DNA of 64,000 nucleotides, taken from positions 620,001 to 684,000 of the forward strand of contig OZ251249.1 of NCBI GenBank assembly GCA_965240325.2. The letters run 5' to 3'. Made by a program: the position numbers and the translations under genes. Origin of the DNA: Rebecca billardiae RCC1528 (lineage: Eukaryota > Protista > Haptophyta). Positions 1 to 64,000 of the stretch are shown piece by piece (positions within the stretch are counted from its first letter, which is position 1; every line of letters starts with the position of its first letter). The notes beneath the pieces were generated by a model that did no database searches, was not told the DNA's origin, and saw nothing but the letters and a program-made list of their open reading frames with translations.

Positions 1-836
1 ATGGCTCCCCGAGAGCCCGGGGCTGGCTGTCGTGCGTTCTCACGAGCAGCTTGCGCGCAGCCCAATTGTCACCTTCACGGTGCGTAGAGCTGCTCAAGAT
101 GGCGGGAGCGTCAAGAGTATGCACATGCCTGATGGTGACCCATGCCTCCCGTCGCCTGACCCGCTTGTAGCGAAAAGTGACCCTGCTCGAAGGCACGGGT
201 CGAACACCTGCCGATCGATTCAAGTTGTCTGTACGCGTCTAGCCGGGCGAGAGTCAAACATGCCGGCCCGTGCCAGGCGGGGGATGTGTGACCACGGATC
301 CCATCCGTGAGCACGCGCAAAGCGCTGGAGCGCGCGATAGGTGTTGGCAGTAGTCTACCCGACACACGGCGGCTCGGTCGCGCTGGAGAGGCGCTCCGAC
401 ATCGTCGGGAGCGTTCAGATCGGGACCCCGGCCGGCGGCCCGGCGATTTTCCCGAGCCGCGCCCCGCGCGAAAAGAAATCCGGCCATAAAACCCGGTAAA
501 TGTTTAAAAGACCGCTGGAAAATCGCCAGGGACCCACCTACTGCCAGCAGCAGGCACTGCTTTAGTGCCGGCGCCGGGCGGCCGAGCAAGGTCACCGCCG
601 CACCGCCGTAGGTAGGGCCGTTATTAGACGAGTCGTAGTATACCCGTCAGCCGTACCGCGTCGCCGTCATCGCCGTCTGCGTCACTACAGACACACCGTC
701 ACACAGCCCGACAGGCTCACTCGGCGCCGTTATCCGGTTATGCCGCTGATCATCCGCCGTTATTATTATTGCGCGCTGCATCAGGCGGATGATATGATGT
801 ATACGTACGTATATATATATATATATATGAGCCGAC

Positions 837-2520
837 GTCAGTTGTATTGCCGCTTTGGATAGTGTGGTCAGTTGTATTGCCAAAAGCACGTTATGACTAC
901 CGTGGTCAGTTGTATTGCCGTTTTCAGTAGTATGGGTCAAGAATATTGCCGCTTTTGGATAGTGTGTCAACAATATTGCCCCTCAAATACTGGTTTCAAA
1001 CCAATGACCCTTTCACACGACTTGGTTCACGAATATTGCCGTTTTCGAGCTTGAACATAGTCTGCTCAGAAATATTGCCCTTTCCATAACTATGTGTCAG
1101 TTGTATTGCCGCCAGCAGCTGGTGGCTGGGGCACGACTCGCACTCAGACAAGAGACTCGCGCAGCCCGTGTGCGCGTGCGTGCAGAGCTGCGACTGCCTG
1201 CGCGCGGCATGCAGGATACGCGACTGCAACCAACCGACATGCCATCATCATGCGGCCTGCGTAGCTCATCTGGACTTCCAGTAGCAGTCGGCGCTTCCCG
1301 TCGCCGTCGCGCTTGCTGCCCGCCGGCGGCCGGCCGCCAGCGCCATCGGGACTGCTGCTACTTCAGCGGCCACGTGAGCCGCATCGCGTCCCATGCCGCT
1401 ACACGCGCCGCCTCAAGCTGCGACCGCGCTCGCCAAGCCTGCCACTCGGGTTCCAGCAGCAGCAGGAAGCGTCGCCTGCCCCTCCTGCTTGCTGGCTCGT
1501 CGAGGCGCGCGCGGCGCACCGCTCGCCGGTCGGTGCGTTGTGTCCCAGCTGGCAGTACGCCTTGGACTTCCTCCTCCACGGGCCAATCAGCCTGCGTTGA
1601 CGAGTGCGACTGGCGCACGGTCAGCCACCTGCACACGGTTGGCCACAGGGCAGTCTGCTATTGGAGTGATGACAATCGCAAAAAGGCACGCGCCAGCAGT
1701 GTTGCACGAGCGAGAGCGACGCGCGTTGGTTGATCGCCACGGTGTGAATGACAGTCGATGGCAGGGAGTGAGGGGGGCGCGCGTCGCGTTGGTCAAGCTC
1801 CTTGAGGCCGTTGAAGAGCACACGCCCGTCGTGCACGTTCGACTCCCGCGAATCGGGGCGCAGCAACACACGCTCACCCTGCTTCACGCATGCACCTGCA
1901 TGCGCTGCCGTCGCAATGTCATCGACTGCGCGCTTGACGGTCCCGGAGTCGAAGTGAGCACGGAGCAACGCCGATTCGATAGAAGTCGCGACGGATTCTC
2001 GCCCGTCTCCGCGTAGACGGCGAGTAGCCCGAGGTGCACGCGCGTGTTGCACTGCGCGCGCATGCGGCAGCGTTTGTGCAGATTCCGGTCCACGGTTCAG
2101 GTCGTCGTTCGGCTTGATGATGTCGAGGAACACGGCGCTACCCCGGCAGAGATCGTCGTCGTTGAACGTCACTCTTCTGGCCTGGGATCAGCTAGGCCTG
2201 CTCAAGGGCACGCCGCGCACGCCGGCGGCGCGTGGGCGCCAGCGCCATCATCAGCGCGTGGGCGATCGCGGCAACAAACCTGAATCAAAGATGCGCAAAC
2301 GGCAACACAACTGACCCACACTACGCGACGGCAATACAGCTGGACAAAGTATTGGGCCATCATCCACGGCAATACACCTGACACAAGTATTCGACGTTGG
2401 CAACAAGATTGACACGTGATTCCCAAACATGGAAAACGGCAATACAACTGACCACGGTAGTCAAAACGTGCGTTTGGCAATACACCTGACCACACTTTCC
2501 AAAACGGCAATACAGCTGAC
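837..2520. mobile_element. Non-autonomous or degenerate TIR DNA transposon with modular subterminal repeats
   Basis: About 90-bp imperfect TIRs: 837-926 (GTCAGTTGTATTGCCGCTTTGGATAGTGTGGTCAG...) is the reverse complement of 2432-2520. The (G)GTCAGTTGTATTGCC-like motif is reiterated through ~837-1110 and, inverted, through ~2300-2520. No TSD and no recognisable transposase motif. Confidence 0.75.
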
Positions 2521-2521
2521 A

Positions 2522-2886
<365 letters not shown>

Positions 2887-3372
2887 TATATATCGATGCT
2901 GATGAGTGTCTGCCGAAATGAGCGTCAAGGTGACTAGCTTGACGCGGACGTGTGCCGACGTCTCACTCTCAGCGGTCTGACGCCCGGCCTGCTGAGTGCT
3001 GGCGGGCAGCTGGCGCCGACTCACTCCGACTACTCAGTACCGTGACTCACTCAGGAGCTGCTCGCAGGCAGATTGAGATCCGCGACGCGCGCGCAATGCG
3101 CCGGTCGGCGCGGTCGCATGCCCATCGCCGACTGTAATATGATCGCGGCGGCAGAGCCGGACCGACTCAGACTGACAACCGACTGACGACGAACTCGGCC
3201 GTCCGAGGCCGGCCGGGCCCTGCTGCGCGGGCTGCTCGGACTGTGATGCGCGCGTTCGCGTGGGCTCCGCGCGTTGGGCACGCCTTGACGCGGCGCATGC
3301 TGCGGTACGCTGGTAGCCTCCTATCTCATCGCCTCCACGTCACATCCATCACATCCGTCCAAGTCCTCCACT

Positions 3373-3406
3373 AGCTGTGTGCGTCTCTTATTCTCAAGTA
3401 AACAGT
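3373..3406 (+). repeat. Degenerate copy of dispersed solo TIR-like repeat A
   Basis: AGCTGTGTGCGTCTCTTATTCTCAAGTAAACAGT resembles the copies at 13964, 14043, 24586 and 55060. Confidence 0.7.
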
Positions 3407-3489
3407 TAGTAGGATCGGAAACTCTGAAATTGTCGTCGCCGTTCACCGTGAGTGCCAAGGTCTCCCACTGCTGCCGGGATCACAGAGGG

Positions 3490-3972
3490 CTATCCCGCTA
3501 GTTGCACGGCACCGTCCGCGGCGGCGGTCTCTGCGTGGCACTCCGCCGGGAAGACGTGCTCCCCGCTCGGTCCGAGTGGCAGCGGGTGCTGCTCCACCGC
3601 GCTCCACGGGATGGGGCGGGAGAACCAGATGTGCTGGCACCCGTCGGCCAGCTGCTGGACGACGTAGTGAGGGGCCTCGCCTTCGGCTGCGCTGCCGAGG
3701 GCCGCAGGCGGCGGCGCACCGCGCTCAGCGGGCTCCACGTCCACGCGGCCGGGCAAGGTGATGTGCAGCAGCACGACGTCTGCCCGACCCTTGAAGAACA
3801 TGGAGGCGACCGTGCGCACCATCACGCCGTCGCTCGCGTGGATGAAGCCGTCGGTGCGATCGAGCTCGCTGCCCTGCCCAAGCGAGCCAGACTGGGTCCA
3901 TGCGGCAGCGTCGTCTGCAGTGGCGATCTTCCAAATCGCCGAGGGCGGAGGCTGAACAGACCGCGGCGGCAT
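3490..3972 (-). CDS. DUF952 domain-containing protein
   Basis: IWKI...W...G.GSELDRTDGFIHAS...VASMFFKGRADVVLLHI matches the DUF952 pattern. ATG at 3972 (MPPRSV); an upstream ATG near 4044 is possible. Confidence 0.75.
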   Translation of the reverse strand: MPPRSVQPPPSAIWKIATADDAAAWTQSGSLGQGSELDRTDGFIHASDGVMVRTVASMFFKGRADVVLLHITLPGRVDVEPAERGAPPPAALGSAAEGEAPHYVVQQLADGCQHIWFSRPIPWSAVEQHPLPLGPSGEHVFPAECHAETAAADGAVQLAG

Positions 3973-4246
3973 CGTGGACGTGGGTTCGCCCTTCTCGAGT
4001 TCTCGCTTGGCTGAGAAAAGATCATTGTCTACTTGTATTCGCATCTGACTCACTCAATTCTGAGACTACGGCCGTTTGAGACGTTCGACGAGGCGGGCAG
4101 GCGGCCCGGCGGCGGCGACTCACAGTTTAACAGTACTACTGAGTCACACTCTCGCGAGACGCGACTGAGTCTGATTCAACCGTTGCTACTGGCTAACGAC
4201 TAACGTGGCTACTGCCTCAACTCAGGCCGTACTGCGCACGGGCCGG

Positions 4247-4963
4247 TCAACTCTTGCCTCCAGGCGCGCTGCTCGCCGGCAGCCCGCGCTTGAGCACCGT
4301 CCAGAACTCGTCCGGGTCGATGAGGCTGTTCTTGTCCAGATCTGCCGCGTGGATCATCTCCATGATCTCCTCGTCCGTCATGTTCTCTCCGAGCTCGCGC
4401 GCGACGCGCTTGAGGTTGTCAAAGCTGATCTTGCCTGTGCCCTCGTGGTCGAACTGGCGGAAGGCCTTGCGCACGTCCTCCTTCGAGTCGCGCTCGGACA
4501 TCTTGGTGACCAGCAGCTCGAGGAACTCGTTGAAGTCGATGCTGCCTGCGCGGCGACGCGACAGGAGGCGGCGGCAGCGGGCGGCGAGCTGCTGAGCACA
4601 CGGGCGCGCCTGCGGCCGCGCACGCGGGTCGCGCACCTTGGCCGGTCTTGTCGACGGCGGCGATCATTTCCTTCACTTCCTCCTTGCGCGGCTCGAAGCC
4701 AAGGGCGCGCAGGATCACCTTGAGCGCGTTCGCATCGATGACGCCCTCGCCGTGCGAGTCGAAGAGATCAAACGCTTGTCTGATCTCCGTGCGCTGCTGC
4801 GTGGTGAGCTCGAGGCGCCCGCCCTTGGCATCGGAGCGGCCGCCGGCCTTTGTCTGCACGCGCGCGCGGCGGGCGACGCGAAGGGCACGCGTGATGCACG
4901 CCACACCCACCGGGCCGGCCAACTTTGCGCAAGTAACCGCCCGCGCAGCTGGCGCACCGCCAT
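4247..4963 (-). CDS. Centrin (EF-hand Ca2+-binding protein); exons approx. 4963-4907, 4853-4637, 4545-4247
   Basis: [18 protein letters not shown]...[22 protein letters not shown] and [28 protein letters not shown] are centrin hallmarks. GT-AG intron 4636-4546 joins DKTGQG|SIDFNEF. First exon is uncertain. Confidence 0.9.
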
Positions 4964-5154
4964 CCTTGCGTGTGGTGCAATATTCTCGGATTTACAGATT
5001 TTAAGCTTTTAACTCGGCCCGGCGCATTTCGATGGACGTTACACAAAACGGGCAGGACTCGGCTCGGCGATCAAGCTCGGCCCGCCCGGCGAGGCTCGGC
5101 AGAGGCCGCGGCGCCCGTCCTCTTGATCAATCACCGGCGAGCTTCAAAGCCACA

Positions 5155-5184
5155 CTGTGTGCACGTTAAATCATAGTAAACTGT
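5155..5184 (+). repeat. Solo TIR-like repeat B (TGTGCACGTTAAATCATAGTAAACTGTA)
   Basis: Near-identical to 47561-47588; shares the TAGTAAACTGTA end with repeat A. Confidence 0.65.
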
Positions 5185-5239
5185 AGGCTGTAGCTCATCG
5201 TCTCCAGCCGGTCGCTCGACGCCTCGTCGTCCCGCCGCC

Positions 5240-8020
5240 ATGGGCAACACCTCGTCGAACCCGCCGAGCAAGAAGTCGGAGGAGGCCACGAAGAAGCGCG
5301 TCGTCGTGCTCGGCGCCGGCGCCGGCGGCCTCTGCATGGCGCGCATCGCCGACGCCGCGGGGTTCCAGACGACGGTCGTGGAGCGCCGCCCGGGCTCCGT
5401 GTGGAAGCCCGGCGGCCCGAAGGCGATCATCGACCCGGAGTGGGCGATGGGCAAGGGCCTCGTGCCGCTGCGCAACGTGCTCGAGGGCGCGAGCAGCACG
5501 CGCATCCAGGACGAGGCCGTCCGCCTCGACGCCGCGGGCAAGAAGGTCGAGCTCGCGTCGGGCAAGGTTCTGGAGTACGATTACTGCGTGCTCGCGGTCG
5601 GCGCGCAGAACGCGAGCCCGTGCGACCCGCCGCCCGAGTGCACGACGGTGGCGGCGATGAAGGCGCACTACCGCGCCGTCGACGCCGCGATCCGCCGCGC
5701 CTCGCGCATCGTCGTCGTCGGCGGCGGCGCGGTCGGCATCGAGGTGGCGGGCGCGTGCCGCGAGGCGGCGCAGCCCAAGACGAGCGTCACCGTCGTGCAC
5801 TCGGGCGAGAAGCCGCTGGACGTGAGCCTGCCGGGCGCGAACCCGAAGCAGATGGCGAACTTCCAGGACCGCATCGTCAAGCTCTGCGCCGACGCGAACA
5901 TCCAGCTCGTCCTCGGCGCGCGGTGCACCAACCTCTCACCCGACGACTGCCCTGGTGGCTTCAAGGCTTCGGCCACGCCCTTCGGCGTGCAGCTCACGAC
6001 GGGGTCGTCGCTCGAGGCGGACCTCGTGCTCTGGTGCGTGGGCGCGCGCTCGAACGCGCCGCACCTCGTCGCGCCCGAGGCCCTCGACCCGCGCTCCAAG
6101 CTCATCAAGGTCGACCGCTCGCTCCGCGTCGACGGGATGAGTGACGTGTTCGCCATCGGCGACTGCACCAACCTGCCCGAGCCCAAGCTGTCGCTCTCGG
6201 CGGGGAGCGGCTCGATCAAGGGGCCGGGCATGCCTTCGGGGCACGCGGACGTCGTGCTGGCCAACCTGCTCGCGCTCGCTGCGGGCAAGCAGCCGTCGAG
6301 CGAGTGGCCGCCGCCGAAGCGCGTGAACTCTCTGATCCCCATCACCAAGTCTGCTGGCGCGGCCGCGCTCGGCGCGCCAAACTTTCTCGGCGCGATGAAG
6401 GCGACGAAGCTGCACTACTTCGCGCCGTCGATGTGGCACGCGGCGCGCGCGGGCAAGTTCGGCGTGAGCCCCGTCACCGCCGCGGACGAGCTCGGCCGCG
6501 TGCAGACCAAGCTGAGCGCGCCGTCGCTCGGCGCGCCGCGGCTCACGCCTGCCGAGGCCGCGGCTGAGCAGGAGCAGCGCGAGGCGGCGCTGCGCGAGGT
6601 GCGCGACGTCGCGCCGCAAGCGGAGGAGGCCGAGGCGGACGAGGCGGCGGCGAGCGAGCTCGCCGAGGCGTACACCAAGATGAGCGAGCCCGGCGACGAC
6701 CACGCCGACGTCGCCGCTCTCAGCACGCCGCGCGGCGACAAGGCCAAGATCGCGATCATCTACTACTCGATGTACGGGCACGTCCGCACGATGGCGGACG
6801 CGGTGAAGAAGGGCGTGGAGAGCTCCGGGCTGGCGAGCGTGGAGATCTTCCAGCTGCCCGAGACGCTCCCCGCCGAGGTGCTCGCCAAGATGGGCGCGCC
6901 GCCCAAGGCCGACCACCCGGTCGCGACGGTCGAGATGCTCCCGGACTTTGACGGCTTCCTCTTCGGCCTGCCGGGGCGGTACGGCTCGTACCCGGCGCAG
7001 TTCAAGGCGTTCTGGGACGCCACGGGCGGGCACTGGGCCGCGGGCAAGCTGGTGGGCAAGCCGGTCGGCGTGTTCGTCTCGACGGGCACGCAGAACGGCG
7101 GGCAGGAGACCATCGGCCTCACCGCCATCCCGCAGTTTGCGCACCACGGGATGGTGTTCGTTCCGCTCGGCTACCAGGACCCGCGCGTCTTCTCGTACGA
7201 CGAGCCGCACGGCGCGTCGCCGTACGGCGCGGGCACGCTCGCCGGGCCGGACGGCTCGCGGCAGCCGTCGGCGCTCGAGCTCGGCGTCGCCGAGACGCAG
7301 GGCACCAAGTTCGCCGCCGTCGCCGCTAAGGCCGTCGCGCTGCCCAAGGCTCTCGCGTCGAGCGCCGAGCACGCCGCGGCCGCGCTCTCGGCGCTGTCCG
7401 TCTCGGGCGCGCGCCCGCAGCTCAAGATCGCGATCATCTACTACTCGATGTACGGGCACATCCGAACGATGGCGGACGCGGTGAAGACCGGCGTCGAAGC
7501 CTCCGGGCTCGCCACGGCCGAGATCTTCCAGCTGCCCGAGACGCTCCCCGCCGAGGTGCTCGCCAAGATGGGCGCGCCGCCCAAGGCCGACCACCCGGTC
7601 GCGACGGTCGAGATGCTCCCGGACTTTGACGGCTTCCTCTTCGGCCTGCCGGGGCGGTACGGCTCGTACCCGGCGCAGTTCAAGGCGTTCTGGGACGCCA
7701 CGGGCGGGCACTGGGCCGCGGGCAAGCTGGTGGGCAAGCCGGTCGGCGTGTTCGTCTCGACGGGCACGCAGAACGGCGGGCAGGAGACCATCGGCCTCAC
7801 CGCCATCCCGCAGTTTGCGCACCACGGGATGGTGTTCGTGCCGCTCGGGTACCAGGACCCGCGCGTCTTCTCGTACGACGAGCCGCACGGCGCGTCGCCG
7901 TACGGCGCGGGCACGCTCGCCGGGCCGGACGGCTCGCGGCAGCCGTCGGCGCTCGAGCTCGGCGTCGCCGAGACGCAGGGCACCAAGTTTGCCGTCACGG
8001 TGTCCAAGCTCGCTGCGTGA
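5240..8020 (+). CDS. Fusion: AIFM2/FSP1-like FAD-dependent NAD(P)H oxidoreductase plus two WrbA-type flavodoxin-like NAD(P)H:quinone oxidoreductase domains (926 aa, intronless)
   Basis: N-terminal domain: VVVLGAGAGG, YDYCVLAVGA, IVVVGGGAVGIEVAG, VFAIGDC. Each WrbA copy: KIAIIYYSMYGH, FKAFWDATGGHWAAGKLVGKPVGVFVSTGTQNGGQET, HHGMVFVPLGY, GASPYGAGTLAGPDGSRQPS. Confidence 0.93.
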   Translation: MGNTSSNPPSKKSEEATKKRVVVLGAGAGGLCMARIADAAGFQTTVVERRPGSVWKPGGPKAIIDPEWAMGKGLVPLRNVLEGASSTRIQDEAVRLDAAGKKVELASGKVLEYDYCVLAVGAQNASPCDPPPECTTVAAMKAHYRAVDAAIRRASRIVVVGGGAVGIEVAGACREAAQPKTSVTVVHSGEKPLDVSLPGANPKQMANFQDRIVKLCADANIQLVLGARCTNLSPDDCPGGFKASATPFGVQLTTGSSLEADLVLWCVGARSNAPHLVAPEALDPRSKLIKVDRSLRVDGMSDVFAIGDCTNLPEPKLSLSAGSGSIKGPGMPSGHADVVLANLLALAAGKQPSSEWPPPKRVNSLIPITKSAGAAALGAPNFLGAMKATKLHYFAPSMWHAARAGKFGVSPVTAADELGRVQTKLSAPSLGAPRLTPAEAAAEQEQREAALREVRDVAPQAEEAEADEAAASELAEAYTKMSEPGDDHADVAALSTPRGDKAKIAIIYYSMYGHVRTMADAVKKGVESSGLASVEIFQLPETLPAEVLAKMGAPPKADHPVATVEMLPDFDGFLFGLPGRYGSYPAQFKAFWDATGGHWAAGKLVGKPVGVFVSTGTQNGGQETIGLTAIPQFAHHGMVFVPLGYQDPRVFSYDEPHGASPYGAGTLAGPDGSRQPSALELGVAETQGTKFAAVAAKAVALPKALASSAEHAAAALSALSVSGARPQLKIAIIYYSMYGHIRTMADAVKTGVEASGLATAEIFQLPETLPAEVLAKMGAPPKADHPVATVEMLPDFDGFLFGLPGRYGSYPAQFKAFWDATGGHWAAGKLVGKPVGVFVSTGTQNGGQETIGLTAIPQFAHHGMVFVPLGYQDPRVFSYDEPHGASPYGAGTLAGPDGSRQPSALELGVAETQGTKFAVTVSKLAA
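6746..7989 (+). repeat. Intragenic tandem duplication of the WrbA domain (6746-7311 / 7424-7989, offset 678 bp)
   Basis: Direct comparison: about 470 bp of the two copies are almost identical at DNA level. Confidence 0.95.
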
Positions 8021-8368
8021 GTGTGCCGAGCGAAGGCTGCCGCTGGCTCCCTCAGACTAGACTGTCGAGCGGCCGCACGTGCGAATTGGTCGATTGCCGC
8101 GGATGATTTTGCCCTTAGCTTTCATGCTGCGCTACCGTGCCGCCATCGTGCTTCCAGGGGCCCTCCAGTTCGGCGTCTGGACGCATGAACTCGAGTTCTG
8201 TTCGCTGCACCGGACGCGCAACGTATTACGTACCGGTACTTACTTGTACGGGTACAAACCAAGCGCTGACGTGTCGCGCCTGCCATCGTGTGCATCTAGA
8301 CTCGCGCGACACCGGCTGAGACGTGCGCGGCCCGTGGCCGGCAAACGGCGCGCCTCCGGACGCGCTGC

Positions 8369-10363
8369 ATGGCGCTCGCTGCGCTACTCTGCGCACTGCA
8401 CGCGGCCCCAGGCGGCAGCAGATGCGTCGCCTTCCGGCGGACCGGAGGTGCGCCGCAGCGACGGCGCACGGCGCGCGCGCCGGCCCGTCGCGCGCGCGCG
8501 CTGACTGGTGCGCGCGTGCTCGATCGGGCGCACGCCACGCGCAGGCTGCTCTCCCGATGGGCCCCGCGAGCCGGCCGGTGACCTGACGTGCGCCTCGACC
8601 GTGTCAGCGCGCATCAGCGGGTACTGCGAGTGCGAGGGCGGCCGCCAGACCTCGCACGTCGACTGCCGGCACTCGCCGATGCGGTGCGATCTCGAGTGCG
8701 CAAAGCGGCCGATGCCGCGGTGGCGGGACGACGTGGACGACGACATGGAGTGGGTGCGCGGGACGAAGTGGAACTGGAACCGCTGGCGTGACGTGGAGCT
8801 GCGGTACGACGGCTCCTTCTGGGCGCCCAACTGCGACCCAGACCAAAACCCGGAGTGCAAATGGACCGCACACTCAGGCTATGTGTACGTCAAGTGGGGC
8901 AAGGACGGGCTGCACGAGCTCGAGCCGTCGGCCGACCGCAAGCGGCTCACCGGCTTCCGCGAGGACGGCGACCCGTGCACCGCGGGCTTCGTCGAGAAGC
9001 TCGAGGAGGAGCTCGACCTGTACGACGCGCTCGGGCTCGAGCCGGACGCGGACACAAAAGAAATTAAATCCGCGTACCGGAAATTGAGCCTCAAGTACCA
9101 CCCGGACAAGAACCCGGGGGACGAGGAGGCGAACGTGAAGTTCCAGGCGGTCGCGGCGGCGTACGAGGTGCTCAGTGACCCGGACAAGCGCATCCTGTAC
9201 GACACGGGTGCGTGCGCGCGCGCGCGCGCGTGCCATGTGCGCCCGCGTGCGCGAATGCGCTCCCGCGGCGTAGGGCGCGGCCGCATGGTGCCCTCCCGCG
9301 CCGCTGTGCTGAGCTTGGTGGTCGGTCGCTGGCGTGTGCGCGCGCGTGTGCGCGCGCGCGCGCAGGGGGCATGGAGGCCGTGCAGGAGGCCGCCAAGGAG
9401 GAGGCCGGCGGCGGCGGAGGGATGGACCCCTTCGCCATGTTCTTTGGCGGCGGCGGCGGCGGCGGCGGCGGGCGCGGCGGCGGGCGCGGCGGCTCCACGA
9501 CGCGCGGCCCCGACGTGAAAATGAATTTCGACGTCTCGCTCGAGGATATGTACTCGGGCGGCAGCGTGTCCGCGCGGATCAAGCGGCGCGTGGTGTGCCG
9601 CGGCTGCCGCAAGGCCGACACGCCCGAGCGCAAGGCGCGCTGCGCCAAGTGCGGCCGCTGCCCCAACGAGGTGCGCCAGCGTGCGCCTTGATGGCCTCGC
9701 TCGCGACGCGCGGCGCGGCGCGGCGCGCGTGCACGCGATAAACGGTCGTGGCCGTCCGGCTGCGGCCGCGGCTGCACTGCCGTCTTCGAGCCAGCGGCGC
9801 GCGCGTCGCTGAGCCGCGCGCCCCGCGTGCACACCTCGCCCCGCGCCGCGCGCGCGCAGGTGCGCATGGTGCAGCGGCAGATGGGCCCTGGGATGATTGT
9901 GCAGCAGCAGGAGGAGGTCGCATCGAAAGAAAAGTGCATGGAGGAGGAGACGACGCTCGACGCGGTGATCGAGAAGGGGATGGGCGCGGGGCAGGAGATC
10001 GTGTTCGAGCGCATGTCCGAGCAGCGGCCCAAGCAGATCCCGGGCGACGTCATCCTCACCATCAGGCAAAAGCAGCACTCAACTTTTACCCGGCAGGGGA
10101 ACGACCTGCACGCGTCTCTGACCATCTCGCTGCGCGAGGCGCTGCTCGGGTTCGAGCGCACGATGGCGCACCTCGACGGGCACGAGGTGAAGGTGCGCGC
10201 GGCGAAGGTGACCAAGCCGGGCGACGTGATCAAGGTGCGCGGCGAGGGCATGCCGCTGCACAACTTCGCGTCCGAGTTCGGAGACCTGTACGTCACGATC
10301 ACGATCGCGTTCCCCGAGTCGCTGACGGAGGAGCAGGCGGGCGTGATGACGGCGCACTTCTGA
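8369..10363 (+). CDS. ERdj3/DNAJB11-like DnaJ co-chaperone with extra N-terminal domains; exons 8369-8447, 8545-9207, 9366-9670, 9860-10363 (~516 aa)
   Basis: Signal-like [13 protein letters not shown] domain (DLYDALG...[16 protein letters not shown]...[10 protein letters not shown]), G/F region, CRGC...[19 protein letters not shown]-terminal substrate-binding domain (PGDV...[10 protein letters not shown]...HLDG...GEGMP). The three GT-AG introns keep frame. Confidence 0.9.
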
Positions 10364-10643
10364 GGGCGCGGCTCGGGGGATGCCCGGCTGCGTGGGACGA
10401 GCCCCGCGCGCGGGCGAGCTCGCGTGAGACTAGGCCGCTCGCGTCGGCCGCACGGGCGCGAGACACGCCGCCATGAAACTCCGCATTCGGCATTACAGAT
10501 TACTGTAGTCGGCGGCCGCCATCGCTGTCATCGTGAGTTCGTTACACGGGCCTACCGTACTGCGTACAATCGCCTGGCCCTGAGACCAGTGAAGTTGTAA
10601 CCGCGAAGTGAGCCCCGGCCGCACGAAGGAGGCAAGGACTCGC

Positions 10644-10943
10644 ATGCGCGGCAAGGGCGCGTTCGCGCCTGCGCGGCCCGAGCCCCTGCCAAAGGAGGTG
10701 GACCCGCCTCAGGAGCGATCGCTCGTGCCCGACCACGCGCACGACCGCAAGCTGATCGCACGCCGCCTGTGGTCCAACGTCTCCACCGTCCTCGTCCCAT
10801 TCGAGGAGGGGACCTCTGATTCGCTGTTCAAGTATCACGACCAGCACACAAAGACGGTGGCGGACAAGCAGCGCTTCCGACACCCGACGGACCTCACAAA
10901 GTACCACGACGCGCTGAACACGCCCGGCCAGCGCACGAGGTAG
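10644..10943 (+). CDS. Small hypothetical protein (99 aa)
   Basis: ATG-started ORF with protein-like composition and GC3 bias; no recognised family. Confidence 0.5.
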   Translation: MRGKGAFAPARPEPLPKEVDPPQERSLVPDHAHDRKLIARRLWSNVSTVLVPFEEGTSDSLFKYHDQHTKTVADKQRFRHPTDLTKYHDALNTPGQRTR

Positions 10944-11904
10944 CGCATTGACGCCGTGCCGCACACCGCGAGTCGGGCGCCGCTGCCCATGGCCAGTCGC
11001 TGCCGACGCACGAAGTGTGCCGAGCTCGAGTCTCCGGACGCGGGGATGGCCTGCATCGGCTCATGGGAGCAGACGGGCGGCGTCCTGACGACATCATTGA
11101 CTGCTTGGCCCATGCCACGTTCATCACGCGAATCACGTTCGGGTGGATCAACCGGCAGTGAGACCGAGGCGGCCCGGGCCGCGGCAGGCCTGGCGCCGTG
11201 ACTATCACTACTGACTGGCGGCGGCGGGCGCGGGCGTGGCACGCTGACTCCGAGGGCGTGCAGAACGCGTGCGGAGACGGTGGAACTATGTGACGAGGTG
11301 CAGAGGTGGCAGCATCAGCATCAGACTGGCACGCGTAGCAGGCAGACTGCACGGGTCCATGCCAGCAGCGCTGCATCATAATCATGCCAGTGATCATCCG
11401 CCTGATAGCCCATATATATATATATGAGTGCCGCCAGGCCGCCGGCGGCCCGCGCCGAATCGCCGATGCAGCGCTTGGGCTTATATATAGCGCTCGCTGA
11501 CGCTAGTCCGCAGCGCGGGGTCCAGCCGACCACTGCTGCCACACTCCGTCCGAGCCCCCGGAGCGCGGACGGGCTCCCGGCACGGCTGACTCGGCCGAGG
11601 CGCCCCCGTAAGTGAGAGTGCCGCCGCAGAGCGGCGCAGCAGGGGCCCCGGGCCCGGGCGCAGGGCTCCGGGCTCGGTTGCTCGGACCCCCCGTGCGCAC
11701 CGCGTTCAACCGATCCGGGCCGGACGTTCCGTTGTCAGACTTGCCGTTATGATGCCCGCCAGGCACGGCGGGGCCGACGCGCCGCGCGGGCAGCGCAGGG
11801 CCCGCACCGAGCCACTGCCGCACCGCGAGCCGGCGGCGCACTCGGGCCCGCGCAGCGGGCATCAGCGCGAGTCGGTGCCGGCCTGGCTGACACTCAGCGG
11901 GCAG

Positions 11905-13785
11905 TCAGCGGCAACCAGCAGTCACGGCGTCGGCTAGCTGTCCCACTGTCCGCGGTGATCCGATATGGCGCTGCTCAAGCTGGGCACGCGCGTTCTCGAG
12001 CTGGGCGCGCGTGCCCTCCAGCTGGGCACGTGTGCCCTCCAGCTCAGCACGCGTGCCCTCGAGCTCAGCACGTGTGCTCTCGAGCTCAGCACGTGTGCGT
12101 CGTAGGCCCTCGAGCTCGGCACGTGTGCCCTCCAGCTGGGCACGCGCGTTCTCAAGCTGGGCACGTATGGTCTCGAGCTGGGCGCGCGTGCCCTCCAGCT
12201 GGACACGTGTGCCCTCAAGCTCAGCACGTGTGCCCTCGAGCTGGGCACGTGCGTCCTCCAGCAGGGGACGTGTGCCTTCGAGCTGGGCACGTGTGCTCTC
12301 GAGCTGGGCACGCGTGAGTTCGGCAGCGGCGTGCTCGGCAGCGAGCTCGGCGGCAGCATCACAGCAGTGCATTGTATCTGCTGCTTGTTCGAGCAGCCCA
12401 CCGAGCAGCGGGGCGTCTGCCGCGTGCTCACCGCTCCCACTGCCGCCAGACCTGCCAGCAGGCGGGGCAGAGCGCATGGCTGGCTGTGTGCGCGCTGCAC
12501 GTGTCCCGCTAGGCCTTGCTCGCCTGCCCTGCCAGTCGCCTCGGCCAAGGGGGCAGCTGCCGCTCACGGTATCGGGGCGACGTGGAAGGCTAGCCTCAGC
12601 ACGAGCAGTGGGCGTGCGCTGCTGTGGATGCGGCTGCGGACCGGCGGTGGCGGGAGCTGCGGTTGGGCTGCTGCCGTTGCGCTGCGTGCGCTGGCGCTTT
12701 GCGCTGCCGCCCTGCTGAGGCCCAGGGGCTGCAGCCAGCTTTAGCTCGCGCATGGCGCGCTTGTTGATCATCCCGGCCAGCTTGTGTGTGGCGCAGCGGC
12801 GGGCACGTGCGTCGCCCGGCATGCCAAAGCACGGGTGCTTGTCACAGCCGGCATGCTCGCACCTGCGGCTGTGCACGTCCACCATGCCGGCCAGCTTGTG
12901 CGCAGCGCAGTGGCTGGCACGTGTGTCACCTGGCATGCCAAAGGCTGGCTGCTTGTCACAGCTGGCATGCTCGCACCTGCGGTTGTGCACGTCCACCATG
13001 CCGGCCAGCTTGTGCGTGGCGCAGCGGCTGGCACGTGTGTCACCAGGCATGCCAAAGATTGGCTGCTTGTCACAGCTGGCATGCTCGCACCTGCGGCTGA
13101 CCACGTCCACCATGCCCGCCAGCTTGTGCGTGCCGCAGCGGCTGGCACGTGTGTCACCCGGCATGCCAAAGTGAGGATGCTTGTCACAGTCGGCATGCTC
13201 GCACCTTCGTTTGTCCACGCTGACCATGCCGGCCAGCTTGTGCGTGGCGCAGCGGCTGGCGCGTGTGTCACCAGGCATGCCAAAGTGCGGCCGCTTGTCA
13301 CAGCTGGCATGCTCGCACCTGCGGCTGACCACGTCCACCATGCCCGCCAGCTTGTGCGTGCCGCAGCGGCTGGCACGTGCGTCACCCGGCATGCCAAAGT
13401 GCGGCCGCTTGTCACAGCCGGCATGCTCGCACCTGCGGCTGTGCACGCCCACCATGCCCGCCAGCTTGTGCGTGCCGCAGCGGCTGGCACGTGCGTCACC
13501 CGGCATGCCAAAGATTGGCTGCTTGTCACAGCCGGCATGCTCGCACATGCGGTTCTTCACATCGACCATGCCGGCCAGCTTGTGCGTGGCGCAGCGGCTG
13601 GCACGTGTGTCACCCGGCATGCCAAAGGACGGCTGCTTGTCACAGCCGGCATGCTCGCACCTGCGGTTGACCACATTAACCATGCCTGCCAGCTTGTGCG
13701 CACCGCAGCGGCTGGCACGTGCGTCACCCGGCATGCCAAAGTGCGGCTGCTTGTCACAGCCAGCTCGGCCGCACGTGCGGGGCAT
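11905..13785 (-). CDS. EsV-1-7-like cysteine-rich repeat protein with C-terminal heptad coiled coil
   Basis: Nine 38-aa repeats of RRCEHAGCDKQPxFGMPGDxRASRCxTHKLAGMVDVxx (C-x4-C...C-x2-H). About 16 TRAQLEG heptads near the C-terminus. ATG at 13785 (MPRTC); the frame is open to 13956. Confidence 0.85.
   Translation of the reverse strand: MPRTCGRAGCDKQPHFGMPGDARASRCGAHKLAGMVNVVNRRCEHAGCDKQPSFGMPGDTRASRCATHKLAGMVDVKNRMCEHAGCDKQPIFGMPGDARASRCGTHKLAGMVGVHSRRCEHAGCDKRPHFGMPGDARASRCGTHKLAGMVDVVSRRCEHASCDKRPHFGMPGDTRASRCATHKLAGMVSVDKRRCEHADCDKHPHFGMPGDTRASRCGTHKLAGMVDVVSRRCEHASCDKQPIFGMPGDTRASRCATHKLAGMVDVHNRRCEHASCDKQPAFGMPGDTRASHCAAHKLAGMVDVHSRRCEHAGCDKHPCFGMPGDARARRCATHKLAGMINKRAMRELKLAAAPGPQQGGSAKRQRTQRNGSSPTAAPATAGPQPHPQQRTPTARAEASLPRRPDTVSGSCPLGRGDWQGRRARPSGTRAARTQPAMRSAPPAGRSGGSGSGEHAADAPLLGGLLEQAADTMHCCDAAAELAAEHAAAELTRAQLESTRAQLEGTRPLLEDARAQLEGTRAELEGTRVQLEGTRAQLETIRAQLENARAQLEGTRAELEGLRRTRAELESTRAELEGTRAELEGTRAQLEGTRAQLENARAQLEQRHIGSPRTVGQLADAVTAGCR
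11972..12315 (-). repeat. 21-bp coding minisatellite (heptad TRAQLEG)
   Basis: Repeated CTCGAGCTGGGCACGTGTGCC-like units. Confidence 0.9.
12754..13779 (-). repeat. Nine tandem 114-bp coding repeats
   Basis: Counted in the translation of the minus-strand ORF. Confidence 0.95.
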
Positions 13786-13963
13786 CCTCGCGCGCGGCAG
13801 CCACGTAGCGTATGCCGTGCCACTTGAAAGGGAAGTATGTGAAGATCTGGCTACCGACGGGGTGAGGCCGCCATCGTGTGGCTCGTGCCGAGTCGTGCGC
13901 CCTCGGCGGTGTAGAAAGTAGAATACGATGATGGTATTCATCATCACTATATTCATCGTACTG

Positions 13964-14094
13964 ATCTCGCCTGCCTGAGCTGTGTGCGTCTCTAAATTCT
14001 TAGTAAACTGTACAGCAGCAGATCGTACGTACAGTTGGCGGGCGTCAATCTCGCCTGCCTGAGCTGTGTGCGTCTCTTATTCTTAGTAAACTGT
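13964..14094 (+). repeat. Two adjacent copies of solo TIR-like repeat A
   Basis: ATCTCGCCTGCCTGAGCTGTGTGCGTCTCT(T/A)ATTCTTAGTAAACTGTA at ~13965-14013 and ~14048-14094. Confidence 0.85.
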
Positions 14095-14307
14095 AGCTAC
14101 TTGAGTACTTACAGTACTGAGTACTGGCAGACCACGTCGCACGGTCCCGCGACCCGCGACCCGCCGGCCGCCCTTCAATACTGGCTGCTACACTTGTGAT
14201 ACGCAGTGGAGGTCAGCATGTCGCCGCCTTGTTCACCGTCACCTCCTCGACACGCGCCGACGAAACTTCGTAGGCTTCGGACGCTGGAGGCTGCTTCGTC
14301 GTCGCTG

Positions 14308-15119
14308 TCATCTCGCCGTGCTCGGCCGCTTGCCAAAGCCGTGCGGGAACAGCCGAGCGGACAGGCGAGAGCGGTTGGTGGGGGCCGGCGACGCCACGGA
14401 GCCGGTGGATGTGGCGGCCTCTAGCGCCGAGCCGCCACCCGCGCGCTCGGCGGACGCCCCGCCCGCCGTGCCCGTCCGCTTGGGCAGCGTCGGGAGGTGC
14501 GGCGTCATCGCCGACACGGACATGCGCTCTGAGCCGCCGCCATCCGACCTCCGCGCCGGCCCGTTGTGCGGCTGGCCGCAGTGCGGGCAGTTGGCGCCGA
14601 GCTGCTGCTGGCACGCGCTCAGCTCGCCATTCAGCTCGTCGATGCGCACCTCCAGGTTGCGGATGATGTTGACGAAGTTGTTGTTGAGCACGATCAGCTC
14701 GTCGGTGCGCGTCGAGACCTGCGGCGCGCCGCGCACAAGCCAACAGGCGCGGGCCGGCTGGCACGTCAGCCGCGGCTACGCGCGGCTCGCCGACGCGACG
14801 CGCCCACAGACGCGCTCACGCGGCGTACGTGGTGCGGGTCGAGGCGCGACGGGTAGATGCCCGGGAACCACGACACTTTGGCCGAGCCGCCGAGTGTCGC
14901 CGCTTTCATCTCCGCGACGGCGCGCAGCGCGTGCAGCTCGACTTTGAGCTGGTCGGTCTCGAGCCGGTGCTTCTCGCGCTCGCTGAGGACCTGCTTCTCG
15001 AGCTCGCGTATGCGCAGGTTGCTCTCGATCACGTCCGAGTTGCCGACCAGCCGCTCGGCCACCTTGCCCTCCGCCACGGCCTGCTCCAGCCGGCTCGGCA
15101 TGGCCGTCGCGCTTTTCAT
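14308..15119 (-). CDS. Hypothetical coiled-coil protein; exons 15119-14877, 14718-14308 (~217 aa)
   Basis: Two coiled-coil-like ORF segments (LRIRELEKQVLSEREKHRLE; IIRNLEVRIDELNGELSACQQQL, CPHC) joined by a phase-0 GT-AG intron. Confidence 0.6.
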
Positions 15120-15304
15120 CGAGTCGTTCGACTTTCGGACGGGTCACGGTTTCCCACGATGGCGGCGGCTGCCCACACCGCCATACTGAATACGGGGCTC
15201 GAGCAAGGTGTGCAGCTGCACTGCCGAGCATCATCAGCAGGCAGGCAAGGACGTTTTCAAGAGCCCTCGAATCGCGCGCTCTCGGCGAGGCGAGGCGGGG
15301 CGCC

Positions 15305-17499
15305 ATGATGTACACGGGGCAGATGGAGGGTGGCAACATGCATGGAAAGGGCAGCTTGACCTACCCCAACAACGAGAAGGTCCGCCGCGCGCGCGCGCAC
15401 CGGCCGCGCGCCGCGCACGCGCGCGCGTGCCCGCGCGCATGTCGCCGCCACGCCCGCAGGCGGCCTGACCTGGGTGCGCGGCGCGCGCGCCTCGCCGCGG
15501 GGGTGCAGTACGAAGGGGACTTCGTGTACGGCAAGCGCCACGGCTTCGGCGTGTACATCTACGCCGACGGCGGCCGCTTCGAGGGCGAGTGGATTGACGA
15601 CCGCGTACACGGGCGCGGCGTGTGCTACTACTCGTCCGGCAACCGGTACGAGGGCGAGTGGACGGACGGCAAGATCAACGGGTACGGGATCCTCACGTAC
15701 GCGGACGGCGACCGCTACGAGGGCGACTGGAAGGACGGCAAGATGCACGGCCGCGGCACGTACACGTACGCCGACGGCGACCGGTACGAGGGCGAATGGA
15801 TCGAGGACAAAAGACACGGCAAGGGTGTTGTCACATACGCGGCGGCGGCGGGCGCGATCGCGGAGAAGTACGACGGCGACTGGGCGGACGGGCGGATGCA
15901 CGGGCGCGGGCGCTACCACTACGCCGACGCCGGCGTGTACGAGGGCGAGTGGCACGAGGGCAAGATGCACGGGTGCGCCGCCGGCCGGAACCCCGCGTGG
16001 GCGACCGCGCGCGCGCAGCGCGCTCGGGCCAACTGCGGGCGGCGCGGCGGCGCGCGCGTGTGCTCGCTCGCGCGTGTGACCTGATCCCGGCGCGCCGCGT
16101 GGGCGCGCCCTGTGCACGCCAGGCGCGGCGTGTATACCTTCCCCAACGGCAACAAATACGACGGCGAATGGGCGAACGACATGAAGGAGGGGTGAGAGAG
16201 CGCGCACGCGCGCACGCGCGCACGCGCGCACGCGCGCACGAACGCACGCGCGCACGCGCGCGGCGGCGCTCGCTGCTGAGCTGAGCTAGGGGCGGGGTGG
16301 CCGCAGCCGGCAGGCCGGCAGCAGGCGGGTCCTCGCCTCCGTGCAACAGCCTGAGTGCCTGGGCCCTACTCACATCGTACTCACATCCTACTCACGCCCG
16401 GGCCTGGTGCCCAGTGAGTAAGAGGCGCAGCCAGCCAGCAGCCAGCCACCCCGCCACCCGCCCACCCCTGCCCGGCCGTGCCGCCGCTCACGCCCCCGCC
16501 CGCGCACCCCTCCGCCCCCGCAGCTATGGCGTCCTTACTTACGTCTCCACTGGCGAGCGGTATGAGGGCTACTGGAAGGTGCGCGCGAGATCGCGATCTC
16601 CAAACGCACACACCCGGAGAGGGGTTGGGGCTGCTGGAAGGGGCGCCGCCTGCGCGCCTTGCGAGCGAGGGGGAGCTCCCGAGCTCCCGGAGAGGGGCGT
16701 CTGCCCTGCTGGGAGCGTGCGGCGGTGCTGGGCCCGCCCCCTGCGCACGCGCGCGCGCGCCGCCTGCCCCGCGCGCGGGCCGCGCGGGCCGCGCGGGCCC
16801 GCCCGGCGGCTGCGCGTGCGCTGGCTGGCCCTCACGCGCGCCGCGCGCCGCCCGGCCGGACAGGACGACAAAGCGCACGGCAAGGGCACGCTCACCTACG
16901 TCGCGGGCGACCGCTACGTCGGCGACTGGGTCTCGGGCCAGAAGCACGGGCAGGGCGAGCTGCACTACGCCAGCGGGGACATGTTCAGAGGAGAGTGGGG
17001 AGGCGACCGGGCGAGCGGGCACGGCGTGCTGCAGTACGCGAACGGCTGCCACTACGAGGGGCAGTGGAAAGACGACAAGCGGTGCGCGCCGGCCGCGCCG
17101 TCCCGCCGAGCGCAGCAGCAGCCGGCGCCGCCCCGCCGGCCGCGCGCGCCCCTCACTCGCTCCGCGCGCCGCCCGTGCGCTCCTCTTGCGGGTGACACAC
17201 CGATGACACACGCGCGCGTATGACGCGGTATCTGACATACCGATGACACACCGGTGACACACGCGCGCGCGCGCGCGCACGCACGCGCACGCGCACGCAG
17301 GCACGGGTACGGCGCGTTTGTGCACACGGACGGCTCGCGGTACGAGGGCGAGTGGGCCAACGGGCGCAAGGAGGGCAAGGGCACGCTCTGCCTCCCCACC
17401 GGCGACAAGTTCTCCGGCTACTGGGCGGACGGGCTCGTCTCAGGGCCGGGCCTGCTCGAGTTCCACGCAGAGTCGCCCTGGCTGAACGCGGATCTCTGA
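15305..17499 (+). CDS. MORN1: All-MORN-repeat protein of the TbMORN1/TgMORN1 type; exons 15305-15379, 15509-15972, 16123-16191, 16524-16578, 16864-17081, 17301-17499 (~359 aa)
   Basis: Continuous YEGEWxDGKxHGxG repeats. The N-terminus ([36 protein letters not shown]), the internal insertion ([19 protein letters not shown]) and the SPWLNADL end match my recollection of kinetoplastid/apicomplexan MORN1. Spliced length is 1080 nt, in frame. Confidence 0.88.
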
Positions 17500-17874
17500 G
17501 CGGGCCTGCGGCGGCTCACTGCCGCGGCGCGGCGCGCGGCGCCGCTTGGCGCGGGGTACTAGGCGCGGGGCCAGCGCGTGCTATCACTGCCGGCCGCTCT
17601 GAAGGCGACGGTGCGGATGGCGCCCGATGGCGCCCGCGCCGTACCCGCGCGGAGCCGGCCGCCTCACGAGGGCCAACCGCTGCCATCACTCATCAGGCGA
17701 CGCAACACAGGCGGCGGCGGTGGACAGTGTTAGCACTCGCCATCAGAGACGTTCCGGCGGCTGCACCGCCACCGCCGCCGGGCAGCTGACTGAGCCTGAC
17801 TCAGGGTGATGATGATAAGTGATGGCGCTGATGTGACGCAGACGGAGCATGATGGCTGAATTGGCTGATGATGT

Positions 17875-17950
17875 TTATTATAATAATTATTAATTACATA
17901 TATATAATTAATAATATAATAATATATATAATAAAATATATAAATCATCA
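17875..17950. other. AT-rich low-complexity island
   Basis: Nearly pure A/T stretch in a GC-rich background, between convergent genes. Confidence 0.8.
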
Positions 17951-18396
17951 ACGCCGGACGACTGGCGGGAGTCGCGGCGGACCGCGGGCCGGGGTTCGTT
18001 AGGGTATATGCCAGCACGACTGCGCTATTTGGACGACCGGAACACGTGCGGTGGCGGTGCCCATGCGCAGCAGCACGCAATGACGCATATGGTCCGCCGG
18101 GGCTGATGCGCCAGCAGTCGCAGCAGAGCCGTTCACCGTTACGGACGTACGATGGCGCCAGGGCCGATGTCAGTGCCAAGACCGCGACGGCACGGCCGCG
18201 GCCGCGGGCGACGCCGGTCGCCGTGCGTACGGTGTAGCCGTGAACGGTGCCGCAATGAGCCGCGCCCGCTGCTAACGACATGCACTGTAGGCGCTGGCGC
18301 GCCGCTAGGGCTGCGGCTGCGGCTGCGGCTGCGGCAGCTTCTGGATGGCCTCGCTGATTTCGGCTGAGGGCATGCCCTGTAGGCGCTGGCGCGTCG

Positions 18397-19893
18397 CTAG
18401 TGCTGCGGCTGCGGCTGCGGCTGCGGCAGCTTCTGGATGGCCTCGCTGAGTTGCTGAGGGCGGGGCAGGGGCATCGCGCGCGGGGCGACACACGGCGGGC
18501 AGGCCGCCTGCGGCGTGAGCGAGGCGCCGAGCCAGTGGCAGCGGCGGTGCACCGAGCGGCACCCCGCGCGAGGGGAGGGCGGCGCACGGGCGCGCGCAGA
18601 GCAAGGGCAGGGCGCGCGCTGGGCGGTGCGCGCTGGGCGGTGCGCGCTGGGCGGTGCGCGCTGGGCGGTGCGCGCTGGGCGGTGCGCGCTGGGCGGGGCG
18701 CGCTGGGCGGGGCGCGCTGGGCCGGGCGCGCTGGGCGGGGCGCGCTGGGCGGGGCGCGCGCGCACGTCGACACGCCGACGCTCCGCCATCTCGGGCTCCG
18801 CCGGCCTCGCATGCGCCGGCGGCTGCGCGGCCGCGGCCGCGGCGCCCGCCACGGCCGGCTCGGCGCTCGCGACGGCGGCGAGCCTCGCTTCGTACTCTGC
18901 CCGCAGGGCCTCCTGCCGCGCGCGCGCCGCCTGCAGCCGCGCGGCGCGCGCCTGCTGGAACGGCACGGTCGAGTCCGGGTGCGGGCGCCCGGCGTCGCCG
19001 TCGCGGCTGTCCACGTGCTCCGCGTGCGCCGTCCCCGCCGCAGCCTCCGGCTCGCCCGGCGGCTCGCGCCGCCGCGGCGACGGCTGCGCGTCTGAGGCCG
19101 CGTCAGCGACGTCGTCGTCATCCGTTGGGCCGAGCTTGCGACGCTTCGCCTCGGCCTCGCGCCGCTTGAGGCGCCGCCTCTGCGATTTGGAGAGGGCCTG
19201 CACGCTGCTGCCGCCCGCGGAGCTGCCGGCGCCCGCCGCGCCGTTCGCCACGGCGCCGAGCCGCTCGTGCACAGACCGGTGGCGCTGAGAGGCCGCCGCG
19301 GTCGAAGCCGCTGCCTCCGCCGACGCCGCACCCGCGGGCGCTGCCGCGCGCCTGTCGCCGTTGCGCTGGGTGGCGCGGGGCTCGGCGCCCGCACCGGGCG
19401 GCGGTGCGCGTGCGCGCGCGCTTTGCCTTGGCTCGCGGCTGGCCGGCTCTGCGCGTGAGCCGTTGGCGTCCCCGTCGGCACGGCCGCGGCCGCGGCCGCG
19501 CTCGCCAGGGCCGCCTTCGCCTCTGCGCACTTCGCGCGCCGGCCGGCGCGGCGAGCGCGAGCGCGAGCTCGACGTGGGCGTCGAGGAGCGGGAGGATGAG
19601 GTGGACGGGCTGCGCCCGCGCTTCCGGGCCGGCGGCGCGCGCCGCGCGCCGCGCCGCCGCCGCGGCGAGCGCGAGCGAGATCGCGATCTCGAGCGCGAGC
19701 TCGAGCGCGAGCTCGATTCGGAGGTGGAGGAGGAGGTGTAGTCGGAGGAGTCGGAGGCGTTCCGCCGGCCGCGCGGGCGGCGAGGCGGCGGCCCGCGCCG
19801 CTGCGCCTGCTGACGCGGGCGCTGGCGCGCCTCGAGCTCGCTCGACGTCCGGCTCGATCGCGACGTCGACGACGAGCGCGAGCGGCGCGCCAT
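18397..19893 (-). CDS. Arg/Ser-rich low-complexity hypothetical protein (3' structure uncertain)
   Basis: Long ORF with [12 protein letters not shown] tracts, NLS-like KRRKL and a coiled segment. ATG at 19893. The 14-bp repeat region near 18612-18755 may be intronic. Confidence 0.55.
   Translation of the reverse strand: MARRSRSSSTSRSSRTSSELEARQRPRQQAQRRGPPPRRPRGRRNASDSSDYTSSSTSESSSRSSSRSRSRSRSRSPRRRRGARRAPPARKRGRSPSTSSSRSSTPTSSSRSRSPRRPAREVRRGEGGPGERGRGRGRADGDANGSRAEPASREPRQSARARAPPPGAGAEPRATQRNGDRRAAAPAGAASAEAAASTAAASQRHRSVHERLGAVANGAAGAGSSAGGSSVQALSKSQRRRLKRREAEAKRRKLGPTDDDDVADAASDAQPSPRRREPPGEPEAAAGTAHAEHVDSRDGDAGRPHPDSTVPFQQARAARLQAARARQEALRAEYEARLAAVASAEPAVAGAAAAAAQPPAHARPAEPEMAERRRVDVRARPAQRAPPSAPGPARPAQRAPPSAHRPARTAQRAPPSAHRPARTAQRAPCPCSARARAPPSPRAGCRSVHRRCHWLGASLTPQAACPPCVAPRAMPLPRPQQLSEAIQKLPQPQPQPQH
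18612..18755. repeat. 14-bp minisatellite (GCGCGCTGGGCGG[T/G])n
   Basis: About 10 tandem units. Confidence 0.9.
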
Positions 19894-20079
19894 GCCTCCT
19901 GACGAGCGGGCGGCACGCGAGCGCTCAGCTCCCGGACCTGTCCAGCTGGGCCCACTGCCCCACTTGCTCAAGTCCGGGCGCGCGCGCTATCAAACGACTG
20001 CGCGGCGTCCGCTTCCGACTCTCCGCAGCAGAGCCCTCAGCGCAAGGGGGCCGCGGTCGTTGGCGTGGTCGCGAGCGCC

Positions 20080-20974
20080 ATGGATCTCGTCCAGCGCGGC
20101 GCGATCGCGCAGATGCGCGCGCAGACGCCGGAGCGCGGGCAGATCCTCCAGCTCATCGACATCCGCCACATCAAGGGCCCGGCCACCGGCGGCGCGAACG
20201 TCGGCGACCGGCTCCGGATCGTCCTGTCGGACGGCGAGTTCTTCCAGCAAGGCATGGTCGCGCAGCAGCTGCACGAGGAGGTGCGGCACTTCCCGCTGAA
20301 CTCGATCGTGCAGGTGGACCAGTGGAACGTCAACCACGTCGCCGGCCGGCTCATCGTCATCGTCACGGGCGTCAGCCTCGTCCAGCCCGGCGACACCGTC
20401 CAAGGGCGGATCGGAAACCCGGCGCCGTGCGACCAGGAGGGCGCCGCCGGCATGCCCGCGCAGCAGCAGCCGCCGGCGTCATACGCGCCCCCGCAGGTGG
20501 GCGCGCAGCCGCAACCGCAGCCGAACGCGTACGCCAACCAGCCGCCCGCGGGCTACGGCGCGCCGCAGAACGGCCACGGTCCGTACGGCGGCGGCGGCGC
20601 TCCGGGCCAGTACAACGGTGGCGGCTACCCGCAAGCGCCGCCGCAGCACGCGCCGATGCCGGCGTACCAGCAGCCGGACTCGTACCACGGCGGCGGTGGC
20701 GGCGGCGGCGGGTACGGCCAGCCGCAGCACCCGCCGCACCCGCAGGCGCCGTACGGCCAGCCGCCGCCGCCCGCGCAGGGCAACGGGTACGGCGGCGGCG
20801 GGCAGCCGTATGGGGGCGGCGGCGGTGGTGGCGGTGGCTATGGCGGTGGCGGGTACGGCGGCGGCGGCGGCGGCGGGCCGTACGGCGGCGGCGGCGGGTA
20901 CAACAACAACAACGCGTACGGTGGCGGCGGCGGCGCGCCGCCGCCGGCGCAGCACTTTGGCGGCGGCGGCGGCT

Positions 20975-21006
<32 letters not shown>

Positions 21007-21786
21007 TACGGCGGCGGTCCGATCGCCCGCAACAATGACGATGTCGTGACGATCCCGATCGGCGCGCTCAACCCGTACCAGAACCGCTGGGCGATCAAGG
21101 GGCGCGTGACGAAGAAGGGCGACAAGCGGAACTACTCGAACCAGCGCGGCGACGGCGTGCTCTTCTCCTTCACCCTCTGCGACGCCGACGGCGACATCCG
21201 CGTGACGGCCTTCAACGACGTCGCCACGCGGCTCTTTGACGCGATCGAGCTCGACGCCATCGTCGTCCTGCGCAACGGGCAGATCAAGGAGGCGAACGCG
21301 AAGTGGAACACGGCGTCGTCCAAGTACGAGATCACGGCGAGCCAGCAGACCGAGGTGCAGGTCCTCGCGGCCGACGCCGACGCGAGCATCCCCGTTGACC
21401 GTTACACGCTCGTGCGTATCTCGGAGCTCGAGATCCGCGAGGCGGAGTCCAAGGTGGACGTGATGGGCGTGCTCACGAGCGTGGGCGAGGTGGAGAACTT
21501 CACCTCGCGCGCGGGGAAGGAGCTGACGAAGCGGAACATCCGGCTGGCGGACGACTCGGCCTGCGCGATCGACGCGACGCTGTGGGGCGAGAAGGCCGCC
21601 GGCTTCTCCGGCCAGCCGGGCGAGGTGCTGGTGCTCAAGCAGGCGCGCGTCACGACATGGAACGGAAAGTCGCTCAACGCCGGCTTCGACGGCGACATGC
21701 GCCTGCACCCCGAGCACGAGCGCGCGCCGCAGCTGGTGGCGTGGTACAACGGCGGCGGCGCGGGCGCGGTGCGCTGCCTCTCCGAG

Positions 21787-21817
<31 letters not shown>

Positions 21818-22779
21818 TCAGCGCCGGCCTCAAGACCATCTCCGCCGTCCGCGACGAGAACATCGGCAACAACGGCACCACGGAGAACTGGTCGGTGCGC
21901 GCCGTCGTCTCCTCCTTCCCGCGCCAGCGCGACCCGTGGTACACGGCGTGCGGCTCGGGCACGTGCAAGAAGAAGGCGACGGGCGACGACGCGCAGGGCT
22001 GGAACTGCGAGGGCTGCGGGTGGAAGGGCGACGACTGCAGGCGGCGATACATCGGCCGTGTGCAGGTCGGAGACCACACCGGTGCGCCGCGGCGCGCGCT
22101 CGCGCGCCGTGCGCGTGCGCGCGCGTGCAGCTGATCGGGCTGTGCCGCGTGCCCGCCGCCCTCGGCGCGCAGGCACGATGTACGCGGACGTCTTCGACGA
22201 GGCGATGATCCTGCTGATGGGCGGCACCTCCGCCGACGACCTCTCCCGCCTCAAGGACACCTCGGAGAAGGCCTACTCCACCAAGCTGGACGACGAGGTG
22301 CGTCCGACTCCGCCCGGCCGGCGCGCGCGCGCCCGGCTCGCGCGCGTCCCTGGCGCGTGGCGGGGAGGCCACGCCTGCGCTGTGCCAATGCGCGCCGTGC
22401 CGCGCCCGCGCCGCGGTGTGCGCAGGGCTTCAAGCGGTACACGCTCTCCATGCGCTCCTCGCAGGACACGTGGTGCGCGCAGCCGCGAGGCGCGCGCGCG
22501 GCGCGCGGCGTGTGCTGCGTTGGGCACGCGCGCTGTGCGCGCGTGGGCACGCGCGCGCGGAGCGGTTGGGCGCTGTGCGCCGCGAGGAGCGAGCGCTGCG
22601 CGGCTGCTGCCGCCCGCCTCCTGACCGTGCGCGCGCCCGCGCGCCGCCGCCGCAACCGCCGCACGCGCAGGCAAGGCGAGGCGCGCACCCGGCACCAGAT
22701 CACAGCCATTCAGCCAGCAAACGTTCTCGACGAGGCGAGGCAGATGCTGGCCGAGCTGCAGCAGATGCGCCTGGCCTAG
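20080..22779 (+). CDS. RPA1: Replication protein A 70-kDa subunit; exons 20080-22081, 22173-22297, 22426-22472, 22671-22779 (~760 aa)
   Basis: N-terminal OB fold (RLRIVLSDGEFF), DBD-A (PIGALNPYQNRWAIKGRVTKKG...GVLFSFTL.D..GDIRVTAFN), DBD-B (VDVMGV...KRNIRLADDS...TLWGE), DBD-C zinc finger (WYTAC..GTCKKK...CEGC). Introns keep frame. Confidence 0.95.
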
Positions 22780-24585
22780 CAGCTGGCGCCGAGGCGGCGC
22801 CGGGCGCCCACCCGTCCGCGCGCGGTCGGGGAGGCGGTCGGTAAGACTCGGTATCGCCGGCGCGCCTGCAGAGCTGCTGCTCGCGGCGCGCGGCCGATGG
22901 ATGGCGCGGCTGGGAGCCTGCGGCCCTTGTCCGTGCGCGTGCACCAGTGTGCGGTGGTTGTCCCGAGTCTCAGTGGGGTGCAAGGGATGCGTGTGAGCAG
23001 CCATGGCGCGGGGCTGAGAGGAATCGGGGGCGGATGCGCGGCCATGGGCCGCGTCCGGGGCCGGCTGCCATCGTGAACAGCACGACTGCGCATGCAGTCG
23101 GCTGGCGCGCCGGGCCCGAACTGCGCCCGCGGCCGTGGCACCCGCGGCGCTGGCCCGGTCGAGGCCTGCTGCGCGGCACTGCAGTAGTGACCGTGTGAGC
23201 GCCAGTCCGCCGAGTGTCGTCGTGACTCCGGTAATACTCTCCCGTCTCCGGTGTACCCGCGCCTGGCGCGCCAGCATGCAAGGCGACATCATGAGGCATG
23301 AGCAGGAGGCCCGCGCGCGGTATTGAGTACGACTATTTAAGAGTCCGGTCCGTAAGTCCCGGACCGAGTACGGTGCGCGGCGCTGCGCCGGCACCAGCAG
23401 CAGCCGGCAGCAGTCCCGGCGGCCGCGGCGGCAGACGATCGTCGCGCGCGCCCCCGGTACTCCGCGCCCACGGGCCCCGCCCCGATCGTCAATAATATAC
23501 TGCTCGTCAGCAGTCGTCATATCATCGTCAGCAGCAGTCATAGCGCGGCGGCCGATCAGAGATATGCTCGGATATGAGTCGTGATATATCGAGCCCGATC
23601 TGCGAACACCGGCGGTGATGCCATAGATGACGCGACGACGATCAACGGTGCGCGCCGGCCGGCCCGGCGGCCCGGCGGCCGTGGCCCGGCGGCGGCGCCG
23701 CATAGCAGTGATGCGATAGTAGGCGCGGCATCTCCGAATCTGCTCTGATCGCGTGGCGCGTAGTCCGCCGCCGCCGCGCCGGCCACCGCGCAGCCGCGGC
23801 GCCGCCGGGGCCGGGGGCCGCGTCGAGCCCGGTGGCGAGTTATCAGGCAATAATATATATATATACAAAAACGACACACCTACCGTATACAACCTTTTCT
23901 GACAAAAGTAACACGCCTGCGATACTACTTTTTATACAAAAACGACAGGCTGGACGGAGTACTCGTCGTCAGTGCTGATAATATTCATCACTGATATGCC
24001 TGCTAACTACGGATTCGTGTGACGCCTCGGCGCGTCGTATATACAGGCATCAATCGCGGGGCAATAAGGAGCTGTCACGTTAAGAAACTGGGGCTTGCTA
24101 TCTGCGGATCTGGCCTAGAAACTGAGACTAGCGGTTGGCTGGTTCGCTATACCGCATAGGCACACTAAGAAACCGGGACTATGTCGTCGCGGCTGACGAG
24201 TGGTCCGCCGAGGCGCAGTCGCCGTCGGCAGTGCCTGTCAGCCCGTGGGACCGGCGGCGCGCGGCCCGACTACGAGTACAGGCCAAGGATTCCCGACTTC
24301 TCCTGATGACTGACTCCTGGCCAGTGCACCGGCAGCATCCATGCAACATCATGCCAGATTTGCTCCAAAATGGCCCAAATGTTTTCTTCGGCCTCGCCGG
24401 CCGGGCCTAAAGACTCAGTCAGCGCCGGGGGGGCTCAGCCCCCCTGCGCCCCCCGCGCCTGCGCGGCGGGCGGACCCGTAGCTAAGAAACTGAGACTCCT
24501 TCGGCGGTCGGGCTACCGAACGGGTGAGATCTCTCAGACTTCATCTGCTACTTATATATATGGGGCCCCAGCGATTGCCTAGCTG

Positions 24586-24641
24586 TACAGTTTACTAAGA
24601 ATAAGAGACGCACACAGCTCGTCAGGCAGGCGAGATCGACG
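24586..24641 (-). repeat. Solo TIR-like repeat A (inverted copy)
   Basis: TACAGTTTACTAAGAATAAGAGACGCACACAGCTCGTCAGGCAGGCGAGAT. Confidence 0.85.
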
Positions 24642-26239
24642 ACACAGTATACTGATGCTCGAGGCCCGCCGTATACTGCTACTACGACCAGTACCATAAC
24701 ACAGCGCAGGATCGCCCGCCAGCCACGACCGTAAGCTAATTCGGCGAACCCATTAAAAAAATGCGATAACTGCCGACCCGGCTCCCTCGCCGGCAGTTGG
24801 ACGCGGCCGGCGGACGGCCGGAGGCGAATTGGTCGAGCGCTTCGCGATGTCGTCGAAATCGCCCATCGCGCGACGAACGTCGCCAGCTGGCGTCGGCCTG
24901 GGACCGAGCGGCTTGGCTGGGCCGCGATGGTGCGTGCGCTTCAGCTGCGCAATACAGTTCCCCGCATTTGCGGCGCGGCGCAGGAATCGCTCCGCCGCAT
25001 CCATCGTCCACCTGCACCCCGTTTGCACGCGCGGCCATGATTTGAACATTCGCGCGCGCGGAGGCGCGCACAGCGCCGAGCCCCTTGGAGATGCGGGTCT
25101 GGCGAATAAGTGGCGATGGGCGGGATCGGAGTGTAGATGCCCAAAATGCGCATCACGTATCCTGCATCTGACGCGTTCACCATGCACGCGCGCCCTTTCT
25201 GCCGCTCGCCTGCATGTGGCCGCATCTGCCCGCCGCCGCGGATCGCCGCGCGCGCAGACACTTGGCGTGAAAGAAGGGCGGGGAGAAGGACGTGCGAGGT
25301 CTAATGCCGCATACGAAGGGCCCCTCGATGCATTTTCACCGGTACACCAACCAGATCACACAGCAGAGCGTGCTCGCGCGGCAGAAGCGCACTGTTTGTG
25401 GAGCTCGCGCGAGGCGGTCGAGGCGGCATGGCAGGCGATGTGTGGGTCTGGTAGCGCTCTGGCGACGGCGATGAACGCGTTGCACGTCGCGCACCTCGCT
25501 ATCTGCATGTCCGCGTGCAGCGCCGCCCTCTTCGTCGCGCAGGTGCGCAAGATTCATGAGCGGCTGCGGCGTGACTCGGCGACGTGACCGGCAGGCGGCA
25601 AGCGGCTTGACTGCTGCGTTCCTGCGCGAGGCACTGTGTGCGCCCGAGTTCGTCGCGCTCGGCGGTATGGAGGTGGTGGAGCAGAACGTCCGCTCGGCGT
25701 GCACCGTCGCCTGCAGTACCGTTCCTGAGAACCCAGCCTTCCTCGGCCTCGACGCACGCGCGGCGAGGCGTGCCGAACAGACTTGGTCTGCTCGTTCAGC
25801 GCGGTCATCTCGCTCAAGTTCATGCACAACGGCGAGGTCGTACTTGCGCTCGTCAACCTCACCACGGCCGTGTCCGAGCCCAACGTGCAGCCCGTGACGA
25901 CCGTTGCCGCTCGGCGGGACGGTCCGGCATCCCGTGTCACAGCCGCTCTGTGCCCGGACCGCGCGGGCCGCGCGGCTCGCCGCCGTTGAAGCTCCGCCGC
26001 CGCCGCAGCAGCCAGCGCAGCAGTCGGCGGCGCGACGGCTGCCGCCGCTGCCGCCGGCGCCGCGGCTCGCTCGCTGCACGAGACAGACAGAAGTCGGCGC
26101 GCGCCACCAGTCGTCGCAGCGGTCCGTACCGGCGCGATCCTCGCGTGAGGCCATCATGAGAGCTGACGGGGACTCTCACTCGCCGCCGGGTCAATCGGGC
26201 AGCGGCCTGACAGCGGCCGCGGCAGGGCGGGTCACCGGT

Positions 26240-26337
26240 GGCGCGCGGGTGCCAGTAGCTACCGCCCGGGTGCCAGTAGCTACTGGCACCCGGGGCCTAG
26301 CTAGTATCTATAGTATAGCTACTGGCACCCGCGCGCC
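26240..26337. repeat. Nested palindrome / inverted repeat
   Basis: Perfect 30-bp palindrome at 26265-26294 inside a 22-bp inverted pair (26240-26261 / 26316-26337) built from the same GGGTGCCAGTAGCTA unit. Confidence 0.9.
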
Positions 26338-26979
26338 CGGGCCCGGCCGCGGCGTCACGCAGTCAGCACGGCTCACACTACCGCCGGTTACTCGCGGACC
26401 GGTCGCGGACGAATCAAGATTCAAGTTGAAATTTCGCGGACTACGCGCGGCTGACCGTGCCCGATCGGCCGGCCCCGCGCGGCGGAGGCGGCCGCGGGCG
26501 CGGAGGCTGACCGGAGGCGCGCGGAGCGGGTCGGGCGCAGCTGACTCAGCAGCCTCCGCGATGACTCTCACGACGTACGGTCCTACTGGTCGTCGATAAC
26601 ACGACTCTAACATGGTCAGGCGACTGCTACCCGTGAGCCGCCGCCGGCCCGGGCCGGCGCGCGCCAGCGCCGCCGGGCGCGGCTGCTGCCACGAGTCACG
26701 ACTCAGCGCCGGACGATGACCGGGACCGGGACTCAGTCCGACAGCTGCGTGGCAGGCCGTGACCGACGTGAACGGTGAATCCGACTCCGAGCTTTGAAGC
26801 ACTTCATCACTGCTCGTCCGACTGGATGGCGCGGCTGCTCGCTGCTCGTGCGCCGCTGCCGCACCGCCGCCACCGCCTCCGCCGCGCTCTCGTGCGCGGA
26901 GGCTTGGCGCCGAGTCCTTCGCGCGCGAGCTCGAGCTTGCACGCGCCTGGGACGCGCGCCCGCACCCCGCACGTGTCAC

Positions 26980-27380
26980 CTCGTGCGCAGGAGCCAGGTC
27001 CGCTTCGAGCCGCCCAAGCTCCTCCGCGCCTTCCTCGCGCGCGGCAGCGCGCTCGGCCACGTGCGCGCGCGCCTCACGCCGAGCAGCAGCGGCAAGCGCG
27101 AACGCAGCGGTTTGCCGAGCAGGCTTGCTCGCGGCGGCATCGGCCGAGGCTGCGCGCCACTTGGCCTCGGCCACGCCGAGCAGCACCCTAAGTGCAGCCA
27201 TCGTCTCGGCGGCCGCCGCCGTCCGTTCGGCTGCTGCAGCGCGCTCCGCGTGCAGCTGCTTCTCGAGTCTCGGCACGGCGCTCAGCTCACAGCTCTTGCG
27301 CACGTTCGCCTCCGACAGTTCGGCAACGTGGATCGCGAGCAGGTCGGCGCTGCCGTCCAGGGCAGCAATGCTTGCCGCCG
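26980..27380 (-). pseudogene. Possible coiled-coil gene fragment
   Basis: Helical, protein-like stretch (DLLAIHVAELSEANVRKSCEL...RLEKQLHAERAAAAE) inside ORF 26308-27555; no credible start or family. Confidence 0.25.
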
Positions 27381-28594
27381 AGAGCTGCGTGCCGTGCGGC
27401 GGGCGCCGCGGCGCGGACGTGCGGGCGGCGGGCGATGAGCAATGGGCCGGGCCAGCGATCGGCGTCTCGTCGACGAGTGCGGGCAGCTGGTGGCGAGCTC
27501 CGGCTTGCACGGGCAGCAGGGAGGTGGAAGGGTGTGGGCAGCGGGCAGTCGGCACGGCCAGGCGGCGGTAGTGACACGGCGGCGGTCAACACGGAGGGGT
27601 CGAGCCGCGGGCACGTGGTCTCGGCAGCTGCCGCGCGGGCAGCTGGGTCATGCGGGGCGGCGCTGCAGGTTGCACCCGCCGTGTGAGGCGTCGAGCCGCA
27701 TCCGCTCTGAGGGCTCGATCTGGGCGGTGGACACGAACGCCGTAAGCGGAGTGCTGCAGGCGGGGCCGCGAGAGGCGGGGCCGCAACAACTTCCGCCGTT
27801 ATCGCCTGGCGGCGACGCCTAGTCGCCGCCCTCCTCGCGCGCCATCGCAGTGATCTGACCCCATACGCCTGGCATCATCGCCTCGGAGAAGTGCTAGTGC
27901 CGCGCAGCTCCAAACTCGAGCGGCGTGCGTGCTCGGAGCAGCAGCCGGCTACGGATCAGGCTTCAGTCGAATGCATACGCACCTGTGGCTGCCGTGCATG
28001 GCCTCCTCACCGAGGAAGAAGGGTGTTCTGTGGCCATCCATAAAAAAAGGTGCGCACTGGCGCCCGAGCCGCCCGCGCGGCACGCGACCTCAACTGCACC
28101 TGTTCCGATCTCGAGCTGTGGGCAGGGCGGGGTGTCTTGGATCGATGGGGAGACGCTCGGGGAAATTCGTCGGGGTAGTCTGGGACTGCGCGCGCACGCT
28201 CCCCGCCCTTCAGCGCGCCGCGCCTCGCCATGCTGAATTTCCGCGAGCGGGCGGGTGCAGGGGGGGCCCGTAACGACATCTTTTCCGAAATCTTGCGCTG
28301 TGAACCACTAAACCAGCACGGTCGACCGTAGATAGACTCGACGAGAACTTTGAGCCGCCCGAGCCTGCCGCGCCGCTGCCCACTAGCAGTAGCCGAGTAA
28401 GCGGAGCAGTCTCGGAATAACAGTAGCAGGGCCGCCCGCTTACTCAAACAGCCAACGACAGGCCGGCGATAACAGACTGAATGAGCATATATATATATGG
28501 CGGGCCGTAGTATATATATATATTATAATAAGGGCCGCGACGCGGGCGCGGCCGCCGAGTGCACGCCGCCCTCTGCCGAGGTCGTACGCGACCG

Positions 28595-29494
28595 CTACGG
28601 TCGCCTGCCGTCCAGAAGCACGTCGCCGGGCGGGAGCGCGGGCGTCTCGCGCGTCGCCAGCACCGTGTTCTGCTCGAAGCGGCTCTTGTGCGCGCCGATG
28701 CGGTAGCCATGCTGGCGCGCGAGCCCGTGCACGCACTCGACAACGTGCTGCTGCAGGGTCTCGACCTGAAGCAGTTTGGGCCGGTACCGGCTGAAGAGCG
28801 ACGGCCCGCCGCTGAAGACGTCGCACTCGGCGCCCTCGACGTCGGCCTTCACCACGTCGACGGCGGGCAGGTCGAGCATCTGCAGCAGCGCGTCGAGGGT
28901 CGTGAGCACCACCTGCTCGCATGCGTACCCCGGGTCGGAGCGCGCGGGCGGGCAGCGCATGCCGACGCCGCACGCGAGCACGCCGTTCCCCACGTTGGAC
29001 GGCGCGAAGGAGCGGACGATGCACGTCTCGCGCGTGCCGCCGCGCGACCGGGGCACGCCGAGCGCGACGGGCAGCACCGTCACGCGCGCGCGCAGCTCGG
29101 GGTTGAGGCAAAGGCTCGCCTCGATCGCCGCGCGGTTCTGCCACATCGGCTCGACCGAATAGACGGTGTACCCGTACTTGGCGAAGAGGAGCGCGTAGTA
29201 GCCGACGTTGCCGCCGATGTCGAGGAACACGCCGCCGTGCGGCAGCCGCACGTCCGCCAGGTCGGCGATGTCCTGCGGCGCCGAGATCTCCCACGAGCCC
29301 TCCCGGTGCACGTGCGCAGACACGATGTCGCGGTCGAGCGCCTCGTACACGGCGATGCGGAAGGTGTAGTCACGCGAGCGCACGGTGACGGCGATCAGGC
29401 CCGGCGTGAGGCACCGCTCCTCGCACCCCGTGTCGAAGCCGCACGGAGGCACCCCGGTGGCCGTGAACGCCAACAAGGCGAGGACAGCGGCCAT
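28595..29494 (-). CDS. FkbM-family SAM-dependent methyltransferase with signal peptide or anchor
   Basis: GSWE, VFLDIGGNVGYYAL, VYSVEP, TTLDALL, VDVVKADVEGAECDVFSG; hydrophobic N-terminus MAAVLALLAF. Confidence 0.9.
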   Translation of the reverse strand: MAAVLALLAFTATGVPPCGFDTGCEERCLTPGLIAVTVRSRDYTFRIAVYEALDRDIVSAHVHREGSWEISAPQDIADLADVRLPHGGVFLDIGGNVGYYALLFAKYGYTVYSVEPMWQNRAAIEASLCLNPELRARVTVLPVALGVPRSRGGTRETCIVRSFAPSNVGNGVLACGVGMRCPPARSDPGYACEQVVLTTLDALLQMLDLPAVDVVKADVEGAECDVFSGGPSLFSRYRPKLLQVETLQQHVVECVHGLARQHGYRIGAHKSRFEQNTVLATRETPALPPGDVLLDGRRP

Positions 29495-30129
29495 CGTACT
29501 AGTCAAGTATTTCCGATCCGCGCTTTCGATCATATCATTTCGATCTTATTTCGATGACGATGACGATATCTGAACGCCGCTGCTCTGCAGTGGGCACGCG
29601 ACGATGGCGCCTCGGCAGCTCGTTCCGATGATCGAGCCCGGCGCCGGTGTCAGAGTAGCAGGCGCGCCGTCAGCATCGCGTCTCGTGCCGCAGCAAGGCG
29701 GGCTATATCAGAGAGCGGGTGGCTGCACAGTGCCGCTGAGCCGATGGCGACGATGCGATGGCGCTGCCCGGCGGAAGCCGGATCGACAGCCGGTCCGGCG
29801 CTCATCCGTCGTCGTAGATCGTAGTCGTTCGTAGGAACACGCAGCAGCGATTCGGGAGCAGCGGCGAAGAGTCACGCAGAGATGCGCGCGGAAGCAAGTT
29901 GCATGACGCGTATTCGCGCGCGGCGCGAGACCGTGATCGCACCGTCGGCAGGCAGCGGCGGCGCGGAGCTCACTAGCTAGGCCGGTGCTGTCGGTGCAGC
30001 GGCCGCGGCGCCCGGCCACACCCGGGCAAGGCCCTCGCAGCCATCGCCGCGGCACGCGCGCCACGCTCGCGGCGCGCGGCAGCGCCCGCGCCGGCGGCGT
30101 GCTGGTGGCGGCACGCTGCGCGGCCGCCG

Positions 30130-30315
30130 GCTAGAAGCCCGACACCGTCGCGATGGGCGTTCCCGTCCTCACGTGTCGCTCCTGCGTGCGCGCGGCGGCA
30201 GGCGCGGCGGCACGCGTGGCGGCCGCAAGCTAGAAGCCCGACACCGTCGCGATGGGCGTTCCCGTCCTCACGTGTCGCTCCTGCGTGCGCGCGGCGGCAG
30301 GCGCGGCGGCACGCG
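30130..30315. repeat. 99-bp-period tandem duplication containing the NHX terminal exon and its acceptor
   Basis: 30130-30216 is identical to 30229-30315. Confidence 0.9.
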
Positions 30316-32673
30316 CGGCGGCGGCGGTGGCGGCACGCGTGTCAGCCGTGGCGGGCCAGCGCACGCGGGGCGCACGCGCAGAGAGCAGCGCTCGGCAGCC
30401 GCCACGGCGGCGGCTGTGGCGGCACAGCGCCGCGCACCAGCGCGCGCCGCGGCGCCGGGCGGCGCGGGCCCTGCCAGTCCGGCCGCCAGTCCGGCTGCAC
30501 GTGCGGCACCAGTCCGGCCGCACGCACGGCGCCAGTCCGGCCGCACAGCACGGCCGCACAGCACCGCACAGCACCGCACAGCACCGCACCGCACCGCACA
30601 GCACAGCACGGCACATGCAGCACCTTTTGGCGCACGACAAACGGCTCGTCGTCCGCCGGATTCCGTGTGGGCGCGCCGTTGGCACCCTCGCCGCCGCCGC
30701 GCGCGCCCTCGTCGTTGTGCAGCCGCGTCCAGAACTCGTCCTCGTCCTCGGGCGGCTCGGGCACGTCGAGATCGACCAGGAGATCGTGCACGAAGTCGTC
30801 AATCGCCGAAACGTGCTTGTACGCCGCCTTCTCATTGGCCGAGAGCTCGGCCTCGGCCTGCTTCGTGTCGTAGGCGGGCGCGTCTATCTTGACATGCATC
30901 GCGTCGAGGAGCAGCTTGGTCGTGCCGCCGAAGACGAAGATGGTGAAGAGCACCACCACCATCGTCACCGCGACGATCCGCCCGCGCATCACGCCCGGCA
31001 CCTGCACGGCCAGCGCGACCGCGATCGCGCCGCGCAGCCCGGACCACCACATCACCACCTGCTCGTTCGGAGTCACCTTCTCCAGCCGGAACGAGTTGCA
31101 CAGCAGGGTGAGAGGGAACACGTTGAGCGCGCGCGCTGCGGGGCGCGCGCGGGGCGACGGCGTGGCGGACGCGCCGGCGCGCGCGGGGCGGGCACGGGGG
31201 CTCAGCGGCGACGCCGGCGCGGCGCGGCGGGGACGCGCGGGGGGCGCGCGGCGGCTCTCTGCCGCTGGGGGGGGGCGCGCGCGCGCGCGAGCGCGGCCGA
31301 GCGCGCGAGCGAGGTCCGGCGCGAGGCGCGGCGCAGCCCCCCGCGCAGCGCACGGCCCCCGCCCCCCCCCCCCCCCCCCCCCCCCGCGCGCGCACGCGCG
31401 CACAGACGAGGATCGTCACCAGCGTGAGCGCCACCATCGGCACGTCGATCGCGCCCGCGTACACGACCACGGCCAGCCCGACCAACAGGAAGACGATCGT
31501 GTCGGCGTACGTAGCGAGGACCTTGAGCATCTTGTCGACGGAGACGCGCGCGCGCGGGGAGAGGTTGGGCGCGGCGTAGCGGCGCATGGCGATGCCGCAG
31601 AAGAGCGAGGACACGATCCCCGAGAGGTGCGGCACCTCCGCGCCCACGAACGAGAAGTAGGACACCGACCAGAAGATCGCCATCTCAACGGACGGCAGGT
31701 GGCCATGCCGGCCGAGGCCTGCGGCCTTGAGCAGCAGCGCGCCGGCGAGCCCGATGCCGATGCCGTAGATCACGGAGCCGAGGGCGGTGACGAGGAAGGA
31801 GGCGATCACCTCGGGCATGTGCACGCCCGCCGAGAACGTCTCCGCCACGCCGTAGTGCAGGATCGAGCGGAAGACGATTAACGAAACCGCGTCGTTGAGG
31901 ACAGACTCTCCAAACACGAGGTTGTTCAGCTTCGGGTCGACGCGGAGGTTGCCAAAGGTGGCGAGGGTGGCGACGGGGTCGACGGCGGAGATGAGCGCGG
32001 CGAACGCGCCCGCCTCCACCCCGTTCAGCTTCTCCATCCAGCCCCAGCGCCCGAACTGGATCATCATCACCCACGTGAAGCCGGTCGAGATCAGCGTGCC
32101 GGCGATCGCGAGCGTCGAGATCGTGCCGATGTTGCGGAAGAAGAGGAACTGCTGGATGGAGTAGCCGGACTCGAAGATGATCGGCGGGAGGAGGAAGAGG
32201 TTGAAGAACTCCGCGTCGAAGTACAGCTTGCTCTCCGTCTCCTCCGCGTGCGGGTCGATGATGTGCACGAGCAGACCAAAGAGCAAGCCGACCAGGATGG
32301 TCGCTCCCGACTCCGGCAGCCAGTGCACGTGGTTGGCGTGGAGCCACTGGCCGACGACGTACGAGATGATGAGCAGCAGGATCACGACGGCCACGTCCAG
32401 CGCGCGGTGCTCCTCGTGCTCCGTCTCCTCCTTGAACCCCTTCGCCTCGTCGTGCGCGCGCTCGATCGGCTCGTGGTCCGACGGCTGCGCGCCGCCGCCG
32501 CCGTGCGAGTGGTCGCCCGTCGCCGGCGCGGGCGCGGGCGAGGCGGGGCCGTGGGCGGGCGGGTCGGGGCTCGCGGGCTCGTGCGCCGCCGCGCCGCCCG
32601 CCAGGAGCAGCACCGCCGCGGCGGCGAGCGCCGCCGCCAGGCACGCGCGCCTGCTGCTGCCACGCCCTGCCAT
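30230..32673 (-). CDS. Na+/H+ exchanger (CPA1/NHX, NHE8-like); exons 32673-31404, 31135-30624, 30280-30230 (~610 aa)
   Basis: FFNLFLLPPIIFESGY, ALISAVDPVATLA, LVFGESVLNDAVS, LSGIVSSLFCGI, WWSGLRGAIAVALA, IFVFGGTT. Confidence 0.93.
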
Positions 32674-32965
32674 CGCGCTGGTTGATGGGCCGCTCTCTTT
32701 TGCCACTGCCAGCAAAGCCCCGCTTGCTCAGTCGCCAAGCGCCGCCGCCGCCGCGAGCCGCTCGATTATTGGCCAAGCGGGGGACGGCCGGTGGCAGCGG
32801 CCTGGCAGGTGGAGCGAGTCCGGCGCAGCCGCCGCAGCGCGTCCGAGCGCGGTCCGGGAGCGACCACGCGGCACCCGCACACAGTGCCGATGACGCCCGG
32901 CCCGGGCGGCGCTGTCCAGACGTGAGACGACGCCGCGCGCAACCCCCAGGGCCGACGCGCGCAGC

Positions 32966-33688
32966 ATGAGCGACGACGAGCTCACCGGCTCGCGCTTCGC
33001 GCGGCTCGCGACCTCCCGCCGCGCGGGCGCGCAACGCCGCGCGTGGAGCGAGGCGCTCTGGCGCGAGCGTGCCGCCGCGCCCGCGCCCGAGCCCGCGGCC
33101 GCGCCGCGCGCGCCACGCACAGTGGACGACCCGACGCGGCTTGCGGCCGCCGCGTGCGTGTGCGCGCTGCGCTACCGGGACGCGCGCGCGGTGCGCGCGC
33201 TGGAGGGCGCGGTGGAGCGGCTCGTGCGCGAGGACGGCACGGGCGAGACCTTCGCCGCCGCGCTCCTCGCCGCCATCGTCAAGGCCGCGCGCACGGGCGC
33301 GGCGACCGCTGTGGGCGATGGCAGCGGCGCCGCGCCGCGCGCGTGCGCTCGGCTGCTCGCGCTCGCGCTCGCGCCGCGCTTCGACGCGCACGCGCGCGGC
33401 GAGGGATTCCGCGAGCTCGTCTGCGCGCACGCCGCCCTCCTGCACGCCGTCGCGCGCGACGCGCCCTCCGCGCTGCGCCTCGCCGCCGCGCCGCTGCGCA
33501 CACTCGTCGGCGCGTCGCGCGGCGCGGAGGCGCATGCGGCGTACGCGGCCGCGGCGGGCGTCGGGCCGGAGCCGCCGGCGGGGATGTCCGGCGCGGCGTG
33601 GTGCGTGCTCCTCGCTGTCCTCGCGAGCACGCCGCCCTCGCGCCGCGCCGCACCGCCGGACGGCGCGGCCGCGCGCTCCGATGATGAC

Positions 33689-33729
<41 letters not shown>

Positions 33730-34288
33730 AGACGCGGCGGCGGCGGACGCGGCGGACGCGGCGGCGGCTGAGCTGGCGCAGCGGTTCGCCGGCGCGTACG
33801 CGGGCGCCGCGGCGGGCGGGCAGCTCCCGCGCGGCGTGCACGCGCCCGCCACCGCCGCGCTGCGCGCACTCCCCGCGGCCGCGCAGCGCGCGCAGCTGCT
33901 CCCAGCATTGTTGCGCGCCCTTCGGCGCACGCCCGCCGAGGCGCTGCCCGTGGCGTGCGCCGCGCTGCCCGCGCTGCACGCGGCGGAGGTGCTGGACGAG
34001 GCGTCGGCGTCGGAGCTCGCGGGCACGCTCGCGCCGCTCGCCGCCTCCGCCGCCGACGCGCGCGCCGCCGCGCGCGCGCTGCAGCTGCTCGCAGCCGGCT
34101 GCGCCGCCGACGGCGCCGCCGCTGGCGCGTGCGCCGCCGCCGCGCAGCTGCTGTCGACGAAGCCAGTGTCTGCGGCGTCGCGCGTGGCGGCGGCGCGCGC
34201 ACTGGGCGCGATGGCGCGCGCGCCGGGCGCGGGTGCTCGCGCGTGCGCCGCCGCGTGCGCGCCGCTCGCCGCCGCACTCGAGCGAGAG

Positions 34289-34346
<58 letters not shown>

Positions 34347-34357
34347 GCGGTGGCGGC

Positions 34358-34410
<53 letters not shown>

Positions 34411-36414
34411 CGGTGGCGGCGGCGGCGGCGGTGGCGGCGGCGCGGCCGGCGCCGACGGTGCCGACGGCGCGCGCGCGGCGCTTCTCGACGCGCTCTGCGC
34501 GTGGGTGCACGTCGCGCACACACGCGCCGCCGCCGACGCCGCCGCGCCGGCCACGCGCGCGCTCGCGGCCGCGCTCGGCGGCGGCGGCGACGGCCCGCGG
34601 CGTGCGCTGCTGGCGGCGTGGCGCGCGGCGGAGGCGGAGGCGGGTGCGGGCGTGGCGCTAGCGGGCGCGCTGCGCACGGCGCTCCTCGAGCGCGCGCGCG
34701 CCGGCGCAGGCGGCGCGGCCGCCAAGCGGCCGACCGCCGCCGCGCGCGCCGACGCCATTCTCGCGCTGGCGTTGCTCGCGGCCGGCTCGCGCGCGGCGGC
34801 GGGCGGCGGCGCGGCGGGCGGCGCGGCGGGCGGCGCGGCGGGCGGCGCGGCGGGCGGCGGCGCGGCGGTGGACGAGGAGCTCTCCGAGCTGCTCGGCACG
34901 GCGGTGCGCGCGCCCGACGGCGCGCTCGTCGCCGCGGCCGTCGCGGCCGACGGCGCCGGGCTCGGCGGCGGCGCGCTCGGCGCCGTCGGCGAATGCGGCG
35001 CCGCGGCTGCGCTGTGCGCTGCGCTGCTTGCGCCGAGCGGCGATGGGTGCGGTGGGTGCGGCGGCGCGGGCGTGGGCGTGCTGCGCGTCAGCCTCGACGC
35101 CGGCGCGACGGCGCAGCTCAGCGCGCTGCTCGCCGCGTGCGCGATGCGCGGCGGCGCGGCGGCGCGCGCGCGCGCGCTCACGGGCGCGCGCGCGCTCGCG
35201 CGCGCGGCGGCCGCGGGCGACGCGGCGGCGGCCGCGGGCGCGCGCGCGCTCGCGGAGCGCGCGCGCGCGCAGTGCGCGGCGTGGGCGCCGGCGCTGTGCG
35301 CGCGCGACGCGCACGACCACGCCGCGCCCGCCACCGTCGCCCTCGCCGCCGCCGCCGACGCCACTGAGGCGCTCGCGCGCGAGCGCGCGTGCGCGCGCGA
35401 CGGCGGCGCGGCGGCGCGCGCGGCGCTGGGCGCGGACGGCGCGCGCGGCGGCGGCGGCGGCGCGGAGGGCGGCGGGCGGCTGACGGCGCTGCTGAGCGCG
35501 CTGCTGAGCGCGCCGCCCACCGCCAGCCCGAGCCCTACGCCGCACGCGCCCGGCCGCTCGCCCGCGCGCGCCTCCGCCGCGCTCGCCGCCGCCGCGGCCG
35601 CCGCGGCCGCCGCAGCGCACGGCGCCGCGCTGACGCGCGCGCTCGGCGCGCGCGGCGCGTGCGCCCTTCTGCTGGCGGCGTGCCACCCGGCGTGCGGCGC
35701 GCGCGGCGCGGAGCGGCGAGGCGCGGCGGCCGCCGCGGCGGAGGCGGGCCCCGCCGCCGCCGACGCGCTCGCGCTCCTGCCCGCCGCGCCGCCGCGCTCG
35801 GCGGCCGCGGCGCGCGCCGCGGCCGCGGCAACGCTGAGCGGCGCGCGCGCGCGCGCGCTGTCGCCGGCCGACATCGCGGCGGAGGTGGTGGCGTCGGCAC
35901 GCGGGCTGCGCGCGCCGGGCGCGCGGTGCCGCGCGGCGGCGGTGCGCGCGGCGGGCGCGCTCGCCGCCGCCGAGGCCTCCGCACACGCCGACGCGCGGCG
36001 GCCCGGCGGCGGCGGCGCGCCGCCCGGCCTGGCAGCCGCGCCGCCGCCGCTTGTCGCGTGCGCGCTGGCTCGGGCGCTGAGTGCGCTGCTTGCGCCGGTG
36101 TGGCGCGAGCTGCTGCGGCTGAGCGCGGCGGACGTGGCGATCGTGGGCGCGGCGGACGAGGGCGCGGTGGTCCCCGCGCCGGAGGACGACGACGCGCACG
36201 CCGGCGGCGCGCCCCTTATCGCCGGCAACGCGCCAGCGGCGCGGCCGTCGGCCGCTTTGCGCGCGCTCACCGCCGCTGTGGCAGAGCTGGGCGGCGGCGG
36301 CGTGGCGGCGGGCAGCGAGGCGGCGAGGCCGCCGTCGGCCGCGCCGCAGGCCGCGCGCGCTGCCTCCGCCGCCTCGAGCGGCAGCGGCGGCGCCGGCAGG
36401 GGCGGCGGGGCGAC

Positions 36415-36453
<39 letters not shown>

Positions 36454-37503
36454 GGCCGGCGCGGCCGGCGGCGGCGCGGCCGGCGGCGGCGGCGCGGCCG
36501 GCGGCGGCGGCGCGAAGAAGGGCGGCGGAGCGAAGGGCGGCGCGGAGTCGAAGGCGGCCAAGTACGCGCGGCTCAACGCCAAGGCGGCCGCCGCCGTGAC
36601 GGGCCCAGCCGCGGGCGGCGCGGCGGGCGGCGGCGCGGCCGCCGTGCCGCCGCCGCCGCCGCCGCCCGCCGCCGCCGCCGCCGCCGCGTCCGCCGCCGCG
36701 CCCGGCGGCGGCGGCGGCGGCGGCGCGGCGCCCTCGCCGCTCGAGCTGGCGCGGCGGCGCGCGCTCGAGTCGCAGGGCGAGGCGCGCGCGGCGGCGCGCT
36801 TCGCCCTCGCGCTCGTGAGCGACTGCGTCCTCTGCGCCAGTGCAGTGCTGCTGGCGCGCGCGCGCGGCGCCGCGCGCCTGCGCGGCGGCGCGGGCGGCGC
36901 GGGCGGCGCGCGCGCGGCCTCGGCCGCGGCCGCGGCCGCCGCGGCCGACGACGACGCGGGCAGCCTGCGCGCGCTGCGCGCGGCGTTGCGCGCGCTGCTG
37001 CGCTCGCCGCTGCCCTTCGCGCCGCGCGTGCACCAGCTCGCCGCCTCCGCCCTCTGTGCCGCCGCGCCGCCGCCGCTCAGCGCGTGTGCGCGCGCACTTG
37101 CTGTCGCGACCTCGGTCGCTGCGGACGGCGACGCGGCCGCAGCGCACGCTGCCGCGGCCGCCGCGCAGCTCGGCGGGCTCGCGGTGTCGACGCGCGCGGC
37201 GGGCGGGGCGCACGACGACGAGCGCATGCCGGCGGGCACGCCGCGCCGCGCCGCGCTCGTCTGGCGCGCGCTCGCCGCCACGCAGCGCGCGTGCGATGCT
37301 GCAGCGGACGAAGCGGCGGCTGACGCGGGCGGCGCGCCGCCGGGCGGCGGCGCGCTCGGCGGCGCGCCCGCCGCGGACGCGGTCGGCGGCGGCGCGGAGG
37401 GCGCGGACGAGCTGGACGCGGGGGCGCCGCGTGCGCAGAGCGCGCAGCTCGACGGTCTCGGCGTCGAGATCGTCTTCCCGCTCTGCGCCTTTGCTCTTCT
37501 CGA

Positions 37504-37556
<53 letters not shown>

Positions 37557-38192
37557 GCGGCGGCGCGGCGGCGGTCGGCGGCGGCGGCGCGGCGGCCGGC
37601 GGCGGCGGCGCGGCGGCAGGCGGTGGCGGCGGCGGCGCTGGCGCGGCGGCGGGCGGCGCGGCGGGCGGCGCCGACGGCGGCGACAGCGACATCGCCGATC
37701 CCGACGCCGACCCCGACGCCGCCAATGCCGGAGGGCGCGGCGGCGCGACGGCCGCGCGCGCGCGCGCGCTCGAGCTTGTGCGCGCGCACGCGGCCGCGCC
37801 GGGCCTGCCGCGCGCGCAGGCGGTGTGCGCGTTGCTCGCGGCGCTGCGCGGCGCGGCGCAGGGCGAGCGCGGCGCGGTGTCGCGCGCGCTGCGCGCCGTC
37901 GCCGCCGGCGTGCGCGCCGACCCCGCCAACCCCGGCGGCGCAGCAGCCACCGACGCCGCGTATTCAAGGTACTCAAGTTACCCGTGCGTGTACTCAATTT
38001 ACCCGCTTCTGGATGCGGCGGCGCTGGGCGCGGACGCGGACGCGCGCGCGCACTGCCTCGGCGCGCTGGCGGCGGTGGGGCCGGAGACGCTCCGGGCGTG
38101 CCTCGCGCGCGCGGCGGAGGAACCAGAGCTCGACGCGGCCGCCGCCGACGCCGCCGCCGCCGCCGCCAGCGCGCCTGGCGTGGTCGCTGGCA

Positions 38193-38247
<55 letters not shown>

Positions 38248-40675
38248 GTCGGCGGCGCCGTCGGCCGCGGCGCTCGCGCGCGCTTGCATCCCGCTGCTGT
38301 CGCTGTGCTGCGCCGACGAGTCGGAGGCGAACGGCGCGCAGGCGCAGGCGCTGTGGGAGCGCGCGCGCCCGCCGCTGCCGCCGAGCTGGCTCGCCGCGCT
38401 GCGCGCGCGCGCCACCGCCGCCGACGGCGACGAGCGCGTCGCGGCCGCGGCCGCGCGCGCGCTCGTGCGCGCGTGCGCGGCCGATCCACCGGCGCTGCAG
38501 CCGACGCTCGCGGCGCTGATGGGGATCTTCGAGGGCGCGAAGGACGCGCCGCCGGGCGAGGCCGGCGGCGGCGCGTCCGCCGCCGGCCCGCGCGGCGCGC
38601 CGCCGCCGCGCGCCGACGCGCACGGCGCGAGCGGCGCCGCGCGCGCGCGCGCGCGCGCGCGCGCGCTGCGCGCGCTTTCGGCGCTCGCGCCGCAGCTGGC
38701 GCCGGCGCAGCTGCCGGCGTTGTTTGCCTTCCTGTGCGCGCACGCGTTCGCGGACGCGGACGACGGCGTGCACGGCGCGGCGGTGCAGCTAGGCCTCGAC
38801 GCGCTCGACGCGCCCGCCGGCGCGCAGGGCGGCGTCGCGCTCGTTCTGCCGTTGCTTGATCGCCGGCTCGCGACGACGGCGGCGGCGGGCTCGGCGGCGG
38901 GCGGCGGCGGCGGCGCGGCGGACGCGGAGGCGGCGGATCGGCTGCACGGCGCGCTGGTGGCGTGCGTCGGCGGCGCGGCGCAGCACATTCCGGACGGCGA
39001 CGCGCGCGTGAGCGCCGCGCTCGCCCGCCTTCTGCAGACGCTGGCCACGCCCTCGGAGGCGGTGCAGCGCGACGCCTCTCGCGTGCTCGTGCGGCTGTGC
39101 GCGCGGCCGGACGTGAAGAGCCGCGCGGGCGAGCTGATCGCGCAGCTGCTCGGCGAGATGCTCGGGTCCGGGGCTGCGGAGTCCGGGGGGGGCGCCGACG
39201 CGGGCGGCGCGCCGAGCGCGCCATACGGCGCGCGGCGCGGCGCGGCGTACGGCCTCGGCGCCGTCGTGAAGGGGGTCGGCATCCCGGCGCTGAAAGCGCA
39301 TGGGGTGATGACGGCGCTCGGCGGCGCGGCGGGCGAGCGCCGCTCGCCGCCCGCGGCGAAGGAGTCGGCGCTGATGGGCTACGAGCTGCTCTGCGACGCG
39401 CTCGGCCGACTGTTCGAGCCCTACGTTCTGTCGGTGATGCCGCACTTGCTCGCGTGCGCCGCCGACGGCAACGGCGCGGTGCGCGCCGCGTCGGCGGGTG
39501 CGTGCCGCGCAATCTTCTCGAGGCTGTCGGCGCAGGGGGTCAAGATGGCCCTCCCCTCGCTGGTGGGCGCGCTGGCGGAGACGTCGCCGTGGCGCACGAA
39601 GCAGGCGGCGTGCGAGCTGATTGGCGCGACCGCGCACTGCGCGCCGCGCGTCCTCGCCGCCGCGCTCCCGTCAGCGCTGCCAGCGCTCCAGCGAGCTCTC
39701 ACCGACCCGCACGCGAAAGTGGTCTCGGCCGCGCAGGGCGCGGTCGCAGAACTGGGCGCGCACACGCACGGCTCGTCGCCCGAGTTCAAGAAGCTCGCGC
39801 CCGCGCTGCTCGACGCGCTCGCGCGGCCGGGCGAGAAGACAGGCGCCGCGCTGCGCGCCGTCGCGCACGCGCGCTTCACCCAGCGCCTCGACGGCCCGGC
39901 GCTCGCGCTGCTTGCGCCTGTCGCGGTGCGCGGCCTCCGCGCTGACTTGGACGCGGACACGAAGCGACGCGCGGCGCACGTGTTCGGCAGCCTGCCCACG
40001 CTCGCGCGCGAGCGCGCGGAGATCGCGCCATACGCGACCGACGCTCTGGGCCCGCTGCTTGCGCTCCTGGCTGACGCCATCCCGGAGGTGCGCGCGACCG
40101 CGGCCAAGGCGGTCGGCTCGCTCGTGTCTGGGCTGGGCGAAGCGGCGCTGCCGAGCGTGCGACCGGCGCTGCGCAGGGCGATGGTGGAGGGCTCGTCGGC
40201 GGTCGAGCGCTCGGGCGCGGCGCTCGGGCTCGTCGAGACGGTGCGCGCGCTCGGCTCCGACGCTCTCGAGAGCGAGCTCCCGACGATCGCCCACGGCTGC
40301 GCGCACGGCGCGCCGCGCGCGCGAGAGGGACACCTGGTTGCCCTGGCGCATCTGGCGACGGCGTTCCGGGCAGAGCTGCGGCCGCAGCTGGGGCCGTTAC
40401 TGTCGGTTACGCTCGCGCAGATCACGGGCGAGTCGGACGCGGTGCGCGACGCGGCGCTCTCCGCGGCGCGCGCGCTCGCCTTTGCCGGCGCGCGCGCCTC
40501 ACCCGTCCCGACCGTCCGCGCGCTGTTGCGATTTGCCGACCTCCCGAGCTGGCGCGTGCGCGCCGCCGCGGTCGGACTGCTCGGGGCTATCTCGGATACG
40601 CTCGGCGCGGCGTCCGACGCGGGCGCGGCGGCGGCGGCGGCGGCCGGCGGCGGGGACGACGACGAGGACGACGAG

Positions 40676-40710
<35 letters not shown>

Positions 40711-40711
40711 A

Positions 40712-40743
<32 letters not shown>

Positions 40744-41550
40744 GGAGGGCGGCGGCGGCGGCGCCCTTCGCGGCCGCCCGCTCGGCCTCGGCATGCTACC
40801 GCGCACGCTCGAGTGCTCGCTCGCGGCGTGCCTGTACATCGCGCGCTTCGACGCGCACCAGTCGGTGCGCAGCGCGGCGGCGGACGCGTGGAAGCGGCGG
40901 GTGCCGCACTCGGCGCGCGCGCTGCGGCTGTGCCTCCCGCAACTAACCGAGCGCTTGATCGGCGCGCTCGCCGACGGCGACGACGACGCGCAACGCGTCG
41001 CCGCCGAGGCGCTGGCCGAGGTGGTGGCGAAGATGGGGGAGCGTGTCTTCGGCGAGCTGCTGCCCGCGCTGCGCAACGGGCTGCGCGCGCCCGAGGAGCA
41101 CCGCCGGATCGGCGTGTGCTTCGGGCTGGCTGAGACGATTCGCGCGGCGCCGCGCGAGCAGGTGCGCGGTGCGGCGGCCGAGCTGCTGCCGCCGCTGAGC
41201 GACGCCCTGTGCGACCGCAACGCCGAGGTACGCGAGGCGGCGGTGGGCGCGCTGACGACGCTGCAGCGCGCCGCCGGCGCGGAGGTGCTCCAGAAGACGC
41301 TCGCCGAGATGCTGCACCGGATGGCGCGCGCCGCCGCGCGCCGCCGCGCCGCCGACAGCGGCGAGGGCGACGGCGGCGACGGCGGCTCGGACGGGGCGGA
41401 GGGCTCGGAGGCGGAGGCGGAGGCGGAGGCGGACGGGCAGGACGAGCTCGAGCCGGAGGAGGCCGAGGCGGCGGCGCAGCGCGGGCTGTGCGCAGTCATC
41501 TCCGTGCGCCCGGCCGCGGCGCTGCCCGTGCTGCTCAGCACTCTGCTGCC

Positions 41551-41599
<49 letters not shown>

Positions 41600-44233
41600 T
41601 CGGCGCGTGTCACGGCGCGGAGCTCGGCGGCGCTCGTGGCCGTGGCGCCGGCGGCGGCGCCGGCGCTCGGCGCGCACCTCGGCGCCATCTTTAGCCCGCT
41701 GCTCGCGACGATGGGTTGCGCCTACGCCGACGCCGCCGCCGACGACGCGGCCGCCGACGACGCGGCCGCGCGCGCGGACGCGGACGCGGCCGCGGCCGCG
41801 GCGCGCGCGCTCGCGGACGCTCTTGAGGACGACGATGCGGACGCCCTGGCGAGCCTGCTCTCGGCGCGCGCGGCGGACGAGGGCGGCGGCGCGGCCGAGC
41901 GCGCGGCGGCGCTCGACGTGCTCGGCGCCCTCTGCGCGCCGACCCACCGCTTCGACCTCACACCCGCCGCCGCGCGGCTGTGCGTCACCCTGCTCCCGGA
42001 CGGCGCGCCGTGCGTGCGCGCGCGCGCGCTCGGCTGCGCCAAGGCGATCTACGGCGGGATGGCGAAGGAGAAGTACCCGCTGCACGCCGCGCCGCTCGCC
42101 GACGCGCTCGCAGAGGTGGTCTCGGCGCGCGCGGCCGTGCGCGCGCGCCTCGCGCGCGCCGCCGCGCGCGCCGCGGCGATGCGCGCGCTCGGCGCTGGCC
42201 AGGAGCCGGTCGGCGCGGCGCGCGCGGCCGCGGCCGCGGCGGCGGCCGCCGACGGCGGCGAGGGCGGCGGCGGCGGCGCGGCGTCGCTGCTCCCCGCGCT
42301 GTGCGCCGCGCCGGGCCCCGCACCCTTCCTCCCGCCGCTGCTCGGCGCGCTGATGGGCGGCACCGCCGACGCGCGCGAGGCCGCCGCGTCGGCGCTCGAG
42401 CTGCTTGTCGCGCACACGCCTGCGGCCGTGCTGCGCGCGCACGCCGTCCAAATCGCCGGACCGCTGATCCGGATTCTTGGCGACCGGTTCGGCTCGGCGG
42501 TGCGCGCGGCGATCCTGCGCGCGCTGCGCGCGCTGATGGCGCACCACGCCGCCACGCTCCGCCCGTTCCTGCCGCAGCTGCAGACCACCTTCGTCCGAGC
42601 CATCGCCGACAGCTCTCGAGTGGTCCGGCTGCAGGGGTGCCGCGCGGTCGCGGCGCTAGCCATGCTCTCGCCTCGGGTTGACTCGTTGCTCAGCGAGCTG
42701 GCCGCAGGTGCGCGCAGCGCAGCGCGAACGGCCGGCCCGGCGGGTGCGCGTGTGTGCGTGTGCGCGCGCGCGCGTGCGTGCCCGGCCGCGCGAGAGCGGC
42801 GCACGCAACGGTCGGCCCGGGCGGCGCGGCGCCGCGCTCACCGGCGACGCCCCTGCGCGCGCGCGCGTGCGCACGCGCGCCGCCGCCCCGTCGCCTCTGC
42901 CGCTCGGCCATGGGCTGCGCTGCGCGCGCGTGCTCTCGCGGTGCGCAGCGCCGGGCAAGGCGGGCACGGAGCAGCCGGCGAAGCTCGCCGCGGTCTTCGC
43001 GCTCGGCGCCGCGCTCAGCGCGCTCGTCGACGCCACCCCCTCCGCAGCGACCGCGCGCTCGGTCGTGGAAGCAATGGAGGCGCGTGTGGCTGATGAGACG
43101 GTGCGCGCGCGCGCGCGGACGCGCACCGCGCCCACGCCGGCCCGTCTGGCTCATTCGGAGCCCGTACCCGCGCGCCGACCCCGCCCCCGCGCGCGCGCTC
43201 GCTCGCGCAGGAGGACGAGCGGATGGCCTCGGCGTGCGCGGTCGCCCTCGGCGGCGCGTGCCGCGTGCTGCCCGCGCCGGAGGCGGCCGATCTCGCGCGC
43301 GAGATTGCGACGCGGGTGCAGGCGCCGCCCGGCGGCTCGGGCGCGGTGCGCGCGGCGTACGCCGCGGCGCTCGCCTCGGCGGCGCGCGCGGCGCACCCGT
43401 CCGCCCTCGCGCCGTGCGCGCCCGCGCTCGTCGCCGCCACCGAGGCCGCGGCCGCGGACGCCGATGAGGTGAGGGCACCGCGCCGCCGCGCCGCTGCGCG
43501 CTCGCCGCGCCGCCGCGCCGCCCGCCGCCTGCTCGCGCCGCCGCGCCCGTCGCGCCGCCGCCCCGCCTGCGTGCGCGCCGCCCGCCCGGGCCGTGCGCTC
43601 GCTTGCTTGCCCGCGCGCTCACGCCCGGCGCGTCGGTCTCGTCCCGGGCGGCGCGCCCCGCAGGATGCGTGCCGGCAGGGCGGCGCGCGCGCGGCGGCGC
43701 GTCTGCTGCAGCGGCTAACGGCGCCGACGGCCGACGCGACGCGGGAGGTCATGGGCGCGCCCACCGCCGAGCCGCGGCGCGTGGCGGAGGAGGAGGCGGC
43801 GGCGGCCGCCGCGCTCGCCGACGCCGACGCCCTCCGCGCGCGGCTGCGCGCCACGCTCGCCGCGCTGCTCGCCGACCCGTCCGACGAGGTGCGAGTGGTC
43901 AGCCTGCACGCGGTCAAGCAGCTCGCGCGCGTGTGGGCGGCCGAGCCCGCCGCCCGCGTGCAGCTCGCGCAGGCTCTCGGCGCGCCGCTCGGCGCGGCGA
44001 TCGCCAAGCCGTCGATCGCCACCAAGGCGCTCGTCGACCGCACCGTCTTCTGGCTGCTGCTCGGAAGCGTCGCCGCCGCCGGCGGCAGCCCGGGCCCCGA
44101 CGCTGCGAACGCTGCGCTCAGGGCGCTCGGCGGCGGCGTGCCGGCGCCGCTCTCCGAGCACTGCACACGCCGGCTCGTCCGCGTCGACGCCGAGGAGACC
44201 GAGGCGGAGGACGAGCTCGATGCCTTCTACTGA
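32966..44233 (+). CDS. GCN1: GCN1 translational activator (HEAT repeats); exons 32966-42707, 42949-43100, 43211-43468, 43664-44233 (~3570 aa)
   Basis: LATPSEAVQ, RRGAAYGLGAVVKGVGI, LGRLFEPYV, LSAQGVKMALPSL, WRTKQAACELIGA, VERSGAALGL, RIGVCFGLAE, QIAGPLIRILGDRF, LRPFLPQLQTTFVRA. The N-terminal half is highly diverged and Ala/Gly-rich. Confidence 0.92.
34289..34441 (+). repeat. (GGC/GGT)n coding microsatellite, about 50 Gly, in GCN1
   Basis: Direct observation. Confidence 0.95.
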
Positions 44234-44486
44234 GGGCTCGCGTAGGCATCGGCTGAGGAGGCTGCGCATGTATCAGTCCTCGCCCACGCGCGCATGGCGC
44301 ACGTGCGCCCCGGCGGATCTTCGAATAACGTCGCGTGATGGCGATCGATTCTTTTTTGCTAGCTCGATCCCGCCTTGAGCAGACTCAGCCGCGAGCATCA
44401 ATAAGATGCAGTAGCGCATGCAAAACTCGGACTTTTTAATTTTTGGTAACATGATGCCGGGATTCCGTCGCGTGCACACGGCCGTC

Positions 44487-45870
44487 ATGGCTGCAGACCG
44501 CTTGCGCGCCGCATGCCTCCTGCTCGCCGGGGTGCTTCACGGAGCAGCCCCCCGCGCGGCCGAGGCTGGTGACGGGGATGGGTGTTCCGAGGGGACCAAC
44601 GGCACGCGTCTGGCCTTCATCCACGTGGGCAAGGGTGTGCGCCGCAGCTTCCAGCGCGTGGCCGCGCACGCGCGCAAGCGTGGCGCCGCTCGCGGCGAGC
44701 GGATGGAGTCAGCCCCCATACTCGCATCCTCCCCCCCTTCCTTTATGATTGGCCGGTGGCAGCTCGCATGGGGCGTGCCGTGTGCTGCCCGGGCGCACGT
44801 GCATGCGCTCCTGACACCGTCGAACCCCCGCGCCTGCCACCGCCCTGCTGCATGCCGCGCGCGTCGCCGCAGCCGCAGGCGCGAGCGTGCGCACGGTCCT
44901 GCGCCGACATCACATCGGCTTCTGCGAGAGGCACATGCACCCGGTGCTACTGTCCGACCTGGCGGCAGCGTCCGGGCGCAGGGTCGTCGTCCCCATCCGC
45001 GACCCCGTCGACCGCCTCGTCAGCGCGCTCGCCTACTTCCACCGGAAAGAAAATCCGGACTCGCCCTTTTTCGTCAGCAAGGGCCCAAAGGGGCGGCGCG
45101 ACGAGCGCGCGGCGCGAGCGCGCGAGAAGCTGAACAGGACCGCGGGCGCCGGCGAGGTGCAGTTCACGCGCGCGGAGCTCCTGCGCTGCCTCCCGAGCGC
45201 CGCGCAGCTGGCACGGCTGCTCGCGCCGTCCGACGCAGCGCCTGAGCAGCCGGCTCCAGCGTCAGGCTCAGAGGCGCTCGATCACTGCCGACGCATCGCG
45301 GCGTGCGTCGTGGACGGCATTGACGCGCGCGCCGGATCCGGACTCTTGCACGTCGAGAAGGGCTATCGCTTCTACTTCGGCCCGCCGGGCGTGATGCGCG
45401 CCCTTGCCACGATGGACGTGTTTGCGGTGCGGCTCCCGGCCTTTGAGGAGGACGCGCACGAGCTGGTGCGCTGGGCAATGCGTGCCACTGAGCGGCCGGC
45501 TGCAGCGGCAGGCGAGAATGCCACGGCGCGTGGGCATGCTGCTGCACAGGTCGGCGCCATCACGCCGTCGGCCAGCCAGCCGCACGGGGCAGCACGGCGA
45601 GAGCTGCGCGGCACCAAGGCGGGCTCGACTCCGCACGTGCACAGCGACAGCGCAAAATACTCCGCTTACTGGGAGCCGCTTGACGAGCAGCTGGCCTCCG
45701 TCCTGGCGCGGCGCCTCGAGCCGGAGTACCAGGTCGCCGCGCAGCTGCTGTGTATCAGCACGAACGGGCACAGCTCGCTGCCGGCAGTGCTCGGCCGGCT
45801 GCGGCTCGACGGCTGCGCGCCAGGGCCCGAGGTGGATGCGCGCTGGCAATTGGCTCGTGATCTCAGCTGA
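44487..45870 (+). CDS. Sulfotransferase family protein (Sulfotransfer_2-like), paralog 1; exons 44487-44634, 44873-45870
   Basis: Signal/anchor; spliced 5'-PSB loop FIHVGK|AAGASVR; 3'-PB motif PIRDPVDRLVSALAYF. Confidence 0.8.
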
Positions 45871-46015
45871 CGAATGCTGATGAAAAGCAAGCGCATATTG
45901 GAAAAAAAAATGCTGCGCGCTTGAGGCCTTGAGCGCTCGTCGCACTTTTCACTGCTGACTGCGCAAGCATTTCCATGCCGCGAGGCGGACGCAAGTACGC
46001 AACTCGTGTCTCAGC

Positions 46016-47403
46016 ATGGCTGCTTGTCGCCCGCGCGTGGCAGGAGCCATCCTACTCGCTGCGGTTCTCCTCGGCGCAGCACCCCGTGCGGCGGATGCTG
46101 GTGACGGGTATGGCTGCCGCGATAACAGGCTGCGTGGCACGCAGCTGGCTTTTCTTCACGTGGGCAAGGGTGTGTGCACTGCTGCGCATGCGCGCAGCCT
46201 TTGCATGCGTGACTATGCGGCCCCGGCCGCGTGTCCGACGCAGTCGAAGCCAGCCATGGGCTGGGCATCTGGCGTCGGCAATCAGCCAGAGGTGGCTGGT
46301 TGTGCAGCACACAGTGCCCCGCCTCGTGCGTGCGCCCTGCTGACATCGTAAGGCCCTCGCTGCGCCTGATGCCACCGCACTGATCGACGCACCGCGCCTC
46401 GGCGCCCGCTGCCGCCTTCCTTTGATTGTTCGCCGCACGCGCAGCGGCAGGCGCCAGCGTGCGCGCGGTCCTGCGCCAGTATCGCATCAGCCACTGCGAG
46501 GTGCACATGCGCCCGGTGCTGCTGTCTGACCTGGTGGCAGCGTCCGGGCGCAGGGTCGTCGTCCCCATCCGCGACCCGGTGGACCGCCTCGTCAGCGCGC
46601 TCGCCTACTTGCACCGCAAGGGCAACCCAGCTTCACCTTTCTTCTTCACCAAGAGCGGGAGGTCGAAGCTAAACGTGAACACGACAGTCGGATGTGGCGA
46701 TGTGCAGTTCATGCACGCCGACGCCCTGCGCTGCCTCCCCAACGCAGTGCAGCTCGCCAGACTGCTGACTCACAGCACCGACGCAGCGCCCACCCAGCCC
46801 GCAGAGCACGCCCAGTGCCGACGCATAGCTGCGTGCGTGGTGGACACGCGCAACGGGCTGGGACTGTTCCACGTTGAGAAGGGCTATCGCTTCCACTTCG
46901 ACCAGCCAGGCGTGATGCGCGCCCTTGCCACGATGGACGTGTTTGTGGTGCGGCTCCCGGCCTTTGAGGAGGACGCGCACGAGCTGGTGCGCTGGGCAAT
47001 GCGTGCCACTGAGCGGCCGGCTGCAGCTGCAGACGACAATGCCACGGCGCGTGGGCAGGCTGCTGCACAGGCCGGCGCCATCACGCCGTCGGCCAGCCAG
47101 CCGCACGGGGCAGCACGGCGAGAGCTGCGCGGCACCAAGGCGGGCTCGACTCCGCACATGCACAACGACAGCGCAAAATACTCCGCTTACTGGGAGCCGC
47201 TTGACGAGCAGCTGGCCTCCGTCCTGGCGCGGCGCCTCGAGCCGGAGTACCAGGTCGTCGCGCAGCTGCTGTGTATCAGCACGAACGGGCATAGCTCGCT
47301 GCCGGCAGTGCTCGGCCGGCTGCGGCTCGACGGCTGCGCGCCAGGGCCCGAGGCGGATGCACGCTGGCAATTGGTTTTTGATCCTGACCAGCAAGTCAGC
47401 TGA
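46016..47403 (+). CDS. Sulfotransferase family protein, paralog 2; exons 46016-46169, 46445-47403
   Basis: FLHVGK|AAGASVR and PIRDPVDRLVSALAYL; same phase-1 intron as paralog 1. Confidence 0.8.
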
Positions 47404-47560
47404 TCGGAACAGTGCATGGCGACGATGACTGCTGAAAAACAACTAAATAAAAGGCTGTGGTACACCTACTGGCAACGCGCCCCTCACCTGCCTGCGCCGG
47501 TCTGTTTTGTGGCGGTGTCTTTGTGCAGTGTTGGATGGCGTTAATCACGCCTTAACCAAG

Positions 47561-47588
47561 TGTGCACGTTAAATCATAGTACACTGTA
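47561..47588 (+). repeat. Solo TIR-like repeat B
   Basis: TGTGCACGTTAAATCATAGTACACTGTA; one mismatch to 5157-5184. Confidence 0.65.
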
Positions 47589-47639
47589 ACACCGCGCAAG
47601 CATTTCCATGCCGAGGCGGACGCAACTCGTGTTATCAGC

Positions 47640-49241
47640 ATGGCTGCGTGTCGCCCGCGCGTGGCAGGAGCCATCCTGCTCGCTGCGGTTCTCCTCGGCG
47701 CAGCGCCCCGTGTGGCCGATGCTGGTGACGGGGATGGCTGCCGTGACGACAGGCTACACGGCACGCAGCTGGTTTTCATCCACGTGGGCAAGGGTGTGTG
47801 CACTGCTGCGCATGCGCGCAGCCTCTGCATGCGTAACTATGCGGCCCCGGCCGCGTGTCCGACGCAGTCGAAGCCAGCCATGGGCTGGGCATCTGGCGTC
47901 GGCAATCAGCCAGAGGTGGCTGGCTGTGCAGCACACAGTGCCCCGCCTCGTGCGTGCGCCCTGCTGACATCGTAAGGCCCTCGCTGCGCCTGATGCCACC
48001 GCACTGATCGACGCACCGCGCCTCGGCGCCTGCTGCCGCCTTCATTTGATTGTTCGCCGCACCGCGCAGCCGCAGGTGGCAGCGTGCGCGCACTGCTGCG
48101 CCAGTATCGCATCAGCTACTGCGAGGTGCACATGCGCCCGGTGCTGCTGCCGGACCTGGCGGCAGCGTCCGGGCGCAGGGTCGTCGTCCCCATCCGCGAC
48201 CCGGTGGACCGCCTCGTCAGCGCGCTCGCCTACTTCCACCGCAAGGGCAACCCAGCTTCACCTTTCTTCTTCACCAAGAGCGGGCGGTTGAAGCTGAACA
48301 TGAACAAGACAGTCGGGTGTGGCAATGTGCAGTTCACGCGCGCCGACGTCGTGCGCTGCCTCCCCAACGCAGTGCAGCTCGCCAGACTGCTGACTCACAG
48401 CACCGACGCAGCGCCCACCCAGCTCGCAGAGCACGCCCAGTGCCGGCGCATAGCTGCGTGCGTGGTGGACACGCGCAACGGGCTGGGACTGTTCCACGTC
48501 GAGAAGGGCTATCGCTTCCACTTCGACCAGCCAGGCGTGATGCGCGCCCTTGCCACGATGGACGTGTTTGTGGTGCGGCTCCCGGCCTTTGAGGAGGACG
48601 CTCGCCAGCTGGTGCGCTGGGCAAAGCGTAGTGCTGGGCCTGCTGCTGGGGTTGCAGTTGCGGGCAGAGGCGTGCGGGCTGCTGCCATGGAGCAGGTAGC
48701 CACGTCATTCCCTTCAACCCGCAACCATGCTGCTTTGAATGCGTTGGTGCCATCCACTGCCGTCAGTGGAGCCACCAGGGGGCTGGCGGCGGCTGCACAG
48801 GCTGTGCAGCAGTCCGTCGGAGCCGCACTGGGGGAGTTGCGCGGCACCAAGCAGACGGGCTCGACGCACAAGCACAATGAGAGCGCAATATACTCGGCTT
48901 ACTGGGAGCCGCTTGACGAGCAGCTGGCCTCGGCGCTGGCGCGCCGCCTCGAGCCGGAGTACCAGGTCGTGGCGCAGCTGCTGTGCATCAGCACGAACGG
49001 GCACAGCTCGCTGCTGCCGACGGTGCTCGGCAGGCTGCAGCTTGACGGCTGCATCACACACGGTCGACACACCGATCTCGGGGCCGGGCACGACAGCAGC
49101 ACGCCCAATCAACGGGAGGGACGAGCAGTGCCAAACAGCCCGCCAAACACGCCGTATGTGCGCTGGCAATTTGTAGACGACGCATCGCATTCGAAACTAC
49201 CTCAAGTCCGCGTTTCATCGCCCAGAGGGCATTACTTGTAG
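47640..49241 (+). CDS. Sulfotransferase family protein, paralog 3; exons 47640-47793, 48070-49241
   Basis: FIHVGK|AAGGSVR and PIRDPVDRLVSALAYF; same intron. Confidence 0.8.
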
Positions 49242-49979
49242 GCGGCGCGCTCGTCACTGCTCCGAGAAATCGAGCCCCTCTTCACTGCAGCTGCGCACCG
49301 CTAGCAGGCCGGCGCGCGGCCGGGATGCGCGCGTGCGTATTTTAATATTTTATAATAATAATACATATATATTAATATTAACTAACTGACGATGCTCGCG
49401 GACGGACGGCTGCTTAATAATATAATATCGGTGCTGATGAGCTACTACGCGTATTGAGTACGCGTATACGACCGTATTCCGCGCACGACATTATTATTCA
49501 GTAATCAGTTAGCAGCGGGCCCGGCCCCGGCGGCCCGGCGCGGGCCTTGGCAGCGGACTCAGTGCGCGCGCGGTGCGGGGTGCCCAGCAGGCTCCTGCTG
49601 ATATTCGTCACGCGCACGTCGCGACGGCGACGATCAGCACGATCGGCGCCCCGCGGCGCCGTCGTAGTCGCGTAGTACTTATTACTATATGCTGCTAGTA
49701 CCGTTACGCCCTACAGCTAGCTACGGCCGAGCGCTGAGCCGCTGCGCGCACTGCCGCGCGCCGCATCTGATTGATGATCCGTGTCATCGTAGTCAGTCTC
49801 ACTAGTCATCGGCCGCGCCGAGTGCCGCCTGCCAGAGGGCACTTATCATCGTAGTCATCGGCCGCCGAGTGCCGCCGCCTGCCGGACGAGGGCACTTCGG
49901 ACGATTGATTGACACTGATGGCACCCGGAGAGTACCGAGTAGCACGGGGCCGCGCTGATAGTGATGACGGATCATCTCA

Positions 49980-50080
<101 letters not shown>

Positions 50081-50144
50081 AGTGCTGCTCGCGAGCCGTA
50101 TCGGCGCAGCCGATATTAATCATAATAAGCAGTGTATTTATATA

Positions 50145-50696
<552 letters not shown>

Positions 50697-50773
50697 GTCG
50701 TCGGCCAATAACAATATACGATATAGCTAAGCAGACGAAGCGCATCAAGTGACGTGATGGCCGCGCGGCATCA

Positions 50774-52072
50774 TTAATCACCCGCCTCCGCGCCTAGGAG
50801 GTCCACGACGCGCCCGTCCTGCTCCGCTGCCGCCTGCCGGCGGGCGAGCACCTCGTCCAGGGAGAGCTCCTCGAGGATTTCGACGCCGGACGTGTCCTCG
50901 CCGTCGCCGTCGTCATCATCGTCGCCGCCGGCCGCGGACTGGCCGCCGGCGTCCGCTGCTGCCGCTCTCGCGTGCGCCTCGGTGACCGCGGCGACGCCCG
51001 CCGCAGGCAGCGCATCCCAGCCGCCCAGCTGCTTGGCCGCGTCGAGGCCGCCCTGGAGCCGGGGCAGCGCGCAGTCGGCGTGCACGTAGTTCTTGTTGGC
51101 GCGGTTGCGGTAGTAGGTGGTGAAGCCGAAGCGCACGGAGCCCTGTGGGATGGGGTCGTTGCACGCCTTGCACGCAGAGCGGCCAGTCTTGGCGAGCTCC
51201 ACACGATCAAAGGCGATGGGCTCGTGGGCGGGCAACGACGCCTGGACCATGCAGGCGGGGTCCTTGACGGGCAGGTTGAGGTCGTTGGCGGGCACGGGTT
51301 GCCCCTGGCTGCCCACGCTGCCGAACTTGACGATCGTGACCGGCCCATCCCACGTCTTGCTCTCGAGGTGCGCGGCTACCGGGTGGAAGAAGCGCCCGGC
51401 GCTGGGCTGCCACCACGTGATGCAGCCGCCGGCTCGCGCGCGCGCGCCCGTGTGGCTCTGCTTGAGCGGGTTCTGGGTGATCACCTTGCCGCCGCTCCGG
51501 AAGCGAATCCACCGCACGGTGTGCGGCGACGTGCCGGCGCGCGGGCGGTGGAGCTCGCGGTGCCAGAAGACGAGATCTGCGGCCGTCGGAGCGGAGCCGG
51601 AGAAGAGACAGCGAATGCCCGGGGCAGACAGGTCGGTGGGGCTCACGGCGCTCGGGATCGTGGCCTGCCCGGCCTGCGCGGCGGGAGCCGGGGTTGCGGC
51701 GGGACGCCCGCCTCCTTCTTCCTTCGGGACAGGCGCGCTCGCGTCCGCCCCGGCACCCGGCGTATCAGGGTGGGCGTCCACGCGGGGCCGCTTCGCGGAG
51801 GTCGGTGCAGAGAGCCCGCGGGGCCGCGACGCGGCGTCCTCGTCGGGCGCGCTGAGGATGACAGCGCGTGTGTCCTCGAGTTCGCGCTCGGTGAGGATGC
51901 CCTGCTCGTTCAGCGCGTAGGCCACGCGAAGCTGGCGCACGCGCCACGCCTCCATGCCCGCGCCCGTCTCCAGGATGGATGTCTTGACGCGCTGGAAGGC
52001 GTCGTCGTCGAGCACCCGGTCATCGCGGAGGCTCTTGAGGTCGCGCAGCTGCTTCACCCGAGCGTCGTCCAT
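50774..52072 (-). CDS. PARP-type zinc-finger protein with two N-terminal SHOCT-like motifs
   Basis: RVELAKTGRSACKACNDPIPQGSVRFG...YVHADC is a zf-PARP signature. QLRDLKSLRDDRVLDDDAFQRVKTSIL and QLRVAYALNEQGILTERELEDTRAVIL are SHOCT-like. Start is uncertain; upstream exons are possible. Confidence 0.78.
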   Translation of the reverse strand: MDDARVKQLRDLKSLRDDRVLDDDAFQRVKTSILETGAGMEAWRVRQLRVAYALNEQGILTERELEDTRAVILSAPDEDAASRPRGLSAPTSAKRPRVDAHPDTPGAGADASAPVPKEEGGGRPAATPAPAAQAGQATIPSAVSPTDLSAPGIRCLFSGSAPTAADLVFWHRELHRPRAGTSPHTVRWIRFRSGGKVITQNPLKQSHTGARARAGGCITWWQPSAGRFFHPVAAHLESKTWDGPVTIVKFGSVGSQGQPVPANDLNLPVKDPACMVQASLPAHEPIAFDRVELAKTGRSACKACNDPIPQGSVRFGFTTYYRNRANKNYVHADCALPRLQGGLDAAKQLGGWDALPAAGVAAVTEAHARAAAADAGGQSAAGGDDDDDGDGEDTSGVEILEELSLDEVLARRQAAAEQDGRVVDLLGAEAGD

Positions 52073-53050
52073 GACAAGGCCAAGGGTGGTGGGTGGCAGG
52101 GCTGGCGAGGGCGGTTGGCTGGCGCCTTCGGCGGCCGTCTGCTGCGCTGCGAGCGCGCCCGCTGCCGCTCCCAAGCCGCTCAGCTGCTGCTCTGGAGCTC
52201 ACGGGCGGGGAGAGACCGGAGAGTGCGCGAGTCACCGCCGCTCCGGCTGGGCGCTGGCCGCTGCGCCGCCCGTTGGCGCTGGCCGGAATGGCCGCGTGCG
52301 TGCGCGAACGCCCGCCTCGCATCGCGCGTCCTGCGCGCAGAGCGCGCGCTCGGCCACGCGCGGTGCGGCGGTGTCGAGGCGGGCATACTCCTGGCCCTCT
52401 TCGCGCCGCGCAACGCCGCCCACGCCCACCGCCGCTCGCACGCGCAGGCCTGCTGCGCACAGCTTGGGCTTTTCAGCACCGGCTGGCGGCGGCGCGCGGG
52501 GCCGAGGGCTCGGCCGGTCATGCGACGCTCGGCCTGGCCGGGACTTTGCGGATGCGTGGGTAGTGTTATCGCTTGACTGGATGCCGGGCGTCGCCGTCAG
52601 AGTGTATTCGCAAGGCGCGCCTGTAGTGGTCGACAGGGCGCAGTGCGCTCGCCCTCCGGAGCCGGGGCAGCGGACGTACCGGTAGGCGCGCGCGCACACA
52701 GCGGGGCTGTCGAGCTGCTTCCGGCTGGGTAGATCGACGGTGTAAGCAATGCATCAGCCCTGGTCTGGGGGGCGTGCGCGGGTTCGGAGGCCGGTGAATG
52801 CTCGGCGCGGACCCACGTGTCTTGTCTGGCACGTATGCGCGACAGCTCGGCTGCTGAGTCTCGAGGATGAGTGGCAGAGCACTTGCCGTCGTCCTGGTGG
52901 TGGCGATGCCTTGGCCGGGACAAAGCCAGCTCGTGTCTCCTCTGTAGCCGCCTGCTGCCGTCGACACGCCACCCAAGGCCTGCGGTCGACGGGCGGCTGC
53001 GTCTGAACGACTGAACCGGGACTGTCTGTGGCGGCACAAACTCGAAGCCC

Positions 53051-53162
53051 GGCGGCCGGCCGTAGTGCCTGGTGGCACCACTACTAGTGGTGGGCGAGCA
53101 CTCGCTGCGCCAGGCGCGCCCACCACTAGTAGTGGTGCCACCAGGCACTACGGCCAGCCGCC
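53051..53162. repeat. Long hairpin: 46-bp inverted arms, 20-nt loop
   Basis: 53051-53096 vs 53117-53162 with one mismatch; followed by a 12-bp-stem hairpin at ~53165-53198. Confidence 0.92.
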
Positions 53163-53818
53163 AGGCTGAGTTCGCGGGGGGATATCGCGAACTCAGCGCG
53201 AGAGGGCTGAGTTCATGGGGGATATCGTCGCCAGGTCTGGTAGAGTTCCATGAGCTGACGGGCACGATTCCGAATACAAGCGTAGCGTCCAACTGCATGC
53301 TACCTGTCTATAGATAGCCCGTTAGGCGTTACTTATCAGACAGTGGCCTAGTACCTCACTCAGTACAGTGCGCATAGTCCGTCGTCCTGAGTCCTGACAT
53401 TGTCGTTGCGACTGCTCGGCGGGTCATGCATCATATTGTAGTACTGCTATACCGGTCCCGCTAATACTCGCCATCAACTGCCTTCGTGAACGCGTGCACA
53501 CGCCGCACAGGGCCGGCCGCCGCCGGGGTCGCGCCTGTGCTCGAGAGACCTTCGCCGGCGCGCCTTGCGCCGTCAACGCTGTCGGGCCGCCACGACTCCG
53601 CGGCGTCTCACAGGATGGTCACGTTCGGAGCGCCCCCTCCGTCTTCGCGTTGCTCCCGCGCGCCAACCTCGCCCGGCAGCGGCATCATCGCCACGGTGCC
53701 ACCCCCACGTTGCCGAGATGGGCCGCGGCCGCTGGGGACGGCTGCTGCCCCTCGGCGCGCGAGATGCCGCCCGTTCCCTGCGACGTGCCGGGCGCGGCGC
53801 TTGCCGATTGTATCAGCA

Positions 53819-54955
53819 TCACATGCGCGCCGTCACCTCCTGCTGGTCCGGCTCCCGGGTGAGTGTCGGGTCGGCGACACCGCCGGCGCCGTCGTCGCCG
53901 GCGCTCTTACAGCTCTTGGCGTACAGCACGGCGCCGGCGATGGCGCAGCAGCAGCAGACTGGCAGCAGTACGGCCGGGGCGATGGCCCAGTCCTCCACGC
54001 CAGAGTCGACCGCCGCGCGGCCGGCAGAGCTGTCGCCCTCAGGGTCATCGTCGTCTTTATCGTCGTCGTCACCGCCACCACCGCTGTCGCCACCATCACC
54101 GCCGCCGCCGCCGCCGCCGCCGCTCGAGGCGGGCGGCGGCGCGGGCGGCGGCGCGGAGTTGAGCAGCTGCGGCGCGGCGCTCTGGACCGTCCGCCCCGTC
54201 GCCGCCTCGATCCGCTCAAAGAGGCTCGTAATCTCGGCCGTATTTTCCTGCTTGCGCCGCACCGAGATCAAATCCCCGTGAATGCCCGCGACCTGCCTGA
54301 CGATGAGAGTGACGCTCACGCTCGCCGGCTCGACCTGCGTCACATTCACGTCGGCGGGAGGCACGCCGAGCGCGCTCTCGCCGGCAGTGGCCTCCTCGAA
54401 CGCCTCTGTGTCGGCCTCCGCCCATGTCACCACGTCGCCACTCAGCCCGACGCTCGCCTCGGTGGTAAGCACGGCGGCGCCTGGTGACTCGGCGGGCCAC
54501 GGGGAGAGCGGCGGCAAGCGCAGCAGCTTGGGCGGCGAGGGCGGCGGCGAGGGCGAGCCTGGCGGCAGAGGTGGCGAGCCCGGCCGCATGGGCGGCGGCG
54601 GGCTCGGCGCGGCGGAATCGGCGGTGGTAGCGTGGGGCTCGTCGTCGCCACCATCATCGGGCGGCGTTTCGCGTGCGCGCGCGCTTTGCCTGGGCTCGCG
54701 GCTGGCCGGCTCTGCGCGTGCGCTGTTGGCGTCCCCGTCGGCACGGTCGCGCCCACGGCCGCGCTCGCCACGGCCACCTTCGCACCGCCAACGCTTACGC
54801 TCGGCAGCAGACTCGCGTCTCCTCTGGTGCCCGTCGCTGTGCCCCCATCGGCTGTGCTGCCCAGTCAAGAGCTGGCCACGGATTACGAGAATGGCCGCAT
54901 GCCCAGCGGCCGCTGTGAGCGCGCATGCGAGGAGCACGCGTCGCCGGGTCGGCAT
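53819..54955 (-). CDS. Putative type I membrane protein (signal peptide, Pro-rich stalk, C-terminal TM with Cys cluster)
   Basis: MPTRRRVLLACALTAAAGHAAILVI; SPPPP tracts; a small alpha/beta segment (ALGVPPADVNVTQVEPASVSVTLIV); TM WAIAPAVLLPVCCCCAIAGAVLY. Confidence 0.6.
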   Translation of the reverse strand: MPTRRRVLLACALTAAAGHAAILVIRGQLLTGQHSRWGHSDGHQRRRESAAERKRWRCEGGRGERGRGRDRADGDANSARAEPASREPRQSARARETPPDDGGDDEPHATTADSAAPSPPPPMRPGSPPLPPGSPSPPPSPPKLLRLPPLSPWPAESPGAAVLTTEASVGLSGDVVTWAEADTEAFEEATAGESALGVPPADVNVTQVEPASVSVTLIVRQVAGIHGDLISVRRKQENTAEITSLFERIEAATGRTVQSAAPQLLNSAPPPAPPPASSGGGGGGGGDGGDSGGGGDDDDKDDDDPEGDSSAGRAAVDSGVEDWAIAPAVLLPVCCCCAIAGAVLYAKSCKSAGDDGAGGVADPTLTREPDQQEVTARM

Positions 54956-55059
54956 TGCTTACAAAACGCGAAGGACGCAACCGAGGCTTCGTACTGTAGC
55001 CCTGGAAGCGCATCCAAGCAAAGGAATCAAGGGCATCTGATGCGCGATTTATTAGTTAG

Positions 55060-55110
55060 TACAGTTTACTAAGAATAAGAGACGCACACAGCTCATCAGG
55101 CAGGCGAGAT
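55060..55110 (-). repeat. Solo TIR-like repeat A (inverted copy)
   Basis: TACAGTTTACTAAGAATAAGAGACGCACACAGCTCATCAGGCAGGCGAGAT. Confidence 0.85.
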
Positions 55111-55167
55111 TATTTCGCGAGGCATTTTCGTGCCGACCACGACTGACGAGTTCAGCAACACGTCAGC

Positions 55168-56494
55168 ATGGCTGCGCGTCGCCTGCGCGGGGCAGGAGCC
55201 ATCCTGCTCTCTGCGCTTCTCCTCGGCGCGGCGCCCCGTGCGGCGGATGCTGGTGACGGGGATGGCTGCCGTCACGGTATAAACGGCACGCGGCTAGCCT
55301 TCATCCACGTGGGCAAGGGTGTGCGCATCAGCGAGCCGTGCGGAGCGTGCGGCGCGGTTCACCGTTGCGCCCTCCTGACACACTCGCACGTCCTGCGGCC
55401 GCCCTGGTTGCTGCTGCGCGCGTGGGCTCGGTGGCGCAGCCGCGGGCGGCAGCGTGCGTGCGCTCCTACGCCAGTACCGCATCGGCTTTTGTGAGCGGCA
55501 CATGCGCCCCGTGCTACTGTCCGACCTGGCGGCTGCAGCCGGGGGACAGGTGGTCATTCCGGTGCGCGACCCAATCGAGCGGTTCGTCAGCGCCCTCGCG
55601 CACATCCACCGCAAGTACAACCCCGCGTGCCCCTTCTACCACCAGACGCGCTCCGCCGGCACGCCCTCCGGGCGGAACGCCACGCGGCACAGGCTAGAGA
55701 AGGTCGTCGGGAGCGACGGCGGGATGCACTTCTCGCGCGAGCATTTCTTTCGGTGCGTCCCGAGTGCGTGGCACTTTGCGCAGCTGCTCGCGCGCACCGA
55801 CGACGTCGCTGAGGCCGAGGGATCGGGCGACGAGCGCGCGCAGTGCAGGCGCATCGCGGCGTACGTCGCGAGCTCCCGCGCCAAGGTGGGCCTATGGCAC
55901 CTCGACAAGGGCTTCGCCTTCCACCTCGCGCAGCAGCCAGGCGTGATGCGCGCGCTCGCGCGCATGGATGTGTACACGGTCCGCGTCGAGGCGTTCGAGG
56001 CGGACGCGCGCGGGCTGGTGCGCTGGGCGAGGCGCACGGGGACGGCGGCTGGCGGCGGCGGCCGCGCGGTGGGTCGCGGCGCCGGCGTGGCGAGGAGACT
56101 GCGCGCAGCTCCGTCCTCGCCCGGATTGGCTGTTGGTGCTCCAGGTGCGACGACTGCAGGGGTGCATGCTGACGTGCCAGCAGCCGCCGTCACATTCAGA
56201 ACACGCGCGGGCACGGCAACGGTCACTGCCGGTGGCGCGGCGGGCGCGCCGCGCGTGCACCAGCAGGGCCGGTGGAACTCCTACAGCGCGCATTGGAAGC
56301 CGCTCACAAAGCAGCAGCTCGCGCTGCTGGCGCACCACCTCGAGCCGGAGTACCAGGTCGTCGCGCAGCTGCTGTGCATCAGCGCCAACGGGCGCCGCTT
56401 GCCGCGCCCTGTCGTCCTCGGCCAGCTGGAGCTGGTCAGCTGCGCGCCCTGGCCTGAAGTTGCGCGCTGGCGGATACGATCGGCTGCCGGCTGA
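55168..56494 (+). CDS. Sulfotransferase family protein, paralog 4 (more diverged); exons 55168-55318, 55440-56494
   Basis: FIHVGK|AAGGSVR, PVRDPIERFVSALAHI, and the shared tail LEPEYQVVAQLLCISANG. Confidence 0.8.
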
Positions 56495-56531
56495 CAGTAT
56501 GATGCTGTCGACACCACCGATCCTGATGGCG

Positions 56532-57760
56532 GGCTCCGGCTTCGGTTGACCCCTGCCAGTCCGGTCATAGAAACCGGGCGTACCGAAAATGAAAACGACC
56601 TTCGCGAGGTCGCACGGAGGCGGTCGAAGGCTTGCTGGACTCGGGCTGGCGTGCTGAGCGCGAATCCGCACCGTTTGCCGCGATCGCTTGTTTTTACACG
56701 GCGTCAGAGCCCGAATTTCACCATTTCTACTGGGAGTCCGGGTACTTTTGCCCACTGCCATGGTGGTGCGGGCGCGACGTGCGCAGCGTGTTCGACGCCG
56801 ACGTCTCGGACGAACAGCTGCGAGCTACTCTTGGCGAACGCGATGCCGAGCACCTCCTGGCGGTCGCGCGTGACCTCGCGATCGTGCACACGGTGGACAC
56901 CACCACCGACCGCCGCCTGCGCAGCGGCGCCGCCACAGCTGCAGCCAATCTGCTCGACTCGCTCGTGCCGGAGTTGTGGATCGCCATCGAGGTGAAGCCG
57001 CAGCGTCGGTTCGGGAGGCGGCGCGCGGGCGACGTCGAGGACCAGTGGCTCCGCCAGGGCTACTGGATCGCGCGCACCGTGGACGCAGGCGACGGCTCGT
57101 GCATTGTCAAGAAGTTCCAGGTGGCCGGCTCCCTTGACAACGTGTCGTTTGCAGCCAACGAGGCCGCGGTGGCCATCAAGTGGTGGGACCGCATCCCGGA
57201 CGACGCGAGCGGGCTCTCGCTTGCCGAATGGGACGCAGTTGCCGCTGGGAACGACGGCGACACGCGCTTCATCGTCAACTCCAGCAACATCCGCGGCGTT
57301 GTCGAGCTCACGCCCGTGCAACCGATCACGCCGGCTTTCAGCGGCGCCCCAGCACGCGGCACGAGGCGGAGGCACGCGGCAGCGGCGGCGGAGCGGCCGC
57401 GCCCAGCGGTGTACCAGCTGAGCGAGGAGCGGCACAATGCTCTCCGCGCGCAGCTGACCAACCAGAGCGCGCTCGCGAGTGCGGGGCGGTGAGCTGTGAC
57501 ATCACTGTCTGAATACAAGTTCCGTCAGAGATACCCATGTCAATATACAGTTACCCATGTTTCGGATTTCGGTCGCATTTTTGTATGTGTCACTTATAAA
57601 AATGAGTCTGAATCCTATTGGGAGGTGGGTGTATGCTCAATGTCGCTTGGAAGTCATCAATCGGGGGTCGGGAGGGACCCGGCTATATGGTCCGCTCGAG
57701 TGACTTCGACTCGGTTCTCAGAATGCCCGCCACTGGCAGGGGTCAACCGAATCCGGAGCC
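56532..57760. mobile_element. 1.23-kb TIR DNA transposon (internal-deletion derivative) with 29-bp TIRs and 4-bp TSD GGCG
   Basis: GGCTCCGGCTTCGGTTGACCCCTGCCAGT (56532-56560) vs 57732-57760, one mismatch; GGCG at 56528-56531 and 57761-57764. Confidence 0.88.
56632..57492 (+). pseudogene. ATG-less ORF inside the TIR element, probably a C-terminal remnant of an element-encoded protein
   Basis: 286-codon open frame with globular composition (GYWIART, AVAIKWWDR, FIVNSSNIRG); no Met codon; lies entirely between the TIRs. Confidence 0.55.
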
Positions 57761-58018
57761 GGCGCTCGGTTCGTCGTCCGGGCTTCAAGCTGACAGCGGG
57801 CCCCGAGGGGCCCGCCGCTGGACCTGGTAGTGGTACCCCGGCGCAGCGGCGGCACTGCCGCACGGGCGATGATCAGCAGCACGACTGACGGCGCTACGCG
57901 CTGCATGAATATGCTGCTGCTGAATAAGCTGATACGCGACGCGCCCGCGACGTGAGTGCCGCTGCATATCAGTTCGCCCGCCCGCGCGTGTGAATCGGCG
58001 GATCATCGGATGGCAGTG

Positions 58019-59137
58019 CTACGTGAAGATGATCTCGCGCTCGGCCCAACCGAGTGCCGCCTTGTGCCTGTTGAAGTGGGTGGTCACCTCCTCCAAGATC
58101 CGCTCGTGCAGCTCGTCAATCTGCTCCTCCGTCGGCTCGCCCTCCGTCTTTTGCACGTCGATCGGCCTGCCGACGACCATCGTGATCTGCGCGCGCCGCG
58201 GGATCGGCAGCCCCCACCGCCCCCAGTACAGGAAGAGCGACGCTTGCAGCTTGCGCGAGAGCGCCTCGAGCACGCCGAAGCGGTCGTACCACGAGGAGAA
58301 CGCGGCGGTGTTGCCAAAGGAGTACGCCGGCACGATCGGCGTGCCCGTGCGCAGCGCGAGCCGCGCGAGCCCGCGGCGCGACTTCATCGCCACGACCTCG
58401 ACGTCTGCCTGCGCCATCCCCAGCTTGCGCGCCGTGTTGGCGGTGAAGATGCCGGCAACGCCGTCCGGCACGATGCCGACGCACACGCCGCGGCCGACGG
58501 TCTTCTCGATCGAGCGTCGGTCCACGGGCACGCACTCGAACAGCGTGAGGTAGCGCAGGAAGGGCGTGTTGAAGACGACGGACGCGGGCGCGCCCGCGAA
58601 ATGTTTGAAGCCGAACGTGTTGATCGCCGGGATGGAGAGGATGTTGGCGAAGGGGAGGACGCCGTGCGGCGGGCTGGTGCCGATCCACGGGCGGCACGCC
58701 TGTGCCTGCTCCATGTCGTCATCGCACCACACGAAGCGGTACGAGAAGTACTTGTACAGCCAGAGCGTGAGCGGCGAGCGCGCGAGCGCAGCCGCAAAGC
58801 CCGGCCCAGGCATCGGGTGAAACGACAGCGCGGCGGCGAGGGCCACGGTGAAGGCGCGCACGCGCCACGAGCCAATGAAGAGCGCAAGGAGCGAGCCGAA
58901 CGTCCAGATCAGCGGGCCGCCCAGCCAGACGAACATGACTGCGAGCACCGTGAGCTCCTCGTGCCACGCGATCGCGGCCGGCACGTGCAACGAGCCGGGC
59001 GCAAACCCTTCTGGGCCGGCGTGGCGCACCATGCCGGCGACGAGCGCACGGCGCTCGTCAGTCTCCATGCGCAGGCTCTCCAGCGGCGCCGCATACAGCG
59101 GCAGCGCGTGGTAGCTGCGCGGCTCTGGCAGCACCAT
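58019..59137 (-). CDS. DGAT2: Diacylglycerol O-acyltransferase type 2 (DGAT2/MGAT family)
   Basis: YKYF, PPHGVLPF (HPHG variant), VFNTPFLR, GIVPDGVAGIF, RRGLARLALRTGTPIVPAYSFGNT, GLPIPRR..ITMVVGRPI. ATG at 59137 chosen. Confidence 0.9.
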   Translation of the reverse strand: MVLPEPRSYHALPLYAAPLESLRMETDERRALVAGMVRHAGPEGFAPGSLHVPAAIAWHEELTVLAVMFVWLGGPLIWTFGSLLALFIGSWRVRAFTVALAAALSFHPMPGPGFAAALARSPLTLWLYKYFSYRFVWCDDDMEQAQACRPWIGTSPPHGVLPFANILSIPAINTFGFKHFAGAPASVVFNTPFLRYLTLFECVPVDRRSIEKTVGRGVCVGIVPDGVAGIFTANTARKLGMAQADVEVVAMKSRRGLARLALRTGTPIVPAYSFGNTAAFSSWYDRFGVLEALSRKLQASLFLYWGRWGLPIPRRAQITMVVGRPIDVQKTEGEPTEEQIDELHERILEEVTTHFNRHKAALGWAEREIIFT

Positions 59138-59533
59138 GCCTCCCGCGCGATCGTCGCGGCCTTCGGTCGTCCGCCGTCGCACGGGCGGAATGAAGGCCGT
59201 GAATCTTCGCGGCCACCCGCCGAAGACGACGACGACCACGCTACTGTACAAGCTTTTGCGAAGAGAATCGGTCAGGGTCGCTTGCCGGTAGCGCGGGTAG
59301 CAGAACTGCATGCACCGCGCCCGCTCAGTGCGTCCGGGGCCGAGGCGCGGACGCTCACCGCTCTTGCGAGGTCGCAGGGCCCGACAACTCGAAGACGAAG
59401 ACACGACTGCGCGTGAACCTGCCAAGACCGTTGCTCGTTAACTTGGCTCCAGCTGCCTGGCTAGCTGACGTGTAGCTCACTCCGCATGCGCCCCGTGACA
59501 GCGGTACACGTGCCGAGAACCGTCGGCTCGGCG

Positions 59534-60145
59534 TCACAGCTTGTCGCCGTCGCGCGCGGCGGGGAGCGTGACTGCCTCGACGAGCTCGCGAGGCACGCGC
59601 ACCATCCGGCCGCGCAGGTTGAGGCAGACGTGCTTCTCGTCGCGCGAGTGCAGCGTGCCGGCGAAGGAGCTCTTCCCCTTGTGCGGCGCGCTCGTCGTCA
59701 CCGTCACGTCGAAGCCCTTGAACGCCTCGAACTCGCGGTCGGTCGAGAGCGTGTCGGACGCGCCCGGCGTCGTGACCTCGAGGTCAAAGTTGCCTGCCGG
59801 CAGGTCGGGTGCTTCTGCCTCCTCCTGCTGGTCGAGCCAGTCGCTCAGCCGGCGATTGAGCAGCTGCAGCTGCTCCGAGCCCGCGCTTCGCTCCACCTCC
59901 ACGCGGAGCACGGGTGGCTTCCACTGCGCCTGCATGTACGGAATGCCGTCGAGAGCGGCGATCTCGCGCGCCGCCGCGTCGAAGCGTGCTACGAACGGAT
60001 CGAACGACTCGTCGGCGTCGGCCGCGGCAAGGCGGGCGCGGGGGAGGGTGTGGAGCTGCCTGCTGCCCGGCACGACGCGGGCGGCTCGCAGCGCGCCGAA
60101 CGCGCACAGCACCGTCGCGGCGTGCGCCATCGACGCGATCGCCAT
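59534..60145 (-). CDS. rimP: Ribosome maturation factor RimP-like protein, organelle (probably plastid)-targeted
   Basis: FDLEVTTPGASDTLSTDREFEAFKGFDVTV...FAGTL...LNLRGRMVRVPRELV; hydrophobic followed by basic N-terminal leader. Confidence 0.82.
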   Translation of the reverse strand: MAIASMAHAATVLCAFGALRAARVVPGSRQLHTLPRARLAAADADESFDPFVARFDAAAREIAALDGIPYMQAQWKPPVLRVEVERSAGSEQLQLLNRRLSDWLDQQEEAEAPDLPAGNFDLEVTTPGASDTLSTDREFEAFKGFDVTVTTSAPHKGKSSFAGTLHSRDEKHVCLNLRGRMVRVPRELVEAVTLPAARDGDKL

Positions 60146-60255
60146 AGTCGTAAGCCGTTCGGTGTCCAGTACTGTCGACGTCTCGTCGCCAGTGAACGGG
60201 CGACTTCGAGATCGGATCTCCGGTTGCTGTGGGCCGGCGCGTCCCGATTTGAAGG

Positions 60256-61929
60256 ATGGCCGTCCTCGCGCGCGCGCGCTGGGCGACGATGGGGTTCTGG
60301 AGGCCGCGCGTCCTCTCGCCGCGCGGCGAGATGCTCACGCTCGCGGCGTGTCTCGCTGCACGCCGCCCGCCGCCTCCGACGCCCGTCCGGCCGCCCGCCC
60401 TGCTCGCGTCGCGGCGCGCGCTCGGCGCCGCCAGCTCCTTCCCCATCGACGACGGCGCGGGCCAGCCGCCGCTGCTGCCCTGCCCCGGGCACGGCGGCCC
60501 GCACGACGTCGGTGGGGTCGATGAGCTGCTTGGTATCCCGGTCGACGTGACGGACCAGCCGCTGGCGCACTGGGAGCGCCAGTGCCACGCGCTGCTCGTG
60601 ACTCTCGTAGGCGCAGGCCGGCTGAGCACGGACGAGCTGCGCCGTGGCATCGAGTCGCTCGAGCCGCGCGTGTACACCTCGGCGGAGTGGGGCTACTACG
60701 ACAAGTGGGCAGCGAGCATCGCGCTTGGCCTCGTCGAGCGCGGCGTGCTCGCGCCCGGCGAGCTCGACGCCGCGCTCGGCGCGCCCGCCGCGCCACCGTC
60801 GGCCGAACGATCTCGCTTCCGACCGGGCGACCGCGTGCGCGTGCGCGCGGAGCGCCCGCTGCGCCGGTGGCGCAAGCCGCACCTGCGCACGCCTGGGTAC
60901 ATCTTCGGCGCGCGCGGCGTCGTCGAGCGCTGCGAGGGCGCCTTCGCCGACCCCGAGTTCCTCGCCTTCCGCGCGCGCGCGTCCGCGGCGCCGCAGCAGC
61001 TGTATCGTGTGCGCTTTGCGCAGGCCGAGCTGTGGCCGGAGGGCGGCGGCGCGCCGCTGGGAGGCGGCGCGGAGAGCGCGGAGGGTGGCGGCGATGCCGT
61101 GTACGCGGACGTGTACGAGCCGTGGCTGGAGCCGAGCGCGGCGGCGGAGGCCGGCCCGCACCGCCCGCCGCCCGCGCCCGCGCGCGACCAGGGCGCGCGC
61201 GCACCCGGGCCAGCGCACGCGCATGCGGAGAGTGCGCGCGCGCACGCGCACGCGCACGCGCATGAGCACGCGCACGCGCACGGGCACGAGCACCTCTCGC
61301 GCGCGGAGCTGGAGCAGCGCGCGGTCGATGCCGAAGGGCGCGAGGCCCCCGGCGAGCGCATCGTCGCTGCGCTGCTCGACACGCTCCCGGCGCGCGGCGC
61401 TCTGGAGCTGGAGGATGTGCGGCGTGCGATCGAGGCAATGGACGGCGCGGCGCGGCGCGCGGACGGCGCGCGGCTCGTGGCGCGCGCGTGGGTGGACGCG
61501 GGGTTCCGCGCGCGGCTGCTCGACGACGCGAGCGCGGCGGCTGCCGAGCTCGGCATCAGCGCGACCAACGCGACCGCGCCGACGGTGCTCCGCGCCGTGG
61601 CGTGCACCCCACACGAGCACCACATTGTGGTGTGCACCCTCTGCTCTTGTTACCCGCTTTCTATTTTGGGCCTCTCGCCCTCGTGGTATAAAAGCCGGCA
61701 CTTCCGCGCGCGCGCCGTGCGCGAGCCGCGCGCGCTGCTCGCCGACTCGTTCGGGCTGCGCCTCCCCGAGCGCACGCGCGTGTGCGTGCACGACAGCACG
61801 GCCGACGTGCGCTACTTTGTGCTGCCACTCCGCCCGCCGCGCACGGACGGGCTGGGCGAGGCCGAGCTCGCGCGCCTTGTCACGCGCGACACCATGCTGG
61901 GCGTCGCGCAGTGCGCCGCCCCGCGCTGA
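60256..61929 (+). CDS. Fused beta-alpha cobalt-type nitrile hydratase with His-rich linker (intronless)
   Basis: Beta part: PHDVGG, WERQCHAL, DELRRGIE, YYDKW, RFRPGDRVRV, HLRTPGY, LYRVRF..ELW, DVYEPWLE. Alpha part: GARLVARAWVD, VVCTLCSCYP, LGLSPSWYKS, AVREPRALL, VHDSTADVRYFVLPLRP, LVTRDTMLGV. Start could also be 60289 or 60331. Confidence 0.95.
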   Translation: MAVLARARWATMGFWRPRVLSPRGEMLTLAACLAARRPPPPTPVRPPALLASRRALGAASSFPIDDGAGQPPLLPCPGHGGPHDVGGVDELLGIPVDVTDQPLAHWERQCHALLVTLVGAGRLSTDELRRGIESLEPRVYTSAEWGYYDKWAASIALGLVERGVLAPGELDAALGAPAAPPSAERSRFRPGDRVRVRAERPLRRWRKPHLRTPGYIFGARGVVERCEGAFADPEFLAFRARASAAPQQLYRVRFAQAELWPEGGGAPLGGGAESAEGGGDAVYADVYEPWLEPSAAAEAGPHRPPPAPARDQGARAPGPAHAHAESARAHAHAHAHEHAHAHGHEHLSRAELEQRAVDAEGREAPGERIVAALLDTLPARGALELEDVRRAIEAMDGAARRADGARLVARAWVDAGFRARLLDDASAAAAELGISATNATAPTVLRAVACTPHEHHIVVCTLCSCYPLSILGLSPSWYKSRHFRARAVREPRALLADSFGLRLPERTRVCVHDSTADVRYFVLPLRPPRTDGLGEAELARLVTRDTMLGVAQCAAPR

Positions 61930-62380
61930 CTGGCTGGCTGGCGCGGATGGGAGTCGATCGATCGTCAACGCCGCGGACGAATCGGATGACGATAGCAGGC
62001 TCGGCTGGCGCCGTGGCTGGTGCGGCCGCGTGGTCGGCACGGACCGTCACCACCGTACAGTCCGTACACCAGGTTCCCTACCGCTCAGGTTGGCATCACT
62101 TATTGGCAGAGGCGCGGGCGCGGCACAAGACAACCGCGTCCGCGCGGCGCGCCGTGCGGCGCCCGCTCGGAACTCGTGAACGCTCATCAGCGGCGCCCCG
62201 CCCGGCTGGAGTCGGCGGACTCGGCGGTGTAGTTACACTGAACTCATCGTGTTTACCTGTCCGGCCCGCGGGCTCCGGATTCCGAAAGCACTGCGCACGC
62301 TGTGACTCCGTGTTGACTGTTCATGAGGTGGACGAAACGGTCGTCGGCACTCGGCACGACGACGGCGGAATCGACGCGAA

Positions 62381-64000
62381 ATGTGGACGCCGCGCGGAAC
62401 GATCGTCCTGCTGTCGTCCGACGAGGATGAGCCCGCGGGGAGCGCCATGCGCGCTCGTCGACTCGTGGTCGACAGCTCCCCCAGCAGCGAGAGCTCCTCC
62501 CCAGAACGTGCGCCCTCAGCCGCCCGCAGCTCACCCGTGCCCGCCGCTCGCTCGGCCGTGCGCCGCGGGCGCATCGTGCTGGAGGATGACGACGCGAGCG
62601 ACGACGAGCCCACCCTGGCGGCAGAGGCGTGCACGCCGCTGGCAGCCGTCTCGGGTGCGGCGCGGCATGTGCAAGGGCTCGCCTCGCGCCGGCGCCGCGC
62701 GGTCCTCGACTCGCCCTCCTCGAGCGACGGAAGCCTGCCGACGCCTCCGCGGTTGGGATCAGCGCGCGCACCGATCAGTAGCGCTCGGGGCCGGCGCGTG
62801 GTGCTCGACTCTCCGCCGTCTGGCGGCAGCCCAAGCAGTGCGGACGACTCCGCAGCCGCCACCCCGCCGCCGCACGGCGGCTCGTCGACGCCGCGGCGCG
62901 CGTCGGCGCGAGTGATTGTCCTGCTCAGCAGCGACGACGACGGCGACGACGACGATGACGATGACGACGACCCTGATGATGCTGACTCTGGTCCTGAGAG
63001 GGCGGAGGGGGCGGCGGCGGAGCGCGTGGGCTCCTCGCCGAGGACGGCCGTCATTGGGCAAGGCGGGGGTGGCCTGGGCGCCATCTCGCTCGTCGACGGC
63101 ACCCCGACCTCCCACCGCCGCCCTGCGCCCCCCTGGAGGCCACACCGGCAGGAGACGAGTGGTGTGGCGCACGCGCTCCCGGTGCGGCCTCAACTGCCGG
63201 CGCCAGCGCCGCCTGGCCAGGCCGGCGCGTGCGCTGACGAGCCGATCGAGCTCTCGAGCGACTCCGGCTCGGACGAGCCCGCAGAGGAGCCGCCGCGGCG
63301 GCGTGTGGGCAGCGCGCGCCCAGCGGGCGCGCGCCGATGGCCGTGCGCCTCGCCGCCCAGCGGCGGCAGCAGCTCAGGCTCAGACGACTCAGCTCTGCCG
63401 GGCTCCCCTCCGCGGCCGCGCCGGCGCGCGCCGGGCGGCGGCCGGCCAGAGGGCGATCGTGGCGCTGGCGGCGGCGTGCTGGCGGCGGTGGGCGGCGCGG
63501 GCGCGAACATCGGCAGCGCGCCAGCCACGCCTGCGCGCGGCAAGAAGCTGGCGCCGCCCTCCGACCCCGCCACCACGCCTGCGCCTCGCGCGAGGCCCGC
63601 GGCGCCGCCGCTCTCAGCGCGCGCGCGCGCGGCGCAGCGGCGCGCGCTCACCGAGTCCCTCCGGCCCGAGTTCGAGCGGCTGAACCGGGCGGCTTTCGAG
63701 GGGCGGCTGCCCTTGGACCTGCCGCTGGCGTGGTCGAACACGCTCAGGCGCACGGCGGGGATCACCAAGCTGTGGACGGCGCGCGGGGCCGACGGTGGGC
63801 GGCGCGCGCGCATCGAGCTTGCCACCAAGGTGGTGGACAGCCCGGAACGGTGCGCGCGCGGCGCCGTGCGCCCGCCCGCCAGCCCCGTGCGCGCGCGAGC
63901 GCCGTGCCGCGCGGCACGCGGCGACTGTGCTCACCTGCCCGCGCGCGCGCCGTCGGTGGCGCAGGCTCGAGTCGACGCTGCTCCACGAGATGTGCCACGC
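62381..64000 (+). CDS. GCNA/ACRC-like SprT metalloprotease (3' truncated); exon 62381-63849, intron 63850-63964, exon 63965->64000
   Basis: Long acidic, disordered N-terminus, then LNRAAFEGRLP..L.LAWSNTLRRTAG...ARIELATKVVDSPER|LESTLLHEMCH (HExxH). The frame from ATG 62381 is consistent. Not listed in the ORF track. Confidence 0.85.
   Translation, partial: MWTPRGTIVLLSSDEDEPAGSAMRARRLVVDSSPSSESSSPERAPSAARSSPVPAARSAVRRGRIVLEDDDASDDEPTLAAEACTPLAAVSGAARHVQGLASRRRRAVLDSPSSSDGSLPTPPRLGSARAPISSARGRRVVLDSPPSGGSPSSADDSAAATPPPHGGSSTPRRASARVIVLLSSDDDGDDDDDDDDDPDDADSGPERAEGAAAERVGSSPRTAVIGQGGGGLGAISLVDGTPTSHRRPAPPWRPHRQETSGVAHALPVRPQLPAPAPPGQAGACADEPIELSSDSGSDEPAEEPPRRRVGSARPAGARRWPCASPPSGGSSSGSDDSALPGSPPRPRRRAPGGGRPEGDRGAGGGVLAAVGGAGANIGSAPATPARGKKLAPPSDPATTPAPRARPAAPPLSARARAAQRRALTESLRPEFERLNRAAFEGRLPLDLPLAWSNTLRRTAGITKLWTARGADGGRRARIELATKVVDSPERCARGAVRPPASPVRARAPCRAARGDCAHLPARAPSVAQARVDAAPRDVPR

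Follow-up and report, generated by a model that had tools for sequence, protein, structure and literature searches.

The question raised by this locus is whether two unrelated quinone-reducing families are joined in one protein and, if so, how the parts work together. In the window, the whole analysed stretch of 64,000 nucleotides, an open reading frame of 926 codons plus TGA stop extends from 5240 to 8020 on the + strand (as do all features given below) and needs no intron according to the ORF listing. It starts with ATG (context GCCGCCATGG); the frame is closed 23-24 codons upstream by two stops, and no further ATG lies in between. The frame is the longest continuous block of high GC3 in the window and contains neither a frameshift nor a stop over its 926 codons. 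GC contents at codon positions 1/2/3 were 0.69/0.52/0.97 over the frame, whereas the flanks, with 0.62/0.63/0.57 and 0.68/0.62/0.53 (GC3 0.53-0.57), showed no periodicity. The GC3 periodicity continues through both linkers of the protein; across the first of them (residues 420-500) GC3 is 0.94-0.96, i.e. of coding type. Long chance ORFs are present in other frames of the window, but without such codon periodicity. Since the periodicity spans the linker and is absent in the flanks, 5240-8020 is not a chance ORF of GC-rich DNA. A splice-donor-like motif GTGAGT overlapping the stop (8017-8022) was considered as continuation of the frame and rejected, because the second WrbA copy ends with KLAA-stop exactly as the stand-alone homologue P0188.

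The protein begins with MGNTSSN (5240..5260). This sequence fits the N-myristoylation consensus G-{EDRKHPFYW}-x2-[STAGCN]-{P} with Gly2 and Ser6, and it is followed by a basic patch (KK at residues 11-12, KKR at 18-20). For FSP1, MGxxxS was described as N-terminal myristoylation consensus (PMC10643123). The same start was found in the homologues P0014 (MGNNTSS) and P0001 (MGGVPSS) and in the first exon of L005 (MGGGSSK). It is kept in the close homologues with the N-terminus read, and MG starts are found in more distant members of the family, too. Judged from this motif, the protein probably carries an N-terminal myristate on Gly2.

Residues 20-419 (5297..6496) were assigned to an FAD and NAD(P)H quinone oxidoreductase domain of the FSP1/AIFM2 type. 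Pfam Pyr_redox_2 was matched at residues 20-314 (E 4.5e-35). The best solved relatives were FSP1 structures, both for the single sequence (E 6e-23) and for the family profile, which matched over the full length (profile positions 5-378) with E 1e-78; the next-best family reached 1e-24. In the AlphaFold model of the domain pLDDT is mostly >90, and the Foldseek ranking of this model was led by FSP1 chains at positions 1-6 (best TMt 0.87). The FAD Rossmann motif GAGAGG is located at residues 25-30, and the acidic residue that ends the second strand (human Asp41 in FSP1) corresponds by alignment to Glu48 in VVERR. The motifs GxGxxGxE, WxxG and GD-C as well as Lys355 were named critical in FSP1 (PMC10643123). 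They correspond here to GGGAVGIE (residues 161-168; human Glu156), WCVG (265-268; human Gly244), GDC (307-309; human Asp285 and Cys286) and, by profile alignment, Lys387. No variation was seen among 19 family members at G161, G162, G163, G166 and E168; G268, G307 and D308 are likewise invariant, and Lys387 is at least 90% conserved. Glu160 of human FSP1, with Lys355 one of the two proton-transfer residues, was important in a mutagenesis study (PMC10643123). Its equivalent is Ala here and non-acidic in the closest homologues, with Glu or Asp at +7 instead. Thus, by sequence, profile and predicted fold, the N-terminal domain is of the FSP1/AIFM2 type. With animal FSP1/AIFM2 (PDB 8wik, 8jsc, 9ift) the protein shares the MGxxxS start, the critical motifs including the Lys355 equivalent, and the fold with two dinucleotide-binding parts and a C-terminal domain (TMt 0.85-0.87). 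In contrast, identity is about 22-27%, an insertion of about 11 residues follows the EPKL motif, Ala replaces Glu160, and a C-terminal extension of 500 residues with two WrbA domains is present, which FSP1 does not have.

Of the 81 residues in the linker between the two enzyme types (residues 420-500; 6497..6739), 20 are Ala, 12 Glu and 6 Asp. It is disordered at 421-433, and a long helix at 437-482 was predicted by AlphaFold at low confidence (pLDDT about 60-77). The description of this Ala/Glu-rich part as an acidic helical linker holds, with the helix predicted at low confidence. The linker is not conserved; the homologue P0016 carries a similar Ala/Glu-rich C-terminal tail.

Two WrbA domains (type IV NAD(P)H:quinone oxidoreductase) follow, the first at residues 501-699 (6740..7336), the second at residues 727-926 (7418..8017). 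Pfam FMN_red/Flavodoxin_1 was matched twice, and both NCBIfam WrbA equivalogs matched in two stretches each, NF002999 with 430 bits (cut-off 141) and TIGR01755 with 424 bits (cut-off 132.5). The best equivalog stretch, residues 502-697, covers profile positions 1-196 of 197. Yeast Pst2 (5mp4) was the best solved match of the WrbA domain (E 1e-64), and the model reached TMt 0.92 to this structure and 0.95 to E. coli WrbA (3b6i). Neither copy has lost any of the 41 columns that are invariant among 34 homologues; the SMYGH loop at residues 510-514 of the first copy is an example. YYSMYGH, PGRYG, STGTQNGGQE, HHGM and SPYGAGT are each present twice. The copies differ only at 5 residues near the domain start and at 4 at the C-terminal end, none of them an invariant position. 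Sequence and predicted fold agree that the C-terminal domains are of the WrbA/Pst2 type. Fungal flavodoxin-like proteins (FLPs; S. cerevisiae Pst2, C. albicans FLPs) and bacterial WrbA are close to them: identity to Pst2 is 54% across the domain that was modelled, structural similarity is high, the equivalog match is full-length and all invariant residues are present. They differ as single-domain chains of about 200 residues forming tetramers, whereas here two such domains follow another quinone reductase in tandem within one chain. With these assignments the composition claimed in the sequence-only reading is confirmed: an N-myristoylation consensus MGNTSS, an AIFM2-like domain with two Rossmann motifs and two complete WrbA flavodoxin-like domains, and thus two unrelated quinone-reducing families in one uninterrupted frame.

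That reading had also proposed the tandem WrbA domains as a pseudo-dimer. In the tandem model (pLDDT 88.5) the pair packs as one compact unit with pTM 0.88, a value that rests on only four tandem alignment rows and to which the known homo-oligomer interface of WrbA may contribute; the linker between the domains (residues 700-726; 7337..7417), which has neither Met nor stop, shows lower pLDDT (about 59-75). A compact pair is therefore predicted. However, the pair alone would not be a complete WrbA, since three subunits of the tetramer form each active site (PMC3430622).

At the DNA level the WrbA copies repeat with a period of 678 nt. By position-by-position comparison, a homogenised tract of 470 nt, at 6842..7311 in copy 1 and at 7520..7989 in copy 2, differs at 2 positions, both synonymous (99.6% identical), while the first 100 nt of the domain contain 17 differences. 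The 5' parts, the linkers and the 3' ends of the copies are distinct, so both copies are anchored by unique sequence.

The two WrbA copies were placed in the tree as sisters inside a pavlovophyte clade with the WrbAs of Diacronema lutheri and Pavlova gyrans, and the kinship of both domain types probably points to a pavlovophyte haptophyte, as judged by sequence comparison. In the closest relatives the FSP1-like gene stands alone (P0014, on a short JGI contig that includes its stop and 3' UTR; loci L003-L005). The flanks of L003 (Pavlovales sp. CCMP2436), L004 and L005 contain no WrbA downstream of it. The D. lutheri protein P0041 was considered as a fragment of a tandem or fused gene and rejected, as it is complete, with MGAACS, tether and a single WrbA, and has unrelated neighbours.

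Among WrbA homologues extended at the N-terminus by 35 or more residues, 27 of 60 start with MG, often as MGC or with a Cys close behind; among those lacking such an extension the count was 2 of 139. Starts of the acylation type are MGGICS in P. gyrans, MGAACS in D. lutheri and MGAGAS in a tandem WrbA of Symbiodinium. Where WrbA stands alone in related algae, it has an N-terminal MG(C) acylation motif of its own as well as a long tether.

Regarding the architecture, the sequence-only reading knew of no other example, and the following searches gave none. An exhaustive HMMER search of 1.84 billion representatives yielded no protein with both domain types. The only long multi-stretch matches, P0054 and P0150, are tandem Pyr_redox_2 proteins, the remaining long matches lack the combination of Pyr_redox_2 and FMN_red, and in P0042 the N-terminal 350 residues are unrelated to the FSP1-like domain. 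A whole-protein word search gave no protein of the same architecture in the word-indexed collection, and all 14 loci obtained by scanning metagenome contigs with the junction peptide matched the WrbA start only. The exact 926-residue protein is absent from a collection of 15 billion proteins. Searches of public sequencing runs listed none of RNA; only one run contained any of the stretch and gave a single DNA contig of 202 nt (7958-8159). The fusion is known from one assembly of one genome.

Two partial parallels were identified. The 'Minor allergen Alt a 7' proteins of Symbiodinium (P0040/P0316, 465 residues; P0002, 586 residues) also combine WrbA-WrbA in one chain, in P0040/P0316 with the myristoylation-type start MGAGAS and a tether of about 60 residues. 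In contrast to the protein described here they have no FSP1-like domain, and identity is 50-53%. Their duplication is independent, since the dinoflagellate copies form their own clade (100/100) and the copies here are sisters in the pavlovophyte clade. The second parallel is P0001 (826 residues, contig L002) from the same FSP1-like clade (53% identity). Its single frame, with GC3 of 0.99 throughout, starts with MGGVPSS and leads over an Ala-rich linker to an NAD(P)H-dependent reductase at the C-terminus, but this partner is an aldo-keto reductase (PF00248) and not WrbA. The FSP1-like clade thus accepts C-terminal NAD(P)H-enzyme partners.

Taken as a whole, we consider it reasonably probable that the locus is a genuine gene fusion of a GC-rich eukaryote, in which a myristoyl-anchored FSP1-type enzyme and a tandem WrbA act as parallel NAD(P)H:quinone reductases. 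The myristate on Gly2 would hold the FSP1-type FAD enzyme at a membrane, where electrons of NAD(P)H would pass to membrane quinones, and the flexible Ala/Glu-rich tether of about 80 residues would carry the two WrbA FMN enzymes. Since each WrbA domain would use NAD(P)H and quinone in turn at its own active site, both module types would act in parallel on the quinone pool with no electron transfer between them. The tandem pair may form an intramolecular dimer, as suggested by the model. As a tetramer is required for the active sites of WrbA, pairing of two chains is probable, and the complex would then contain 2 FSP1 domains, 4 WrbA domains and 2 myristates. The two enzyme types of related algae would have separate acyl anchors; in the fusion they would share one anchor, at a fixed ratio of 1:2. 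The likely output would be the regeneration of lipid-radical-trapping quinols together with quinone detoxification.

Alternatively, one frame may give two products, an FSP1-like protein and a WrbA-WrbA protein, by an internal promoter with a start at Met481, by early polyadenylation or by proteolysis in the linker. Met481 lies in the linker 20 residues upstream of WrbA domain 1 and is a possible start, the linker is predicted to be exposed, and the two enzymes are encoded by separate genes in relatives. Furthermore, processing by a protease is known for a yeast flavodoxin-like protein (PMC7943015). On the other hand, the linker shows full in-frame coding periodicity, which the chance ORFs in other frames lack, and none of its 81 codons is a stop. 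A WrbA pair starting from Met481 would also be without the acyl anchor seen in the related stand-alone WrbAs. We regard separate products as unlikely.

An obligate diflavin relay was a further alternative, in which electrons would run from NAD(P)H to the FAD of the FSP1-like domain, further to the FMN of WrbA and then to an acceptor, following the logic of cytochrome P450 reductase. Diflavin reductases of this type have the order FMN then FAD with an FAD domain of the ferredoxin-reductase type, and their flavodoxin domain has no nucleotide site of its own, resulting in a true relay. The likeness is that FMN and FAD modules share one membrane-anchored chain (anchoring is predicted here), and a tether of about 80 residues could in principle allow domain contact. 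The difference is that both module types are complete stand-alone enzymes here. Every residue invariant in the stand-alone enzymes is retained in both WrbA copies, each enzyme is a separate protein in close relatives, and the linker of 81 residues is mostly of low confidence and not conserved. In addition, the active site of WrbA itself takes up NAD(P)H, in a ping-pong mechanism (PMC3430622), and FSP1-type enzymes reduce quinones directly (PMC10643123). The electron relay suggested in the sequence-only reading is thus very unlikely.

Finally, an assembly artefact with wrong repeat number or junction, or a very young, non-functional and unexpressed chimera, would fit the hazard that nearly identical WrbA cores pose to an assembler and the absence of the exact protein from the large collection, but it is highly improbable given the distinct 5' parts, linkers and 3' ends of the copies, the FSP1-WrbA junction in unique sequence with coding periodicity, the ancestral KLAA-stop end kept in copy 2 and the 926 codons without frameshift or stop.

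The reading as a genuine fusion of parallel reductases bears on a proposal made for other eukaryotes. Fungal WrbA-like proteins were proposed to be analogous to FSP1 in producing ubiquinol against lipid peroxidation, and FSP1 in animals and flavodoxin-like proteins in fungi were proposed to make ubiquinol at non-mitochondrial membranes (bioRxiv 10.1101/2023.04.27.538084). In the literature searched, no report of a physical link between the FSP1 and WrbA families and no paper on WrbA together with myristoylation was found; a single paper there names FSP1, WrbA and ubiquinone together. The two families are unrelated. A natural fusion is classic 'Rosetta stone' evidence for the same place and pathway. 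Together with the acylation motifs of many eukaryotic WrbAs, it argues that in protists the two enzyme types are partners tethered to membranes. For now the value is limited by the occurrence in a single genome. The single intronless frame is nevertheless a compact test object for the question whether FSP1-type and WrbA-type enzymes are redundant or complementary.

In a wider sense, N-acylated FSP1-type and N-acylated WrbA-type enzymes might form a widespread, unrecognised eukaryotic system for the regeneration of membrane quinols, with the fusion as its 'Rosetta stone'; this generalisation is tentative and rather doubtful. If true, the protein would act as a dimer that carries two anchors and six flavins, and its modules would divide quinones, nucleotides, or membrane-embedded and head-group-accessible substrates among them. 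The fusion would then be needed to protect the EPA- and DHA-rich membranes of these algae from ferroptosis-like death.

Window positions 5240-8020 (+) hold a single ORF of 926 codons, which starts with ATG in the context GCCGCCATGG and encodes an FSP1-WrbA-WrbA protein. Two in-frame stops are located 23-24 codons upstream of this ATG, with no ATG in between. The GC content of the 64-kb window is 70%, so long chance ORFs are abundant. Hence, an open frame alone is little proof and codon periodicity is the decisive point. GC contents of 0.69, 0.52 and 0.97 were determined for codon positions 1, 2 and 3 of the ORF. GC3 was still 0.94-0.96 in each 50-codon window, the linker (aa 426-500) included. 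The flanks, 300 nt on each side, were without periodicity (GC1/2/3 of 0.62/0.63/0.57 and 0.68/0.62/0.53). In a six-frame scan the ORF was the longest unbroken high-GC3 block of the window. Thus, one 926-aa ORF beginning with MGNTSS, as claimed in the sequence-only reading, was confirmed, with periodicity running through the linker. Judging from the sequence, Met481 could begin a separate WrbA-WrbA product.

On the opposite strand, a 650-codon ORF at 5936-7888 (-) overlaps the gene; coding periodicity of its own was not detected. It arises as a side effect of GC-rich codon usage and illustrates how misleading ORF length can be in this genome. The stop TGA sits within GTGAGT (8017-8022), a hexamer resembling a splice donor. 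This resemblance was judged coincidental, because the protein end KLAA-stop is that of stand-alone homologues, being identical in the stand-alone WrbA P0188. The neighbours, with features at 3505-4922 (-), 8544-10360 (+) and 20014-22107 (+), are ordinary nuclear genes with introns: DUF952, EF-hand/centrin-like, type I DnaJ and RPA1-like. The EF-hand/centrin-like gene is in several exons, the J domain and C-terminal domain of the DnaJ gene are on separate exons, and the RPA1-like gene forms one block of 698 codons.

Pfam assigned Pyr_redox_2 to aa 20-314 and FMN_red/Flavodoxin_1 twice in the 926-aa protein. Compared alone with solved structures, the N-domain matched FSP1 first (E 6e-23), followed by rubredoxin reductase (1e-10). 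A family profile of the query and 18 homologues aligned along the full length of FSP1 chains (profile 5-378, chain 7-367, E 1e-78), whereas 1e-24 was reached by the top non-FSP1 chain. The AlphaFold model of aa 1-505 showed pLDDT >90 across most of aa 10-420. Its top six structural matches were all FSP1/AIFM2 (TMt 0.73-0.87), with NDH-2 and sulfide:quinone reductases ranking behind. FSP1 was the top match by sequence, profile and predicted fold, and the call of an AIFM2-like domain in the sequence-only reading was right. Motifs named as essential for FSP1 in a mutagenesis study (PMC10643123) are kept, namely GxGxxGxE (aa 161-168), WxxG (265-268) and GD-C (307-309). The listed Lys355 is matched by Lys387 in the alignment. 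Of the listed features, Glu160 is missing: Ala takes its position, and an acidic residue follows three positions later.

The C-terminal domains (aa 501-699 and 727-926) exceed the NCBI WrbA equivalog cut-offs about threefold across the full profile. Among solved structures, yeast Pst2 is the closest (E 1e-64), and their predicted fold is that of WrbA (TMt 0.92-0.95). The equivalog models, the Pst2 match and the predicted fold bear out the claim of two complete WrbA domains. An AlphaFold model of aa 495-926 gave a pTM of 0.88, and the two domains are confidently predicted as a packed pair.

The two copies repeat at a period of 678 nt, with neither Met nor stop between them. Across the domain's first 100 nt, 17 differences were counted; the copies differ again over its final 20 nt and in the linkers. 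Within a sharp-edged tract of 470 nt (6842-7311 versus 7520-7989) only 2 differences were found, both synonymous, in repeats otherwise about 17% diverged. Boundaries this sharp point to an older duplication, the core of which was homogenised by gene conversion, and fit less easily with simple recent copying. Owing to them, each copy also has unique sequence as its anchor in the assembly. So read, the tract pair would clearly illustrate intragenic gene conversion between tandem domains. In the WrbA-domain tree both copies are sisters (100/99), grouping with Diacronema lutheri, Pavlova gyrans and unnamed marine transcripts at moderate support (86/90). The tandem copies of Symbiodinium form a separate clade (100/100). 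Thus, tandem WrbA arose at least twice.

The exact protein was absent from a collection of 15 billion sequences. A word-indexed search with the whole protein yielded zero proteins with both FSP1-like and WrbA parts. Top matches were P0001, an FSP1-like domain fused to an aldo-keto reductase, and P0002, a Symbiodinium tandem WrbA; fungal and plant gene models with WrbA fused to unrelated domains were also obtained. The stronger test was an exhaustive HMMER search against 1.84 billion cluster representatives, in which a two-part protein should far outscore its single parts. Scores above 300 bits were reached by just two matches, P0015 with only the N-domain and P0040 with only tandem WrbA, and none of the long or multi-stretch matches, all Pfam-checked, combined Pyr_redox_2 and FMN_red. 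Metagenome contigs scanned with the junction peptide gave WrbA starts only, and no report of the architecture was found in the literature searched. The architecture, described as unfamiliar from the sequence, was thus without a second case among these representatives and contigs.

N-domain relatives P0014, P0015 and P0016 are stand-alone; P0014 is 67% identical and comes from a short JGI contig that includes its stop and 3' UTR. In Pavlovales sp. CCMP2436 (locus L003) the relative is split by introns, with no WrbA within 10 kb, and in P0001 it is joined to the aldo-keto reductase. Kinship of the two domain types places the source probably among the pavlovophytes. With no second case and relatives stand-alone or differently fused, the fusion is, by sequence comparison, young and, as far as the searched collections go, unique to the genome of Rebecca billardiae RCC1528. 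The architecture appears new; it is a new pairing of two well-known enzyme families, not a new kind of system. P0001 comprises 826 residues in a single ORF (L002:269-2749 (+)) with an MGGVPSS start, 53% identity and GC3 of 0.99 throughout. With its aldo-keto reductase, the FSP1-like clade has a second kind of C-terminal reductase partner. Among the representatives, P0054 (749 aa) and P0150 (818 aa) combine FSP1-like/Pyr_redox_2 with Pyr_redox_2, the FAD module being doubled in one chain.

The query shares the MGxxxS start with P0014, P0001 and the first exon at locus L005. Five more distant N-domain family members begin with MG, two of these with a nearby Cys. Among the gathered WrbA homologues, an MG start, often MGC or MG then a nearby Cys, was present in 27 of 60 with 35 or more extra N-terminal residues, against only 2 of 139 without an extension. 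Outside the window, acylation-type starts are thus found in many WrbA homologues of eukaryotes, P0041, P0192, P0044, P0046, P0049, P0040/P0316 and others, including MGGICS (P. gyrans), MGAACS (D. lutheri) and MGAGAS (Symbiodinium tandem protein). In extended homologues a low-complexity tether of 35-120 residues lies between motif and WrbA domain. No paper of the literature searched contained 'WrbA' and 'myristoylation' together. These starts suggest that, in this region of the eukaryotic tree, N-terminal acylation tethers each of the two enzyme types to membranes independently of the other. In the fusion, the FSP1-like module sits where the WrbA anchor would be. The linker, which is similar to the Ala/Glu-rich tail of stand-alone P0016, was predicted as disordered (421-433), then as a long low-confidence helix (437-482).

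FSP1 is myristoylated and performs NAD(P)H-driven quinone reduction; localisation and function are both lost in its G2A mutant (PMC10643123). WrbA is described as an obligate tetramer with each site built from three subunits and taking up NAD(P)H and quinone one after the other (PMC3430622). Fungal flavodoxin-like proteins were proposed to act like FSP1, providing ubiquinol against lipid peroxidation (10.1101/2023.04.27.538084; PMC4556627). Since each module is a complete enzyme, the fusion most likely lets two quinone reductases work in parallel from a single anchor, and the protein would probably dimerise via WrbA pairs. The electron relay suggested as possible in the sequence-only reading, with electrons passing from FAD to FMN between modules, is not needed and found no support. 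Pavlovophytes are rich in EPA and DHA. The function of the fusion is a reasoned guess: two parallel reductases may keep membrane quinols reduced and detoxify quinones, a putative role that is plausible for pavlovophytes.
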